A stretch of DNA of 64,000 nt, taken from NCBI GenBank assembly GCA_963775725.1, contig CAVZKA010000002.1, forward strand, positions 1,320,242 to 1,384,241, in the 5' to 3' direction. The notes under the pieces are model-generated. The model had not been told where the DNA came from. It made no database searches and worked only from the letters and a program-made list of their open reading frames with translations. Both the position numbers and the translations under genes were made by a program. Shown here one piece after another: positions 1 to 64,000 of this stretch; positions within the stretch are counted from its first letter, which is position 1; each line of letters opens with the position of its first letter. The stretch comes from an uncultured Acidobacteriota bacterium (GTDB taxonomy: Bacteria > Acidobacteriota > Thermoanaerobaculia > UBA5066 > Gp7-AA6).

Positions 1-37
1 CCTGGAGGCGTTGCGGACGCGGGGGAGGGCTGGAAGT

Positions 38-113
38 TGGAGCCGATGACCGGACTTGAACCGGTGACCTGCGGTTTACGAAACCGCTGCTCTACCAACT
101 GAGCTACATCGGC
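38..113 (-). tRNA. tRNA-Thr(CGT)
   Basis: Reverse complement GCCGATGTAGCTCAGTTGGTAGAGCAGCGGTTTCGTAAACCGCAGGTCACCGGTTCAAGTCCGGTCATCGGCTCCA folds as a cloverleaf; anticodon CGT, encoded CCA. Confidence 0.96.
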
Positions 114-160
114 CCGGGACGCGGATCTTACGGAAAGCCGGGGTCCCGGTCAAACGGGGT

Positions 161-3100
161 TCAGTCGAACCGCACCGACACGATTTTCGAGCAGCCTGGC
201 TCTTCCATGGTGACGCCGTACATGACGTCGGCGGTCTCCATGGTGCGCTTGTTGTGCGTGATGGCGATGAACTGGGTCTCTTCCGTCATGTCGCGCAGGA
301 GCTTCGTGAAGCGGTCGATGTTGGCCTCGTCGAGGGGCGCGTCGACCTCGTCGAGGATGCAGAAGGGCGAGGGTTTGAACCGGAAGATCGCCATCAGGAG
401 CGCGATCGCCGTGAGCGCCTTCTCGCCGCCCGAGAGGAGCAGGATCGACTGGTTGCGCTTGCCCGGCGGGTGCGCGTCGATCTCGATGCCGGACTCGAGC
501 ATGTCGTTCTCGTCGAGCAGCTTCATCTCCGCTTTGCCGCCCTGGAAGAGTCGCTCGAACATCTGCTTGAAGTTCTCGTTGATCTCGCGGAACGCCTCGG
601 CGAACCGCTCGGAGGAGGTCGCGTTGATCTTGCGGATGGACTCCTGGAGCTCGGCCATCGACTTGAGCAGGTCGTCGCGCTGCGTCGTCAGGAAGACGAG
701 GCGCTCGGACATCTCCTTGTGCTCCTCGAAGGCGAGGACGTTGACCGGTCCGAGCCGCTCGAGCGAGGCCACGAGCTCCGTTACCTCGGCCTCGAGGGCG
801 ACGAGCCCCTCGGGCGTCGTGTCGGCCGGCGCCTCGAGCTGCCCGGGCTCGAGGCCGAATTCTTCGCGGGCCTGGGCGACGAGGTGCTCGAGGTCGGAGG
901 CGCCGCGGGTTGCGGTGACCTCGGCTTCGAAGCGGGCCTCGCGCGCCGCATCGAGCGTGGCGCGGTCCGCACGGGTCGAAGCTCGGCCGCCTCGACCCGG
1001 GCGGCCTTCTCCTTGGCCGCTTCGACCGCGACTCCGTGGGCCTCGGCTTTCTCTTCGCGCGCGGCGAGGTTCTGCTTCTGGCGCTCGCGCGCGTCGGTCT
1101 CCTCCTGGGCGAGCTCGGCCGCGCGGAACGTGATGCGCGCCTCTTCTTCGGTGGCCTCGGCGAGGCGGCGCTCGAGGGTCGTGCGCGTCTCGAGGAGCAT
1201 GTCGCGCGCGGCCTCCATGGCGCGCCGCCGCTCGGCGGCGACCTCGGCCTCGGTCCGGCGGTGGGAAAGCTCGTCGGAGGCGGACTGGGCGAAGGCGCGG
1301 CTCTCCGACAGCGCGGCCGAGAGCATGCCGATCCGCTGGTGGGCCGTGTCTTCCGCCCCGGCGTGCGCACGCTCCTGCTCCTCGAGGGCCCGGCGCCGCG
1401 TGTCGAGGCCCGCGGCCTCGCCGGTCAGGGCGCGATGCTCCTCGGCGAGGGTGTCCCGCTCGCGGCGCAGGCGGTCGCGCTCGGCCAGGCGCTCTTCGAG
1501 CCGCGCCGCAAACGCGCTGTGCATCGCGCGCGCTTCGCGCTCCAGCTCTCGAAGGGGAGGCAGCTCGGCTTCGCCGCGCTGGCGGCTGGACTTGAGCTCC
1601 TCGACCCGACGGTCCACGCCCTCGAGCGCGGCGCGCGCATCGGCGAGGCGGCGGCCGAGCGACTCCTGGTCGCGCCGCAGAGCGAACAGTCCGGACGCTT
1701 CGGCTGCGGGCCCGGCGACGCGCACGATCGGCCCGCGCACGACCTCGCGCCCGCGGGTGACGAAGGTGTATCCGGCGTGCCGTTCGGCCAGCGCGAGGGC
1801 GTCGGAGAGCCTCTCGACGAAGGCCGTCGGCGGCAGCGCCGCGCGCTCGGCCAGGGAGAGTCCGGCGTGGTTCTCCAGGACCGCGTCCCAGCCCATCGCC
1901 CCTTCGGGCCGATCGGTCCGGGCCTCGTGGCGCCAGTCGGCGCGTACCATGCGTGCCGCGGAGAGCGAGCGCATCGCGTCGACCGCCCGCTCCACGTCAC
2001 CGGTGGCGAGCAGCGCGTCCGTGTCGGCTCCGAGGACGAGGCCGACGGCGTCTTCCCATCCCGCGCGCGGACGGATGCGGTCCGAGAGGGCTCCGTGGGC
2101 GGACAAGCCCGCTCCCCGGATCACCCCGGCGAGCTCGTTGACGCTCGTCTCCCGCGCGCGCAGGGTTTCGGCGATCGCCGCGAGCCGGTGCTCGAGCGAG
2201 CTCGAGGATTCCCGCGCGGATTCGCGGGCGGCCTCGGCCTCGACGAGGGCGGCGGCGACGCAGAGGAGCTCCTCTTCGATCCGGGTGACGCGGGTGGTCG
2301 CTTCGGCGGCGGAGGCGGCGAGCCGGGCGGCTTCCTGCTCGGCCTCGGCCGCCTCCTTCTCGCGGCCAGCGAGCTCTTCGACGATCCTGGCCGCGGCCTG
2401 ATTCAAACGCGCGAGGGACGCCGCGACGCGCTCGGCGGCGAGGTCGACCTCGTGCCGGGCGTTGCGCGTGGCGATGCGCTCTCCGGAGGCCGAGAGGGCG
2501 TGCCCCCGTGTTTCCTCGAGCTCGCGCTCGAGCATGGCGCACGTGGCCGTCGCGTCCGAGGCCTTGCGGTCCGCCTCCTCGCGGGCGAGCGAGCGGGCGC
2601 GCGCCTCGGCGACGGCGCGTTCGAGGCGGTCTTCGAGGTCCGTCAGGTCGCTCGCCGCGCGGGCCTGTTCTGCGGAGAAGTCGCGGCCCTCGCGCTCCAG
2701 GGCGGTGCGGCGGCCGGCCAGGTCGATCGCGGCCCGGCGGTTGGCGTCGAGCATGGCGTCGTCGCGCGCGATGGAAGCCTCGAGCGAGGCCAGCACCTCG
2801 CGCAGCGCGTCGCGCTGTCCGGTGGTCTCACTGGCATCCAGGCGCGCGGTGGCGAGCGCGGCCTCGGCCCGGGCGAGCGTCGCCGCGGCCTCGGCTTCGC
2901 GGTCGCGCCGCTCGTCGCGGATGCGCTCGGCCGCCCGGAGCGCTTCGCGGAGAACGTCGCCGCGGGCGCGCATGAGCGACGCCTTGCGCAGGCGCAGGAG
3001 CTCCGACTGTTCCTTGTAGCGCGCCGCCCGCGAGGCCTGGCGCTTCAGGGACGTCACGTTGCGCTCGATCTCCGAGACGATGTCGGACAGGCGCAGCAGG

Positions 3101-3669
3101 TTGCCCCTGGTCTCCTCGAGCTTGCCTTCGGCCAGGCGCTTCTTGAGCTTGTACTTCGTGATGCCGGCGGCTTCCTCGATCAGGCGCCTGCGGTCCTGCG
3201 GCTTCGTCGAGAGGACCTGGTCGATGCGGCCCTGCTCGATGACCGAGTACGCGCGCACGCCGAGGCCCGTGCCGAGCAGCTGGTCCTGGATGTCGCGCAG
3301 GCGGACCTGCTTGTCGTTGAGAAAGTATTCGCCGTCGCCGTCGCGGTAGACGCGCCGCCCCACGCGCAGCGTTCCGTCGGCGTCGCCCTTTTCGCTGTCG
3401 CCGTTGGAGGCGGTCAGGGTCAGGATGACTTCCGCCATTCCGAGCGGGCGGCGTTTGGCGGAGCCGTTGAAGATGACGTCGTCCATCTTTTCGCCGCGCA
3501 GCACCCTGGCGCTCTGCTCGCCGAGTGCCCATGCAACGGCGTCGCTGATGTTCGATTTGCCGCACCCGTTGGGCCCGACGACGGCCGTCACGGAGCCCGG
3601 GAAGGCCAGGTCCACCTTCTCGTAGAAAGACTTGAATCCGGAGATCTCGACCCGTTTTAGTCTGAGCAT
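161..3669 (-). CDS. smc: Chromosome segregation protein SMC (one apparent frameshift near 965-1000)
   Basis: N-terminal MLRLKRVEISGFKSF with Walker A GPNGCGKSN; long coiled coils with hinge; C-terminal ORF 161-772 has LSGGEK signature and CILDEVDAPLD Walker B. Joined length about 1170 aa. Confidence 0.95.
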
Positions 3670-3704
3670 CTTCGCGGAAATGTAACAAAAGGCCCCGGGG
3701 GGCG

Positions 3705-3745
3705 CCACAAGTTATTGGGGTAGGAGGGCGGGGAGGCCCAATAAC
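3705..3745. promoter_or_regulatory. Candidate operator between divergent smc and fhs (9-bp inverted repeat; left arm within an NrdR-box-like 16-mer)
   Basis: GTTATTGGG (3711-3719) and CCCAATAAC (3737-3745), 17-nt spacer; 3705-3720 reads CCACAAGTTATTGGGG. Confidence 0.4.
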
Positions 3746-3815
3746 CGGTAGGTGGAGGGATTCCGGGATCCGGACGAGAAGGCCGCCGTTTTCACCTGCT
3801 ACCATGCGCCGGCCC

Positions 3816-5486
3816 ATGAAATCCGACATCCAGATCGCCCAGGAAGCCAGGCTGCGAACGATGGAGGATGTCGCACGCGACGTCGGCATCGAGCCGGCCG
3901 ACTTCATCCCCTACGGCCGCGACAAGGCGAAGATCTCCATCTCGGCAATCGCGCGGCGCGAGGGCAGACCCGAGGCGCCGCTGGTGCTCGTCTCCGCAAT
4001 CACGCCGACACCCGCGGGCGAGGGCAAGTCGACGACGACCGTCGGCCTCGGCCAGGCGCTCAACCGACTCGGCAAGCGCGCGATCATCGCACTGCGCGAG
4101 CCCTCGCTCGGGCCCTGCTTCGGCGTCAAGGGCGGCGCGGCGGGCGGCGGGTACTCGCAGGTCGTTCCCATGGAGGACATCAACCTCCACTTCACCGGCG
4201 ACTTTCCGGCGATCACGGCCGCACACAACCTGCTCGCCGCCATGATCGACAACCACCTGCACCACGGCAACGCGCTCGGGATCGACCAGCGCGACATCCC
4301 GTTCCGCCGCGTGCTCGACATGAACGACCGCGCGCTGCGCGACACGGTCATCGGCCTCGGCGGCAAGATCAACGGCGTGCCGCGCGAGACCGGATTCGAC
4401 ATCACCGTGGCCTCCGAGGTCATGGCGATTCTCTGCCTGGCGAGGGACCTCAAGGACCTGAAGGAGCGCTGCGGCGCGATCGTCGTGGGCTACACACGCG
4501 ACGCCGAGCCGATCCGCGCGCGGGACCTCAAGGCCCATGGCGCCATGGCGGCCCTGTTGAAGGACGCCATCCACCCGAATCTCGTCCAGACGCTCGAGGG
4601 CACGCCGGCGCTGGTGCACGGCGGTCCCTTCGCCAACATCGCGCACGGCTGCAACTCGATTCTGGCGACGAAGATCGCGATGCGCTACGGCGACATCGCG
4701 GTCACGGAGGCCGGGTTCGGCTTCGACCTCGGGGGCGAGAAGTTCCTCGACATCAAGTGCGCCTACGCCGACATCTGGCCCTCCGTCGTCGTCCTCGTCG
4801 CCACCGTGCGCGCCCTCAAGATGCACGGCGGCGCGCCCAAGGACATGCTGGCGGTCGAGGACCTCGCGGCCCTGTCGCGCGGAGTCCTGAACCTCGAGCG
4901 GCACCTCGACAACGTCCGGATCTTCGGGCTGCCGGCCGTCGTCGCCATCAACCGCTTCCCGACCGACACGCCCGCGGAGCTCGCCTTCCTCGAGAAACGC
5001 TGCACCGAGCTCGACGTCAAGGTGGCTCTCTCGGAGGTCTTCACGCGCGGCGGGGCCGGGGGAGAGGACCTCGCCCGCCTCGTGCTCGAGGAGATCGCCA
5101 CCGGCGCCGCCCGGTACCGACCGCTCTATCCCTGGGACCGGCCTCTGGCCGACAAGATCGAGATCATCGCCCGCCGTCTCTACGGAGCCGGGGGCGTCTC
5201 CTTCTCGAAGGAGGCCGAGAATCGCCTGGCCCGGTACGAGAAACAGGGGTTCGGCAACCTGCCGATCGTCATCGCCAAGACACCGTACTCTTTTTCGGAC
5301 GATCCGAAGAAGGGCGGGCGGCCCTCGGGTTTCACGCTGCACGTCGACAAGACGCGCCTGTTCGCGGGGGCCGGGTTCGTCGTCGCGATTTGCGGAGACA
5401 TCATGACGATGCCAGGACTTCCCAAGAAGCCCGCCGCCGAAACGATCGACGTGGACGACGACGGCCGCGTATCGGGCCTTTTCTGA
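3816..5486 (+). CDS. fhs: Formate--tetrahydrofolate ligase
   Basis: MKSDIQIAQ start; TPAGEGKSTTT, KGGAAGGGYSQVVPMEDINLHFTGD, HGGPFANIAHGCNS, IMTMPGLP motifs. Confidence 0.97.
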   Translation: MKSDIQIAQEARLRTMEDVARDVGIEPADFIPYGRDKAKISISAIARREGRPEAPLVLVSAITPTPAGEGKSTTTVGLGQALNRLGKRAIIALREPSLGPCFGVKGGAAGGGYSQVVPMEDINLHFTGDFPAITAAHNLLAAMIDNHLHHGNALGIDQRDIPFRRVLDMNDRALRDTVIGLGGKINGVPRETGFDITVASEVMAILCLARDLKDLKERCGAIVVGYTRDAEPIRARDLKAHGAMAALLKDAIHPNLVQTLEGTPALVHGGPFANIAHGCNSILATKIAMRYGDIAVTEAGFGFDLGGEKFLDIKCAYADIWPSVVVLVATVRALKMHGGAPKDMLAVEDLAALSRGVLNLERHLDNVRIFGLPAVVAINRFPTDTPAELAFLEKRCTELDVKVALSEVFTRGGAGGEDLARLVLEEIATGAARYRPLYPWDRPLADKIEIIARRLYGAGGVSFSKEAENRLARYEKQGFGNLPIVIAKTPYSFSDDPKKGGRPSGFTLHVDKTRLFAGAGFVVAICGDIMTMPGLPKKPAAETIDVDDDGRVSGLF

Positions 5487-5598
5487 CAACTCAAGTCTTC
5501 GTACAAATGACCGGAGGTATGTGCATGAACCCTCGACATGTATTGCACGCTCCGGATGAAAGTGTGTAAGGTGGGGTTGCTTTAGGAGACCTCCAGTC

Positions 5599-6699
5599 AT
5601 GTTGACCCTCGAAGTCCGTCGGCGGCCGGGTACGGGTGCGGAGATGCATCGGATCACGGGTCCGAGCGCGACCGTCGGCGCCTCCTCGGGCAACGAAATT
5701 GTCGTGCGCGCGCGCGGCGTCTACGGGCGGCACCTGCGCCTGCTCGAGCGCGACGGCGCGTATCACCTCGACCTCTTCCGCGGCATCGGCGCCGTGCAGT
5801 TGAACGGCCGCGAGTTCTCCGGCGGCGCGATTGCGCCGGGCGACCGCATCACGATCGGCGAAGCGACGATCACGGTCGTGGACGCGGCCCCCGCGATGCG
5901 GCCCACGCCCGTCGGCGAGATGCCCGAGGGCGACCTCGCCGCGCCGCCCCCGGCGTCGGCCTCGCCCGCGCCGCAGCTGCCGGCGACGGAGGTGGAGTAC
6001 CGGGGCCTGCGCAGCAGCGCCTACCGGATCTGTCGCCAGGCCCGCTCGGCCGAGGATCTCGCGACGGAGCTGACGGATTTTCTGGACCGCGAGCTGCCGC
6101 CGTCGGAGTGGGCGGTCGGCGAATTCTCCGCGATCGCCGGATTCCGGCCCCTCGCCTCGACCTTCCGGGAGAACCCCGCCCTGCCGCCGCGGATGGTGCA
6201 GGACATTCGCTCCGGTGAGCGCCTCGCGCGCTCCGAGAGCGTCACCGGCGTGTTGACGCTCGTCGTCGAGCCTCCCGCCGAGGGCGGCGGTTGCGCCGGC
6301 ATCCTCGTCCGCGAGACCCCGCGACTTGCGGCGCGCGCGGTGCTCTTCCTCGAGGAGCTCGTCCAGGTCGCCGGCGTGGCGTTCGCGAGCGCGGTGGCGG
6401 TTGCCGAAGAGGGCGCGCCCCCGGTCCGGCAGACCCAGGAAGTGCCGGTCAGTCCGCCCCTCTCGCCGGTCGAGGCGAGCCCCGCCGAAATCGTCCTGCG
6501 GTCGACCGACGACCTGAAGAAGATCGTCGAGACGGTCGAGCGCGAGGTCATCGACCGCGCCATGCGCCGGGTCGAGGGCAATCAGAGCCGCGGCGCGCAG
6601 ATCCTGAACATCTCGCGCGGCTCGCTGATCGCCAAGCTGAAGGAGTTCGGCGTGCCGGACTACCGCTACATGCGCCGCGAGCGGGGACGCCGGGGCTAG
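5599..6699 (+). CDS. FHA-like domain + Fis-type HTH (HTH_8) protein without an AAA+ domain
   Basis: N-terminal FHA-like segment (TVGASSGNEIVV...GRH...NG...GDRITIG); C-terminal EREVIDRAMRRVEGNQSRGAQILNISRGSL; no Walker A or GAFTGA; GGAG RBS upstream. Confidence 0.7.
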   Translation: MLTLEVRRRPGTGAEMHRITGPSATVGASSGNEIVVRARGVYGRHLRLLERDGAYHLDLFRGIGAVQLNGREFSGGAIAPGDRITIGEATITVVDAAPAMRPTPVGEMPEGDLAAPPPASASPAPQLPATEVEYRGLRSSAYRICRQARSAEDLATELTDFLDRELPPSEWAVGEFSAIAGFRPLASTFRENPALPPRMVQDIRSGERLARSESVTGVLTLVVEPPAEGGGCAGILVRETPRLAARAVLFLEELVQVAGVAFASAVAVAEEGAPPVRQTQEVPVSPPLSPVEASPAEIVLRSTDDLKKIVETVEREVIDRAMRRVEGNQSRGAQILNISRGSLIAKLKEFGVPDYRYMRRERGRRG

Positions 6700-7302
6700 C
6701 TAGTCGCTCCGCGTCCGCCGCCGGGAGTCGATCTCCGGCCGGACCAGCATCCACCACAGCACGAACGGCGCGGCGAAGCGGCCGGCGATCTGGTAGAAGT
6801 GGAATCCTGCCGCCCAGAAGTTGCTCGCGTAGGTCCCGTAGTGCGCCTCGCTCCAGGGCCCCAGGCGCGTGGCGTAGACCGACTCGACCTGGAAGACCAG
6901 CGCGAGCACGTGGATCCCCCAGAGAGCGGCGGCCGCCAGCCAGAAGCGCAGAAAGCGCCGGGGCTCGAGGGGACGCGGGACGAAGGCGAAGAGCGCGGCG
7001 AGCAGGACGAAGTTGAAGTGGATGTCCGCGGCCGGCAGCCCCGGCCGGGGCGAGGCGGGCGGAAAGTCGGACCGGTCGACGCGGATCTCGCCGCCGACGG
7101 CCGAGAGCGACGTGACGGCAGGGCTCTCGAAGGATCGGATCAGGAAGCCCGCGGCCGCCGCGAGCGTCTTCTCGTAGGGCCCGGCGAAGGCGAACCAGAA
7201 CGCGAGTCCGGCCGCAAACCCCGCGGCCATGCGCGCCGCCGCGCGCCCGTCGAGCCGGAGCCGTGTGCCGGCCGGCGGCTCAGCGGCGTTCGGACGGACC
7301 AT
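6700..7302 (-). CDS. Exosortase-associated multi-pass membrane protein
   Basis: MVRPNAAEPP... with several hydrophobic helices (AGLAFWFAFAG, DIHFNFVLLAALFAF, FAAPFVLWWMLV); start overlaps the exosortase 3' end by 23 nt. Confidence 0.6.
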   Translation of the reverse strand: MVRPNAAEPPAGTRLRLDGRAAARMAAGFAAGLAFWFAFAGPYEKTLAAAAGFLIRSFESPAVTSLSAVGGEIRVDRSDFPPASPRPGLPAADIHFNFVLLAALFAFVPRPLEPRRFLRFWLAAAALWGIHVLALVFQVESVYATRLGPWSEAHYGTYASNFWAAGFHFYQIAGRFAAPFVLWWMLVRPEIDSRRRTRSD

Positions 7303-7838
7303 GCGCTCCGACCGCCGCGGCGGCCCGCGTCCGCTGCTCGCGCGACGCCCAGAAAAGGAAGAGGAGCACGCTGAAGAGCACGACCACCGACTGCCAGATG
7401 ACCGTGTGCGAAGAGGAGAAGAGCGCCGGCCGGTGCGCGCCGATCCAGAAGAGCGAGACGACGCGCACGAGGTTGCAGCAGCTGGATCGCGGCGAACCCG
7501 GCGGCCAGACCGAGGATCCGCCGCCGCCACGGGCGCGGGGAAGGCGAGGACGGCGGCCCGAAGAGCAGCGCGGCCTCGACCCCGTTGCAGCCGTTCTCGA
7601 TGTTGACAGAGAAGGCCCCGGAGCGGATCTCGGTGCCCGCGACCGAGACCTTCTCGCCGATCACCGACAGGAGCGCCGCCGAGACGCGCGCCACGCCGGC
7701 CGTGAACGGCACGATCACCGCGTCGTTGACGGGCCGCGAGGCGACGACCACGTAGAAGACGACGAGCAGCGCCACGAAGCGCAGGAGGAAGAAGGCGGAA
7801 CGGCGGTTGGACGAGGCCCGGGTCACGTTTTCGCTCAT
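7280..7838 (-). CDS. xrtH: Exosortase H-like (XrtH) membrane cysteine transpeptidase (two apparent indels near 7475 and 7555)
   Basis: Reconstructed FLLRFVALL...FSVNIENGCNGVEAALLF...AVLAFPAPW...NLVRVVSLFWIG...SHTVIWQ contains the Cys, Arg and His of exosortase/archaeosortase; about 185 aa. Confidence 0.8.
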
Positions 7839-8302
7839 CGCGGCGCATTATCCAGCGATTCCTGGTGCGCGAGGATTGCGCCGCACAGGTCGCGCAGGCC
7901 GGAGGGCAGCGTCAGCAGCAGCTCGCCCTGCGCGTTCAGGACCACCTGCTCCGTGACGGCGGAGGCGAGGAGGTTGCCGGCTTCGCTGCGGATCTCGTAG
8001 TCCATGACGAAGCGCGCGACATCCGGCGGGCGCAGCCGCGCGGTGACGCGCAGCGTCTGGCCCGGCGTCGCCGGCGCCCGGTACCTGAGCTCCATGCGCG
8101 TGATCGGCACCTTGTAGCCCATGGCCAGGGCGCGCGCCGCCGTGAAGCCGAAGCGCGCGGTCAGGGCCTCGCGGGCCTGCTCGAGGTAGAGCGCGTAGTG
8201 GCCGTGCCACACGACGCCGTAGGGGTCGCACTCCGCGAAGCGGACCGGGATCTCGAGGGTGGAGCCGCGCAGCGGGTCGGCCCGGCGCACCGACGCGGTC
8301 AC
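7835..8302 (-). CDS. Hot-dog fold acyl-CoA/ACP thioesterase (YbgC/4HBT-like)
   Basis: VRFAECDPYGVVWHGHYALYLEQARE motif, RYRAPA; GTG start overlaps upstream stop (GTGA). Confidence 0.85.
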   Translation of the reverse strand: MTASVRRADPLRGSTLEIPVRFAECDPYGVVWHGHYALYLEQAREALTARFGFTAARALAMGYKVPITRMELRYRAPATPGQTLRVTARLRPPDVARFVMDYEIRSEAGNLLASAVTEQVVLNAQGELLLTLPSGLRDLCGAILAHQESLDNAPR

Positions 8303-9418
8303 GCCGCCGCCTCGAGGACCGCGGCGAGGAAGTTGCCGCCGGCGCCGAAGGAGTTGACGAGGGCGCGCCGGGGAGCGCCGTTGCCCGCCGCGAGGGCGCG
8401 CCCGGCGGCGGCGACGATCTGCGCACCGCCGGCGGCGGCCATTTCGCCGATCGCGTCCTTGACCGCGAGCTCGGCGCGCGGAGCGACTCGCCGAAGATCG
8501 ACCGCATGACGTCCGCCTCCGCGCGGTCCATCTCCTCGACGCCGTCGCGCGAGGAAAGCCAGAGACCGATGTCTTCGGGCTTGACGCCCGCGTCGTCGAG
8601 GGCGCCGCGGATGGCCCGTCCGATGGCGGCCGAGTCCGGGGCGAAGCGGTACGGCTCGGACGCGACGCCGGCCATCGCGATCCCGGACGAGGCGCGCGAG
8701 CGCCTTCGCGCCCCGGTCCCGCGCGCACTCCTCCTGCTCGAGCAGGACGACGAACGCGCCCTCTCCCTGCACGATCCCGGAGGCGCTCTTTTCGCCGCGC
8801 AACGCCCCGACCCGGTCGAAGCCCATCGCGTAGAAGAAATTCCACTCGTCCACGGCTCCCGCGAGCATCGCCTTCGCGCGGCCCGAGCGAGAGGGCGAGC
8901 GCGGAGTAGAGCAGGGCATTCAGGGCGGAGGGGTCCTTCTGCGTGATGGTCACATTGGGCCCGAAGATCTTGAGCTCGATCGAGATCTGCGAGGCGGGCG
9001 CGTTGGCGACGGTGTTCGGGAAGTGAAACGGGGGCGCGGCTTCCGGCGACTCGAGGAAGAGCACGCGCAGGAACTCGGTGAGCGCGCCCGCGCCGGCGGA
9101 GCCCGTGCCCATCGCGATGCCGATCGCCTCGGGCGCCTCGGCGATCCGGTACCCTGCCTCCGCAACGGCCTGCATGCACGCGATGAGGGCGAACTGGCTG
9201 CCGCGGTCGAGGCGGCGCGCCTTCATCGCCGGGATCTCGGGCTGCGGCGTGAAGCCCTCGTAGCGCGCGGCGTGCGTGGCCTGCAGGTCCTTGCGCTCCT
9301 CGGGCGGGAGCGGCCGGACGGCGCAGTCGCCCGCCGTCAGGCGCGCGAAGAACTCGGGCGCGCTGCGGCCGAGGGGAGAGACCGCGCCGGTTCCGGTGAC
9401 GAGCCCGCGTGAGGCCAC
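8299..9418 (-). CDS. Beta-ketoacyl synthase chain-length-factor-like subunit (several apparent indels)
   Basis: Thiolase-fold KS pieces: GLVTGTGAVSPLG, FPNTVANAPASQISI, GEGAFVVLLE, LVNSFGAGGN. The active-site Cys region reads ITQKDPS and the His-His dyad is absent. Confidence 0.75.
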
Positions 9419-9422
9419 CGGC

Positions 9423-10659
9423 TCACGCCCCTTCGTAGCGCGCGAGGACGACGACCGAGCTGTTGCCGCCGAAGGCGAACGAGTTCGAGAGGGCGACGCG
9501 GACGTCGTGATCCCGCGCGGCGTTGGGGACGTAGTCGAGGTCGCACGCGGGGTCCGGGTTCTCGTAGTGGATCGTCGGCGGCACCTTGCCGTCGCGCACG
9601 TCAGGGCCGTCGCCACCGCTTCGATCGCCCCGGAGGCGCAGAGGCAGTGTCCGATCATGGACTTGATGGAGGAGATCGGGATCCGCCGCGCGCGCTCTCC
9701 GAGGGCCGCCTTGAGCGCCGCGGTTTCCGCCGAGTCGTTCTGCGGCGTGGCCGTGCCGTGTGCGTTGACGTAGTCCACTTCGCCCGGGTTCAAGCCCGCG
9801 TTGTCGAGCGCGGCCGCGATCGTGCGTCCGCCGGCCGTGCCCGAGGGATCGGGCGCGGTCATGTGGTACGCGTCGGACGTGACGCCGTAGCCGCAGGAAC
9901 TCCGCGAGGACCGGGGCGCCGCGGCGGCGCGCGTGCCCGGCCTCCTCGAAGACGATGATGCCGGCGGCTTCGCCGATCGAGAGGCCCTTGCGCTCGCGGT
10001 CGAAGGGGCGGCAGGGGTCGGGGTCCACCGAGCGCAGCGAGTTGAACCCGCCGTAGGTCAGCCGGGCGAGCACGTCCGATCCACCCGTCAGGACGACGTC
10101 CGCCAGGCCCGCGGCGATCGCGTCGAAGCGCGTATCCCATCGCGTTGGCCGAGGAGGAGCAGGCCGTCGTGATCGTGGACTTGATGCCTTCCAGGCCGAA
10201 GCGCTGCGCGACGCGATCGGTGATCGAGTCGGGCAGGTGGTTCAGGACCTTCGAGGGGCGCGCCTTCTTGCCGCGCAGGTAGAGCTCGAAGAAGGCCTCC
10301 GAATCGATGAGGCCCGAGGTGCCGCCGCCGAGGATCACGCCCATGCGCGTCGGATCCTCGCGCGCGAAGTCGAGGCCGGCGTTGGCGATGGCCTCGCGCG
10401 CCGCGGCGACGCCCATCCGGTCGGCGCGGGACATGCGGCGCCGTTCGAAGGCCGTCAGGAAGCCGTCCGGGATCTCCGGAACCTCGGCCGCGGTCTGCGT
10501 GCGGTAGGCCGAGGGGTCGAAGAGCGAGAGCGGCCGGATGCCGCAGGCGCCCGCGAGCAGGCCCTCCCACGACGCCTCGAGCGTCGAGCCGACGGCCGTG
10601 ACGGCTCCCATGCCGGTGACGACGACGCGTCGTTGTCGGGCCACGCGCGATTTTGACAT
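9423..10659 (-). CDS. Beta-ketoacyl-ACP synthase, FabF/KS-alpha type (about three apparent indels)
   Basis: RVVVTGMGAV, TACSSSANA (catalytic Cys), VNAHGTATPQND, KSMIGH, SNSFAFGGN across three frames. Confidence 0.88.
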
Positions 10660-10724
10660 AGCCGCCCTCGCGGGGCCGCGGGCTGTCCAGGGTGCCGCGT
10701 TGACAGCCGGGGCATAATCGCCGG

Positions 10725-11160
10725 ATGGGCGAAGAACGCGTCGACTGGCACACCTACTTCATGAACATCGCGCGGCAGGTCGCGACGCGGTCCACCTGCC
10801 CCCGCAAGCACGTCGGCGCGGTCGTCGTCCGCGACCGCACCATCCTGTCGACGGGCTACAACGGCTCGATCCGGGGGCTGCCGCACTGCGCGGACGTCGG
10901 CTGCCTGATGGAGGACGGCCACTGCGTCGCCACCGTGCATGCCGAGGCCAACGCGATCATCCAGGCCGCGCAAGAACGGCGTCGCCATCCACGGCGCCGA
11001 GATCTACACCACCGCCAGCCCCTGCTGGCCCTGCTTCAAGCTGATCGCCAACTCGAGCCTCTCCCGCGTCTACTTCGGCGAGTTCTACCGCGACACGCGG
11101 TCGATCGCCGTCGCGAAGGATGCCGGCATCGAACTCATTAGCCTCGCTCCTCAGGATTGA
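10725..11160 (+). CDS. dCMP/cytidine deaminase family protein (ComEB-like; indel near 10970)
   Basis: WHTYFMNIA...RSTCPRKHVGAV...TGYNG, HAEANAII and SPCWPC zinc motifs in two frames. Confidence 0.88.
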
Positions 11161-11226
11161 CTCGTCGAGCGGCGCAGCGGCCGTAGCCGCGGGAGCGAGA
11201 GCGAGCAAAGCGAGCGGTAGCGACGG

Positions 11227-11922
11227 TCAGACCTCACCCCCACTCACTTCTCCTGGAGCGAGGATGCGGAGGCACTCCTCGAGGTTCTGGCGGGAGCTCG
11301 CCGAGAGCTGGAAGAAGCGGCACCCGATGCCGCGGTCGTTCTCGCGCCCGAGGCGCACGACGATGGCCTCGGCGACGACGGATCGGATGCCGCGCTCGAC
11401 CGGGACGTCGAACGACACGTCGAGGCGCGCGCCGATGGGCTGGCGCGCCTCGGTGCGGACGAAGAAGCCGCCCCGCGACAGGTCCCGGATCGTGCCGGTG
11501 TGCTGCATCCCGTCGCGCCAGAAGGTGATCGACCACTCGACCGCCGAGCGGGCCTCCTCGCGGGGCACGACCTGCAGGAACCGCCGGATCTCCCCGAAGA
11601 AGGCCTCGGGATCGAGGGGCAGCGGCAGCGTGACGTCCGCTCCGGCACGCCGCGCGGCCTCCTCCGAGCCCGCCGGCCCGACGATGGCGATCGGTGTGCG
11701 CGCAAACGCCGGATCGGCCTTGAGGACGCGGCAGAGGTCGAAGCCGGTCATGGGCGAGATCCCCGCCTTGACGACGATCATCTGGGGCTTTTCGCGCCGT
11801 GCGATGTCGAGCGCTTCCGTGCCGCCCGTCGCCGTCAGCGTCTCGCAGCCGGTGCGCTTCAGTACCTCCTCGGCCGCGCCCCGGAAGAGGCCGCTGTCGT
11901 CGACGAGGAGGATGGAGGGCAT
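11227..11922 (-). CDS. Pseudo-receiver + PilZ domain protein
   Basis: ILLVDDS receiver start, but the phospho-Asp site reads PQMIVVK; PilZ motifs REEAR and DLSRGG intact. Confidence 0.8.
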   Translation of the reverse strand: MPSILLVDDSGLFRGAAEEVLKRTGCETLTATGGTEALDIARREKPQMIVVKAGISPMTGFDLCRVLKADPAFARTPIAIVGPAGSEEAARRAGADVTLPLPLDPEAFFGEIRRFLQVVPREEARSAVEWSITFWRDGMQHTGTIRDLSRGGFFVRTEARQPIGARLDVSFDVPVERGIRSVVAEAIVVRLGRENDRGIGCRFFQLSASSRQNLEECLRILAPGEVSGGEV

Positions 11923-11937
11923 GCTGCAAATCATAGC

Positions 11938-12023
11938 GGGGTCTGACCCCCGCAGGGGGTCTGACCCCTTTTCTCGGATCGGAGAGGGAACCTGGGGTCA
12001 GACCCCTTGCGGGGTCAGACCCC
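11938..12023. repeat. REP/MITE-like element of four GGGGTCWGACCCC palindromes
   Basis: GGGGTCTGACCCC at 11938 and 11956; GGGGTCAGACCCC at 11994 and 12011; the two pairs form a larger inverted repeat. Confidence 0.85.
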
Positions 12024-12024
12024 A

Positions 12025-12741
12025 TCAGACCACCCTGGGCCTCAGCACGATCTCTCCGTGCAGGACGTTGGGCGGGGACGTCAGCACGTACAGCAGGGCT
12101 CGCACCGTGTCCTCGATCCGCAGCATCTGCGGCCGATCGAGCGTGGGCCGGAAGCGGTCGAAAAAATCGGTCTCGACCGAACCCGGACAGATCGCGGTGA
12201 CCCGGATGTTGGCCGGTTTCAACTCCGCCGCGAGGGCGCGCGTGAATCCGACGAGGCCCGCCTTGGCCGCGCAGTAGACGGTGCCCTCGGCGAACCCCTC
12301 GAGGCCGCCGACCGACGAGATGTTGACGATGTCCGAGGGCGCGCTCTTGAGGAGCGCATGGAGGCTCGCCTGCGTCATGTAGATCGCGGAGGAGAGGTTG
12401 GTCTCGAGCATCTCGGCGATCTCGGACCGCCGGGTTTCGAGCAGCGGCGCGCGGAACCCGAGTCCCGCGTTGTTGACGAGGATGTCCAGGCGCTTGTAGC
12501 GGGAGAGCAGCACGTCCACGAGGTCGTAGAGCGCCGGCACCGACCGCAGGTCCACGACGTGGTAGGCGGCCTCGCCGCCGGCCTCGGTGATTTCCTGCAC
12601 CGCCTCGCGCAGTTTTTCCTCGCGCCGGGCGACGAGGAAGACCTTCGCGCCGGCCGCGGCCAGGGCGAGCGCGAATCCCCTTCCCAGGCCCGACGACGCC
12701 CCCGTGAGCAAGGCGACCTTTCCCTGAAGCGACTGGTCCAC
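12025..12741 (-). CDS. Short-chain dehydrogenase/reductase
   Basis: ALLTGASSGLG, LVNNAG, YCAAK; GTG start at 12741 preferred from the promoter position. Confidence 0.9.
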   Translation of the reverse strand: MDQSLQGKVALLTGASSGLGRGFALALAAAGAKVFLVARREEKLREAVQEITEAGGEAAYHVVDLRSVPALYDLVDVLLSRYKRLDILVNNAGLGFRAPLLETRRSEIAEMLETNLSSAIYMTQASLHALLKSAPSDIVNISSVGGLEGFAEGTVYCAAKAGLVGFTRALAAELKPANIRVTAICPGSVETDFFDRFRPTLDRPQMLRIEDTVRALLYVLTSPPNVLHGEIVLRPRVV

Positions 12742-12771
12742 GGCTCGCGGAAATGTATCATCCGCGCGCGC
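12742..12771. promoter_or_regulatory. Bidirectional promoter with overlapping -10 hexamers
   Basis: TACATT (minus, 12752-12757) and TATCAT (plus, 12756-12761) share TA; each is 10 nt from its start codon. Confidence 0.55.
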
Positions 12772-13828
12772 ATGGACACGATCTCGCACGGCATCGCGGG
12801 CTCCGTGTTCGCGCGTTCCTTTTCCGACCGGCCGGGCGCGCGGACCGCATTTCTCGCTGGGAGCCGTCGGGGCGATGGTCCCGGACCTCGACTTCCTGTT
12901 TCTCTCGACGCGGCTCGACTACCTGCGCGATCACCGCAGCTGGACGCACTCGTTCCTGGTGCTTCCGTTTCTCGCCCTCGGGATCGCCCTCCTCGTGAGG
13001 GCGTTCTGGCGGACGGCGCGCCTTGCGACCCTCTGGCTCTTCGCCGCGATCGGCGTCGCGACGCACATCCTCTTCGACTGGATCACGAGCTTCGGCACGA
13101 TGTTCTGGACGCCCGTCACGCGAACGCGCTACTCGCTCGACTGGGTGTTCATCCTCGATCCCTGGTTCACCGGGATCGTGCTCGTCAGCCTGATCCTGTC
13201 GCTGGTCTTTCGCGGCCGGCAGCGCCGGATCGCTTCCGCCGGCGCGGGCCTGCTCTGCGCGTACATCGCCTTTTGCGCCTGCGTGCACGCCCGGGCGCTC
13301 GCGATCTGGAAGCGGATGGACGCGCCCCCCGCCGGCGCCACGGTCGCCGTGCTGCCGCAGTTCCTCTCGCCCTTCCGGTGGCTCGGCCTCTCGGAGCGCG
13401 GCAACGAGATCCACGTGGCCTTCTTCGACGTCGGCCCCTTTGCCCGCGGCGCGGCGGACCCGAAGCCCCCGGCGACGTGGAGGGAGATCCTGTCGAGCCT
13501 GCGGGATTTCTACCCGCCTCCCGAGCGCGCGAAGGTCCAGCGCTTCGAGAGGCCGCCCGCCTCGCCGGCCCTGGCAGCGGCCCGCGCCCTTCCCGAGGTC
13601 GGCATCTACATGGCATTCGCCCGCTTTCCGCTCGAGACGGTCTCCGCGGCGCCCGATGGAGGCGCGGAGGTCATCGTCCAGGACCTGCGCTTCCTCCCAT
13701 GGTTCACCGGGCCGTGGGAGCGCGGCGGCGCGGATGGGGTCCGCCGCCAGCCGTTCGTCTACCGCGTGCTCTTCGACGCGGCGCTACGCCCCGTCGAGCG
13801 GGGCTTCGTGCGCGGCGGCCGGCGCTGA
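12772..13828 (+). CDS. Metal-dependent membrane hydrolase, YdjM family (indel near 12860)
   Basis: MDTISHG, PDLD, HRSWTHS, THILFDWITSFGT, DP motifs. Confidence 0.85.
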
Positions 13829-14832
13829 CGCGGCGGCGGGTCCGGATCGCCCGGAGCCGGCGTCCCCGGCCACGTAGGAGTACTCGGGCTCGGGCGCGCG
13901 CGTCAGCGCCTCCGAGACGCCGGCGTAGTAGCCGATCTTGATCAGGAGGCGCACGAAGACGAAGACCTGCTGGGTGAGGATCAGCGGCACGAGCGCGACG
14001 CGCGCCTCGCCGCCGGCCGAGGGGTCGATCACCAGCCAGGCCACGTAGAGCGCGGACGTCGAGACCGCGTACAGGCCGAGGATCCCGAAGAGGCGCAGGG
14101 GCCGGCCGATCGCACCCCCGATGCCGAAGAGGAAGCGCGAGACCGGGGGCAGGTCCGGCCGCGCCACCCAGACCGTGCGCACGGAGTCGGCCAGGAGCTT
14201 GATGACCGCGAGCGCCACGACGAGCGCGAGCAGGCGCACGCCGGTCACGGCGAGCGCCGCCTGCTCGGTGTGGAGGTCCCGGACGCGGCTGGCCAGGGCT
14301 TCGCCCGATCGGACGTAGATCCATTCGTAGGCCGCGAACGCGGCCCCGAGCGAGGCGAACGTGAAGACGAGGAACGCCGGCATTCGCCGCATTCCCTCCC
14401 GGCCGAACGTCACGAGCGAGCTCGAGGGTTCGCGCAGCACGCCGAGCGCCCCTCCGAGCGCGAACGCGTGGAGCACGGTCGCGAGCAGCGCCAGCGAGAA
14501 CGCCGTGGCGCCGATCCCGCGCATTCCGGGCAGCTCCGACCAATGGATGCCCTCCGACGAGAGCAGGCCCGTGGCGAGCTCTGGGAAGTTGCCGAGCAGG
14601 TCCGGATGGACCCGGCGCACGGTCTCCCACCAGCCGTAATCCGGGATGGCCACCATCTTCTGGCCGGCGGGCGAGCGGTCGAGCAGCGCGTGGAGCGTGT
14701 TGCTGACGGGCAGGATGATCGCGGCCGCGAGCATGAGCTGGATCAGCCAGAGCGCCACGGCGAGGTAGGGCTTGGAGAGCGAGAGCTGGAGCCCCCGCAG
14801 GAAGCACCCGACGGCGCGCGGCCCGCGCCGGC

Positions 14833-14836
<4 letters not shown>
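13784..14836 (-). CDS. Hypothetical multi-pass membrane protein coupled to the M1 peptidase
   Basis: About 350 aa with 5-6 hydrophobic segments; GTG start overlaps the M1 stop (GTGA). Confidence 0.65.
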
Positions 14837-18888
<4,052 letters not shown>

Positions 18889-18895
18889 GTCGGAC

Positions 18896-19111
18896 ATGCC
18901 CACCAGAGTCATCCTGTTCTGCCCGATGCTCGAGTACAAGAACAAGCCGGCGATGCTGATGACCATCTCGCCGCAGGGCTTCTACGAATGCCGCGTGGAC
19001 ATGGCGGCCGGCAACCACACGGTCTACCTGCCGATCGCCGGCACCGCGCTGATCTTCACGGACGCGAACGTGATCGGAGAGATCCCGGCGGACATCGAAA
19101 GGTACGGGTAG
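18896..19111 (+). CDS. Small hypothetical protein (71 aa)
   Basis: Starts 7 nt after the ligA stop, GGAG upstream, GC3-rich codons. Confidence 0.6.
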   Translation: MPTRVILFCPMLEYKNKPAMLMTISPQGFYECRVDMAAGNHTVYLPIAGTALIFTDANVIGEIPADIERYG

Positions 19112-19264
19112 ACGTCGCCTCCGCTCCGCGAAGGATCTGCGCGCCCGAAGGCGCGCACCGCCGAGCGGCTCGCGCGGATGCGCGCTCGACCGCCCGGCTG
19201 ATCCCTTCGCTGCGCTCCGGCTCCCGCGGCGTGAGCCTCCACCCTCGCTGCGCTCGGGTGACTT
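19112..19264. repeat. REP-like structured intergenic element
   Basis: Hairpin TGCGCGCC-cgaa-GGCGCGCA and repeated (C/T)TCGCTGCGCTC between convergent genes. Confidence 0.45.
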
Positions 19265-19309
19265 CTCACGCCGCGAGCGATTCCGTCCGAAACGGCGATT
19301 CGGGAACTT

Positions 19310-19852
19310 CTACGCGGTTCGGGCGGACAGCCTTCCGTGGTGCCCCTTCAGCCGGAACGCCAGGATCACGAGCAGAACCCCCCACGCGATCGCGAAGGAT
19401 CCGATCAGCCACATCACCGACAGGGCGCCTGCGCCCGGCCGCGCGAACAGCAGGCCGCCGAGGACGACCATGCAGACGCCCGACAGGATCCAGAGCCACT
19501 CGCCCTCGACTTCCTGGCGCAGCCGGATCGCCGCGGAGATCTGCAGCACGCCGGCGACGATGGCCCAGAACGCGATGATGTAGAGCAGCGTGATCGCCGT
19601 GACGCCGGGCCAGAGGAACGTGACGACGCCGGCCGCGATTCCGAGGACGCCCAGGAAGATGAGCGAGCCGTACTTCGCCCGCACGCCCGCGATGACCTCG
19701 AAGATGCCGTCCACGAGCGCGTAGGCGCCCCACAGGAGCACGAGCACCGCGATCGTCACGCCGGGCCGCGTGTAGGCCACGACGCCGAAGAGGATGGCGC
19801 AGAGTCCGCGCAGCAGCAGGACCCACCAGTGTTCCGCGAGAGTGCGAATCAT
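19310..19852 (-). CDS. HdeD/DUF308 family membrane protein
   Basis: WWVLLLRGLCAILFGVVAYTRPG, two repeated helical-hairpin units; AGGAGGG RBS. Confidence 0.88.
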   Translation of the reverse strand: MIRTLAEHWWVLLLRGLCAILFGVVAYTRPGVTIAVLVLLWGAYALVDGIFEVIAGVRAKYGSLIFLGVLGIAAGVVTFLWPGVTAITLLYIIAFWAIVAGVLQISAAIRLRQEVEGEWLWILSGVCMVVLGGLLFARPGAGALSVMWLIGSFAIAWGVLLVILAFRLKGHHGRLSARTA

Positions 19853-19890
19853 CGGGCTCCTCCTTCCGAAACGGGGTTGTTGGGCGAAGT

Positions 19891-20571
19891 CTATGCGAAG
19901 CCGGGGAAGAGGGCGTCGAGCGCGCGGAGATTGGGCACCCGGAGGACCCCCTCGGGGGCCGGGCCTGCTCCGATGAGGACGGGAAGCAGGCCCGCGCCCG
20001 CGGCGCCCACGACGTCGATCTCGTAGATGTCGCCCACGTACGCGCAGGCGGAGGGCGGAAGCTCCAGGCGAGTGGTCGCGGCGTGAAAGATCCGGGGGTC
20101 CGGCTTCTCGAGGCCGATCTCGGCGGAATCCAGGACGAACTCGAGCAGGTGGCCGAGGCCCGCGTTCTCGAGGAGGCCGCGGACCCGGCCGTCCGCGTTC
20201 GAGATGACCGCCACGCGGTAGCCGCGTGTCCGCAGCGAGGCGAGAGTTTCGGCGGCGCCGTCCGCCCCGCGCGACCAGAGGTTCGCCCGCGCGTGCTCGG
20301 CGGCGAGGCGTCCGACCGCGGCCCGGCGATCCCCCGGCGCCTCGAAGCCCAGCCCCGCGAGCAGCGTGTCGAAGTACAGGGGGACCCGCTCCGAGTCGGC
20401 CGATTTCGGGTTGGCGAGGACGAAGCGGCGCACGGCCGAGACGGCGTCCGACTCGGCACGGCGAAAGAGCGCGGCGTCGTGGTCCCGTCCGACGGCCCGC
20501 GAGACCCGTTCTCCGTCCATGTGGATGAGCGTGCCCCCCGCATCGAAGAGGACCGCGCGGATTCCCTTCAA
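19891..20571 (-). CDS. HAD-superfamily hydrolase
   Basis: VLFDAGGTL motif I, VISN, KPDPRIF, YVGDIYEIDVVGA; TTG start overlaps the glmM stop. Confidence 0.88.
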   Translation of the reverse strand: MKGIRAVLFDAGGTLIHMDGERVSRAVGRDHDAALFRRAESDAVSAVRRFVLANPKSADSERVPLYFDTLLAGLGFEAPGDRRAAVGRLAAEHARANLWSRGADGAAETLASLRTRGYRVAVISNADGRVRGLLENAGLGHLLEFVLDSAEIGLEKPDPRIFHAATTRLELPPSACAYVGDIYEIDVVGAAGAGLLPVLIGAGPAPEGVLRVPNLRALDALFPGFA

Positions 20572-21905
20572 GAGCGGACCGCCAGCGCCTCCCGCACGGT
20601 CGCCTCGAGCTCGTCGGCGATGGCCTTGACCTCGGCGGCCTCCGGACCCTCGACGAGGATGCGCAGGAGCGGCTCGGTCCCCGAGTACCGCAGGAAGACG
20701 CGGCCGCGCGCGCGCAGCGTCTGCTCGGCGCGGCCGATCGCCAGCACGATGACCTCGGTGTCCTCGATGGGCGCCCGGCGCCCGACGCGGACGTTGCGCA
20801 GCGTCTGCGGCATCTTCTGGAGCGTGGCGAGCTCCGAGAGCCTGCGCCCGCTCGCCCGGACGATCGTCGAGAGGATCAGCGCCGTCAGGATCCCGTCGCC
20901 GGCCGGCGAGAGGGGAGCCAGCAGCACGTGGCCGGACGCCTCGCCCCCGAGCGCCGCCCCGGCCTCGTCCATCATGCGGGCCACGTTGCGGTCGCCGACC
21001 GCGGACCGGCGGAACGGGATGCCCTCCTGCGCGAGCGCCGCCTCGAGCCCGAAGTTGGACATGACCGTCCCGACGACGCCGCCCGGCGTCAGCAGCCCGC
21101 GCGCCTTCCAGTCGCGGGCGATGATCCAGAGCACGTCGTCGCCGTCGAGGATGCGCCCCGTCTCGTCGGCGAAGATCGACCGGTCGGCGTCGCCGTCGAA
21201 CGCCACGCCGAGCGCGACGCCCAACTCGCGGGTCGCCCGCGCCATCCCCTCGGGATGGAGCGCGCCGCACGCGAGGTTGATGTTGCGGCCGTCGGGCGCG
21301 TCGTGGATCGTCGTCACGCGCGCACCCGCGCGGTGGAAGGCGCGCGGGCCGATCTGGAACGCGGCCCCGTTGCCGAGGTCGAGCAGCACCGGGAAGCCGT
21401 CGAGGCTCTCCGGCAGGCTCGCCTTCAGGCGCGAGACGTAGGTCGCGACGAGGCCCGGGTCCGGATCGGGAGGCGCCGGCGTCGGCGGCGCGGCCGCCTG
21501 CGGGCCCGCCGCGAGGAGCCTGCCCTCGAGGAACTCCTCCTCCTCGTCCGGCCACTTGCGTCCGTCGGGGCCGAAGATCTTGATGCCGTTGTCCTCGTAG
21601 GGGTTGTGCGAGGCGGAGACGGCGATCCCCGCCGCAGCGCCGAGCTCGAGGACGAGCTCCGCGACCCCGGGCGTCGTGATGATGCCGGCGGGAGCGACGT
21701 TGCAGCCCCCCTCCACGAGGCCCGCCGCCAGGTCCGCCACGATGCGCGGCGTGGACTCGCGCGTGTCGCCGCCGACGACGACGCGCACCGGCCGGCCGCC
21801 GGAGAGGCGATTGCCGAACTCGCGGCCGAGCAGCCGCACCGAAGCGGGGTCGAGCGGGAACTCGCCCGCCTTGCCCCGCAGCCCGTCGGTCCCGAAGAGC
21901 TTCAC
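20568..21905 (-). CDS. glmM: Phosphoglucosamine mutase
   Basis: KLFGTDGLRG, SASHNP, FDGDADR, GGEASGH, RYSGTEPLLR. Confidence 0.95.
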   Translation of the reverse strand: MKLFGTDGLRGKAGEFPLDPASVRLLGREFGNRLSGGRPVRVVVGGDTRESTPRIVADLAAGLVEGGCNVAPAGIITTPGVAELVLELGAAAGIAVSASHNPYEDNGIKIFGPDGRKWPDEEEEFLEGRLLAAGPQAAAPPTPAPPDPDPGLVATYVSRLKASLPESLDGFPVLLDLGNGAAFQIGPRAFHRAGARVTTIHDAPDGRNINLACGALHPEGMARATRELGVALGVAFDGDADRSIFADETGRILDGDDVLWIIARDWKARGLLTPGGVVGTVMSNFGLEAALAQEGIPFRRSAVGDRNVARMMDEAGAALGGEASGHVLLAPLSPAGDGILTALILSTIVRASGRRLSELATLQKMPQTLRNVRVGRRAPIEDTEVIVLAIGRAEQTLRARGRVFLRYSGTEPLLRILVEGPEAAEVKAIADELEATVREALAVRS

Positions 21906-22618
21906 GTCTTTGCCTTCCTGCCGCGCCCGGGCGTGGGCCGGGGCGTCGGCTCGGGTGGGGGCGCCGGACGGATCCGGACCCTCACGGTGACCGCCTGTCC
22001 CTCGCGCACCCGCACCCCGGGCGCCTGGAGCGCGAGCGTCGTCGTCTCGGAAAATCCCGCGTCGCGCCCTTCGACCGAGACCGGGTCGGTCGGAAGGGTG
22101 AAGATGCGGGCCAATGTCTTGGCGGGTCCGATGATACGCGCGCTCTTCGGTTCGGTGGTGACTTCGTCGAGGTGCGCCCCGGGCGCGGGCTCCCCGGTGA
22201 TCTCGGCGACGATGGGGACCGTCTTGTCGGCGATCGCGTCGAGGACGATGGGGATCTCGGCAGGCGCGATGGCGATGACCTCGACCTCCTGCGGCACGTT
22301 GATGTCGCCGGGAGAGAGCGCATAGCGTTTCTCCCCGGGGACCGCGTCGGCGAGGTCGACCACGGCCTCGAGCTTCCCGGGCTCGAGGCTCCGCAGCGGC
22401 GTGAACGCGCCCCGGATGCGCACGGCGATCGCATCGGGAAGGGGCGAGACGATCACCGTCCCGGGGGGCACGTTCACGACCGAGAGCGGGATGCGGTAGC
22501 TGCGCTCCGAGATACGCTCGCGCCGCTGGCCCGAGAGCACGAACCAGGTCGCGCACGCGATCGCGAGGGCCAGCAGCTTGGTGCCGGGGTTGCGGAAGAA
22601 GATGCGCGACAGCTGCAT
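21902..22618 (-). CDS. cdaR: CdaR/YbbR-like diadenylate cyclase regulator
   Basis: N-terminal TM (KLLALAIACATWF), YbbR-like repeats, located between cdaA and glmM. Confidence 0.8.
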   Translation of the reverse strand: MQLSRIFFRNPGTKLLALAIACATWFVLSGQRRERISERSYRIPLSVVNVPPGTVIVSPLPDAIAVRIRGAFTPLRSLEPGKLEAVVDLADAVPGEKRYALSPGDINVPQEVEVIAIAPAEIPIVLDAIADKTVPIVAEITGEPAPGAHLDEVTTEPKSARIIGPAKTLARIFTLPTDPVSVEGRDAGFSETTTLALQAPGVRVREGQAVTVRVRIRPAPPPEPTPRPTPGRGRKAKT

Positions 22619-22627
22619 GGTCTCTCT

Positions 22628-23413
22628 CTACCTGTACGCCGCGAACTCGCGGAAGAGCAGGTCGCGCAGGGATTTCGCGTCCAGGTCCTCCTCGATCTCG
22701 CCGCCGCGGGCGAGCGAGATCGTCCCACGTTCCTCGGAGACGAGGATCGCGATCGCGTCGGTTTCCTCGGTGATGCCGATGGCCGCGCGGTGGCGCGTGC
22801 CGAACCGCTTGGGCAGGCCTTCCTTGAGCGAGAGGGGCAGGAAGCTCGCCGCGGCCGCCACCCGGTCGCCCGAGATGATCACGGCGCCGTCATGCATCGG
22901 GGTGCCCGGCGCGAAGAGGGTCACGAGCAGCTCGTAGGACACGACCGAGTCGATCCGCGAACCGTTCTCGATGTAGTTCTTCAGACCCTCGCGGCGCTCG
23001 AGCACGATGAGCGCGCCCACCCGGCGGGCCGAGAGGGATGTCACGGCCAGGACGATCTCGGAGACGGTTTCCTCGGCGTGGTACCCGGAGAAGAGGGCGA
23101 AGAAGGGCGTGCGCCCGAAAGCGGCGAGCGCCCGGCGCAGGTCGTGCGAGAAGAGCACGATGATGGCGAAGGGCACGTAGAAGATGAGCGCCTTCAACAC
23201 CGTCGTCAGGGCCACGAGCTTCAACAGGCTCGCCAGGACGTAGACGAAGAAAATCGCGAAGAGCCCGAGGACCATCTGCACGGCGCGCGTGCCGCGGATC
23301 AGGCGCAGCAGCGCGTACGTGATGATCGCGACGATCAGGATGTCGAGGGCGTCGCGCCACCCGAAGTTCAGGTGCGCGAGGGCGCCGAAGCGCGAGGCGA
23401 GCGACGGGATCAC
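22628..23413 (-). CDS. cdaA: Diadenylate cyclase CdaA (DacA)
   Basis: Three N-terminal TMs; HDGAVII and GTRHRAAIGITE catalytic motifs. Confidence 0.95.
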   Translation of the reverse strand: MIPSLASRFGALAHLNFGWRDALDILIVAIITYALLRLIRGTRAVQMVLGLFAIFFVYVLASLLKLVALTTVLKALIFYVPFAIIVLFSHDLRRALAAFGRTPFFALFSGYHAEETVSEIVLAVTSLSARRVGALIVLERREGLKNYIENGSRIDSVVSYELLVTLFAPGTPMHDGAVIISGDRVAAAASFLPLSLKEGLPKRFGTRHRAAIGITEETDAIAILVSEERGTISLARGGEIEEDLDAKSLRDLLFREFAAYR

Positions 23414-24564
23414 CGGACGGCGGCTCCGGCGGCCGCCGGCTGGGCCGCGCCGGCGATGGCCCGGGAGAGCCGCAGGAAACGAACGGATTCGGCAACGTCG
23501 TGCACGCGCAGGATCGCGGCCCCCGCGCTCGATGCGGCGGCGAGCGCTGCGAGCGAGCCGGGCAGACGGTCGGCCGGGCCGGAGTCGTCCGCGACGCCGG
23601 AAAACCGCCGGACGAACGCCTTGCGCGAGGCGCCGATCACGACGGGCAGGCCCATCGTGCGCAGAGCGGCCAGATGGCGCAGCAGCAGCAGGTTCTGCTC
23701 GGGACTCTTGCCGAAGCCGAGGCCCGGATCGATCGCGATGGCGTCGGACCCGATGCCGGCCGCGGAGGCGCGGTCGGCCGCATCGGCGAGGAACGCGGCG
23801 ATGTCGCCGAGTGGGTGGGCGTACTCGAGGTCGGCCTGCATCGTGCGCGGGTCCGTCCCCTTCATGTGCATGAGGACCACGCCGGCCCCCATCGCGGCGA
23901 CAGCCGGAAGCATCGCGGGATCGAAGCGACCGGCCGTGACGTCGTTGACGAGGTCCGCCCCGGCCTCGACGGCCGCCCGCGCGACAGCCGCCTTGCGCGT
24001 GTCGATCGAGAGGGGCTCGGCCGAACGCTCCCGGATGCCGGCGATCACGGGAACGACGCGGGCGATCTCTTCGTCCGCGGAGAGCTCGCGCGCCGCGCCG
24101 TAGGTGGAGGGGCGCGTGGATTCTCCGCCGACGTCCACGATCGCCGCGCCCTCTGCGAACATCCGGAGCGCGGCCCCGACGGCGCGGTCGCGATCGAAGT
24201 GGACGCCCCCGTCCGAGAAGGAGTCCGGCGTGACGTTGAGAACGCCCATGACGGCCGGCCCCGGGCCGAGGTCGAGGCGACGCCCGTGGGCCAGCTTGAG
24301 CGCGCCGGGCTTGCGGGCGGCCCGCTCGAAGGCCGCCTCCGCGCGCGATCGGAGGCTCGCGGGGAGGGCCTTCAGGCTCTCCGCGCGCCGGGCGCGGGAA
24401 AGGACGACCGGCCGCGAGCTCGAGCCCGCGAACCGCACGAGGTCCACCGGGAAGTCCGAGGCGGCGAAGCTCGCCGGCCGGAACCCGTCCCAGGACGCGA
24501 CGTCGCGCAGGGTGTCGGCGTCGGGAGCGGGGATGATGAGATCGGAGTCGGCGTCGGCGTCCAC
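23410..24564 (-). CDS. folP: Dihydropteroate synthase with about 100-aa N-terminal extension
   Basis: MGVLNVTPDSFSDGG, DVGGESTRP, SIDT, DPGLGFGK, GASRK, RVHDV; start position less certain. Confidence 0.92.
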   Translation of the reverse strand: MDADADSDLIIPAPDADTLRDVASWDGFRPASFAASDFPVDLVRFAGSSSRPVVLSRARRAESLKALPASLRSRAEAAFERAARKPGALKLAHGRRLDLGPGPAVMGVLNVTPDSFSDGGVHFDRDRAVGAALRMFAEGAAIVDVGGESTRPSTYGAARELSADEEIARVVPVIAGIRERSAEPLSIDTRKAAVARAAVEAGADLVNDVTAGRFDPAMLPAVAAMGAGVVLMHMKGTDPRTMQADLEYAHPLGDIAAFLADAADRASAAGIGSDAIAIDPGLGFGKSPEQNLLLLRHLAALRTMGLPVVIGASRKAFVRRFSGVADDSGPADRLPGSLAALAAASSAGAAILRVHDVAESVRFLRLSRAIAGAAQPAAAGAAVR

Positions 24565-24574
24565 ATTGGCGAGT

Positions 24575-25243
24575 TTAACCCGCGGAATCAGCCGCCTCGT
24601 TGATGTCGTCGGGATCGAGAATGTGCTTCGCGTGGCCGTGCAGGGCGAGCGCGATCATGGCGCGTCCGACGGCGACGGTCGTCGTGATCTGGCCCGGCGC
24701 GAGGCGGCGCAGCAGGGGCAGAATGGGGCCGAAGACGACATAGGCCCAGCGGTACGCAGGGGTCTTCGATTGGACGCCCTTGAGCGGTTGGATGAAGCCG
24801 GGACGCAACATGAACGCCGCCTTAAAGGGCATGCGCAGAAGCGCGTTTTCGGTCGCGCCCTTCACGCGGGCCCACATCATCCGGCCGCGCTCGGTGCTGT
24901 CCGTTCCGGCGCCGGAGACGTAGCAGAAGGTGAGGCGCGGACTGACCATCGCGCGCGCGGCCGCCAGCGTCAGGTCGAAGGTCTGGCGGCGGTAGGTCGC
25001 CTCGTCCTTGCCCGCGGCGGAGGTGCCGAGCGTGAAGAAGCAGGCGTCGAGGCCGGCGAAGCGGGATTGGACGGCGGTGTAGTCGTAGAAGTCGGCGTGG
25101 AGGACCTCGGTGAGCTTCGGATGCGTCCGGCCGCAGGAGGTGCGTCCGACGACGAGGACCGAGGCGACGCGGGGATCGTCGAGGCACTCGAGCAGGACGC
25201 CGGCGCCGACCATGCCCGAGGCGCCGAAGATGACGACGTGCAT
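24575..25243 (-). CDS. NAD(P)-binding Rossmann-fold epimerase-like protein
   Basis: VVIFGASGMVG, FCYVSGAGTDS, WARVKG. Confidence 0.85.
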   Translation of the reverse strand: MHVVIFGASGMVGAGVLLECLDDPRVASVLVVGRTSCGRTHPKLTEVLHADFYDYTAVQSRFAGLDACFFTLGTSAAGKDEATYRRQTFDLTLAAARAMVSPRLTFCYVSGAGTDSTERGRMMWARVKGATENALLRMPFKAAFMLRPGFIQPLKGVQSKTPAYRWAYVVFGPILPLLRRLAPGQITTTVAVGRAMIALALHGHAKHILDPDDINEAADSAG

Positions 25244-25268
25244 GGGATCGAGTGTAGTGTGATGTGAG

Positions 25269-25375
25269 CCCCCTCACCCCAACCCTCTCCCGCCGGGAGA
25301 GGGAGTGCTTGAGGGCGGCAGTCCCTTTTTGAGCGCCCTCTCCACCCGGAGGGGGGAGAGGGCAGGGTGAGGGGG
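25269..25375. repeat. REP-like nested inverted repeat
   Basis: CCCCCTCACCC...GGGTGAGGGGG outer arms enclosing two CCCTCTCC...GGAGAGGG hairpins, directly after the dinB stop. Confidence 0.7.
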
Positions 25376-25376
25376 G

Positions 25377-25868
25377 CTACACCCCTTCGTCCGCCGTGGG
25401 CCCGTAGATCGACGGCAGCGGCACGTCGTTCAACCGCAGGTACACGGAGAGCTGCCCGCGGTGGTGGATCAGGTGATTCAGCAGGATCCGCCGCAGGACG
25501 GACCGGCGCTTACGCTTGAAGAAGACCTCGCCGTTCGGCTTCAGGACGGTGAACTCTTCCTGCATCTCGGCGTCCGTCTTGCGGGCGATGGCGGAGCGGG
25601 CAGACGCGACGTTCTCGTCGAACCGCTCCAGGTACTCGGCGGCGGACCTCATGGGGGGCGCCTTCTCGCTGCCGACCTGCCACTCCAGCGCTTCGAGGCG
25701 CAGGCCCCAGCGGGGCAGTTCCGTCACGTGCGTCGCGATCTCGCCGAGGGTGCGCGACTTCGGGTGCGGCTTCCAGTCCAGCCTGTCGGCCGGGACGCGC
25801 TCGAGCAGCCGTCGGGTCGTCGCCATCTCCGCGTCGAACTCGGGCAAAAAGGCTTCACCGCTCTTCAT
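25377..25868 (-). CDS. DinB family protein
   Basis: WKPHPKSRTLGEIATH and NHLIHHRGQLSVYLR motifs. Confidence 0.9.
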   Translation of the reverse strand: MKSGEAFLPEFDAEMATTRRLLERVPADRLDWKPHPKSRTLGEIATHVTELPRWGLRLEALEWQVGSEKAPPMRSAAEYLERFDENVASARSAIARKTDAEMQEEFTVLKPNGEVFFKRKRRSVLRRILLNHLIHHRGQLSVYLRLNDVPLPSIYGPTADEGV

Positions 25869-25914
25869 GCCGGGTACTACGCGGCAGGACGCGCCGGGGG
25901 TTCCGCCTTTTTTC

Positions 25915-27828
<1,914 letters not shown>

Positions 27829-27888
27829 AGGGGTACTCCTTCCGCGGGCCGAACCCGGTCTCTCAGTCTAACGGACTCCGGCCGGGAA

Positions 27889-28404
27889 TTATTGCTCGGA
27901 CACGACCTCATAGATGTCCGGCAGGTGGGCGTGAAGGCCTTCGTGCTCCATGCCATAACCGGCGAAGAGGCCCGCATCCTCGGCGGAAAAGAGGGAAAAA
28001 TCGACCGTGACGCTGGTGGTCCGGTCGATCGGCTTGTCCACGATGGCCCCCAGGTGCAGGGAGGCGGCGCCGTCGCCCCGCAGGTGGTCCATGAGGTAGG
28101 TCTCGATGATGCCGGTGTGGACGACGTCCTTGAGCAGCAGGACATGCTTGTCCCGGACGGTGAAGCCGCTGGCAAAGTCGATCTGGAGGACCTCGCGGGC
28201 GCCCTCGGCCCGCCGCACGTGCATGAATTCGCAGGAAAACGGGCCGCGGAGCTTGCGGGTGAGGTCCGCCATGAAGAAGGCCGAGCCCTTGAGCAGCGAC
28301 ACGACGATGAGGGGCCGCTCCCGCAGGTCCCGGTCGATGGCGCCGGCGACGGCTTCGACGCGCTCGGCGATCTGTCGCGATTCGTAGCGCCGCACCAGTT
28401 TCAC
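27889..28404 (-). CDS. hpt: Hypoxanthine phosphoribosyltransferase homolog with degenerate PRPP motif
   Basis: PRTase fold and position between tilS and ftsH; LLKG and GYG..LP.IY retained; LLLKDVVHTG replaces the usual VEDIIDSG. Confidence 0.8.
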   Translation of the reverse strand: MKLVRRYESRQIAERVEAVAGAIDRDLRERPLIVVSLLKGSAFFMADLTRKLRGPFSCEFMHVRRAEGAREVLQIDFASGFTVRDKHVLLLKDVVHTGIIETYLMDHLRGDGAASLHLGAIVDKPIDRTTSVTVDFSLFSAEDAGLFAGYGMEHEGLHAHLPDIYEVVSEQ

Positions 28405-29447
28405 GGACCGACCTCCCGGTTCTTCTTCCTCGTCGAGATCCGACCCGGCGAATCGTACACCGCCCGCGCCCCGACCGAGAATTGCGCCCCGCGCCGCTCG
28501 AAGCGGATCCGCCGGCCAGCCTCGAAGCGGAAGTCGGCGCCGCCGGCGAGCAGGGCAAGCAGCTGTTCGCGCTCGCGCCCGGTCATCGGCGGCTTACCGG
28601 GGCGGGCAAAGGGGGCGGCCAGGCGCGAGAGAGCGAGGCGCTGGAGCTCCTCGGAGGAGCCCGCGAGCAGCGCCGCGTCGATCACGACGCCGTCGGCGCC
28701 AATCCTCGCCGCGGGCAGGATGCGCGTTTCGTACTCCGACTCGAGCAGGCGCCGCTCGACGCCGAGCCGCGCGATCTCGAGGGCCATCGCCCGCAGCGAG
28801 TCCTCGCCGCCGGGTGACTCCTTGAGGCGCGCGAGCGTGCGCCGCACGCGGTTGCGCGCCAGGCGCAGGTCGCCGTTGGTGGCGTCGCGGCGAAAGGCGA
28901 TGCCGCGCTCGGAGAGGAACGCCAGGATCTCCCGACGCGAGACCGAGAGAAGCGGCCGGACGACGCCGTCCGAACGGCTCTCCTGCGGCCCCGCAAGCGC
29001 GGCGATCCCGCCCTGCCGCTCGCGGGCGAGCACGTGCGATTCCACGGCATCCTCATGCTGGTGCGCCGTGGCCACGAGCGCGGCCCCGGCCTCGACCGCC
29101 ATCTCGGCGAGCGCCCGGTAGCGGACGTGTCGCGCACCGGCCTCCGGAGAGAGCCCGAGCTCCTTGGCCGCGCGGCGGGCGTCCGCTCGCCGGGAAAAGA
29201 AGGGCAGCCCGAGCCGCTTCGCGTGCTCGGCCACGAACGCGAGATCCCGGTCGCCCTCCTTCGGCCGCCACCCGTGGTGCACGTGGCCGACCGAGATCCG
29301 CCAGCCCGTCTCCTTCGCCGCCTCGGCCGCTCCGTAAAGCAGCGCCATGGAGTCCGCCCCGCCGGAGACGGCGAGCAGCACGGCGCTTCCGGGAGGGATG
29401 AGACCCGTCTCGGCAGCCCCGACGAGCGCGACGCGGACGGGGTCCAC
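28401..29447 (-). CDS. tilS: tRNA(Ile)-lysidine synthase
   Basis: LAVSGGADSMAL, HVHHGWR, GARHVRY, TAHQHED, VRPLL, RNRVR. Confidence 0.93.
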   Translation of the reverse strand: MDPVRVALVGAAETGLIPPGSAVLLAVSGGADSMALLYGAAEAAKETGWRISVGHVHHGWRPKEGDRDLAFVAEHAKRLGLPFFSRRADARRAAKELGLSPEAGARHVRYRALAEMAVEAGAALVATAHQHEDAVESHVLARERQGGIAALAGPQESRSDGVVRPLLSVSRREILAFLSERGIAFRRDATNGDLRLARNRVRRTLARLKESPGGEDSLRAMALEIARLGVERRLLESEYETRILPAARIGADGVVIDAALLAGSSEELQRLALSRLAAPFARPGKPPMTGREREQLLALLAGGADFRFEAGRRIRFERRGAQFSVGARAVYDSPGRISTRKKNREVGP

Positions 29448-29493
29448 GGCGGAATGGTAGATCGGATTCGAGGCGGAGCTCCCTGGCGCAGCG

Positions 29494-29526
29494 AAAAAGG
29501 GCGACGAGCTCGTTGCCCGTCGCCCT
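29494..29526 (-). terminator. Intrinsic terminator after the PKD gene
   Basis: Minus strand AGGGCGACG...CGTCGCCCT 9-bp stem followed by TTTT. Confidence 0.7.
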
Positions 29527-29554
29527 CGAGAAGCGGATACCGTGCGTTCGCGGT

Positions 29555-30265
29555 CTACGGGCAGGAGTTCGGGAACGCGTTCGTGCCCTGGACCGGCGCG
29601 AAGGCGACGCCCTGCGGGTTCGTGTTCGCGAAGATCTCGCCGGTCTTCTCGTCCCTGACGTTCAGGACCACCTGCACGTTCGTCAGGCCGGAGGCGAAGA
29701 CCCAGTAGGCGTTGTTGATCTCGCAGCCGTTGAGGACCTTGACGACGAGCTCGATGTTGGACGGCTCGAAGAACCAGAAGTAGCCCCCGTTGTCGGTCAG
29801 CTTCGTGGCGTTTCCGTGGCCCGACAAGCCGTCCGGCGTGGTCCAGTCGGCCGAGACGCTGAAACGCCCGTTTCCCACGCACAGCGTGGTCGCCGTCGGG
29901 GTACACGGGACGAAGCTCGTGCCGCCGACGATCACGGTGTGCGAGGTGCTCGAAAGCCCGTCTCCGTTGGAGACCGTGAGCGTGACCGTGTAGGTGCCCG
30001 CGAAGTTGTAGCTGAAGAACGGGTTCTGCTGGTCGGACGTATTCAGCAATCCGGCCGTGGAATCACCGAAGTTCCAGAGCCACGATGTCGGGCCCTCCGT
30101 GGAGGTATCGGTGAACATCACGGTGGCCCCCGCGTTGGGCGCCGTGGGATCGAAGGTGAAGCTCGCGATCGGCTGTCCCGCGTGAGCGGCACTCGCAAAC
30201 GCGAAAACGGCAAGGATCGCCGTCCAGAGGACTCTGCGGATCGAGTGCGGCCCGGAGAAACTCAT
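29555..30265 (-). CDS. Secreted PKD-domain protein with conserved C-terminal domain
   Basis: Signal peptide; PKD (FTDTS...SWLWNFGD...GTYTVTLTVSN); C-terminal GRF.V...W...GYFWFF..SNIELVVKVLNGC..N..YWVFASGLTNV. Confidence 0.85.
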   Translation of the reverse strand: MSFSGPHSIRRVLWTAILAVFAFASAAHAGQPIASFTFDPTAPNAGATVMFTDTSTEGPTSWLWNFGDSTAGLLNTSDQQNPFFSYNFAGTYTVTLTVSNGDGLSSTSHTVIVGGTSFVPCTPTATTLCVGNGRFSVSADWTTPDGLSGHGNATKLTDNGGYFWFFEPSNIELVVKVLNGCEINNAYWVFASGLTNVQVVLNVRDEKTGEIFANTNPQGVAFAPVQGTNAFPNSCP

Positions 30266-30334
30266 GAGCGCTCTCCTTCCTCGTTCTTTTTCGACCCCGC
30301 GCGAACGGACTGCTGTCACGGTCGGTTGGAGTAA

Positions 30335-30351
30335 TTGCAAGCCGCGTGCCG
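30335..30351 (-). promoter_or_regulatory. Sigma-54 -24/-12 promoter upstream of the PKD gene
   Basis: Minus strand CGGCACGCGGCTTGCAA matches TGGCACG-N4-TTGCW with GG-N10-GC spacing. Confidence 0.6.
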
Positions 30352-30492
30352 GGCGAGTCGAGGCTTGCACCGAGAAGCGTACCCCCTGCGCTCGTGCATG
30401 TCCGATCGTTTGATTCGATCGATTTCGAGCGAATGAAAGATGGTTCGACGGGCTGCGGTATCGTGGCTCTGCGCGGGAGCGCAGGAGGTTCC

Positions 30493-30690
30493 ATGAGCGA
30501 TCCGTCAAAGACTCGAGACACGACTGCCGAGGAGGAAGCGCCGGAGGAAAAAAACCCGCGCGACGCGCAGGGATTCAAGGAGACGCCGGCACCTCAAGGA
30601 CTGAAGACGCCTCCGCCAATCGAAGTCGGCGAGGACTCGGGCGAGTGGACGAGGGGTGGAGGTTCGGACCCCAACGAGGCCAAACACTAG
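30493..30690 (+). CDS. Small acidic, likely disordered hypothetical protein (65 aa)
   Basis: GGAGG RBS before ATG; low-complexity E/P/T composition. Confidence 0.5.
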   Translation: MSDPSKTRDTTAEEEAPEEKNPRDAQGFKETPAPQGLKTPPPIEVGEDSGEWTRGGGSDPNEAKH

Positions 30691-30792
30691 CGATTCGGCG
30701 CGGCGGCTCGCGGGCACGAGCGTCCGCCGCGAGCCCGTCCCGATCGACGGCGACTTTTCGGAGCGCCTCGCTCGACGGCTGTCCGTTTCTCC

Positions 30793-30821
30793 TTGACGGT
30801 CCGGCGGGACCCCCATAGTCT
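30793..30821 (+). promoter_or_regulatory. Sigma-70-type promoter
   Basis: TTGACG-N17-TAGTCT upstream of AGGAGG RBS and the gene at 30863. Confidence 0.6.
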
Positions 30822-30862
30822 TCTGGAAGAATCCCGTCCTCGCGAATGAAAAGGAGGAGCGC

Positions 30863-32284
30863 ATGCCCTCTCGCCGGCTCGCAGTGCTCGTCGCCACCCT
30901 CGCGCTGACCGTGCCCTCGGCGCTGGTGGCGCAAACCGGTTTAAGGGACCTCCTGACGGATTTCCTGCAGCACGGAATCACCCTGGCGCCCCCCCCTCTC
31001 GTCGGGGGTACCAGCCACGTCGCCCATTTCAACAGTCTCGACCAGACCCAGTTTCTGGCCTTGCGGCAGTTCAACCAGGAGCTTGCCATCCAGCTCTCCT
31101 CGTTTCCGCTCGCCTCCTCGGCGGGGGGATTCACGTACCGGTTCGATCCGGCGCTCGGCACCTTTACGCGCGCGACCGAGAGCTTCGGCCCGATCTATGC
31201 GGAACGCACGGACACGATCGGCAAGGGCAAGGCCAACCTGGGCCTGAACTACAGTCACTTCGACTTCAGCCGGATCAACGACCTGTCCCTGAAGGACGGC
31301 GACCTCAGGCTTGCCTTCCAGCACACCGACGTCGGCAAGTACATCGAGGGGGACGTCATCACGGCGAATCTCTCGGTGAAGCTCACGTCGGACATCGTCG
31401 CCTTCGTGATGACCTACGGCGTCTCGGACCGGTTCGACATCGCGGCGGCCATTCCGATCGTCAAGGTCGGCCTGAACGCCAGCACGGACGCGACGATCCA
31501 GCGGCTGGCGACGGGGCCGTGCCCGGGAGGGACTCCGAATTGCTCGGACACTCCCATCCACCGCTTCCCGGGGGACAGCGCGAGCGAGACGTTCCAGGAC
31601 AGCGGGAGCGCCACCGGCGTCGGTGACATCGTGCTCCGTGGAAAATTCCGGGCGCTCGAGGGGTCCGCCGGCGGCCTCGCGTTCGGCGCGGACTTCCGGC
31701 TGCCGACCGGAGAAGAACGGGACTTGCTCGGAACGGGCGTGTGGCAGGCTCGGGCTTCTCTGATCTGGTCCGTGCACCTGGGGACGATCTCGCCGCACAT
31801 CAACGCCGGATACACCTGGTCGACCAAGCCATCGGACGATCGGACGCCCGAGGAAAAGAACCCGCCGAATGGCGAAGCTCCGATACCTCGGCTGACCATT
31901 CCGGGCGAGGTCGACTACACGGGTGGATTCGACTGGGCCGTGCACCCGCGCGTCACGGTGGCCTTCGACGTGATCGGCCGCACCTTTCTCAACACGCAGA
32001 TCGTCCAGGTGCAGCAGCAGACCTTCACGGCCATGACCGGCGATTCCAACGGCGGCGACTGCCACTGCGAGCCCGAAGGCCAGCAACCCCCGCAGACCGT
32101 CACCGCGCAGTTTCCCAGGCTCACGACGACCCAGGGAGACCTGAATACGCTGCTCGGGTCGGTGGGCTTGAAGGTGAATCCCTTCGCCAACCTGCTCATC
32201 ACGGCCAACGTCCTCTTCTCGCTGACGCGGCAAGGCCTGCAGACCAACATCGCTCCGTTGATCGGCCTGGACTACAGCTTCTAG
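30863..32284 (+). CDS. Putative outer-membrane beta-barrel ('transporter', MetA-pathway-like)
   Basis: Signal peptide, alternating amphipathic strands, GVGDIVLRGK and LPTG motifs, terminal aromatic GLDYSF. Confidence 0.65.
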   Translation: MPSRRLAVLVATLALTVPSALVAQTGLRDLLTDFLQHGITLAPPPLVGGTSHVAHFNSLDQTQFLALRQFNQELAIQLSSFPLASSAGGFTYRFDPALGTFTRATESFGPIYAERTDTIGKGKANLGLNYSHFDFSRINDLSLKDGDLRLAFQHTDVGKYIEGDVITANLSVKLTSDIVAFVMTYGVSDRFDIAAAIPIVKVGLNASTDATIQRLATGPCPGGTPNCSDTPIHRFPGDSASETFQDSGSATGVGDIVLRGKFRALEGSAGGLAFGADFRLPTGEERDLLGTGVWQARASLIWSVHLGTISPHINAGYTWSTKPSDDRTPEEKNPPNGEAPIPRLTIPGEVDYTGGFDWAVHPRVTVAFDVIGRTFLNTQIVQVQQQTFTAMTGDSNGGDCHCEPEGQQPPQTVTAQFPRLTTTQGDLNTLLGSVGLKVNPFANLLITANVLFSLTRQGLQTNIAPLIGLDYSF

Positions 32285-34374
32285 CTCAGGCTCACGATCA
32301 CCCAGTTGTCGCCGCGCTTCTCGAGCGTGAAGACGCGCTCGCGCTCGTCATGCTGTTCGCCTCCCACGCGGGGGATCGCAACCAGCCGCTGGTGCGCGCG
32401 GACCACCGCATGGGAGCCCTTGAGCTCGATGTTGCGTACCTCCAGCTCGAGCTGCTGCGACTTGAGTCCCTGCCAGGCGCTTTCGATGCTGGAACGCGCT
32501 TGCCCGGACAGCGCGGGATAGACCTGCGCGTAGAGGTTGAGGTCCAGGGTGTTCTGGGACCGTTCGTAATCCTGCAGGACCTGGCGGATCTTCTCCTGGT
32601 CGGAAGGTGCGGCGTGTGCGGCCGCCGTCGGAGGCGAGGACGGGACCCTGGCCGGCGCCGGCGCTGCAGAGGGGACGGAGACCGCGGGCGCGGCTGGCTG
32701 CGGGCGCGCGGTCGGCTCCGGCAGGGCGGCGATTCGTTCGACGGGAGTCGGGCGTCTTTCCGACGCCTTTCGGCCCGAGGTCTCGGCCTGGCCGAAAGCA
32801 CCGGCCCCGGCATCGAAGGCCGCGCGGGCGCCTGCATAGTTGCGCTGCGCCATGAGCCGCTGTCCTTCCTTCTCCTGGGCCCGGCCGAACTCATACAGGT
32901 CGGCCGCCGCGCTCGGGGCTCCGGCACGCTCGGCGTTCTGCCTCGCGCGGCCCGCGCGAGCGCGCGCCTCTTCGGCCTGCCGGGCCAGCCGAGCCGACTC
33001 CTCCGCGGCAGCCGCAGCCTCCTTCGCATCGGGAACGACGGGGCTCGGCGGGGGGCTCGGTTCCGGCGGCGCCGCCGCCACGATGGCCTGCGGGCTCGGT
33101 TCCGGTGCGGCGGAAACGGCGGGTGCGGGAGTCTCCACGGGGGGCGCGACGGGCTGGTGAACGCTCGGGCGGGCCCATGGCTTGAGCAGCGCCAGCCCCG
33201 CGGCGAGCACGAGGAAGCCGCCGGCAACCGCGAACCAGGCGGTTCGGCGCGCGGGCCTGGGCGAGGGGAGGTCCGGGGATGAGCGCTTCTCGCTCTCGAT
33301 CTTCCCGCCGGCGCTCGCGACGCTCGCCGTCGCCGGGTGTCCCTCCTCGCGATACGGGGTCGAGGCCTGCACCACGAACTGTCGGTTCAGCCGACTCTGG
33401 GCGCTCGGCGTGACCGTGGGGCCCGGCGCAACGGTCATGACCTGCGAAACCGGGCCCGACGGGGCGATCGGCTGGATGGAAACCGTGCGCTCCAGCTTCG
33501 CCGGCGGAGGGAAACGCTGGCGGAGCGTCGCGAGCTCCTGGTCGAACTCCTCGGCGGAAGAGAATCGGTCCTCCCTGGCCTTCTCGAGCGCCTTCAGAAT
33601 CACGGCGCGCAGTTCCGGGGGGACCTTTCCCTGGGGATCTGTCTGCGAGAAAGGGATGGGGGGCTCGAAGAGATGGGCCTTCAGGAGCTCCGCGGCCGTG
33701 TTGCCCCGGATCGGGCGCGTTCCGGTCAGCAGCTCGTAGAGGACGAGGCCCATGGAATAGAGATCGCTGCGGCCGTCGAGTCTTTGACCGGCCGGCAGCG
33801 CGCCGTATTGCTCCGGGGAGGCGTACTTCAACTTTCCCAGGAAGACACCCGTGGACGTTACCTCGACGGGTCTGTCCATCGCCTTGGCGATTCCGAGATC
33901 GATGACCTTGACGAGCGCTCTTCCCTCGTCGTCGCGCGTCAGCATGAGGTTGTCGGGCGCGACGTCGCGGTGCACGACATTGCCGCGGTGGAGGTAGCCG
34001 AGCGCGAGGAGCGCCTGATGGGTGATCTCCAGAGCGAGCCCGACGGAGGGGGACCCCTTGAGCGCCAGCAGCTCGTTGAGGTTGACGCCGTCGATGAACT
34101 CCATGACGAGGTAGGCCGTCCCGTCGTCGTCCAGCGCAAAATCGTGGATCGTGCCGATGTTCGGGTGTTTGAGCCGGGTCGCGGTCTTGGCCTCTTCGAC
34201 GAAACGGAGCTTCAATTCCTCGTCGACGGCGACCTGCGGCCGCATGACCTTGACGACACGGATCTCGTCGAGGAGGCGGTGGCGAACCTTGTAGATCGCC
34301 CCCATCCCGCCCTCGCCCATCTTGCCGAGGATCTCGTATTTTCCCTCGATGAGTGTGCCGGGTTCCTGTTGCAA
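32281..34374 (-). CDS. Membrane Ser/Thr protein kinase with C-terminal SnoaL/NTF2-like domain
   Basis: GEGGMG, VVK, HRDVAPDN, DLG, YASPE, DLYS; TM at AWFAVAGGFLVLAAG; Pro/Ala linker; C-terminal small alpha/beta domain. Confidence 0.9.
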   Translation of the reverse strand: MQQEPGTLIEGKYEILGKMGEGGMGAIYKVRHRLLDEIRVVKVMRPQVAVDEELKLRFVEEAKTATRLKHPNIGTIHDFALDDDGTAYLVMEFIDGVNLNELLALKGSPSVGLALEITHQALLALGYLHRGNVVHRDVAPDNLMLTRDDEGRALVKVIDLGIAKAMDRPVEVTSTGVFLGKLKYASPEQYGALPAGQRLDGRSDLYSMGLVLYELLTGTRPIRGNTAAELLKAHLFEPPIPFSQTDPQGKVPPELRAVILKALEKAREDRFSSAEEFDQELATLRQRFPPPAKLERTVSIQPIAPSGPVSQVMTVAPGPTVTPSAQSRLNRQFVVQASTPYREEGHPATASVASAGGKIESEKRSSPDLPSPRPARRTAWFAVAGGFLVLAAGLALLKPWARPSVHQPVAPPVETPAPAVSAAPEPSPQAIVAAAPPEPSPPPSPVVPDAKEAAAAAEESARLARQAEEARARAGRARQNAERAGAPSAAADLYEFGRAQEKEGQRLMAQRNYAGARAAFDAGAGAFGQAETSGRKASERRPTPVERIAALPEPTARPQPAAPAVSVPSAAPAPARVPSSPPTAAAHAAPSDQEKIRQVLQDYERSQNTLDLNLYAQVYPALSGQARSSIESAWQGLKSQQLELEVRNIELKGSHAVVRAHQRLVAIPRVGGEQHDERERVFTLEKRGDNWVIVSLS

Positions 34375-34471
34375 GGGAGAGCTTGACCTCCGGAGTCAGG
34401 TTTTGCCGGATTGTAGTCCCGAAGCGCAGGGGGCCCCTGCTCGAGGGGGGATGCGCAGCGGCCCGGCGCGA

Positions 34472-34918
34472 CTATTTCGCGGCGTAGTCGACGGGCGCGG
34501 AGCGGCCGATCACGACCGAGTCGTGCGGGCCGACCTTCGCGACGATCTGGAACCAGAGCCGGATCGGCTTCTTCAACCTCGGATCGGCCCACACGCGCGA
34601 GAGGGGATAGCTCACGAACTCGGATCCCTTCGCGGCCGTGAGGATCGAGTGATCGGCGAGCCGGGCGGAGTGGTTGAAGGAGGTGCCGTCCGCCGCCTGG
34701 AACTGGGTCACCAGATAGTAGGTGTCGGCCTGCTCCTGGAAATTGTCGATCGTGAAGGCCACGGTCGCTGCGAGCACGGTCGACTCGTCGATCTGCGAGC
34801 CGGCGGGCGGCGTGATCGCGCCGACCGCGAGGGCGGCGGTCGAGGGCTGCGGACTGCTCGCGCAGCCGGCCGTGACTGCGAGCAGGGCGAGGGAGCCGAC
34901 GAGACGTCGAATTTGCAT
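34472..34918 (-). CDS. Putative lipoprotein
   Basis: MQIRRLVGSLALLAVTAG-C lipobox; Ig-like composition. Confidence 0.65.
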   Translation of the reverse strand: MQIRRLVGSLALLAVTAGCASSPQPSTAALAVGAITPPAGSQIDESTVLAATVAFTIDNFQEQADTYYLVTQFQAADGTSFNHSARLADHSILTAAKGSEFVSYPLSRVWADPRLKKPIRLWFQIVAKVGPHDSVVIGRSAPVDYAAK

Positions 34919-34950
34919 GGCGCCATTTTCCCCCGGAACCGGGACGCCTC

Positions 34951-35418
34951 CTAGCCCTGTCCCATCGCGGCCATGCGCTTCTTCATCTCCTCCGGCGTCA
35001 CGTCCTCGATGTGCGTCCCGACGTGCCACTGGTGCCCGAACGGATCCTGGATCGTGCCCATGCGGTCGCCGTAGAACTTGTCCTCGACGGGGCGATCGAG
35101 CTTCGCCCCGGCGGCGAGGGCCCGTTCGACCGTCTTGTCAGTGTTTTCGACGTACACGAGCAGCGAGAGCGGCGTGCCGCCCACGGACTTCGGCGACCGC
35201 GCGTTGATCTCGGGGTTCTCGTCGGCCAGCATGACGTGCGAGTCGCCGATCGTGATTTCCGCATGCCCGATGCGCCCACCGGGAGCGGGCATGCGCATCA
35301 ATTCGGTCGCCCCGAAGACCTTCTTGTAGAACTCGATCGCCGCCGCGGCGCCGTCGACGATGAGGTACGGCGTCACGCTGTGGTATCCCTCGGGAATCGG
35401 TTTCACCTTGCCTGGCAT
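34951..35418 (-). CDS. VOC/glyoxalase (PhnB-like) protein
   Basis: IPEGYHSVTPYL, HAEITIGDS, FYGDRMG...DPFGHQW. Confidence 0.92.
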   Translation of the reverse strand: MPGKVKPIPEGYHSVTPYLIVDGAAAAIEFYKKVFGATELMRMPAPGGRIGHAEITIGDSHVMLADENPEINARSPKSVGGTPLSLLVYVENTDKTVERALAAGAKLDRPVEDKFYGDRMGTIQDPFGHQWHVGTHIEDVTPEEMKKRMAAMGQG

Positions 35419-35466
35419 GGGTTGGCTCCTTTCATCTCTCATCCAGGTCACAAATCTATACCCGGC

Positions 35467-35491
35467 GGAACCTTTCGCCGGCCGACCCGTA
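35467..35491 (+). promoter_or_regulatory. Possible ECF-sigma promoter
   Basis: GGAAC-N16-CGTA 15 nt upstream of the permease ATG. Confidence 0.35.
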
Positions 35492-35506
35492 TCCCGTGGA
35501 AGGAAC

Positions 35507-37957
35507 ATGGGCGGACTCTGGCAGGACCTCCGGCACGCGGCGCGGATGCTGGGCAAGAAGCCCGGCGTCCCCGCGATCATGGTCGTCACGCTCGCGCTCG
35601 GTATCGGCGCGACGACGGCCATCTTCAGCGTCGTCTACGGCGTCCTTCTTCGGCCGCTGCCGTACTCCGACGCGAGCCGGATCATGGCCGTCTTCGAGGT
35701 CACCTCGAAGGGCAGGCCCTCGCGCCTGGCGGACCCCAACTTCGACGACTTCCGGGATCAGAACCGCAGTTTCCTGGCGATGGCCAGGTACAACGACTAC
35801 TTCATGTCGGTTTCGGGCGCCCTCCAGCCCACGCGCACGGACGTGGCGCACGTGTCGGCCGGCTTCCTCGGGATCTTCGGCGTCCGGCCGTTGCTCGGGC
35901 GGGACTTCGGCCCGACCGACGACAGGAAGGGAGCCGCGCCCACCGTCCTCGTCAGCGAAGGGTACTGGAGGCAGAACCTCGGGTCGCAGCGCGACCTCTC
36001 GCAGGCGCACCTGAAGATCGACGACCAGATGTACTCCGTCATCGGCGTGCTTCCGGCCGGGTTCCGCTTTCCCGCGGACGCGGAGCTGTGGGTGCCGGCC
36101 GGCCTCGACGGAGAAAATCCGAGCCGTACTTCGCACAACTGCAGCGCCGTCGGGCGCCTGCGACGCGGCGTGACGGTCGCGCAGGCGAACCGGGACATCA
36201 GCGCGATCGCACGCCGGATCCACGAAGGATCGAGCGAGAAGGGCGACTACCTTCTCGTGGACGGGACGGTCCAGCCGCTCCAGGACGCGATCACGGGGAA
36301 AGCGCGCGGGGCGCTGCTGATTCTCCTCGGCGCGGTGGGATTCCTGCTGCTCGTGGCGTGCGCGAACGTGGCGAACCTGCTGCTCGCGCAGGCCTCGGTG
36401 CGCGACCGCGAGCTCGCCATCCGCAGCGCTCTCGGGGCGCCACGCGGACGGCTGGTGCGCCAGTTCCTGACCGAAGCCTTCCTGCTTTCCCTCGCCGGCG
36501 GCGTCCTCGGCGTCGTGGGGGCGCTGGCCGGAGTCCGCGGATTGGTCTCCCTGGCGCCCGCGAGCCTGCCGCGCCTCGAGAGCGTCGCGATCAGTCTTCC
36601 GGTGCTCGTGTTCGCGTTCCTCCTTTCCACCGCCGTCGCCGCGGGCCTCGGCGTCTTCACCGCCGTCCGCGCGACGTCTGGCGATCTGCGCAGGGGGCTC
36701 GGCGAGGGCGGGCGCGGACAGGCGGGATCACAGGCCAGCCAGCGGGCCGGCCGGATCATCGTGTCGGCGCAGATCGCGATCACGCTGGTGCTCGTCGTCG
36801 GGGCGGGATTGCTCGGGCGCAGCCTGATGAAGGTGCTCGACGTGAATCCCGGGTTCCGCGTAGACAAGATCGTCACCATGGACGTCTCGCTTCCGTGGGT
36901 GGACGATCCAAAGCAGAAAGCCGGCCAGGCGATCTTCTTTTCGCGCTTGATCGACCGGCTCGAGCAGATCCCGGGAGTGCAGCGGGTCGGCGCGACGAGC
37001 GGACTGCCGCTCGACGGCGGGCACCCCGACGGGACGTTCGTGCTGGCGACGCAGGACGAAGTTCCGAAGACGACGGACGGGCTCGGCGCGCTGTTCCAGC
37101 AGAAGGAGCGTCTGGGCGTCGCCGACTTCTGCGTTGCGACGGATGGCTACTTCCAGGTCCTCGGGATTCCGCTGGTTCGCGGGCGCGCCTTCGACGAGCG
37201 CGACGGACCCGACGCCCCGCACGTCGCCCTGATCACCGAATCGCTCGCGCGCGAGCGCTGGCCGGGCCAGGACCCGATCGGCCGCACGATCGAGTTCGGG
37301 AACATGGACGGCGACCTGCGCGTGCTCACCATCATCGGAATCGTGCGCGACACCCACGAGTACGGTCTCGACGTGCCCCCGCGGCCGACGGTCTACGTGA
37401 ACCTCTTCCAGCGCCCGCGCTCGGCCGTCACCCTCACGATGCTCGGCGACGCCGACCCGCGCCTCGTCACCTCGGCGGCGCGCGGCATTCTCCAGGAGCT
37501 CGACCCGGAGGTCCCGACGAAGTTCCGGACCCTTTCGCAGGTCTATTCGGATTCGCTCGGCTCGCGGAGATTCAACGTCCTTCTCATCGGGTTCTTCGCG
37601 GTCGCGGCGCTGCTGCTCGCGACGGCCGGCGTCTTCGGCGTCATGGCCTACTCGGTCAGCCGCCGCACGCGCGAGATCGGCGTGCGCGTCGCTCTCGGCG
37701 CGAGCGCGGCTGACGTCCTGCGGCTGATCGTCGGCCAGGGAGTGCGCACGATCGGCATCGGGGTCGCGATCGGGATCGCGGGCGCGCTCGCGCTCACGCG
37801 AACCGTCGCCTCGCTGCTCTTCGGCGTCACGGCCACGGATCCCGCGACCTTCGGCGGCGTGACGCTGCTTCTCGTCGGCGCGGCGCTCTCGGCCTGCTAC
37901 TTCCCGGCGCGGCGGGCGACGAAAGTCGATCCGATGGTCGCGCTGCGGCACGATTAG
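35507..37957 (+). CDS. ADOP-type duplicated MacB/FtsX ABC permease
   Basis: WQDLRHAARML, LALGIGATTAIFS, LLVACANVANLLLA...RELAIRSALGA, RTREIGVRVALGA, DPMVALR; no adjacent ATPase. Confidence 0.92.
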   Translation: MGGLWQDLRHAARMLGKKPGVPAIMVVTLALGIGATTAIFSVVYGVLLRPLPYSDASRIMAVFEVTSKGRPSRLADPNFDDFRDQNRSFLAMARYNDYFMSVSGALQPTRTDVAHVSAGFLGIFGVRPLLGRDFGPTDDRKGAAPTVLVSEGYWRQNLGSQRDLSQAHLKIDDQMYSVIGVLPAGFRFPADAELWVPAGLDGENPSRTSHNCSAVGRLRRGVTVAQANRDISAIARRIHEGSSEKGDYLLVDGTVQPLQDAITGKARGALLILLGAVGFLLLVACANVANLLLAQASVRDRELAIRSALGAPRGRLVRQFLTEAFLLSLAGGVLGVVGALAGVRGLVSLAPASLPRLESVAISLPVLVFAFLLSTAVAAGLGVFTAVRATSGDLRRGLGEGGRGQAGSQASQRAGRIIVSAQIAITLVLVVGAGLLGRSLMKVLDVNPGFRVDKIVTMDVSLPWVDDPKQKAGQAIFFSRLIDRLEQIPGVQRVGATSGLPLDGGHPDGTFVLATQDEVPKTTDGLGALFQQKERLGVADFCVATDGYFQVLGIPLVRGRAFDERDGPDAPHVALITESLARERWPGQDPIGRTIEFGNMDGDLRVLTIIGIVRDTHEYGLDVPPRPTVYVNLFQRPRSAVTLTMLGDADPRLVTSAARGILQELDPEVPTKFRTLSQVYSDSLGSRRFNVLLIGFFAVAALLLATAGVFGVMAYSVSRRTREIGVRVALGASAADVLRLIVGQGVRTIGIGVAIGIAGALALTRTVASLLFGVTATDPATFGGVTLLLVGAALSACYFPARRATKVDPMVALRHD

Positions 37958-37961
37958 CCGC

Positions 37962-38570
37962 ATGCGTCCTTGCCTCATGGCTGTCCCGGCGCTGTTGCTG
38001 TCGGCGGAGCTGCTGGCTCAGACCGCGCCGCTGCGCCGCGTCGAGGGCGGCACGTTGATCTCGACCGCCGACCCCGCCGCGTCGTTCTCGTTCGACGAGG
38101 CTTTCCGGTACGCGGGCGGGCAGTCCATCGACATCCTGAAGGTCGCCGGCGCGGAGCAGTATTTCTTCATCGACGCCGGGGCCGATCGGTCGATCCGCCG
38201 CTTCTGCTGGATCCAGTTCGAGCACTACTATCCGAGCAACAACGACACCTACGACTATTCGGGGATCCCGCAGAAGCCCGTGGCGCTCGGGCGTCTCGCG
38301 TTCGTGGGCGACGTCAGAGTGAGCCCGAATTACTTCACGATGGACGATCGGCCCGGCTCCGACTCCAGGGCCGCCTCGGACTTCCTTCGCGCCAGGGGCT
38401 TCAAGATCGCCGGCACCTTCGTCAGCCTTCGTCTCTTCCACCTTCCGGACGCCACCAGGCGCCGGGAGCTCATGATCATCTACGGCGAGGTCCTTCGCGC
38501 CGGAGAATCGAAGGATCGCGCCGCCTCACAGATCACGGAGCACGCACGGGCGCACATCGCGGTGCGGTGA
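37962..38570 (+). CDS. Hypothetical exported protein
   Basis: Signal-like N-terminus; 4 nt after the permease stop; consistent codon bias. Confidence 0.65.
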   Translation: MRPCLMAVPALLLSAELLAQTAPLRRVEGGTLISTADPAASFSFDEAFRYAGGQSIDILKVAGAEQYFFIDAGADRSIRRFCWIQFEHYYPSNNDTYDYSGIPQKPVALGRLAFVGDVRVSPNYFTMDDRPGSDSRAASDFLRARGFKIAGTFVSLRLFHLPDATRRRELMIIYGEVLRAGESKDRAASQITEHARAHIAVR

Positions 38571-38637
38571 GCGCGAAATCCGCCCGGGCGACGCGCTAAG
38601 ATCGCGCGCCGAACGCTTCCGTCAAAAGAGGTGCCCG

Positions 38638-41103
38638 ATGCGCTCCCTGGCTCTGGCGACATGGATCCTGGCCGCCGCCTCGAACTCGACACAGGGTCAG
38701 GCCCCCGCGAAACCCGCCGAGGCCGCTTCCGACGCGGTGCCGACGATCTCGGAGCGGACCCGCGGCCTCGAGCGCCACGACGGGTTTCTGCCCTTCTACT
38801 GGGATGCCCGGCGCGGGCAGCTGCTGCTGGAGGTCTCGGGGCGTGCCGGGGATTTCCTCTACGGCTCGGGGCTGGCCGGGGGAGCGGGTGTGCTCGAGGT
38901 CAGCCTCGACCGCGGACAGAGCAGCGGACTCGGCGTCTGCCGGTTCGAGCGCGTGGGCCCGCGCGTTCTGCTCGTGCAGCGGCAGACGACGCACGGCAGT
39001 GGCACCGACGACCCGGAGCGCTCGCGGGTGGTCGAAGAATCGTTTCCATCGTCGGTCCTCGCGTCGCTTCCGATCGCGGCGGAACAGGGGGAGCGCATTC
39101 TGGTGGACGCCACCGCGTTCCTGCTGGCCGATACCGAGATCCTCCCGGCGCTCAAAGCGGCCCGCGTCGGCGAGTGGAAGCAGGATGCCGCGCGCTCGGC
39201 GTTCCACTTCGAGCGTACCGGCGCCTTCCCGAGGAACACGGAGATCGAGGCCGTTCTGACGTTCGTCTCGGAGGGGGCGCCGGCGGCCGTCACCGGTGTT
39301 CTGCCCGACGGGCGCACGATGAGCCTGCGTGTCCACTATACGTTCCTGAAGCTGCCGGAGCCGGGCTATCGGCCGCGGGCCTTCGACCCGCGGATCGGCT
39401 TCATCCCGCTGCGGCGACTCGATCACACGGCGCCGTTCACCGAGCCGATCGAGAAGTTCCTCGCCATGCGCTGGCGCCTCGAGAAGAAGGACCCGTCGGC
39501 CGCGATCTCCGAGCCCGTGCAGCCGATCGTCTACTACCTCGACCGCGGCATGCCCGAGCCCGAGCGGTCCGCGGTCCGGGAGGCGGCGCTCTGGTGGAAC
39601 CACGCCTTCGAGAAGGCCGGGTTCCGCAACGCCTTGGTGATCCAGGATCTGCCGCCCGGAGCGACGTTCCTCGACGCGCGCTACTCGGGAATCGAATGGA
39701 TCAACCGGGCCGAGCGGGCCTGGTCCGTCGGCGACGTCCAGGTCGATCCACGCACGGGCGAGATCCTGCACGGAGTGGCGCGCATCGACTCGCACCGGCG
39801 CCGCACGACCGCGCGGCTCTGGCGAAACCTCGAGCCGCCGGCCTCGGCGAAGGCCTGTCTCGCGGCGGATTCACCCGCCGTCTCCGGGCTCGTGCCGGGC
39901 GGCGAGGCCGCAGAGGAATCCCTGGTGCTGCAGCGCCTGGCGTACCTTTCGGCGCACGAGGTCGGCCACACCCTGGGTCTCGAGCACAACTGGGCCGCGA
40001 CGACGTTCGGCTGGGGCTCGGTGATGGACTATCTCGCGCCGAACATCCAGATCAAGAACGGAGCCCTCGACCTGTCCGATGCCTACCCGAAGAACGTCGG
40101 CGCCTACGACGTCCTGGCGATCGCGTGGGGCTACACGCCGGAGCAGAATCCGCAGCGGCTCGACGCGATCGTGCGCGAGGGCCTGGCGAAGGGAATCGTC
40201 TATCCGCTGGAAGGCGACCCGCGCTGGGCCGAGTACGACTGGGGCCCGGAGCCGGAGCGATGGCTCGCGACGACACAGGCGGTGCGCCGCGTGATCCTGG
40301 ACCGGTTCGGCGCGGGCCAGCTGAAGCCCGGCGAATGGACGTACGAGCTCCAGGAGCGTTTCAACCTCGCGTACCTGTACCACCGCTTCGGAATCCAGGC
40401 GGCACAGAACTACGTCGGCGGGCAATACCAGACCCCGGCCGTCGCCGGCGACGGCCAGATCCCGGTCGCCTGGGTTTCCGCGGACAAGCAGCGGGCGGCG
40501 CTCGGTCTCCTGCTCGCGGCGCTCGAGCCCGCCAACCTCGACATCTCCGATTCCATTCTGGCCGTCCTCGTTCCGCCGCCGACCGACACGCCCCGCAGCC
40601 GCGAGCAGTTCCCGTCGGCAGCGGGCGCGGCGTTCGACCGGCTGACGGCGGCGCGGGTCCTCGCCGCGCTGATCGTGGATCCGCTGCTCGACCCCGAGCG
40701 CGCGGCGCGCCTCGCGCTCGCCTCGGGTCCCGATGCCTTGACGCTGGACGGAATGCTCGCGCGGCTCATCGCGGCCACCTGGGGCGCGCCGCCGGACGCA
40801 TCGCCGCGCCTGGCCGGCCTGCGCCGGCTCGCGCAGCGGGAAGTGCTCGACGCGATGATGGACCTCGCCGCGCGTCCCGAGACGTCTCCCGAAGTGCGCG
40901 CGGCCGCGACGGCTCGCCTGGCAATGCTGCGCGGCGACCTGCGCGCGCGCCCGCGGCCGGCCGACCCGGCGGCGCAGGCTCACGTGCGGCTGGCGGAGCG
41001 GGACCTCTCGGAGTTCCTGGAAAAGCCCGAGATGCGCCGGCCGCGGAAGGACCGGCCCGCGGCCCCGCCGGGCAGGCCGATCGGGCTCCCATCCTCGCCC
41101 TAG
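38638..41103 (+). CDS. Secreted zinc metalloprotease (DUF5117/EcxA-like metzincin)
   Basis: Signal peptide; AHEVGHTLGLEHN, SVMDY Met-turn, DPRTGEI. Confidence 0.9.
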   Translation: MRSLALATWILAAASNSTQGQAPAKPAEAASDAVPTISERTRGLERHDGFLPFYWDARRGQLLLEVSGRAGDFLYGSGLAGGAGVLEVSLDRGQSSGLGVCRFERVGPRVLLVQRQTTHGSGTDDPERSRVVEESFPSSVLASLPIAAEQGERILVDATAFLLADTEILPALKAARVGEWKQDAARSAFHFERTGAFPRNTEIEAVLTFVSEGAPAAVTGVLPDGRTMSLRVHYTFLKLPEPGYRPRAFDPRIGFIPLRRLDHTAPFTEPIEKFLAMRWRLEKKDPSAAISEPVQPIVYYLDRGMPEPERSAVREAALWWNHAFEKAGFRNALVIQDLPPGATFLDARYSGIEWINRAERAWSVGDVQVDPRTGEILHGVARIDSHRRRTTARLWRNLEPPASAKACLAADSPAVSGLVPGGEAAEESLVLQRLAYLSAHEVGHTLGLEHNWAATTFGWGSVMDYLAPNIQIKNGALDLSDAYPKNVGAYDVLAIAWGYTPEQNPQRLDAIVREGLAKGIVYPLEGDPRWAEYDWGPEPERWLATTQAVRRVILDRFGAGQLKPGEWTYELQERFNLAYLYHRFGIQAAQNYVGGQYQTPAVAGDGQIPVAWVSADKQRAALGLLLAALEPANLDISDSILAVLVPPPTDTPRSREQFPSAAGAAFDRLTAARVLAALIVDPLLDPERAARLALASGPDALTLDGMLARLIAATWGAPPDASPRLAGLRRLAQREVLDAMMDLAARPETSPEVRAAATARLAMLRGDLRARPRPADPAAQAHVRLAERDLSEFLEKPEMRRPRKDRPAAPPGRPIGLPSSP

Positions 41104-41158
41104 ACGAGGGGGCGCGGGGGCGCTCCCGGTATGATCCGCGCCTCCTGGAGGTGGAGGA

Positions 41159-43249
41159 ATGAGGAGACCCTTTGTGACGGCGCCGGCTCTGGCGCTCGCG
41201 GGACTGACGAGCCTGGGCGCGGCCGCGGCGCAAACCGCCGATGACCCCTTCCAGTGGCTCGAGGACGTCCAGGGGGACAAGGCCCTCGCCTGGGCGAAGG
41301 AGCACAACGCGAAGACGATCGCGGTCCTCGAGGCCCGGCCGGAGTACCAGCCGATCTACGCGCGGACGCTGCAGATCCTGGACTCGAAGGACAAGATCCC
41401 GACGCCGGAGCTCTACGGCGAGGCCGTCTACAATTTCTGGAAGGACGACCAGCACGAGCGCGGGATCTGGCGCCGCACGACCATCGCGTCCTATCGCACG
41501 GCCGCTCCGCAGTGGGAGACGGTGCTCGACGTCGACGCCCTCGCGAAGGCGGACGGCAAGCCGTGGGTCTTCCACGGGGCGACGTGCCTCGCCCCCGCGT
41601 ATGCGCGCTGCATGGTCAGCCTGTCGCCGGGAGGCTCGGACGCGTCGGTCCAGCGCGAGTTCGACACGAAGACGAAGCAGTTCGTCCCGGGCGGCTTCAC
41701 CCTGCCGGAGGCCAAGTCCTTCATCGCATGGCATGACGAGGACACGCTCTGGATCGGCACGGACTTCGGCTCCGGGTCGCTGACGTCGTCGGGTTATCCC
41801 CGCATCGTGAAGCTGTGGAAGCGCGGCACGCCGCTTTCCGCGGCCCGGACCGTGTTCGAGGGCCGGCCCGAAGACGTCGGCGCGGCCGGGAGGACCGAGA
41901 TCCTGAGCGACGGGCGGTACGACGTCATTACGCGGACCCCCGCGTTCTTCCGCGAGGACACGTATCTCTATCTCGGCGACCGCCTGATCCACCTGGACCT
42001 GCCCGAGGACGCCCAACCACGCGTCTTCTTCCGCGACCGCCTCCTGTTCTCACTGCGCAGCGACTGGACGACGGGCGGCAGGACCTACAGGGAGGACTCG
42101 CTGCTCTCCGGAACCGTCGACGACCTGCTGCGCGGCGTGCGCCGGTACGACGTGCTCTTCGAGCCGGGCGCGCGCGTTTCGCTCGCCAGTGTCGACCGCA
42201 CGCGCGACCGCGTGCTGGTCCATACGCTCGACAACGTGCGCGGCCGCCTGACGGCGCTCTCTCTGAACGGCGACGGCAGCTGGGCGCGCGCCGAGATCCC
42301 GACGCCCGGGCTCGGCGACGCGGACCTGACCGCCGCGAGCGATCAGTCGGAATCCTTCTTCTTCACGTACGAGGACTTCACGACGCCGCGCTCGCTGTGG
42401 CTCGCCGAGAAGGGCGCGGCGCCCGTGAAGGTCAAGTCGATGCCGGCGTTCTTCGACGCGGCGGGCATGACGACGGAGCAGCTCGAGGCCACGTCGAAGG
42501 ACGGCACGAAGATCCCGTACTTCGTCGTGCGGCCGAAGGGAGTGAAATCGGACGGGACGGCCCCGACGCTGCTCTACGCCTATGGTGGCTTCGAGATCTC
42601 GGAGGTCCCCACCTACAGCGGAGTCACCGGCTCCGCGTGGCTCGCGCGCGGGGGCGTGTACGTCCTCGCCAACATTCGCGGCGGCGGAGAGTTCGGCCCG
42701 GCCTGGCACAAGGCCGCGGTGAAGGAGCAGCACATCCACAACTTCGAGGACTTCGCGGCCGTGGCGCAGGACCTCGTGGCGCGCAGGATCACTTCGCCGC
42801 GCCACCTCGGAATCATGGGTGGCTCCCAGGGCGGCCTGCTCGTCGGCGGGACCTTCACCCTCTACCCGGAGCTCTTTCATGCCGTCGTCGCGGCGGTGCC
42901 GCTGGCCGACATGAAGCGTTTCAGCCACCTCCTGGCCGGCGCCAGCTGGATGAGCGAGTACGGCGATCCGGACAAGGCCGAGGACTGGGCGTACATCCAG
43001 ACGTGGTCGCCGTACCAGCTTCTCAAGCCCGACGCGAAGTACCCGACGCCGTTCTACTGGACGAACACCCGCGACGACCGCGTGCACCCGGCCCACGCCC
43101 GCAAGATGGTGGCGAAGCTCGAGGCGCAGGGGCACCCGGTGTACTACTTCGAGAACACCGAGGGGGGCCACGGCAGCGGCGCGGTGAACAAGCAGACGGC
43201 CCAGGTGACGGCGCTGCAGTACGCGTACCTGTGGATGATGCTGCGCTGA
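41159..43249 (+). CDS. Secreted prolyl oligopeptidase (S9A)
   Basis: DDPFQWLE, GGSQGG (Ser), DDRVHP (Asp), GGHG (His). Confidence 0.93.
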   Translation: MRRPFVTAPALALAGLTSLGAAAAQTADDPFQWLEDVQGDKALAWAKEHNAKTIAVLEARPEYQPIYARTLQILDSKDKIPTPELYGEAVYNFWKDDQHERGIWRRTTIASYRTAAPQWETVLDVDALAKADGKPWVFHGATCLAPAYARCMVSLSPGGSDASVQREFDTKTKQFVPGGFTLPEAKSFIAWHDEDTLWIGTDFGSGSLTSSGYPRIVKLWKRGTPLSAARTVFEGRPEDVGAAGRTEILSDGRYDVITRTPAFFREDTYLYLGDRLIHLDLPEDAQPRVFFRDRLLFSLRSDWTTGGRTYREDSLLSGTVDDLLRGVRRYDVLFEPGARVSLASVDRTRDRVLVHTLDNVRGRLTALSLNGDGSWARAEIPTPGLGDADLTAASDQSESFFFTYEDFTTPRSLWLAEKGAAPVKVKSMPAFFDAAGMTTEQLEATSKDGTKIPYFVVRPKGVKSDGTAPTLLYAYGGFEISEVPTYSGVTGSAWLARGGVYVLANIRGGGEFGPAWHKAAVKEQHIHNFEDFAAVAQDLVARRITSPRHLGIMGGSQGGLLVGGTFTLYPELFHAVVAAVPLADMKRFSHLLAGASWMSEYGDPDKAEDWAYIQTWSPYQLLKPDAKYPTPFYWTNTRDDRVHPAHARKMVAKLEAQGHPVYYFENTEGGHGSGAVNKQTAQVTALQYAYLWMMLR

Positions 43250-43329
43250 CTTTCCTGTATCGTTGGCATCCCAATCGGTAGGCCGGTACTCGTCGATGTC
43301 TGCGCTCCACCCGGCCGTGGGGGGCTCGT

Positions 43330-44811
43330 ATGAGAGAAGGAGACCCGGTCATGTCGTTGCGTCGGTGGATTTACGCCTCGTTCGCGGTGCTGGCCGCCAC
43401 CTTCACGGCCTGTGGTCCGAAGGCGGAGGAGAAGGTTGCCGAGGTCGCCAAGGCTCCCGAAGCACTGGTGAAAGAGAAGGAAGCCGAGGAGGACGGCATT
43501 GAGGCGTACATCTATGCCTATCCCCTGGTGACCATGGAGCTGACGCGGCGGGTCTCGACCAACGTCGCGAGCCCGGAGGGCGCCAAGGCGCCGATGGGGC
43601 AGTTCGCAAAACTGCGCGGATACCCGGCCGTCGACAACCACTCGGTGACGGCGCCCAACGCGGACACGCTGTACACCATCGTGTGGCTCGACGTGACGAA
43701 GGAGCCCTGGGTCGTGAGCTCGCCCGACATGAAGGGGCGTTACTTCCTCCTCCCGATGCTCGACGGCTGGACGACCGTGTTCGCGGATCCCGGCAAGCGT
43801 ACGACCGGCACCGGGGCTCAGAAGTTCGCGATCACCGGCCCGGGTTGGAGCGGCACGCTCCCGGCGGGAGTCACGGAATACAAGTCGGCCACCGGCATCG
43901 TGTGGCTGCTCGGCCGGATCTACTGCACGGGCACGCCCGAGGACTACAAGGCGGTCCACGCGATTCAGGACCAGATGACGGCCGTGCCGCTGTCGTCGTA
44001 CGGCAAGGCGTACACGCCCGCCCCGGGAACCATCGACCCTGCGGTGGACGAGAAGACGTCGACGCGCGACCAGGTCGGCGCCATGGACGCCAAGGCGTAC
44101 TTCACGCTCTTCGCGCAGCTTTTGAAGACGAACCCGCCGACGGCCGAGGACGCTCCGATGGTCGCGACCCTCGCGAAGATCGGCATCGTCCCGGGCCAGG
44201 ACTTCGACGCGTCGAAGCTCGATCCGGCGGTCGCGAAGGGCCTCGAGGACGTCCCGAAGAAGGCGAACGAAAAGATCATGGCCTGGATGAAGGAAGGGAT
44301 CGTCGCCGGCGACATGAAGCTCGAGAACGGCTGGCTCTTCACGACGAAGACCGGCATCTACGGCACGGCGTATCGCCAGCGCGCGCTGATCACCGCCATC
44401 GGCCTCGGCGCCAACCGCCCGCAGGACGCCGTGTACCCGACTTCCGAGGGCCCCGACGCGCTCAAGTCGTACGACGGCGCCAAGAAATACGTCATGCACT
44501 TCGACAAGGGCGAGCTGCCTCCCGTCGACGGCTTCTGGTCGCTGACGATGTACGACGCCAACTACTTCTTCGTGCCGAACCCGCTCAATCGCTACACGGT
44601 GAGTCAGCGCAACAAGCTCGCGGTGAACGCCGACGGCTCGGTGGACCTGTACATCCAGAACGAGTCGCCCGGCAAGGCGAAGGAGCAGAACTGGCTCCCG
44701 GCGCCCAAGGACAAGTTCATCCTGATGATGCGTCTCTACTGGCCGAAGGAGAAGCCGCCTTCACTGCTCGACGGGACCTGGAAGGTCCCCGGCGTCAAGG
44801 AAGCCGGGTAG
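43330..44811 (+). CDS. DUF1254/DUF1214 lipoprotein
   Basis: Lipobox FTA-C; YIYAYPLV, PNADTLY, FWSLTMY, NWLPAP, MRLYWP. Confidence 0.9.
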   Translation: MREGDPVMSLRRWIYASFAVLAATFTACGPKAEEKVAEVAKAPEALVKEKEAEEDGIEAYIYAYPLVTMELTRRVSTNVASPEGAKAPMGQFAKLRGYPAVDNHSVTAPNADTLYTIVWLDVTKEPWVVSSPDMKGRYFLLPMLDGWTTVFADPGKRTTGTGAQKFAITGPGWSGTLPAGVTEYKSATGIVWLLGRIYCTGTPEDYKAVHAIQDQMTAVPLSSYGKAYTPAPGTIDPAVDEKTSTRDQVGAMDAKAYFTLFAQLLKTNPPTAEDAPMVATLAKIGIVPGQDFDASKLDPAVAKGLEDVPKKANEKIMAWMKEGIVAGDMKLENGWLFTTKTGIYGTAYRQRALITAIGLGANRPQDAVYPTSEGPDALKSYDGAKKYVMHFDKGELPPVDGFWSLTMYDANYFFVPNPLNRYTVSQRNKLAVNADGSVDLYIQNESPGKAKEQNWLPAPKDKFILMMRLYWPKEKPPSLLDGTWKVPGVKEAG

Positions 44812-44837
44812 GAACCGTCGGAACACCGTCTCGATCG

Positions 44838-44872
44838 ACCGCCAGCACGCCGTGTGCTGGCGGTTTTGTTTT
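44838..44872 (+). terminator. Intrinsic terminator
   Basis: ACCGCCAGCAC/GTGCTGGCGGT 11-bp stem followed by TTTGTTTT. Confidence 0.8.
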
Positions 44873-44895
44873 CTCCGGCGCCGTTCGCCTCAATG

Positions 44896-45900
44896 TCATC
44901 CCTGCGGCTGCAGGAAGATTTCGACGGTCTCGCTCTTTCCCGGCCCCACGATCACGGTCCGCTCCTCGGTCTTCATGCCGGGCCGCGAGACGGTGAGCGT
45001 GTGCTGTCCCGGCGGGACCTGCATGCCCCTGGTCAGCGTCGAGAGTTCTTCCCCGGTCCCGACGAAACTGTCGTTCAGGTAGACGGCCGCGTCGCCCGGC
45101 TGAATCCGGAGGAAAATGCGGGCACTCGTTTTCGGCACCGTGGCGGTGCCCGGCTCGAGCGCGTCCTGCCCGCCGGCCGGCGGTGGCTGTCCGGGTCCGC
45201 TGCCCCGCCATGTCTGGTTGGCCCAGTCGCCCTGATCCCCGCCCGCCTGGACGTCGACGGACGGATCCGTCGTCACGTAGTCGGGCGCATAGGAGCCGCT
45301 CCACGAGCCGGGCCAGCCCCAGCCCCAGTCACCCCAGCCGGCGCCCCAACCCCAGCCCCAAGCGGGGTAATAGTAGTAACCGCCACCGTAGTAGCCGTTG
45401 TATCCGTTGTATCCGTTGTATCCGCGCCCGTAGTAGCCGTGTCCACCGTAGTAGCCGTGTCCGCCGTTGTAGCCGTGTCCGCCGTTGTAGCCGTGGCCGC
45501 CGCTGTAGCCGTGTCCGCCGTTGTAGCCGTGTCCGCCGTTGTAGCCGTGGCCGCCGCTGTAGCCGTGTCCGCCGTTGTAGCCGTGGCCGCCGTTGTAGCC
45601 GTGGCCGCCGTTGTAGCCATTACCGCCGTGATAGCCGCCGCTTCCGTGGGATCCACCACTGCCGCCGTGATAGCCGCCGCTTCCGTGGGATCCGCCGCTG
45701 CCGCCGTGATAGCCGCCGCCATGGGATCCACTACCTCCCCCGTGGGATCCGCCGCCACCACCGTGAGATCCGCCACCACCATGGGACCCGCCGCCCGAAT
45801 GTTGACCGAGCGCCGCGGGCGCCGAAGCGAGAGTCAGCACGCCCGCCAGAAGCAGCGGTGGAATCTTCGAGCCAACCCTCAATACCGTGTTCATGGACAT
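44896..45900 (-). CDS. Secreted Gly/His/Tyr-rich repeat protein with C-terminal PEGA domain
   Basis: Signal peptide, low-complexity repeats, WG-rich segment, then IQPGDAAVYLNDSFVG...PPGQHTLTVSRPG PEGA. Confidence 0.85.
   Translation of the reverse strand: MSMNTVLRVGSKIPPLLLAGVLTLASAPAALGQHSGGGSHGGGGSHGGGGGSHGGGSGSHGGGYHGGSGGSHGSGGYHGGSGGSHGSGGYHGGNGYNGGHGYNGGHGYNGGHGYSGGHGYNGGHGYNGGHGYSGGHGYNGGHGYNGGHGYYGGHGYYGRGYNGYNGYNGYYGGGYYYYPAWGWGWGAGWGDWGWGWPGSWSGSYAPDYVTTDPSVDVQAGGDQGDWANQTWRGSGPGQPPPAGGQDALEPGTATVPKTSARIFLRIQPGDAAVYLNDSFVGTGEELSTLTRGMQVPPGQHTLTVSRPGMKTEERTVIVGPGKSETVEIFLQPQG
45427..45625 (-). repeat. 18-bp tandem repeat encoding (GGHGY[N/S/Y]) x about 11
   Basis: Repeated GTAGCCGTG(T/G)CCGCCGTT units visible on the plus strand. 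Confidence 0.9.
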
Positions 45901-45919
45901 AGCCTTCACCTTCTCATAA

Positions 45920-45935
45920 AGCAAGAAGGCGGCCA
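45920..45935 (-). promoter_or_regulatory. Possible sigma-54 promoter for the PEGA gene
   Basis: Minus strand TGGCCGCCTTCTTGCT, GG-N10-GC with TTGCT. Confidence 0.4.
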
Positions 45936-46312
45936 CGCAGCGAGCGCCCCACCGCGTCCGGAAGCCTCGTGCATTCAGGAGTTTGGAGGGGAGCCCTCGA
46001 CGGACGTCGGCGTGCCCCGACCTCGGCACAGGTCAGAGCGTCATCCGCAAGGCTCTTTCTACGAGAGTCGGAGCCTTGCGACCGCGCACACAGCGATACC
46101 GTCCACGGTGGCTTTCCGTCGGCCCCAACTCGAGCCGACGACCGGGAGAGAGAACGGGGGCCGATCCGCAGACTCCTTCCACGATGTACGCCGCCACCCA
46201 GCACCGTCTCCACAGCCAGGGTAACCCCTGCATGAACGAGGCGACCGCCCTCTCGCGCAGCGTGCGACCTTTCCGGAGTGAGGCTCAAACTTCCAGGGAG
46301 CGACGGCGTGGG

Positions 46313-47769
46313 TCACTTCCCGCTCGTCAGGGCGAGCCACAATGACCGCTGCGACGCCGTCGCCGCGGGATCCAGCTCGACGACCTCCTTACCAGCGCCG
46401 TCCCGGGACAGTCGCAGACCCGCCGTGGCCAGCGCCTCCTCGAGCGGCAGCGGGTCGTGTCCCTTGATGTGAGCCTGGTAGAAGCCTTCCCAGTCCTCAT
46501 CCGCCGTGGGCTGCAGGGCGGCCCGGATGTCGGCCCACGTATATTCGCGAGCACCGCCTTCGGTCTGTCGCCAGAGGTTACGGAACAGGTCGGCAATGTT
46601 GCACCGACCGCCGGAGGCCTGCCGGATCATCACGTCCCACGAAAAGGCCACCAACGCTCCGGCGCTATAGAGAGGCGGCCCCTTCTTCGTGCCGATCGCC
46701 TCGAGTGTCGTGGTCAGCTGGCGGTAGTTGTTCACGTGCTCGCCGAGCTTGCCAACGAAGGCGTCGGGATCAACGATCTTGCTGACACGTTGGAGACGTA
46801 CTCGGTAAAACCCTCCTGGAACCACTGCGTGCTGGCATAGTCCGCGCCCCGCAGTCGAGCGTAGTTCCAATAGTGGAAGATCTCGTGCGCCAGTGTGTTC
46901 GCCCACGCCGCCCGATTCTTGCTGGATGGGTCCTCGTAGCAATAGGCGAAACTCTGTCGATAGGCCGCTCCGCCCTCGTCGACGATGGGCAAGAGCACGA
47001 CCGTGTAGGTCTCACGCTCCTTGTATTGCATGAGGTCGACCTCGCGCGCGATCACGGCCCCCAGGACCTCGCGGACCAACGGCCTCAAGGGCTCCCAATG
47101 ACCCATGGCGATGATCTGCAGGGTGAACCCCCTGGCCGTCACGACGTCGGGAGCGACCGTCGAGAACACCAGCAGGTTGTCGGTCAGGTCCTTCGCGCTT
47201 CGGACGAGATAGCCGTGCGCCGCGGAAGGGCGCGGCATCCACGGCATGACCGTGAGCCAGGGGCGTCGCACGTCGAAGTCGACCTCAATCGACGCGATCT
47301 GGTCGGTGACGATGAATAACCCCCGCCCCGAGACCGATATGTGCTCGGCGTCCACGAAGGCGGACTCCAACGGACTCGACCAACCTTTGGCCGCGAACAG
47401 GCTGAAATCGACGTCGTAGGCGAGAGTGACACGGCCCTCGCACGACAGCCGAAGTTTCCATCCACGCTTGTCTGGACTCGCCAGCTGGAGGGACTTTCCG
47501 GAACGATCGAAGGCCTTGAATCCTGAAATGAGCGCCGGCCAGCCGCGGGCGGCCATTTCCGGAAGCTCGGCCGGGTAGGTCCGGGCCATGTCCAGCCTGT
47601 CGCCCTTGGTGGGGAGATCGGCCTGAACTGAAAACCGCAGCGGGGAGACGCTGACGAGCTTGACGTGGTACCTGGCGACTGCCGGGGCCGGCACATCGAC
47701 GGCCGCGAAGGCGGAGGTTGCGCCTGCGACCATCGCCGCGAGGACCACCAGGCCGGAACGTATCTGCAC
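46313..47769 (-). CDS. M61-like glycyl aminopeptidase (indel near 46790)
   Basis: Signal peptide; LAHEIFHYWN and WFQEGFTEY; C-terminal ORF 46313-46942 with YSAGALVAF..D. Confidence 0.8.
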
Positions 47770-47870
47770 TCTTTCCCTCTTCGACAGAGACCCGAACGAG
47801 GTTACGCACCGCGTCCGGAAAGGTTGCGCCTTCGCACTCGAGAGCCGCGGTGTAGTCTTTCCACAGCCGG

Positions 47871-50468
47871 ATGACCCTTTCAACCGGAACGCGTCTGGGT
47901 CCGTACGAGATCCTGTCGCCTCTCGGCGCGGGCGGGATGGGAGAGGTATACCGGGCGAAGGACACGCGGCTCGGCCGCGAGGTCGCGATCAAGGTCCTCC
48001 CGACCGCGCTTTCCCGCGACGCGGATCGGATGCGGCGATTCGAGAAAGAGGCGCGCGCCGCATCGGCATTGACTCACCCGAACATCGTCACGATCCACGA
48101 CGTGATGGATGGCGATTCGGGCCTGTGCATCGTGATGGAGCTGGTTTCGGGCCGAACTCTGCGCGATGTTCTCGCGGAAGGCGCGCTTGCCCCGAAAACG
48201 TGGCTCGGCATCGCGTCGCAGACGGCCGAGGGGCTTGCCAGAGCGCACGCTTCCGGCATCGTGCACCGCGACCTGAAGCCCGAGAACCTCATGATCTCGG
48301 ACGACGGGCTCGTCAAGATCCTCGACTTCGGGTTGGCGAAGCTGACAGAGCCGGAGGAAGCCTCCGGGGCGACGCAGGCGCCGACGGTTTCCGGGGCAAC
48401 CGAGCCCGGCATCGTCATGGGAACCGTCGGTTACATGTCGCCCGAGCAGGCGCGCGGCAAGGCCCTGGACTTCCGCTCCGATCAGTTCTCGCTGGGGTCG
48501 ATCGCGTACGAGATGGCCACCGGGCGGCGGGCGTTCTCTCGCGAGAGCACGCCGGAGACGCTCTCGGCGATCATCCGCGAGGAGCCCGAACCGATGGGCG
48601 CGGCCGCTCCGCTGTCGCCGCCGCCGGCTCGCTGGATCGTCGAGCGGTGCCTTTCGAAGGATCCGCAGCAGCGTTACGCCTCGACCCAGGACCTCGCCCG
48701 CGACCTGGCTTCGGTCCGGGACCATCTTTCGGAACTATCGGTCTCCGGCCCGGTCGCCCCGGCCCCGGCCCGACGTTCGCGCGCCCTGGTCATCGGCCTG
48801 GCCGGCGCGCTCGCGCTCGTCGGCGTCGCAGGAGTCCTGGGCGGCAGACGCATGGCGTCCACGCGGCCGCCCTCCTTCACGCCCCTGACCTACCGCCGCG
48901 GGTGGATCCAATCGGCGAGGTTCGCTCCCGACGGCCAGTCGGTCGTCTACTCGGCAGCGTGGGACGGAAAGCCCGCCCGGCTCTTTCTGAAGCGGCCGGA
49001 CAGTCCCGATGAGGTTGCCATTGCGCTGCCGAGCGCCAACATCCTGTCGATCTCGAAATCGGGAGAGATGGCGATTGCGCTCGACTGTCGCAGCACGCAC
49101 GCGAGCGTCTGCAGCGGGTCCCTGGCGAGAGCCTCGATCACCGGGGGAGCCGCCCGCCCCGTGGCGGATGACGCGCAGCAGGCGGATTGGGCGCCGGACG
49201 GCGAGAACCTGGTCGTCGCCCGCGACGTCGGCGGACGCGGAAGACTGGAGTTCCCCATCGGAAAGGTCCTCTACGAAACGGTCGGGCACACCAGCTTCCC
49301 GCGGCTGTCACCCAAGGGCGACAGGATCGCTTTCGTCGATAATCCGCTCAAGACGGACAATCGAGGATCGGTCGCCCTCATGGATCTCGCGGGGCGCAAA
49401 CGAATTCTGACGCGGGAGTGGGCGGCGATCGAGTCGCTTGCGTGGTCGCCCGCGGGTGACGAGATCTGGTTCACCGGACTTCGCGGCGACGACAGTTCGT
49501 TGTTCGCCGCATTGTATGCCGTGAGCCTGTCGGGTCGCGAGCGCCTCGTGGCCCGTTTTCCGGCGGGAATTCGAATCCAGGACGTCGCGCGTTCGGGCCG
49601 CCTGCTGCTCACTCAGGACACCGACCGGTGTGCAATGTCCGGGCGCGCCGCCGGCGAGACACGTGAGCGCGACCTCTCGTGGCTCAACTGGACGGTCGTG
49701 CGGGACATCTCACGCGACGGCAAAACGCTGCTTTTCGACGAGGAGGGCGGGCTTCCGGGGCCGGACTATGCGGCTTGCACCCGAGGCACGGACGGCTCCC
49801 CCGTCGTCCGTCTCGGATACGGATCGGCCCTGGCCCTTTCCCCCGACGGGAAATGGGCCGTCGCGCAGCTCAGCCAGGCCGGCTTTCCACTGGCCCTCCT
49901 GTCGACCCGCACCGGAGAGCGCCGCATCCTCCCGACGGGCGGGATTCACTGCGACGAGGTGGAATGGGTCGATGAGAGGCGTCTCGTTTTCGTCGGCGCG
50001 GCGCAGGGGCGCCCCGCGCAGCTCTACGTCCAGGACATCGGCGAGGGAGCGCCGCGGGCGATCTCGACCGAGAGCGTCGAGGGAGACTCGACGAGTCGCA
50101 TCGCGCCTTCTCCCGATGGCCGGGTCGTCGCGGCGGTCGGACCGGATCATAAGTGCCGTCTGTACCCGATCGCCGGCGGAGCGGCGCGGTCGATCCCGGG
50201 GGTCGCGGAGGGCGAGTTCCCGCAGGTGTGGAGCGCAGATGGCCGGTGGTTGTACCTCCGAGGAGCGCAGGTCTCGGAGCCGCCGGCGCGTCTCTTCCGG
50301 GTCGAGCCGGAGACGGGCCGGCGCGAGGTCCGAAATGAGCTGATCCCGGCGGACCCGGCGGGTTTGGTGGTGATCGGCCAGGTCGTTCTCGCACCGGACG
50401 GAGAGTCGTACGCCTACAGCTACGGCACGAGTTTCTCCCGGCTTCTGGTCGCGGAAGGGATCAAGTAG
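47871..50468 (+). CDS. Ser/Thr kinase with TM and TolB/PD40-like beta-propeller
   Basis: GAGGMGEVY, HRDLKPEN, DFG, YMSPEQ; repeated FAPDG/WSPAG/SPDG motifs. Confidence 0.93.
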   Translation: MTLSTGTRLGPYEILSPLGAGGMGEVYRAKDTRLGREVAIKVLPTALSRDADRMRRFEKEARAASALTHPNIVTIHDVMDGDSGLCIVMELVSGRTLRDVLAEGALAPKTWLGIASQTAEGLARAHASGIVHRDLKPENLMISDDGLVKILDFGLAKLTEPEEASGATQAPTVSGATEPGIVMGTVGYMSPEQARGKALDFRSDQFSLGSIAYEMATGRRAFSRESTPETLSAIIREEPEPMGAAAPLSPPPARWIVERCLSKDPQQRYASTQDLARDLASVRDHLSELSVSGPVAPAPARRSRALVIGLAGALALVGVAGVLGGRRMASTRPPSFTPLTYRRGWIQSARFAPDGQSVVYSAAWDGKPARLFLKRPDSPDEVAIALPSANILSISKSGEMAIALDCRSTHASVCSGSLARASITGGAARPVADDAQQADWAPDGENLVVARDVGGRGRLEFPIGKVLYETVGHTSFPRLSPKGDRIAFVDNPLKTDNRGSVALMDLAGRKRILTREWAAIESLAWSPAGDEIWFTGLRGDDSSLFAALYAVSLSGRERLVARFPAGIRIQDVARSGRLLLTQDTDRCAMSGRAAGETRERDLSWLNWTVVRDISRDGKTLLFDEEGGLPGPDYAACTRGTDGSPVVRLGYGSALALSPDGKWAVAQLSQAGFPLALLSTRTGERRILPTGGIHCDEVEWVDERRLVFVGAAQGRPAQLYVQDIGEGAPRAISTESVEGDSTSRIAPSPDGRVVAAVGPDHKCRLYPIAGGAARSIPGVAEGEFPQVWSADGRWLYLRGAQVSEPPARLFRVEPETGRREVRNELIPADPAGLVVIGQVVLAPDGESYAYSYGTSFSRLLVAEGIK

Positions 50469-50484
50469 ACGGCGGGAGTCGGGG

Positions 50485-50561
50485 TGGTAGCGGCGCAGGG
50501 ACTTGAACCCCGGACCTAGCGGATATGAGCCGCTTGCTCTAACCAACTGAGCTACGCCGCC
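50485..50561 (-). tRNA. tRNA-Met(CAT), elongator type
   Basis: Reverse complement GGCGGCGTAGCTCAGTTGGTTAGAGCAAGCGGCTCATATCCGCTAGGTCCGGGGTTCAAGTCCCTGCGCCGCTACCA; G1-U72, no GGG/CCC anticodon stem. Confidence 0.93.
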
Positions 50562-50611
50562 ACAGGGACCGCGGATGATAGCAAAAGACGGGCCCCGGCT
50601 ATACTGTCTCC

Positions 50612-50830
50612 ATGGCTGGTTTCGCGGACCGTTGCGTCACCTGCAACCAGGAATACCCGTACGGCCTGCCCCTCTGCCAGACCTGCCGAAAACCCGCCTG
50701 CGAGGTCTGCCTGGTGCGGATGGGCGGGAACATCTTCTGCGGGAAGCCCTGCGCGCACGCGTTTTTCTTCGGCGGGCAGGACGACGTGGAGGACGAGACC
50801 GACCTCGCGAAGCTCGAAGATGGAGAATGA
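50612..50830 (+). CDS. Small Cys-rich (B-box-like) zinc-finger protein with acidic tail
   Basis: CVTC, CQTC, CEVC, CGKPC..H; TATACT 6 nt before ATG; stop overlaps the ClC start. Confidence 0.75.
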   Translation: MAGFADRCVTCNQEYPYGLPLCQTCRKPACEVCLVRMGGNIFCGKPCAHAFFFGGQDDVEDETDLAKLEDGE

Positions 50831-52896
50831 GCTCTCCTGAGCCCGTTTCCCCGGCGCGGCCCTCGCGGTTCGGCCGCTTCTTCTGGCGCGACCCCAACAC
50901 CCAGTTCCTGATCCTCGCGGCGGCCGCGGGCCTGCTCGGGGGCCTGGGCGCCATCGTCTTCCGGCTTCTGACGCGGCGCCTGACGCGGATGCTGATGGGA
51001 GCCGAGGACATCATCGTGGGCGCGAAGTCGCTCGCGCCGCTCGCGCGCGTTCTCCTGCCGGCGACGGGCGGCCTCGTCGGCGGATTGATCGCGTTCTTCT
51101 TCTTCGGCGAGAAGGGGCCGAGCGGGATCTCGCACATGATCGAAGTGGTCTCGCTCGGCCGCCGCACGGTGCGGCTGCGGCCGTCGCTCGCGCGGGGCGC
51201 GTCTTCGGTCGCCGTCATCGCGACGGGCGGGTCGGAGGGGCGCGAGGGGCCGATCATCCAGATCGGCGCGGCGTTCGCGTCGGCGCTGGCGCGTCGCTCG
51301 AAGGTCTCGCCCGAGCGCGTGCGGATCCTGACCGCGTGCGGCATGGCGGCGGGCGTCGCGGGCGCGTACAACACGCCCATCGCGGCGACGCTCTTCGTGC
51401 TCGAGGTCGTCGTCGGCTCCTTCTCGATGGCACTCTTCGGACCCGCGGTCGTTTCGGCCGTCGTCTCGACCATCGTCGTGCGCGCGGTCCTCGGCGACGA
51501 ACCGGTGTATCGCATGGCGCCCTTCCGGCCCGAGTCGCTCCTCGAGAGCCTGCCGTACGCGGCGATCGGATTGATCGGCGGCTGCGCATCGGCCTTCTTC
51601 GTGCGCGTGCTCTCGGCAGGGAAGAAGATCTTCAAGGCGACGGGCCTGCCCGTGTGGGCCACGATGGCGATCGGCGGCGCGCTCGTCGGGACGATCGCGA
51701 TCGGCATGCCCCAGGTCTACGGAAACGGGTTCGAAGCCACCAACGAGATCCTGCACGGCAACCCGACGCTGCTCTTCCTCGTCCTGCTGCTGCTCGCGAA
51801 AACCGTCTCCACGACGGCGTCGATCGGCTCGGGGGGCGTGGGCGGAGTCTTCACGCCGTCGCTCTTGATCGGCGCGGCCATCGGCGGCGCCGTCGCCAAA
51901 ATCGTTCAGATCGCGCTGCCGCACCTCGCGGCCCCCGTCGGGGGCTACGCGCTGCTCGGCATGGGCGGGATGCTGGCGGGCATGACGCGGGCGCCGCTGC
52001 TCGCCGTGATCATGATCTTCGAGCTGACGCAGAACACGGCGGTCCTGCTTCCCATGATGGTCGTGTCGGTCCTCGCGGTGGCGGCGGCGCGGATCTTCCA
52101 GAAGGAGTCGATGTACATCGAGAGCCTGCGCTCGGCCGGCATCGTCTGGGAGAAGACGGCCGAGGCGACGGCGCTCGCGAGCCTCAAGGTCTCGGACATC
52201 ATGCGGCGCGACGTCGCCCTCATTCCGCGCACGACGACGCTGCCCGAGATCGTGTCGGCGTTTCTGCGCTCACGGAGCCTTTTCCTCTACATCGGCGACG
52301 CGGAGGGCCGGCTCGAGGGTGCGGTGGACATCCACAACATCAAGGAGTCGTTCACGGAGAGCGAGCTCTCGGCGGTCGTGATCGCGGCGGACCTCATGAC
52401 CGAGATTCCGTTCGTGACTCCGGCGGAGCCGCTGACGTCGGTGAACGAGAAGCTCTGGTTTCGCGACATGGGGCAGCTGCCCGTGGTCGACTCGCAAGAG
52501 GGGCGCAAGTTCCTCGGCGTCGTCACGCAGCGCGACCTGCTCGGCGCCTTCGACGCCGAGGTCTTGAAGCGCAACCGCCTGCTCGCCCGCGTGCGCACGG
52601 TCGGCGAGGCGGGGGAGGTGGACTACCTCGAGCTGCCCGAGAAGCACCGGCTCGTCGAGGTCGACGTGCCGGCCTCGATCGAAGGCCTGACGGTCGCGGA
52701 GGCGGCCCTGCGTTCGCGTTACGGCGTTTCGGTGCTCGCCGTGAAGCGGCTCACGAAGCAGGGGTTCGAGAGGCGCTTCGTCCCCGAACCCTCGGACCGC
52801 TTCGAGCGCGGCGACGTGCTCGTCGTCCTCGGCAGCGAGGAAGCCATCGCCCGCATCCGCGACGCGTCGCCCCTGCCGCTGCTCGCCGGCTCCTGA
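50827..52896 (+). CDS. ClC chloride channel/antiporter with CBS pair and TrkA-C (RCK_C) domain
   Basis: PSGIS, GREGP, GGVFTP, SMY; CBS motifs (DIMRR, LPVVD); C-terminal GVSVLAVKR...P..SDRFERGDVLVVLG. Confidence 0.9.
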   Translation: MSSPEPVSPARPSRFGRFFWRDPNTQFLILAAAAGLLGGLGAIVFRLLTRRLTRMLMGAEDIIVGAKSLAPLARVLLPATGGLVGGLIAFFFFGEKGPSGISHMIEVVSLGRRTVRLRPSLARGASSVAVIATGGSEGREGPIIQIGAAFASALARRSKVSPERVRILTACGMAAGVAGAYNTPIAATLFVLEVVVGSFSMALFGPAVVSAVVSTIVVRAVLGDEPVYRMAPFRPESLLESLPYAAIGLIGGCASAFFVRVLSAGKKIFKATGLPVWATMAIGGALVGTIAIGMPQVYGNGFEATNEILHGNPTLLFLVLLLLAKTVSTTASIGSGGVGGVFTPSLLIGAAIGGAVAKIVQIALPHLAAPVGGYALLGMGGMLAGMTRAPLLAVIMIFELTQNTAVLLPMMVVSVLAVAAARIFQKESMYIESLRSAGIVWEKTAEATALASLKVSDIMRRDVALIPRTTTLPEIVSAFLRSRSLFLYIGDAEGRLEGAVDIHNIKESFTESELSAVVIAADLMTEIPFVTPAEPLTSVNEKLWFRDMGQLPVVDSQEGRKFLGVVTQRDLLGAFDAEVLKRNRLLARVRTVGEAGEVDYLELPEKHRLVEVDVPASIEGLTVAEAALRSRYGVSVLAVKRLTKQGFERRFVPEPSDRFERGDVLVVLGSEEAIARIRDASPLPLLAGS

Positions 52897-52946
52897 CCGG
52901 CGCGTCGGCCTACCCCGGGCCCGCCGCGCGGTGCTATCCTGACGGC

Positions 52947-54296
52947 ATCCTGGACAAAGACCGTCAGGCCCTGTTGGCCAAGGAAAAGCAGAGCGAGCTG
53001 GTCGCGCTTCGCGGCAAGTGGTTCAAGGAACGCACGCGCCTGTACGACCGCGAGACGGGCCTGCCCACGGTCGCCGTCCTCGTCGACGACCTCAAGAAGC
53101 AGCTCGCGGAGCTCGGCAGCATTTCCGTGCTGGTCTTCCGCCCGAGCTCCGAGGGCGCCGTCGAAGAGGTCTGGGGCTGGGAGGCGTACGACGACCTCCT
53201 CCTCGACTTCGTGCGGCGCCTGAAGGCCTTCCAGACGGACGGCATCGTCCCGGGCGGGACGCTGTGCCTCCCGTACGTGCGCTCGGACGAGATCATCCTC
53301 TTCATCAACGCGGACGGCGGCGGCATGGTCGAGGGACCGACCGCGCTCGGGCAGAAGGCGGCGGAGCTCGACCAGCTGATCCGCGGGTACCTCGCCGAGC
53401 GCGCGGACGTTTCGGCGCGCTTCCGCTCGTTCGTGGGCTCCTCGCGGATCATGAAGGATCCGAAGCACCGCATCGAGCGGCTGCTCTACCGCGGCGTCCA
53501 GGACGCGCGCGACCAGGTCACCCGAAAGACCGTGCGCGCCGAGATCCGCGGGGGACAGCTGCTGCAGGACGTGATCTCGCGGCAGGACATCCGGCCGGTC
53601 TTCCAGCCGGTCTTCGACCTCGCGACCGGAAACATGATCGGGATGGAGGCCCTGTCGCGGGGCCCGCGCGGCAGCGAGTTCGAGAGCGGCGAGTCGCTCT
53701 TTTCGCTCGCCGACCGCACGGAGCTGCTGCTGCCGCTCGAGCGCGTTTGCCGCCAGCGCGCGCTCGAGGCCGCCGCCCACGCAAATCCGAAGCGCCAGAT
53801 CTTCATGAACCTTTCGCCGGCGGCCGCCTCCGACCCCGAGTTCCTCGGGCCCGTGTTCCGCGACCAGGTGCGCTCCCTCGGTCTCGAGCCCGACCGCATC
53901 GTGCTGGAAATCACCGAGCGCACCTACGCCGTCTACGAGGGCCTCTTCCGCGAGGTCCTGTCCAAGTTCCGCTCGCAGAACTTCCGCATCGCGGTCGACG
54001 ACGTCGGCACCGGCTACTCGAACCTCTCGTCGCTCGCCGACATCGAGCCGGACTACCTCAAGTTCGACAACGTCTTCGTGCGCGGCATCGACCGCAAACA
54101 GGTCAAGCAGGACCTGCTCGAGGCGCTCATGAGCTTTGCGCGCAAGATGCACACGAAGGTCATCGCGGAGGGGATCGAGACCCGCGAGGAGCTGCGCGTG
54201 CTCCAGTCCCTCGGCGTCCCCTACGGACAGGGCTTCCTGCTTGCGCGCCCGATGCCCGTCGAGGAAATCGAGCGCTTCGCCTCCATCGCGATCTAG
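52947..54296 (+). CDS. EAL phosphodiesterase with degenerate GGDEF N-terminus (start uncertain)
   Basis: YDRETGLP and RSDE remnants; EALSR, FMNLS, EITE, DDVGTGYS, YLKFD, AEGIE, QG intact. Confidence 0.88.
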   Translation: MLDKDRQALLAKEKQSELVALRGKWFKERTRLYDRETGLPTVAVLVDDLKKQLAELGSISVLVFRPSSEGAVEEVWGWEAYDDLLLDFVRRLKAFQTDGIVPGGTLCLPYVRSDEIILFINADGGGMVEGPTALGQKAAELDQLIRGYLAERADVSARFRSFVGSSRIMKDPKHRIERLLYRGVQDARDQVTRKTVRAEIRGGQLLQDVISRQDIRPVFQPVFDLATGNMIGMEALSRGPRGSEFESGESLFSLADRTELLLPLERVCRQRALEAAAHANPKRQIFMNLSPAAASDPEFLGPVFRDQVRSLGLEPDRIVLEITERTYAVYEGLFREVLSKFRSQNFRIAVDDVGTGYSNLSSLADIEPDYLKFDNVFVRGIDRKQVKQDLLEALMSFARKMHTKVIAEGIETREELRVLQSLGVPYGQGFLLARPMPVEEIERFASIAI

Positions 54297-54312
54297 CGGG
54301 AATCGGCGCCCG

Positions 54313-54678
54313 TCATTGGCTCGGGTTCCCCGGATCGCCCGGCGGCACGAGGATGAGGGGCGGCAGGTTCACCATCGCGCCCGCAATCACGACCGCGGGC
54401 AGCGGCTTCGGGGCCGTAAAGCCGCTGAACGTGGTGATCAGGACGTATTTGCCGACCGGCACGTCCTGAACGCTGTACGAGCCGTCGGCGCCCGTCAAGA
54501 CCGTCTGGACGAGCCTGCCCTCTTCCGTCTGGAGCGAGACGGTAATTCCCGGAAGGCGGTTTCCGTTGCCGTCGATGGCGACGCCCCGCACCGAGCCCGT
54601 CTGGACCGAAGTGCTCGCGCAGGAGAGCGTGAAGGAAAGAATGGCGGCCAGGCCGGGCCACCGCGTCGAGTTTCTCAT
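54313..54678 (-). CDS. Lipoprotein with carboxypeptidase-regulatory-like domain
   Basis: Lipobox LS-C; GSVRGVAID..G.RLPG.TV...T.ADGSY....VPVGKY. Confidence 0.8.
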   Translation of the reverse strand: MRNSTRWPGLAAILSFTLSCASTSVQTGSVRGVAIDGNGNRLPGITVSLQTEEGRLVQTVLTGADGSYSVQDVPVGKYVLITTFSGFTAPKPLPAVVIAGAMVNLPPLILVPPGDPGNPSQ

Positions 54679-54682
54679 CGGG

Positions 54683-56437
54683 TCAGTACCTCCAGCTCGT
54701 GACGTCGCCGCCCTTCGGCGCCGTCTTCAGTATGCGCTCCACGATCTTCGGCGCGAAGAACTGGTGGTACCGCAGGCGCGATGTGGCGTTCGGGCGCGTG
54801 TGGTCGCCGTTCCAGCAGTGCTCGGCGCGGGGCTCGTAGTCGATCGTGCCGCCGTAGTAGGGGTTCTTCGTGCTCTTGAGAAAGTCCTCGGCGAGATACA
54901 CGGCGTTGTTCAGGTAGTAGTTGTCGGCCTCGCCGACGTAGATGTGGAGCTTGCCTTCGAGCTTCGTCCCGAGGCCCTTGTCCCAGTTGCGGCGCAGGAT
55001 GTCGACGAGGTCGAAGTGCTCCTTCCAGTGCGCGGCGACCTGCTTGTCGATGACGCCGGTGCGCTTGTCCCAGATCCGCTGCGGGTAGCCGTCGGCGCCG
55101 ACGGGGGAGTAGACCGCCTCCCAGATGTCCCACTGCCCGCCCGAGCGGCTCTTCGTGCCGAGGACGAGCTCGAGCCGGCTGGTCTGCTCGATGGTCGACT
55201 GGAGGTGGCCCAGGTAGTCGCGATGTGCGGGCGTCGCGACCTCCCCCCACGGCCCGTCCCAGTGGTAGGCGTTCCTGTCCTCGTAGAGGTTCACGACCGT
55301 GTACTGGCGGAAGTCGATCGGATCCGGGCACGCCGCCCACGCGCCGTTGTACTCGTCGGGGTAGAGGATCTGCGCGCCGAGGGCCTCCCATCCGCCGGTC
55401 GAGCCGCCGTACATGAAGCGCGCCCATCCCGCGCCGATCGCGCGGTACTTCTTCTCGAGGTACGGGATGAGCTCGTAGGTGATCGCATCGCCGTAGGGCC
55501 CGAGGTTCTGCGAGTTCACCGCGTACGAGTCGTCGTAGTAGGGGTTGGCGTGCTGGATCTCGACGATCAGATAGCGCGGGTAGCCGGGCCCCGTCCAGTC
55601 CTTGAAGAACTGGTACGCGTGCTCTTGCTCGATGCGGTTGTAGCCCTCGACGTGGAAGCGCTCGGAGTAGACGGGCTTCAAGTCCGGATCGGGCGGCGTC
55701 TGCCGGAAACCGCCGATCGTGTCGGGGAAGTGCCCGTGGTTGATCACGAGCGGGTAGCGCGCGTCCGGATGCGCGTCGAAGCCCTCGGGCACGAGGATGT
55801 GGGCGCCGAGGTACATGGGGCGGCCCCAGAACTTCGAGAGCCTTTCCGAGAGGATCCGCTCGTGCCGCACGTACGTCGTCGTCGGCGGGTCGGGGATCGG
55901 CGGGATGACCTGGTCGAGCTCGATCGAGAACGTCGCGGCCTTTCCGGCCTCGATCGTGATCTCGCGCGGTGTCGAGTAGAGGTTGCCCGGCGCCTTGCTC
56001 CATTGCTGCCCCTCGCCGCGGTCCATGGGGAGCTTCACGACGTGCCCGTCGGCCCGATGGAACGTCTCGTAGCGGTGGAGCAGTGCCTGGACCTGGTACG
56101 TCCCGGGCGGGATCGCCGCGAGGCTCTCGACCGGATACCCCAGCACGTCGCCGGCGACGACGAGGGGCTCGCCCGCCTTCCATCCGTCGGCATCCACACC
56201 GAAGATCTGCTGCGTCCTCAGGATCGAGTCGCTCACCTGCGTGCGCGGCTCGGCGGTCTTGTCCTTGGAGAGAATAAGAAGGAGGCGGCCGTCGAGCGGC
56301 TCGATGCTCTTGTCGGTCTTGTAGGTGACGGAAAACCGAAGGCCCGGGGACGCCGAAGATGGAGCGAACCCGGCGATGGCGGTCAGAGCGAGCGCGCCGG
56401 GTCCGAGTAGAAATCCGAGGGCCTGCGGAAGCCGCAC
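54683..56437 (-). CDS. Secreted alpha/beta-hydrolase (putative esterase)
   Basis: Signal peptide; GGSTGG nucleophile elbow; YVGEADNY and EH; GGAGG RBS before GTG. Confidence 0.8.
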   Translation of the reverse strand: MRLPQALGFLLGPGALALTAIAGFAPSSASPGLRFSVTYKTDKSIEPLDGRLLLILSKDKTAEPRTQVSDSILRTQQIFGVDADGWKAGEPLVVAGDVLGYPVESLAAIPPGTYQVQALLHRYETFHRADGHVVKLPMDRGEGQQWSKAPGNLYSTPREITIEAGKAATFSIELDQVIPPIPDPPTTTYVRHERILSERLSKFWGRPMYLGAHILVPEGFDAHPDARYPLVINHGHFPDTIGGFRQTPPDPDLKPVYSERFHVEGYNRIEQEHAYQFFKDWTGPGYPRYLIVEIQHANPYYDDSYAVNSQNLGPYGDAITYELIPYLEKKYRAIGAGWARFMYGGSTGGWEALGAQILYPDEYNGAWAACPDPIDFRQYTVVNLYEDRNAYHWDGPWGEVATPAHRDYLGHLQSTIEQTSRLELVLGTKSRSGGQWDIWEAVYSPVGADGYPQRIWDKRTGVIDKQVAAHWKEHFDLVDILRRNWDKGLGTKLEGKLHIYVGEADNYYLNNAVYLAEDFLKSTKNPYYGGTIDYEPRAEHCWNGDHTRPNATSRLRYHQFFAPKIVERILKTAPKGGDVTSWRY

Positions 56438-56530
56438 CGCCACCTCCTGCGTTGCGGGAAGAATACAGGAGGGGGTTGCGTGCAAGAGGGCGCGGGGCGG
56501 CGGCCCGCCCCGCGCTTCGGTCCGCGAGAG

Positions 56531-56899
56531 CTACTCCCAGTACGGAGCGACGTTGTAGAAGCCCAGGACCTCCTGCTGCCAGGTCCTGTCCGCGACGTCG
56601 GGCCAATGGTCTTTGTCGAACCCCGGCGCCTGTTTGAGGCGCTCCTTGGGGACGTTGAGGATGAAGACGTGCTCGATCATGTCGAGGTTCATGGCCGCCC
56701 AGGGCACCGCGAACAGCTTGTCCCCCATCCCGAGGAAGCCGCCGAACGACAGGACGGCATAGGCGACCCGTCCTGTTCGCAGGTCGAGCATGAAGTCTTC
56801 GATCGTGCCCAGGTCCTCCTTGCGGTCGTTCTTGACGGAATTGCCGATCAGCGTCTTGGCCGTCAGCGTGTTTCGCTCGATCGTGTGCGTGGGTGCCAT
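56531..56899 (-). CDS. PRC-barrel domain protein
   Basis: LIGNSVKN...LGTIEDFMLD...GRVAYAVLSFGGFLGMGDKLFAVPW; GGAGG RBS. Confidence 0.92.
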   Translation of the reverse strand: MAPTHTIERNTLTAKTLIGNSVKNDRKEDLGTIEDFMLDLRTGRVAYAVLSFGGFLGMGDKLFAVPWAAMNLDMIEHVFILNVPKERLKQAPGFDKDHWPDVADRTWQQEVLGFYNVAPYWE

Positions 56900-57059
56900 G
56901 GAACCTCCTTGAAGCTTGAAGCGAACCCCGGTTTCCGGCGCGAACCATTCGCGCCCGCGAAAAGACCTAGCAAGAGTTGAGCCACCCTCGCGGATGGCGC
57001 GAATCTTGAAAGAGCGAGCGCCGTCGGGTTGTTCCGAGCGAGGCACGGAGGTTCGAACC

Positions 57060-57305
57060 ATGATGACGGAAGACTTCACGAAGCTGCCCGTGGGCTCGCT
57101 CGTCTCCTGCGCGAGACCGATCGTTCTGTGTCCGTTGTGCGGCCGATGCGGGGCGCTCGAAATCCAGGAGGCGGGGCCGCGGCGATGCGTTCACGTGGAA
57201 GCCTCCGTGATCGATTGGGACGGGCTTCGGGTGGATGCTCGGGATCTCTGCGAATGGGTCGGGGCGGACCGCGGCGTGCCGGCGGAAAGGTCCGTGGAAC
57301 TCTAG
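57060..57305 (+). CDS. Small Cys-rich hypothetical protein
   Basis: GGAGG RBS before ATG; CPLCGRC motif. Confidence 0.45.
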   Translation: MMTEDFTKLPVGSLVSCARPIVLCPLCGRCGALEIQEAGPRRCVHVEASVIDWDGLRVDARDLCEWVGADRGVPAERSVEL

Positions 57306-57358
57306 ATCCAGGGCCCGGAACCCTCTTCGGGATCCGGCGCAGGAAGGACGGATGACCC

Positions 57359-57877
57359 ATGGCGCCGAAGCGAGACCCCGAATCGGGCGAGACGCTCGGA
57401 CACAAGCCGGCCAGCGAGTCGCGGCTCTGGATCGCGCGCGCCTTCACCGTCGTGGAAGACATCGTGTACATCAGCCTCGGCCTGCTTCTGACAGGAACCG
57501 CCTTCGCGCTGCTCGTCACGGGCGCGGCGGCGTTCGGGCGGAGCGTGCTCGGAGGGGCGCCGCCCCAGGCGTTCGTGGCCGTGCTCGATCAGATTCTCCT
57601 CGTCCTGCTGGTCATCGAGCTCCTGTACACGGTGAAGGTTTCCTTCCGCGAACACTCGCTGGTTCCGGAGCCCTTTCTCATCGTGGGCCTGATCGCCGTG
57701 ACGCGCCGCGTCCTGGTGATCACCGCCGAGCTGTCATCGCTCCTCGAGAAGGGCGACGAGACCCTGTTCCGCCACGCGATGCTGGAGCTCGGTCTGCTGA
57801 CCGTCATGGTCGTCGCCTTCGTGGGCTCGTTGTGGATGCTCCGGAAACGCAGCGCGACGCCGATACCGGCACGCTGA
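57359..57877 (+). CDS. PsiE-family membrane protein
   Basis: VEDIVY, LDQILLVLLVIELLYTV, EPFLIVGLIAVTRRVL. Confidence 0.88.
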   Translation: MAPKRDPESGETLGHKPASESRLWIARAFTVVEDIVYISLGLLLTGTAFALLVTGAAAFGRSVLGGAPPQAFVAVLDQILLVLLVIELLYTVKVSFREHSLVPEPFLIVGLIAVTRRVLVITAELSSLLEKGDETLFRHAMLELGLLTVMVVAFVGSLWMLRKRSATPIPAR

Positions 57878-57921
57878 ACGTCAGCTCGCCGTCCGAAAAT
57901 CGAGGGACAATGAGGGAGGCC

Positions 57922-57996
57922 GGGAGGTTAGCTCAGCGGTAGAGCGGCTGCTTTACACGCAGTTGGTCGGGGGTTCGATCCCCTCACCTCCCACCA
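57922..57996 (+). tRNA. tRNA-Val(TAC)
   Basis: GGGAGGTTAGCTCAGCGGTAGAGCGGCTGCTTTACACGCAGTTGGTCGGGGGTTCGATCCCCTCACCTCCCACCA cloverleaf. Confidence 0.96.
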
Positions 57997-58110
57997 ACCG
58001 TCGCCCTTCGCGCGTCGCGCTGGTGCGCGATCGCTTCGGGCTCCTGCATCGCGGACCTCCTCCCTCCCTTCGGTCGGGAGACTATCCGCGATGCGAGCGG
58101 TTGGACCGGC
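57997..58110. repeat. Structured REP-like element after tRNA-Val
   Basis: GCATCGCGGA/TCCGCGATGC 10-bp stem enclosing CTCCC...GGGAG. Confidence 0.4.
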
Positions 58111-58159
58111 GTGGCGGGATCCGACCGCCTCCCTAACGTCCGATCTGCGGACATAATCT

Positions 58160-58723
58160 ATGTCCATGATCCCTCCTTCCTACAAGCCCCGAAAGAAGTT
58201 CATGGAGCTGGCCGTCTCGGAGGCAAAACGCGCCCGTGACCGAGGCGACTATCCCATCGGCGCGGTCGTCACTCGCCTCACGAGGGCGGGAGAAGTGGTC
58301 ATCGCCAGCGCCGGAAACCGGGTGAAGACCTCGGGATCGAGCATCAAGCACGTGGAGTTGGAAACGCTCAAGTACGTGTCGAGCGGCTACGGCCGTTACC
58401 TGCCGGACTTCGTCCTCTACTCCACGCACGAGCCCTGCGCCATGTGCGCCGGTGCATGCGTGTGGTCCAGGATCGGGGCCGTCGTCTACGGCGTCTCCCA
58501 GGAAGACATCGCCGACTATGGCCGCGCGCGCGGAACCGAAGACTACAAGTGGCGAGCGTGTCTCATCTCCTGCCGGTTCGTTTTCGAGAAGGGCAATCAC
58601 CGGATCCCGGTCATCGGCGGTTTTCTCCGACAGGAATGCCAGAAGCTGTTCGGTTATAGATCTGGTCGTGTCGGAAATGATCCGGCGACGGCGGGGTCCG
58701 GGGCTCCCAGGGGGAAGGTATGA
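58160..58723 (+). CDS. TadA-like nucleoside deaminase
   Basis: FMELAVSEA, PIGAVV, KHVE and EPCAMC zinc motifs, VVYG. Confidence 0.85.
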   Translation: MSMIPPSYKPRKKFMELAVSEAKRARDRGDYPIGAVVTRLTRAGEVVIASAGNRVKTSGSSIKHVELETLKYVSSGYGRYLPDFVLYSTHEPCAMCAGACVWSRIGAVVYGVSQEDIADYGRARGTEDYKWRACLISCRFVFEKGNHRIPVIGGFLRQECQKLFGYRSGRVGNDPATAGSGAPRGKV

Positions 58724-59163
58724 ATGACGCACGCGTTCGCCAAGCCCTGGCTCCGGTCGCGACGATCCTGATTCGCATCCTCGTCGGCTGGGTCTTCGTC
58801 TCGGAGGGCGTTCAGAAGTTCCTCTTCCCGGACGCCCTCGGCGTGGGGCGCTTCGCCAAGATCGGCATTCCGAATCCAGCGCTCACGGCTCCCTTCGTGG
58901 GCGGCGTCGAGATCGTGTGCGGCCTTCTCCTGCTTCTCGGCCTCGGGACGAGGCTTGCAACGATCCCGGTGTTGATCAGCATGTCCGTCGCGATCGTCAC
59001 GACGAAGGTCCCGATGCTCTCGGCGCAGGGCTTCTGGCCGGCCGCCCACGAATCCCGCACGGACGTTTCGATGCTGCTCGGGTTGTTGTTTCTCCTGCTC
59101 GTCGGCGCGGGGCCATGGTCGCTCGACGCCGTCGTCGCGAGACGCCGCGAGGGCGCTGCCTAG
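58720..59163 (+). CDS. DoxX family membrane protein
   Basis: LIRILVGWVFVSEGVQKF, EIVCGLLLLLGL, GAGPWSLD; ATGA overlap with the deaminase. Confidence 0.9.
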   Translation: MNDARVRQALAPVATILIRILVGWVFVSEGVQKFLFPDALGVGRFAKIGIPNPALTAPFVGGVEIVCGLLLLLGLGTRLATIPVLISMSVAIVTTKVPMLSAQGFWPAAHESRTDVSMLLGLLFLLLVGAGPWSLDAVVARRREGAA

Positions 59164-59650
59164 CCGCCGATGGCCCTCGTCATCTGCTCGAGGCGCAGCC
59201 GGTCGAGCGAGGCGATGGGGAGGGCCGTGAAGAGCCCGAGGCGGCGATAGATCTCGACGGCGACTTTCCTGACCGCCAGGCGCTTCTGCTCTTCGTTCCC
59301 GTCCACGCCGTCCGGGTCCTCGGATCCCCAGTGCGCCACGATGGGCTGACCCGGCCAGACGGGGCAGGACTCGCGGGCGTTGTCGCAGACGGTGATGACG
59401 AAGTCGAACTTCACGCCGCGGTATTCGTCCCACGACTTGCTGCGCGCGCCGGAGGCGTCGATGTGGTACCCGTCCCTCAGGAGCTCGAGGACGTGGGGAT
59501 TGACGCGGCCCCTGGGATTGGCCCCCGCGCTGAAGGCTTCGAAGTGGGCGGGGTCGAGCCGCCCCAGGAAGTATTCCGCGAGGATGCTCCTTGCCGAATT
59601 CCCGGTGCACAGGAAGAGGACCTTGAACTTCTTCGCCTGCGAGGGCTCCG

Positions 59651-59654
<4 letters not shown>
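59160..59654 (-). CDS. arsC: Arsenate reductase, LMW-PTP type
   Basis: VLFLCTGNSARS, ITVCDNARESCP, HW..EDP. Confidence 0.92.
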
Positions 59655-60751
<1,097 letters not shown>

Positions 60752-60764
60752 GATGAGATCCCGT

Positions 60765-61178
60765 TCAGCGGGCGCAGCACGCCGTTTGCCCCTCTCGCGA
60801 GGCGTGCTCGACGTCCTCGAGGACCGTGTAGACCTCCCAGCGGTTTCCGTCCGGGTCGGTGAGCCAGAACTTGTCCTGGAGGGCGTAGCAGCAGTCTTCC
60901 CGCTTTTCCTCCTCGGAGACGACGCCGCGCGCCTTCAGGTCGCTGCGCCAGCGGCGGACCTCTTCGGTGGATTCGACGCGGATGCCGAGGTGCGAGAGGG
61001 CGCCCGCGCCGGGGGAGTGGAGCCCGGGCTGCAGGGCGAGGTGGATCTCCGGCTCGGCGCCGACGAACTTGGCATAGTCGGATCTGAGCTTCTTCGGCTC
61101 GCCGAACAACCCCTGGTAGAACGCGACCGACCGGGAAAGATCCGAGACGTTGAGGGAGATGTGGACCGCGGACGGCAT
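60765..61178 (-). CDS. arsI: ArsI/CadI-family VOC protein (putative C-As lyase)
   Basis: HISLNV, SHLG, DCCYALQDKFWLTDPDGNRWE; GGAGG RBS. Confidence 0.8.
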   Translation of the reverse strand: MPSAVHISLNVSDLSRSVAFYQGLFGEPKKLRSDYAKFVGAEPEIHLALQPGLHSPGAGALSHLGIRVESTEEVRRWRSDLKARGVVSEEEKREDCCYALQDKFWLTDPDGNRWEVYTVLEDVEHASREGQTACCAR

Positions 61179-61231
61179 GGTGACCTCCATATCGATTGAT
61201 CGAGAAACGTTTATGAGTCGGGCCAATTTTT

Positions 61232-61540
61232 TTAGACTGCCTTTGCCAGCGCGTCCGCCAGGCCCGCGATCGCGGCCTCGTTGCGCGCGTAAAACATCCA
61301 GCGCCCGCGTTTCTCCGCCGTGACCAGGCCGGCCCGCCGGAGCAGGCTCATGTGGTGCGAGGTCGCCGCCTGCGAGAGGCCGATTGCCTGCTCGATGTCG
61401 CAGGCGCAGAGGCCCCGCTCGCTCCGGGCGATCAGCTCGCAGCAGGACTGGCCCTTCGCCCTGAGCAGCTCGAGGATGCGCAGGCGCGTGGGATCGCCGA
61501 GGGCCTTGAAGCCGAGCACGAAGTCCGCTCGTTCCGACAT
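61232..61540 (-). CDS. arsR: ArsR/SmtB transcriptional repressor
   Basis: FKALGDPTRLRIL, SCC, LCACD, SQAATSHH...L. Confidence 0.92.
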   Translation of the reverse strand: MSERADFVLGFKALGDPTRLRILELLRAKGQSCCELIARSERGLCACDIEQAIGLSQAATSHHMSLLRRAGLVTAEKRGRWMFYARNEAAIAGLADALAKAV

Positions 61541-61547
61541 ATCGACG

Positions 61548-61577
61548 ATTCTAGAGATGTAGTGTTGGGCGTGTCAA
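61548..61577 (-). promoter_or_regulatory. Sigma-70 promoter of the ars operon (leaderless arsR)
   Basis: TTGACA (61572-61577)-N18-TAGAAT (61548-61553), 7 nt before ATG. Confidence 0.7.
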
Positions 61578-61605
61578 GGCCCCTTTTCGGGGCCTTTTCG
61601 GGTCT

Positions 61606-63226
61606 TCAGCGCACGAGCTCGATCTCGCTCGGCCGCCAGGTCCTGTCGAAGAACGACTCCTTCGGGCTGTACAGGCGCAGCAGCGTGAACCAACCCTTTC
61701 CCGGCATCGTCTGGATCCAGTTGCCTGCCTTGGCGTCGGCCGGTTTCGTCGGTCCGAAATAGATCGTCGTGGATCCGTCCGCGTTCGCGACGGCCGCCGG
61801 CGAGGGATACGTCTGGCTGCCGGCGCGCGGGAAGCGCTGCGGGGTCTGGAGCATCGAGCGCGTCTGGTTGTCGTAGAGAGTGAACGACCAGAATTTGGCC
61901 GCGGGAATGTCTTTGGGCAGCGTCACGCGATAGGTCTTGCCGCCGTCGAAGGCGTTCTTGTCGGCGTCGGTGAAGCCCATGAGGTACTGCGAGCCGACCA
62001 TGGGAAGGCGCATGATCATTCCGGGCGAGTCCATCGTGTAGCCGAAGTAGAAGGCGGTCCGGGAGTCGAGGGTCCGCGCTCCGGTGGCCGGCAGGGGCTG
62101 GAAGAGGCCCTCCTTCGTGATGGTCGGCGGCGGGGTCTCGAAGTTGTAGCCGCCCTGCCACAGCATGTTCGCCCACATCGAGCCCGGGTAGTAGGCCCAT
62201 CCTGGATACTCGGCGGCGCGCCAGTTCAGGGACCGGGCGGCCGCGCTGCCCACGGCCGCGGCGTCGGTCAGGATCTTTTTCATGCGCGCGTCCGGAGCGA
62301 AGGGCTTGCCCTTCACGATGCCGATGGCCGCGAGCTGTCCGAGAAGCTCCGGGCTGAACGAGGTCGCGGGCTCCATCTGGACGAGCTTGTCGACCATCTC
62401 GAAATACGAGAAGTCGCTCGGCGGGATCGTGTTGAAGGACTTGCCGCTCGCCTCGATGAACTTCGTCGCCGGCGACTGGCGGGTTGGCCTCCAGCCGCAC
62501 CTTCCCCTCGAGCGCCGTCGCGATGCTGGTGCCGAATCCCCCTGGCGTATACGGATAGATCTTCAGCTCCTTCTTGATCAGGGCGGCGGCGGGCTTGGGA
62601 TCGTTGTTCTCCATGAACGCGCGCACGGCGTACAGGACGTGGGTCGTCTTCGAGCGGCCCACGAAGAAGCCGCTGTCGGGAACGGGGCCGTCGTAGTCGG
62701 GCGGCAGGATCAGGTACTTGCCGCCCGCGCCGCGGTCCGGACCGGGGCCGCCGATGTCGATGATCCAGCCGAACCACATGTCGTTGAGCGTGCCGAGCTG
62801 CATCGGCGGCACTTCGATCACCAGGGGACCCTTCGTCAGGTCGAGGACCGCGAGGTTGTAGACGGTGTCGGCGTTGGCAGTGAGAAAGAGGGAGCTCGCG
62901 TCCATCAGCTCGGAGAAGATGACGACCGTGTTGTCCTCTGCGCCGATGCTGTGGAAGCCCTCCCGGATCGCGTACGCCGACGCCCCCGAGAAGCTGTTCA
63001 TGAAGGCGTCGATGCCCCGCGCGTAAACGAGCTCGTCGTAGACCTTACGGGCGGTGGCGGCGCTCGGCGCGCCGTCCTTGAATTCGAGCGTCATGCCTCT
63101 CGCCTCGACCTTGTTCGGGGTGGAGAGCGCCTTCAGCGCCTCCGGAGAGACCTGGGCAAGGCCGGGTGCCGCGGCCGCGAGCATCGCGACCATCACGAGA
63201 CGGATCCTGCCTGGGACCTGAGTCAT
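61606..63226 (-). CDS. Secreted DUF1254/DUF1214 protein (indel near 62480)
   Basis: Signal peptide; FLTANADTVY, GPDRGAGGKYL, then frame 61606-62397 with KFWSFTLYD, NWIQT, LRLYSP. Confidence 0.85.
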
Positions 63227-63425
63227 GGAGCTGCCTCCCTGGTTGTTGTTGCGACGCCTGAGTTCCGGAAACGCGGCGGGATTCTATATGCGCGTGGAGC
63301 GCCACCGGCCGGTTTGCCCTGTAGAATTTCGACCGGAGACGCCGCATGCGTCATCAGACGACTCTGTCGATCATGCTCGCCATCGTTGTTCCGAGCCGCG
63401 CCAGATCACGAAATAAAGGTTCGTC

Positions 63426-64000
63426 CTACAGGTAGCGCAGCCAGGCGTCGTCGCGGCGCGCCTTGAGCTCGCCCATCCAGCGACAGGGCACGTACAGGAT
63501 CGCAACGACGACGAGCGTCACCAGGTAGAGCAGCGGCAGTCCCCATGTGTAGCCGTCCGGAGGGGGAGGGTTGCCCATCGGGTGGTTCGTGAAGAGCCAC
63601 GCGTTCACGCGTCCTTCTCGCAGGAGCGACACGCCGATCGCCGCGAGGTGGATGAGCGGGATGTGGAGGACGTAGTAGAAGAAGGGAACCCGCCCGTACA
63701 CGATCAGGGCCCGTGCAAGGGCGCCGTGCGCCCTCTCGAGCAGAGGAATCGTCGCGATCATCGGGCCGAGCGTCATGAGCAGGAAGAGCAGAGACGCCGG
63801 GTACTTGTTGGTGTTCAGGAACCGCAGCAGCGGGGGCATCGGCGGCCGGCCTTTTGCGGCGTCCGCGGCGGCCGCGGCCGGATCGGGCGGCGGGTTCCAC
63901 TTGCCCGGGTCGCCGTAGAGGTCCAGGCCGCGCAGGAGGAGGAAGAGCGCGATGGCGGCGCCGCCGATCGTCAAACACACGCGGCGGCGGCGCGCGGCGT
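63426..64000 (-). CDS. DUF1624-like membrane protein, 5' part outside the window
   Basis: FLNTNKYPASLLFLLMTLGP, YGRVPFFYYVLH, YVPCRW motifs. Confidence 0.75.
   Translation of the reverse strand, partial: AARRRRVCLTIGGAAIALFLLLRGLDLYGDPGKWNPPPDPAAAAADAAKGRPPMPPLLRFLNTNKYPASLLFLLMTLGPMIATIPLLERAHGALARALIVYGRVPFFYYVLHIPLIHLAAIGVSLLREGRVNAWLFTNHPMGNPPPPDGYTWGLPLLYLVTLVVVAILYVPCRWMGELKARRDDAWLRYL

Follow-up and report, generated by a model that had tools for sequence, protein, structure and literature searches.

A ketosynthase-thioesterase trio and an exosortase H pair in one operon of a Thermoanaerobaculia clade

A five-gene minus-strand run from position 10659 to 6700 of the analyzed stretch of DNA (64 kb, here called the window) encodes a ketosynthase (KS), a KS-like partner, a thioesterase (TE), the exosortase XrtH and a probable XrtH-associated membrane protein. 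The same order occurs in at least 29 related genomes (about 30) of the Thermoanaerobaculia (Acidobacteria), a soil lineage. We consider it probable that the locus consists of two self-sufficient modules, the KS-partner-TE trio and the XrtH pair, that are co-transcribed in this one clade. The simplest explanation of their adjacency is an operon arrangement particular to this lineage, which may give the modules a common, envelope-related regulation, and not a lipid-to-protein biochemical pathway. Adjacency alone does not show joint function, because the two parts occur apart from each other in related genomes. By analogy with known KS-CLF pairs, KS and its catalytically dead partner would form a heterodimer that extends an acyl chain on a general ACP, with housekeeping reductive enzymes acting in trans, and the TE would then liberate a free acid, possibly a 3-oxo acid, as the product. 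XrtH and its membrane partner would, as expected for the exosortase family, cleave a C-terminal sorting signal on exported proteins whose genes lie elsewhere in the genome.

Genes, junctions and catalytic residues

The five genes and four junctions lie where the sequence-only reading had placed them, and its calls of a KS, a Cys-less partner, a hot-dog thioesterase and an exosortase are correct, the latter being of the XrtH type:

9423..10659, minus strand: KS; ATG at 10659, stop at 9425-9423
8299..9418, minus strand: KS-like partner; GTG at 9418 after a 4-nt gap to the KS stop, stop at 8301-8299
7835..8302, minus strand: TE; GTG at 8302 in a GTGA overlap with the partner, stop at 7837-7835
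7280..7838, minus strand: XrtH; ATG at 7838 in an ATGA overlap with TE, stop at 7282-7280
6700..7302, minus strand: fifth gene, probable XrtH-associated membrane protein; 23-nt overlap with XrtH at its start

Between the operon genes we saw no sigma-70-like promoter or terminator. The GATAAT that had been pointed out as a possible promoter of the exosortase gene is indeed present 8 nt 5' of the XrtH ATG but lies within the TE codons Leu-Asp-Asn. Scans for tRNAs and Rfam families gave nothing that bears on the operon.

After correction of three frameshifting indels, KS is a FabF-like beta-ketoacyl-ACP synthase of about 411 aa, and intact orthologs of 395-407 aa exist. Its N-terminus in the window is the canonical RRVVVTGMG; a 1-nt difference at 10646 stems from L001/L166. 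The predicted Cys/His/His triad was found at 10161-10159, 9760-9758 and 9649-9647. KS scored 426 bits against NCBIfam NF005589, above the cutoff of 387, and 423 bits against the equivalog TIGR03150, under its cutoff of 493.75. Its top match in the PDB was Listeria FabF (3o04, 349 bits), with lower scores for the act KS (254 bits), the ketosynthase of 6kxd (245 bits) and the KS of 6qsp (158 bits), which we take to be the aryl-polyene ApeO. The partner has about 370 aa once three frameshifting indels and one in-frame 3-nt insertion (8404) are corrected. It matched the Pfam ketoacyl-synt N and C domains, fell below the cutoff of every NCBIfam model and also had FabF as its best PDB match. Alignment to FabF structures places Asp 8935-8933 (motif TQKDPS) at the Cys position, and Arg and Glu at the two His positions. 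The partner had been read as lacking the Cys, and the Asp stands there in 28 of 28 orthologs, in which Arg and Glu are invariant as well. TE, with an intact reading frame of 155 aa, is a hot-dog thioesterase of the 4HBT/YbgC type. It scored 64.9 bits against Pfam 4HBT_2 (PF13279; cutoff 25.5) and 55.2 bits against TIGR00051, under the cutoff of 68.7. Its PDB matches were 1z54, 6fdg and YbgC, and an N-terminal Asp at 8227-8225 (AECDPYGVV), the catalytic residue, aligns with 1z54 and 6fdg.

XrtH comprises 185 aa after correction of three indels. The frame-corrected protein reached 127.9 bits against the TIGRFAM XrtH model TIGR04177 (cutoff 86), the comparison that had been suggested for the exosortase, and the second-best exosortase family was XrtX with 72 bits (cutoff 170). 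All three claimed catalytic residues were located: Cys 7589-7587 (NGCNG), Arg 7465-7463 (NLVR) and His 7408-7406 (SSHT). Asn, Arg and His do not vary among 59 diverse relatives, at least 90% of which also have the Cys. We collected 1138 XrtH homologs, many of them annotated as exosortase H by JGI or NCBI. The fifth protein (200 aa, intact, 4-5 helices) has a beta-hairpin loop with a conserved RSDFPPxSPRPGLP motif (7074-7033). Its sole family match was NF041730 with 18.9 bits, below the cutoff of 35, and other acidobacterial copies likewise scored below this cutoff at 22-30 bits. Pfam PF28117 (XrtH_assoc) gave faint matches on orthologs, and in essentially every one of 80 genome loci this gene directly follows XrtH. 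The confident AF2 model of the protein (pLDDT 81) had no Foldseek match in the PDB with E <= 0.001. Judged by sequence, the fifth protein probably belongs to a divergent acidobacterial branch of the XrtH-associated family, a branch that current curated cutoffs miss.

Frame breaks in the window copy

In the window as written, the reading frames of KS, partner and XrtH are interrupted. Each requires three frame corrections, at about 10128, 9895 and 9599 in KS, at about 8887, 8689 and 8474 in the partner, and at 7553, about 7534 and 7475 in XrtH. We detected 16 frame breaks in the 64 kb. Seven of them fall at 7.4-10.2 kb, where two more were recognized via alignment only; their density there is about 2.5-3 per kb, whereas it is about 0.15 per kb elsewhere. 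Such strong clustering, together with the position of most frameshifts outside homopolymers, would agree with gene decay, in which all nine frameshifts are real and the three genes are pseudogenes in the source organism. However, nine independent indels should bring a visible excess of substitutions. The corrected genes are under purifying selection (dN/dS of 0.057 for KS, 0.099 for the partner and 0.255 for XrtH), with the same dN/dS as in intact orthologs, and dN of KS is 0.020 compared to 0.022-0.027 for L005 and L006. The two loci L166 and L167, with about 93% nucleotide identity to the window, contain none of the nine indels. The operon is intact in L167, a short-read assembly, and also in L166, a long-read-style assembly that has similarly patchy, dense 1-nt indels of its own in the essential genes for FTHFS and SMC and in an M1 peptidase gene. 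Because dN/dS matches that of intact orthologs and both related loci lack all nine indels, the frameshifts are most likely assembly or sequence errors rather than gene decay. On these two comparisons we set the pseudogene reading aside as very improbable, and users of the window sequence should be warned that its frameshifts are probably assembly noise.

Distribution of the operon and its modules

The sequence-only reading had regarded an adjacency that is unique to this genome or that breaks in close relatives as speaking against its proposal. The adjacency is not unique: with the five-gene order present in at least 29 genomes, and with TE and XrtH overlapping by 4 nt at 23 of the 28 loci measured, the arrangement is not due to chance. 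This overlap persists although XrtH identity between genomes drops to about 62%, which fits selection for co-expression. The KS-partner junction is a 4-nt gap or a 1-nt overlap across orthologs. Among the linked operon loci a 16-kb flank is collinear throughout, and in related loci the called neighbors have housekeeping functions (SMC, FTHFS, dCMP deaminase and ligA). In this way a clade-wide five-gene operon is defined in an uncultured, abundant soil lineage.

Synteny across the Acidobacteriota, for which a test had been proposed, is conserved in one Thermoanaerobaculia clade but broken in relatives and missing at other XrtH loci. At L084, L085 and L170/L171 the order dCMP deaminase-KS-partner-TE is followed by a convergent HTH_8 regulator in the same neighborhood, without XrtH. 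In the genome of L084 (L084/L021) the modules are split and both are retained, with XrtH and its membrane partner about 2 Mb off on the same contig, beside uvrA. Neighbor-joining trees, built without support values, place the unlinked genomes at two positions among linked ones. At about 50 other acidobacterial loci XrtH and its partner are free-standing beside unrelated genes (pyrR/pyrB/pyrC, uvrA, MarC), and none of these has KS, partner or TE nearby. The same holds for all 80 distant metagenome loci, of which 27 offer at least 3 kb of upstream sequence. One distant genome, L064, has a TE-like gene 2.4 kb upstream of its XrtH. This comparison of trio and XrtH rests on the local gene contexts around the loci, and for locus clustering ORFs were filtered by a GC3>GC1>GC2 rule to drop antisense ORFs. 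The uncharacterized set of a FabF-like KS, an invariant Asp/Arg/Glu 'dead' partner and a TE thus occurs with or without XrtH and is of interest in its own right.

At least 10 of the 80 distant XrtH loci encode tails of the type IPT[LV]S[EQ]WG-TM-basic next to XrtH. By motif search, IPTLxxWG tails were found neither in the 64-kb window nor in 85 acidobacterial loci, and TM-plus-basic C-termini in the window yielded nothing convincing. A substrate gene adjoining XrtH was not found at any acidobacterial XrtH locus examined. At L021 and L028, a large protein encoded 3' of XrtH was considered as a substrate and rejected, as it is a response-regulator/EAL protein; the neighbor is a MarC-like membrane protein. 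No ACP was detected in the window or the loci by tblastn with E. coli AcpP or by motif, no acyltransferase or ligase in the operon or window, and no second KS in the 64 kb.

Related systems and other readings of the locus

An active-type KS gene to which the gene for a Cys-less KS-fold partner is translationally coupled is the arrangement of type II PKS and polyene KS-CLF systems (actinorhodin 1tqy, 6kxd and 6qsp), and a hot-dog thioesterase within the operon is shared with aryl-polyene clusters. KS, a Cys-less partner and a 4HBT thioesterase together resemble ApeO/ApeC/ApeK and other KS-CLF systems. The trio could hence be one piece of an aryl-polyene or type II polyketide pathway, with the remaining genes located elsewhere, and the matches to 6kxd and 6qsp would agree with this. 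We consider it quite improbable, since by score both KS and partner are nearer to FabF than to the act, 6kxd or 6qsp ketosynthases, and the locus offers neither a dedicated ACP, KR or DH nor a second KS; its context is housekeeping rather than a biosynthetic cluster. In addition, the partner has Asp/Arg/Glu and not residues of the Gln/His/His type. Aromatic PKS CLFs carry Gln at the Cys position, where it has a role in decarboxylative priming.

The sequence-only reading had proposed that the operon makes an acyl chain for, or attached to, sorted proteins; this draws its support from the adjacency, and the modules separate in relatives. That KS, partner and TE produce a dedicated acyl chain or lipid needed by XrtH-sorted proteins in this clade, whether as their anchor, as the accepting lipid of a transpeptidation-like reaction or as a constituent of the membrane that sorting requires, appears unlikely to us. 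The overlapping stop and start codons kept in about 30 genomes argue for it, as do the retention of both modules after their separation in the L084/L021 genome and the TE-like gene near XrtH in L064. The lack of an adjacent substrate gene at acidobacterial XrtH loci also suggests that the system of this lineage differs from the canonical one. A precedent exists in artA-pssA-pssD, a clade-limited synteny for which a functional link has been proved: PssA and PssD are archaetidylserine synthase and decarboxylase, and genetics shows the dependence of the ArtA system (PMC7157517). Both cases place a sortase-superfamily gene beside lipid-synthesis genes in one lineage only. However, the archaeal enzymes produce an ethanolamine lipid, whose head group is a plausible nucleophile, whereas our locus encodes a condensing pair and a hydrolase. 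Moreover, the adjacency broke at least twice according to the trees (L084, L085, L170), and XrtH has a far wider distribution than the trio, elsewhere standing beside substrates or unrelated genes. A hydrolytic thioesterase would yield a free acid and not an activated acyl donor, and operon and window are without ACP, acyltransferase or ligase. In the literature searched we found no report of a lipid anchor on any bacterial exosortase substrate, and searches on exosortase H/IPTLxxWG, on exosortase with ketosynthase and on PDB 9s5h returned nothing relevant.

An unlikely but more specific form would be that XrtH was recruited into a lipid operon and that KS, dead KS and TE supply an unusual acyl lipid for substrate attachment or sorting. 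If true, the archaeal lipid-anchoring link of ArtA with PssA/PssD would have its first bacterial counterpart in this locus, which would also give a first indication of what exosortases join their substrates to. A lipid module joined to an exosortase gene would be a concrete lead to the acceptor onto which exosortases transfer their substrates, comparable to artA-pssA synteny in archaea. Hopes for a lipid acceptor are lowered by the independent movement of the modules and by canonical XrtH loci, which carry substrates and not lipid genes.

A lineage-specific arrangement of two modules, which we prefer, leaves the XrtH pair close to the known exosortase H system. Shared features are the XrtH HMM score above cutoff, the Cys/Arg/His residues, the short format of about 185 aa and the membrane protein immediately downstream, here with a 23-nt overlap. 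The locus differs in that its membrane partner scores below the curated cutoff, that the trio lies upstream of XrtH, and that adjacent IPTLxxWG-type substrates, present at distant XrtH loci, are absent from the acidobacterial ones. Acyl-metabolism genes close to an exosortase gene are also a feature of the exosortase A (EpsH/XrtA) system, with which TIGRFAM families for an acyl-CoA ligase, an ACP and a hydrolase are associated. These genes belong to other families, include no KS-partner pair and lie in large EPS/PEP-CTERM loci of Proteobacteria.

The operon and its reading frames

The minus strand of the window (G+C ~70%) carries five consecutive genes from 10659 to 6700, which we read from three-frame translation and tblastn with intact orthologs. 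They encode a FabF-like ketosynthase (KS), a KS-like partner, a hot-dog thioesterase (TE), exosortase H (XrtH) and a probable XrtH-associated membrane protein. All junction coordinates of the sequence-only reading proved correct.

Genes of the operon (window positions)
10659-9423, minus strand: KS, first gene (ATG 10659, stop 9425-9423)
9418-8299, minus strand: KS-like partner (GTG 9418, stop 8301-8299), 4-nt gap after KS
8302-7835, minus strand: TE (GTG 8302, stop 7837-7835), GTGA overlap with the KS-like partner
7838-7280, minus strand: XrtH (ATG 7838, stop 7282-7280), ATGA overlap with TE
7302-6700, minus strand: membrane protein, fifth gene, 23-nt overlap with XrtH

Plus-strand genes flank the operon on both sides: upstream, and divergent from it, the gene for a dCMP deaminase (10725); downstream, and convergent with it, that for an FHA/HTH_8 regulator (5599-6699). 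A consensus scan revealed neither a promoter-like site nor a terminator between the five genes. The GATAAT considered earlier as a possible promoter of XrtH is indeed present 8 nt upstream of its ATG, within TE codons.

Three frame corrections each were needed in KS, the KS-like partner and XrtH, and none in TE and the fifth gene. Mapping frame breaks over the whole window by codon-usage Viterbi, and counting those on the same strand with no stop codon nearby, gave 16, of which seven fall within 2.8 kb at 7.4-10.2 kb; since two more are visible there by alignment only, nine in all, the breaks are strongly clustered. About nine further putative indels are spread over the other 61 kb (979, 10970, 12856, 21970, 29462, 45617, 47755, 57140 and 62482), and alignment confirms those in SMC (979), the dCMP deaminase (10970) and YdjM (12856). 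Most putative indels are 1-nt insertions outside homopolymers. Clustering of this kind could mean decay, but real pseudogenisation of the three genes is very improbable. With the indels removed, dN/dS against the closest intact ortholog was 0.057 for KS, 0.099 for the KS-like partner and 0.255 for XrtH, values that are indistinguishable from those of the intact orthologs in loci L005 and L006, and dN was not raised. Moreover, all nine indels are absent from two contigs of ~93% nucleotide identity, L166 (ENA ERZ25039467 contig_9710, 350 kb) and the short-read Logan contig L167, where the intact genes encode 395, 370, 155, 185 and 200 aa. In L166 (1-17276) the operon is intact and FTHFS, SMC and M1 peptidase are interrupted by dozens of single-nucleotide indels, which explain the fragmented gene calls there. 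As these three genes cannot plausibly all be dead, patchy indel noise seems to belong to such assemblies. Together, these observations argue that the nine frameshifts are consensus errors.

L166 and the closest GTDB relative (L001/L004) differ from the window by 1 nt at the equivalent of position 10646, near the KS start, so that their KS is called 16 residues short (395 aa). The canonical N-terminus RRVVVTGMG, encoded in the window, is missing from this short-called KS.

A FAS-like trio and an XrtH pair

KS is a FabF-family paralog. It scores above the cutoff of the FabF subfamily model NF005589 (426 vs 387 bits) and below that of the fabF equivalog TIGR03150 (423 vs 493.75 bits). Among solved structures, genuine FabF enzymes match it best (3o04, 349 bits), with scores far above those of the actinorhodin KS (254 bits) and of the ketosynthases in 6kxd (245) and 6qsp (158). 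Cys, His and His are all present in KS, as already noticed from the sequence alone. The KS-like partner matched both KS Pfam domains and reached no curated family cutoff. The loss of its active-site Cys was confirmed by alignment to FabF, where Cys is replaced by Asp (TQKDPS) and the two His by Arg and Glu, and these three replacements are identical in 28/28 orthologs. TE is a 4HBT/YbgC-type hot-dog protein with a conserved catalytic Asp. Two different chains annotated as 3-oxoacyl-ACP synthase (B and C) occur together in one solved structure (PDB 9s5h/9s5i); chain B scored 331 bits against KS, and chain C scored 111 bits against the KS-like partner and 212 against KS.

The KS-like partner had been called CLF-like, but it resembles CLF in architecture only: CLF has Gln where the KS-like partner has Asp, the trio lacks a dedicated ACP, and the KS-like partner is FAS-like in sequence. 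Judged on the features that were tested, the trio is not a fragment of an aryl-polyene or aromatic PKS system. The operon had been described as lacking ACP, reductase and dehydratase genes; we likewise found no ACP gene in the window or the compared loci. A short-chain dehydrogenase (SDR) with a KR-type match lies nearby, in another transcription unit.

The exosortase belongs to TIGR04177 (127.9 bits; cutoff 86). Its Cys, Arg and His are all in place, which bears out the earlier assignment as an exosortase. The only match of the fifth protein was NF041730 ("exosortase H-associated membrane protein"), below the cutoff (18.9 vs 35 bits); other acidobacterial copies scored 22-30 bits. Given this sole match, faint matches of its orthologs to Pfam PF28117 (XrtH_assoc) and its place directly downstream of XrtH in essentially all of the 80 genome loci examined, we regard it as a divergent XrtH_assoc member. 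Its AlphaFold model (pLDDT 81) shows a small hairpin loop besides 4-5 helices, and a search of the PDB with this model returned no fold relative. The motif RSDFPPxSPRPGLP (7033-7074, minus strand), invariant in the alignment of XrtH-associated proteins, lies in this loop, which separates the first helix from the remainder.

Distribution of the two modules

The trio and the XrtH pair are two modules with independent distributions that are co-transcribed in one clade and are both under purifying selection. Over 1100 relatives of XrtH are found in databases, and every close one comes from a MAG of Thermoanaerobaculia or Acidobacteriota. When one genome per GTDB species was scanned, 80 XrtH loci (89-50% identity) emerged; the five-gene order was found in 26 of these and additionally in L002/L003, L166 and L168. 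The five-gene loci also share a flank from M1 peptidase through SMC. Among 28 measured loci, the 4-nt TE/XrtH overlap was kept in 23 and the 23-nt overlap between XrtH and the fifth gene in most. The recurring order, flank and overlaps indicate that the operon is real and clade-wide and not a quirk of a single genome, a possibility that the sequence-only reading had raised.

At ~50 more XrtH loci of Acidobacteriota (50-70% identity), XrtH and its membrane partner are kept, and neither KS, KS-like partner nor TE occurs within 7 kb of XrtH. The neighbours are unrelated housekeeping genes, such as divergent pyrR/pyrB/pyrC, uvrA, or MarC with a GGDEF-EAL protein. The adjacency also breaks in related genomes: L084, L085 and L170/L171, retrieved via the KS-like partner (74-76% identity), have the order dCMP deaminase-KS-partner-TE, after which the convergent HTH_8 regulator comes directly and the XrtH pair is missing. 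L084 shares a 3.2-Mb contig with the locus L021, so that one genome holds both modules ~2 Mb apart. In neighbor-joining trees of the KS-like partner, XrtH and concatenated KS, partner and TE, the unlinked genomes appear at two different places among the linked ones. The simplest history would be that the modules fused once and later separated at least twice; this is indicative only, as the trees are midpoint-rooted and carry no support values.

In a further 80 XrtH loci, distant ones drawn from metagenomes (32-70% identity to their query; the relatives pass TIGR04177), no homolog of KS, KS-like partner or TE occurred; 27 of these loci have at least 3 kb of upstream sequence. Instead, at least ten encode, immediately beside XrtH, proteins with a C-terminal tail of IPT[LV]S[EQ]WG followed by a hydrophobic helix and a cluster of basic residues. 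This tail is the IPTLxxWG-CTERM signal from which the family takes its name. Loci L087, L089, L091, L100, L109, L117, L119, L128, L129 and L144 have one to three such proteins ending in IPT[LV]S[EQ]WGLI-helix-RRR, candidate substrates of the canonical XrtH system. The canonical neighbour of XrtH is thus its substrate and not a set of lipid genes. Neither the window nor the surroundings of XrtH in the acidobacterial loci yielded an IPTLxxWG-type tail; the acidobacterial systems would encode their substrates elsewhere.

Adjacency and function

The sequence-only reading proposed that the operon may make a dedicated acyl chain that serves as, or is added to, the anchor of sorted proteins. Such functional coupling of trio and XrtH would agree with the long-kept overlapping TE/XrtH junction, with the retention of both modules after separation and with the distant acidobacterial locus L064, where a TE-like gene lies 2.4 kb upstream of XrtH. 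There is also a precedent in artA-pssA-pssD, whose synteny is limited to Methanosarcina, while ArtA-dependent lipid anchoring in Haloferax requires PssA and PssD (PMC7157517); clade-limited synteny alone therefore does not refute coupling. Nevertheless, we consider coupling unlikely: trio and XrtH have been separated repeatedly, XrtH is distributed much more widely than the trio, a hydrolytic TE yields a free acid and no activated donor, any acyltransferase or ligase is absent, and among the papers searched none describes lipidation of a bacterial exosortase substrate.

That the modules are autonomous and their adjacency not biochemical is, in our judgement, the somewhat more probable explanation. 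On the model of KS-CLF pairs, KS would form a heterodimer with its dead partner, this pair would act on the general ACP together with housekeeping reductive enzymes, and TE would release the free acid. XrtH and its membrane partner would process the C-terminal sorting signals carried by proteins whose genes lie elsewhere. The locus is a lineage-specific fusion of an XrtH cassette with an uncharacterised FAS-like trio. In the literature searched, a KS-partner-TE-XrtH operon is not described, and it is a reasonable lead even if what we see points more to an ordinary juxtaposition of genes in an operon.

Just past the dCMP deaminase lie genes for a response-regulator-PilZ protein (11227-11934, minus strand) and the SDR with the KR-type Pfam match (12025-12789, minus strand); the SDR could in principle supply ketoreductase activity. 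Both genes are kept beside the KS trio in linked and unlinked genomes alike. The FHA/HTH_8 regulator (366 aa) lacks a sigma-54 AAA+ domain; it adjoins TE in the unlinked L084, L085 and L170 and the XrtH pair in L064. In L064 (4113-10219), the TE homolog (48% identity) is accompanied by a second, PaaI-like hot-dog protein, neither KS nor KS-like partner is present, a histidine kinase gene on the opposite strand separates the hot-dog genes from XrtH, and a full-length FHA-sigma54-HTH_8 regulator lies convergently downstream. Rfam matches in the window were confined to tRNA-Thr(CGT) at 38-113, tRNA-Met(CAT) at 50485-50561 and tRNA-Val(TAC) at 57922-57996.

Follow-up and report, generated by a model that had tools for sequence, protein, structure and literature searches.

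The analyzed window, a 64-kb stretch of DNA from an uncultured Acidobacteriota bacterium, carries on its minus strand the gene order tilS, hpt-like, ftsH. The tilS gene (28401..29447), encoding a tRNA-Ile2 lysidine synthetase identified with PF01171 and TIGR02432, probably specifies 348 residues from a GTG at 29447, a start inferred from comparison with a 349-residue relative. Its product contains the PP-loop motif SGGADS, and the TilS_C domain was not detected in it (type II-like). The tilS stop and the GTG start of the following gene overlap in a GTGA tetranucleotide (28401..28404, minus strand), suggesting translational coupling. This following gene (27889..28404, minus strand) encodes a 171-residue HPRT-like protein, referred to here as the K-D variant, which appears catalytically degenerate. 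The ftsH gene (25915..27828, minus strand; TIGR01241, 881 bits) encodes a 637-residue AAA+ zinc metalloprotease and starts 60 nt past the hpt-like stop; this spacing is conserved across related loci (median 60 nt), as is the folP-cdaA-ybbR-glmM block downstream. No other PRT motif or Hpt-like match was found within the 64-kb window.

The HPRT-like protein matches the Pfam family PF00156 with 43.6 bits and falls below the cutoffs of both the NCBIfam HGPRTase equivalog TIGR01203 (97.7 bits vs 150) and PRK09162 (72.3 vs 181). Its AF2 model reaches a plDDT of 88.9 and a pTM of 0.86, and the top 50 Foldseek matches of this model are all HGPRTs, with TM-scores of 0.82-0.91 (0.85-0.91 to solved bacterial HGPRTs). 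In the predicted structure, the type I PRT fold is retained together with the HPRT-type hood. Canonical Hpt/HprT proteins (EC 2.4.2.8; TIGR01203; PDB 3acb, 1r3u, 6d9r) share this fold and are of equal length, with about 25-28% sequence identity, and hprT of B. subtilis likewise lies between tilS and ftsH.

Alignment with HMMER to the solved HGPRTs 3acb, 4qri, 2geb, and 1r3u, together with residue conservation, located three remodelled segments, described below in human HGPRT numbering. The PRPP loop reads LLLKDVVHTG (residues 89-98; 28111..28140, minus strand), with the query segment vlllKDVVHTGiietyl standing opposite VIVVEDIVDTGLTLSYL. Flexible loop II starts with HVRRAEG (residues 62-68; 28201..28221, minus strand) opposite SSYG, so that Ser-Tyr is replaced by Arg-Arg-Ala; the plDDT is low here, as expected of a mobile loop. 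Loop IV, with the C-terminal motif GYGMEHEGLHAHLP (residues 149-162; 27919..27960, minus strand), aligns as gygMEHeglhAHLP with GYGLDY..yRNLP. The alignments therefore give E133K, D137H, S103/Y104 to R/A, D193E, and R199A, with D134 kept, in agreement with the three altered motifs named in the preliminary description; beyond that list, we observed T141I, M142E, and F186L with a one-residue insertion. Canonical features that persist are K68, D134, T138-G139, K165, R169, and the GYG loop.

In terms of function, the acidic pair Glu133-Asp134, which contacts the ribose hydroxyls and Mg, has become Lys92-Asp93, and the N7 acid/base Asp137 has become His96. Ser103-Tyr104 of flexible loop II correspond to Arg65-Ala66, the pyrophosphate-contacting Arg199 to Ala159, and the Mg ligand Asp193 to Glu153, while Leu occupies the position of the purine-stacking aromatic 186, with a Phe one residue further on. 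Since D137N only moderately lowers the kcat of human HGPRT, no single one of these substitutions is decisive. Asp137 is called the "invariant aspartic acid in HPRTs" in the titles of PDB entries 1i0i, 1i0l, 1i13, and 1i14. With at least five substrate, Mg, or pyrophosphate contacts replaced and the TIGR01203 cutoff missed, it is very improbable that this protein works as an ordinary HGPRT, in line with what had been proposed from its motifs.

A motif scan matched at least 285 GTDB species genomes, and the loci retrieved (80 of 285 species matches) all come from Acidobacteriota, from the Thermoanaerobaculia and the Holophagae. The preliminary description had treated the gene as a single oddity; it belongs to a large, old clade. 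In a neighbor-joining tree, all 50 sequences with Lys or Arg at position 133 form one group (48/50 bootstraps), and the degenerate HPRT-like proteins are a monophyletic clade of single origin in Acidobacteriota, spanning 30-97% identity with unchanged synteny. Among 115 full-length close homologues, K92 is found in 114 and D93 in all, position 96 is His, Asn, or Ser and never Asp, position 159 is Ala or Gly and never Arg, and the loop arginines R64 and R65 occur in 110 and 113 sequences. Three wider subsets of the clade have Lys or Arg at position 133 (116/118, 117/117, and 24/24 representatives, the exceptions being one or two aberrant sequences), Glu at 142, and Ala or Gly at 199, save for one to three aberrant sequences. 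Across the clade, position 137 is His, Asn, Ser, Thr, or Ala, with the canonical Asp a rare exception, almost no member has Tyr104, and Phe186 is replaced by an aliphatic residue. Position 193 is Glu in the close subclade and Lys in the distant one, and Lys68 of loop I (K39) and Lys165, the purine O6 contact (K124), persist in the window and in its own subclade and have been lost from deeper branches.

The most conserved part of the proteins in this clade is the former ribose-5-phosphate loop (K-D-V-V-x-T/S-G-x-x-E), with loops I and IV. The former active-site loops span 50 of the 171 positions and hold 11 of the 18 invariant or near-invariant columns (P=0.003). Such conservation would be expected of an enzyme, and one alternative is a working phosphoribosyltransferase, either an HGPRT that would bind PRPP with K92 and R64/R65 taking the roles of Mg2+ and R199 in place of the usual Mg/Arg199 apparatus, or a PRTase acting on a novel base substrate. 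The window's subclade is the least degenerate, keeping K68, D134, T138, G139, K165/R, and R169 with Glu at the D193 position, and it hardly varies at the newly acquired basic residues R64, R65, and K92; the two gained loop arginines could in principle replace R199. The JGI annotation of homologues is also hypoxanthine phosphoribosyltransferase. PGAP, however, names them only "phosphoribosyltransferase family protein", and the protein misses the equivalog cutoff. Moreover, active HPRTs almost always have the two acidic residues in the PRPP motif, Arg199 (111/112 canonical representatives), and the purine-stacking aromatic (98+10/112), with D137 present in 106/112, Y104 in 100/112, and D193 in 110/112 of the same set. 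Many clade members have lost K68 (Gly), K165 (Ile, Leu, Met, or Val), the loop arginines, and D193 (Lys) and yet keep the operon position, so the function shared by the clade cannot depend on those residues. We thus regard an active enzyme as unlikely, although it is the most probable of the alternatives.

A second alternative, close to the one first put forward, is a pseudoenzyme sensing (p)ppGpp or another nucleotide that would bind DNA upstream of ftsH together with TilS and activate transcription, as in B. subtilis. There, the TilS-HprT complex activates ftsH transcription (Lin, Hu and Shaw 2014, J Biochem 155:5, as related in PMC8152036), and the same account gives the order tilS-hprT-ftsH with overlapping tilS and hprT reading frames. 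The window shares this gene order and overlap, and in both systems ftsH has an upstream element of its own. In the spacer between the hpt-like gene and ftsH, an alignment of 31 spacers revealed a conserved 14-nt block, GAGTCCGTTAGACT (27865..27878, minus strand), a candidate promoter of ftsH with a -10-like TAnnnT or a candidate operator, followed by the ftsH Shine-Dalgarno sequence AAGGAG (27836..27841, minus strand), which is near-invariant in the aligned spacers, one base differing in a few. The CCGT(T)A..T element recurs in 62/72 loci, 20-25 nt past the hpt-like stop and a median of 36 nt ahead of the ftsH start. Given this block, ftsH probably has its own promoter, located just where a TilS-HprT-type complex would act.

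Against such an activator, no inverted repeats comparable to the B. subtilis IR-I/IR-II sites were found near the hpt-like 3' end or the ftsH start, where only weak palindromes within coding sequence were seen, and neither TilS nor the HPRT-like protein has a DNA-binding motif. The DNA-binding precedent is limited to B. subtilis. The two systems also differ in that HprT of B. subtilis moonlights while being fully active as an enzyme, whereas the K-D variant is devoid of the enzyme residues. Separately, a sigma-70 scan gave no promoter-like site, terminator-like sites were at chance level, and an Rfam search returned sub-threshold miRNA noise only. An apparent ftsH leader hairpin was discarded, as RNAalifold gave 3 pairs and covariation was absent. 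A search for transcription evidence found no RNA runs, related sequence occurring only in DNA metagenomes from soil, sediment, and rhizosphere.

The proposed ligand can be assessed against the (p)ppGpp-regulated Hpt-1 of B. anthracis, in which the side chains of Glu99, Asp100, Arg165, Lys131, and Phe152 contact ppGpp (Anderson et al. 2019, PMC6783271) and changes to side-chain contacts greatly weakened binding. The equivalent positions of the HPRT-like protein are Lys92 (Glu99), Asp93 (Asp100), Ala159 (Arg165), Lys124 (Lys131), and Leu146 (Phe152), with two of the five contacts kept. Since three of the five side chains are gone, canonical (p)ppGpp sensing is disfavored, and the suggestion that the protein senses (p)ppGpp in the manner known for HPRTs did not hold. 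As a whole, a sensing activator of this kind appears improbable. The HPRT-like protein may plausibly control ftsH in some form; what bears on this here is the gene order and the conserved block upstream of ftsH.

The genetic link to tilS is strong. The order tilS, HPRT-like gene, ftsH was seen wherever the flank is long enough among the 80 retrieved loci, and also in the metagenome loci L001-L003 and L084-L088, down to about 38% identity; the 4-nt overlap between tilS and the hpt-like gene is present in 50/82 related loci. In addition, we found three natural fusions of TilS (PP-loop and TilS_C) to a K-D HPRT-like domain (P0158, P0402, P0403), from two lineages that are 46% identical, one of the fusions being found in two independent assemblies. 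The AF2 model of P0403 shows well folded domains, but with a pTM of 0.62 and a disordered linker (471-487) it defines no interface between them. Databases list "bifunctional TilS/HprT" proteins; as the fusions described here carry the degenerate domain, they would not be bifunctional in the enzymatic sense. TilS fusion proteins of more than 600 residues are mentioned in PMC11947777. The K-D relatives are joined to the C-terminus of a type I TilS, and they differ from the known cases in the degenerate type of the fused domain and from the window in that the two genes are separate there. These observations bear out the link to TilS made in the preliminary description. They also argue against the idea that the protein serves FtsH or the envelope cluster folP-cdaA-ybbR-glmM as a structural accessory: ftsH always lies within about 60 nt and the cluster is conserved, but the coupling signals, overlap and fusions, point to tilS, and ftsH is set apart by a spacer with a promoter-like block and a Shine-Dalgarno sequence of its own. 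Such a role seems very improbable. We also considered whether basic residues of the HPRT-like protein offset the loss of TilS CTD2. Short (type II-like) TilS co-occurs with K68, K165/R, and a loop arginine; this idea was set aside, as several lineages with a long TilS likewise retain K68 and phylogeny confounds the comparison.

The gene is under strong purifying, not relaxed, selection. NG86 dN/dS values between the window and its relatives are 0.04-0.23 for the HPRT-like gene (dS 0.4-1.0), close to those of ftsH (0.05-0.11) and lower than those of tilS (0.18-0.48) in the same genomes. The open reading frame is intact in 77 species-level loci, in which every signature residue shows synonymous codon variation (K92, AAG in 64 and AAA in 13; E101, GAG in 69 and GAA in 8). 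The substitutions are neither specific to one assembly nor an indel artefact, as had been supposed from the in-frame codons. Despite the unusual residues and a few frameshifted homologues in long-read MAGs (e.g. P0116, P0002), the low dN/dS and the synonymous change at signature codons, in a clade of such divergence and constant synteny, refute a decaying hpt gene, an assembly or frameshift error, or relaxed selection, the chance of which we consider negligible; neither artefact nor decay explains the gene.

Taken together, the data lead us to favor, with somewhat more confidence than doubt, a catalytically degenerate protein of the HPRT fold that serves as a non-catalytic partner of TilS and keeps a conserved pocket of the ribose-phosphate type. 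The earlier interpretation is partly supported, in the departure from an ordinary HGPRT and the link to TilS, while canonical (p)ppGpp sensing is not. Most residues that would bind Mg-PRPP or pyrophosphate, activate the purine, or close the site (E133, R199, D193, D137, and the Ser-Tyr loop) have been replaced in the clade, and deeper branches have lost K68 and K165 in addition. The fold, the place between tilS and ftsH, the overlap with the tilS stop, and strong purifying selection have all been kept. Judged by the replaced residues, purine salvage would have been lost. The protein may have been retained for the second job of canonical B. subtilis HprT, association with TilS, to which gene order and fusions point, and would then act as a non-catalytic TilS subunit. 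Since the former active-site loops are the most conserved, the site probably still binds a phosphate-bearing ligand, for which a nucleotide, a PRPP-like ligand, or the RNA backbone are candidates, or forms a contact surface. More speculatively, the downstream effect could concern the formation of lysidine, transcription of ftsH from the conserved element past the hpt-like stop, or both.

Precedents exist for PRT folds that lost key catalytic residues, as the HPRT-like protein did: human PRTFDC1 (PDB 2jbh), the weakest PDB match among those listed (E 8e-4), T. brucei APRT2 and yeast Apt2 (PMC8836349), and the PRPS-associated pseudoenzymes (PMC13252144). However, these are eukaryotic duplicates beside an active paralogue, whereas the HPRT-like gene sits at the ancestral hpt locus, tied to TilS, with a different and more extensive set of substitutions. 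PyrR and PurR are precedents for PRT folds as ligand-sensing regulators, but searches of Pfam and NCBIfam matched the HPRT-like protein to neither of them. PyrR, moreover, still has the acidic PRPP motif and is active as a UPRT. Within the literature covered, from which most subscription journals were absent, no earlier account of a bacterial HPRT that is degenerate and linked to TilS came to light.

In many bacteria hprT is flanked by tilS and ftsH, a placement that has so far had a sole explanation, the one B. subtilis study of TilS-HprT moonlighting. A clade that appears devoid of HPRT chemistry and still keeps the gene, the coupling to tilS, and TilS fusions under strong selection provides evolutionary evidence, independent of that study, for a function that is not enzymatic, and offers a clean system for its study, free of confounding salvage activity. 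Tentatively, the ancient and widespread tilS-hpt linkage might reflect a role of HprT as a subunit, structural or regulatory, within a TilS holoenzyme. The K-D clade of Acidobacteriota would then be a natural separation-of-function allele that discarded salvage and kept an essential TilS-related role through a remodelled phosphate-binding pocket; this role could be recognition of tRNA-Ile2, or tying both lysidine synthesis and the expression of ftsH to nucleotide status. As some pipelines label the homologues hypoxanthine phosphoribosyltransferase, purine salvage would be wrongly credited in metabolic reconstructions, a problem that concerns at least 285 GTDB species genomes carrying the motif.

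The hpt-like gene (27889..28404, minus strand) is an intact open reading frame of 171 aa with a GTG start, overlapping the upstream tilS gene by 4 nt (GTGA, 28401-28404, minus strand). The tilS gene (28401-29447, minus strand) matches PF01171 and TIGR02432 and carries the PP-loop motif SGGADS; comparison with a 349-aa relative indicates that it most likely starts at the GTG at 29447, giving a protein of 348 aa, and its product lacks the TilS_C domain. Downstream, ftsH (25915..27828, minus strand; TIGR01241, 881 bits) begins 60 nt after the hpt-like gene, and the wider order is tilS, hpt-like gene, ftsH, DinB, NAD-binding protein, folP, cdaA, ybbR and glmM. The folP-cdaA-ybbR-glmM segment (20568-24564, minus strand), which follows the DinB and NAD-binding genes 3' of ftsH, is kept in relatives; cdaA, cdaR and glmM are also clustered in Firmicutes. 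Long opposite-strand ORFs antisense to ftsH, the hpt-like gene and tilS (25516-29121, plus strand, and others, up to 1201 aa) were rejected as genes, being typical of DNA with the 69% G+C of this window. No second, canonical hpt was found within the 64 kb.

Sequence and fold both identify the protein as an HPRT homologue. It matches Pfam PF00156 at 43.6 bits, its closest solved relatives are bacterial HGPRTs (E values of 1e-17 to 1e-12), and the AF2 model (pLDDT 88.9, pTM 0.86) retrieved only HGPRTs among the 50 Foldseek matches listed (TM 0.82-0.91). Substitutions were read from HMMER alignments to 3acb, 4qri, 2geb and 1r3u, and positions follow human HGPRT numbering; E. coli, B. subtilis and human sequences served for numbering alone. 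The changes noted in the preliminary description in the PRPP loop, the flexible loop and the C-terminal motif are all present in these alignments: Glu133 is replaced by Lys92 next to a kept Asp134 (Asp93), Asp137 by His96, Ser103-Tyr104 by Arg65-Ala66, Asp193 by Glu153 and Arg199 by Ala159. Three further replacements had been missed, namely Thr141 by Ile100, Met/Leu142 by Glu101 and Phe186 by Leu146, while Lys68, Thr138, Gly139, Lys165 and Arg169 are kept. Judged from the alignments, most of the side chains for Mg-PRPP/PPi binding, N7 protonation, purine stacking and closure of the site have thus been replaced. Among the defining features of HGPRTases examined, only the fold is fully present; the trio of Lys68, Lys165 and a stacking residue is partly represented, and the acidic pair, Asp137, the Ser-Tyr loop and Arg199/Asp193 are lost, with an NCBIfam HGPRTase equivalog score of 97.7 bits against a cutoff of 150. 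On these sequence features, the protein should not be filed as Hpt.

An assembly artefact or a decaying gene is ruled out by the conservation of this signature, by synonymous codon variation and by dN/dS. A search covering 5.8 billion proteins recovered 144 homologues with 48-97% identity, many of them from Thermoanaerobaculia MAGs. In the 115 full-length homologues, K92 is found in 114, D93 in all 115, R64 in 110 and R65 in 113; position 96 is His (79), Asn (28) or Ser (7) and never Asp, and position 159 is Ala (87) or Gly (28) and never Arg. Codon alignments of 77 species-level loci display AAG and AAA at K92 (64 and 13), GAG and GAA at E101 (69 and 8) and five different codons at R65, so that these residues have been held through synonymous change. 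The gene is under strong selection, with pairwise NG86 dN/dS relative to the window of 0.04-0.23 at dS of 0.4-1.0, while in the same genomes the values are 0.05-0.11 for ftsH and 0.18-0.48 for the essential gene tilS. Neither relaxed selection nor restriction to a single assembly, which had been named beforehand as grounds for abandoning the proposal, is therefore observed.

The closest relatives of the window are soil MAGs labelled Acidobacteriota/Thermoanaerobaculia; in one of them, the Hpt-like protein and FtsH are 97% and 99% identical to those of the window. An exhaustive HMMER search over 1.84 billion cluster representatives, followed by motif extraction, identified wider relatives (27-45% identity) that share K-D-V-V-x-[TS]-G-[VI]-[IT]-E-x-Y and G-Y-G-[LM]...G...[AG]-N-L-P. 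Past about E 1e-22, canonical sequences with (V/I)-E-D-I-(V/I)-D-(T/S)-G, S-S-Y-G and Y-R-N-L-P dominate; a profile search with distant members yielded 2002 proteins at E <= 1e-10 among 8000 candidates scored. We compared three clade subsets (118, 117 and 24 sequences) with 112 canonical representatives. Save for one to three aberrant sequences, position 133 is Lys/Arg, 142 is Glu and 199 is Ala/Gly in the subsets, where Asp137 is replaced, Tyr104 is absent and Phe186 has become aliphatic, whereas the canonical set retains D137 (106/112), Y104 (100/112), T141 (102/112), F186 (98/112, plus 10 Tyr), D193 (110/112) and R199 (111/112). Deeper branches also change K68 to Gly (101/117), K165 to Ile/Leu/Met/Val and D193 to Lys, so that degeneration has gone least far in the subclade of the window. 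All 50 sequences with Lys/Arg at position 133 group together in a neighbour-joining tree, in a clade that contains no canonical sequence and recurs in 48 of 50 bootstraps when one exception is allowed; the change therefore arose once and has been maintained since. The window protein is, on this sequence comparison, one tip of a large clade. When a single genome of each GTDB species was scanned for KDV[VI]x[TS]G[VI][IT]E, 285 genomes proved to contain relatives; the 80 best matches all belong to Acidobacteriota (Thermoanaerobaculia, Holophagales, Holophagae). The MAG of one deep member bears the name 'Deltaproteobacteria bacterium', a label to be taken with caution. Other, unrelated-looking degenerate HPRT-like lineages occur among the cluster representatives (P0146, P0147, P0187, P0201, P0221, P0222 and P0230), with Asp134 changed to Gly (EG, DG, YG or SG where canonical sequences have ED); the acidic pair of the PRPP motif may have been lost more than once.

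The hpt-like gene is tightly coupled to tilS. As the preliminary description had noted for the window, the gene is directly preceded by tilS and directly followed by ftsH wherever the flanking sequence is long enough, both among the 80 loci from GTDB species genomes (L004-L083) and among the metagenome loci L001-L003 and L084-L088, down to about 38% identity. The overlap between the tilS stop and the hpt-like start is exactly 4 nt long in 50 of the 82 loci; in most others the two lie within 45 nt, the outliers looking like frameshifted long-read assemblies; the median distance from the hpt-like stop to the ftsH start is 60 nt. Three proteins join a complete type I TilS (PP-loop and TilS_C) to a K-D-type HPRT-like domain, which is gene-fusion evidence of the classic kind for a joint function of the two proteins. 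P0158 (696 aa) and P0402 (698 aa), which share 79% identity, each come from only one source (lgn); P0403 (667 aa), 46% identical to P0158, is present in both JGI and ENA assemblies. A 1-nt error at the overlap could account for a single case; three cases in two divergent lineages rule it out. The AF2 model of P0403 displays two confidently folded parts and a disordered 17-residue linker (pTM 0.62), and does not define their interface.

Some variation surrounds this arrangement. TilS is short (about 325-355 aa), type II-like and without TilS_C in the window and its subclade, and reaches 430-486 aa in deeper branches (compared in L084, L086 and L089), some with a TilS_C match (L084, L086); short TilS tends to accompany K68, K165 and a loop Arg in the HPRT-like partner, a pattern that is phylogenetically confounded. 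Many relatives carry an ArsR/HTH_5-family regulator gene directly upstream of tilS (L001, 8514-8924; L084, L086, L089). It is absent from this place in the window, where a PKD-domain protein (29555-30508) is found and the sole weak match lies at 61235-61501. In L084, a 2.0-Mb long-read contig, ftsH, folP and cdaA are called as a single 1271-aa product (6643-10458), more likely through indel errors joining neighbouring frames than through a real multi-gene fusion. In P0159 (522 aa), an HPRT domain of canonical type (EDIVDTG) is fused to an FdhD/NarQ domain.

The B. subtilis precedent invoked for this operon is real: PMC8152036, citing Lin et al. 2014, describes a TilS-HprT complex that attaches to two inverted repeats at the ftsH promoter, and a one-nucleotide overlap between tilS and hprT. 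The spacer between the hpt-like gene and ftsH contains a strongly conserved block, GAGTCCGTTA(GA/TG/AA)CT (27865-27878, minus strand), found at the matching place in L001-L066. It lies 20-25 nt past the stop codon of the hpt-like gene and about 36 nt ahead of the ftsH start, includes a TAnnnT resembling a -10 box, and precedes a Shine-Dalgarno sequence, AAGGAG. Of 72 loci, 62 carry a CCGT(T)A..T element, at a median of 36 nt upstream of the ftsH start. The upstream GCAATAAA / GCAAT(A)AA is kept in L050, L054, L058 and L063, where the hpt-like gene ends earlier, and so is not conserved merely as a stop-codon region. GCAAT-N18-GTT may loosely resemble ECF-type promoters. Inverted repeats near the hpt-like 3' end or ftsH start, a consensus sigma-70 promoter (by scan), an Rfam element and a conserved RNA structure in the ftsH leader were searched for and not found. 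The block is a candidate ftsH promoter or operator; very probably ftsH is transcribed, as in B. subtilis, from a promoter of its own that lies where the hpt-like gene ends.

The preliminary description also suggested (p)ppGpp sensing. In B. anthracis Hpt-1, ppGpp contacts the side chains of Glu99, Asp100, Arg165, Lys131 and Phe152; its binding further involves Mg and the backbone amides of a loop, and is greatly weakened when the side-chain contacts are altered (Anderson et al., PMC6783271). At the five matching positions the window protein has Lys, Asp, Ala, Lys and Leu, and its Mg ligands differ as well, making binding in the known HPRT mode unlikely; ppGpp might be bound in some other way.

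The protein looks like a pseudoenzyme of the PRT fold, in the manner of PRTFDC1, of trypanosome APRT2 and yeast Apt2 (PMC8836349) and of the PRPS-associated proteins (PMC13252144), occupying the position of a documented moonlighting enzyme, B. subtilis HprT. No paper on a degenerate bacterial HPRT with a link to TilS was found in the literature searched, whose coverage was incomplete. In a comparison of 23 diverse clade members, the invariant or nearly invariant columns are D47, R50, D93, V94, E101, Y103, L104, R128, G149-Y150-G151 and P162, together with L38, G40, L48, K92, G98 and D123. Loops I, III and IV of the former active site account for 11 of these 18 columns, compared with 50 of the 171 positions (P=0.003), and the best-conserved element of the clade is the old ribose-5-phosphate loop, suggesting that the former pocket is still in use. 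We infer a protein that would have no part in purine salvage and would be kept for a TilS-related role, its former pocket either binding a phosphate-bearing ligand or serving as a contact surface. The charge change from Glu to Lys and the two loop Args of the window's subclade would fit Mg-independent anion recognition. More speculatively, what the pocket reads might be a nucleotide, PRPP or the tRNA backbone, and the effect might fall on TilS activity, on ftsH transcription or on both.
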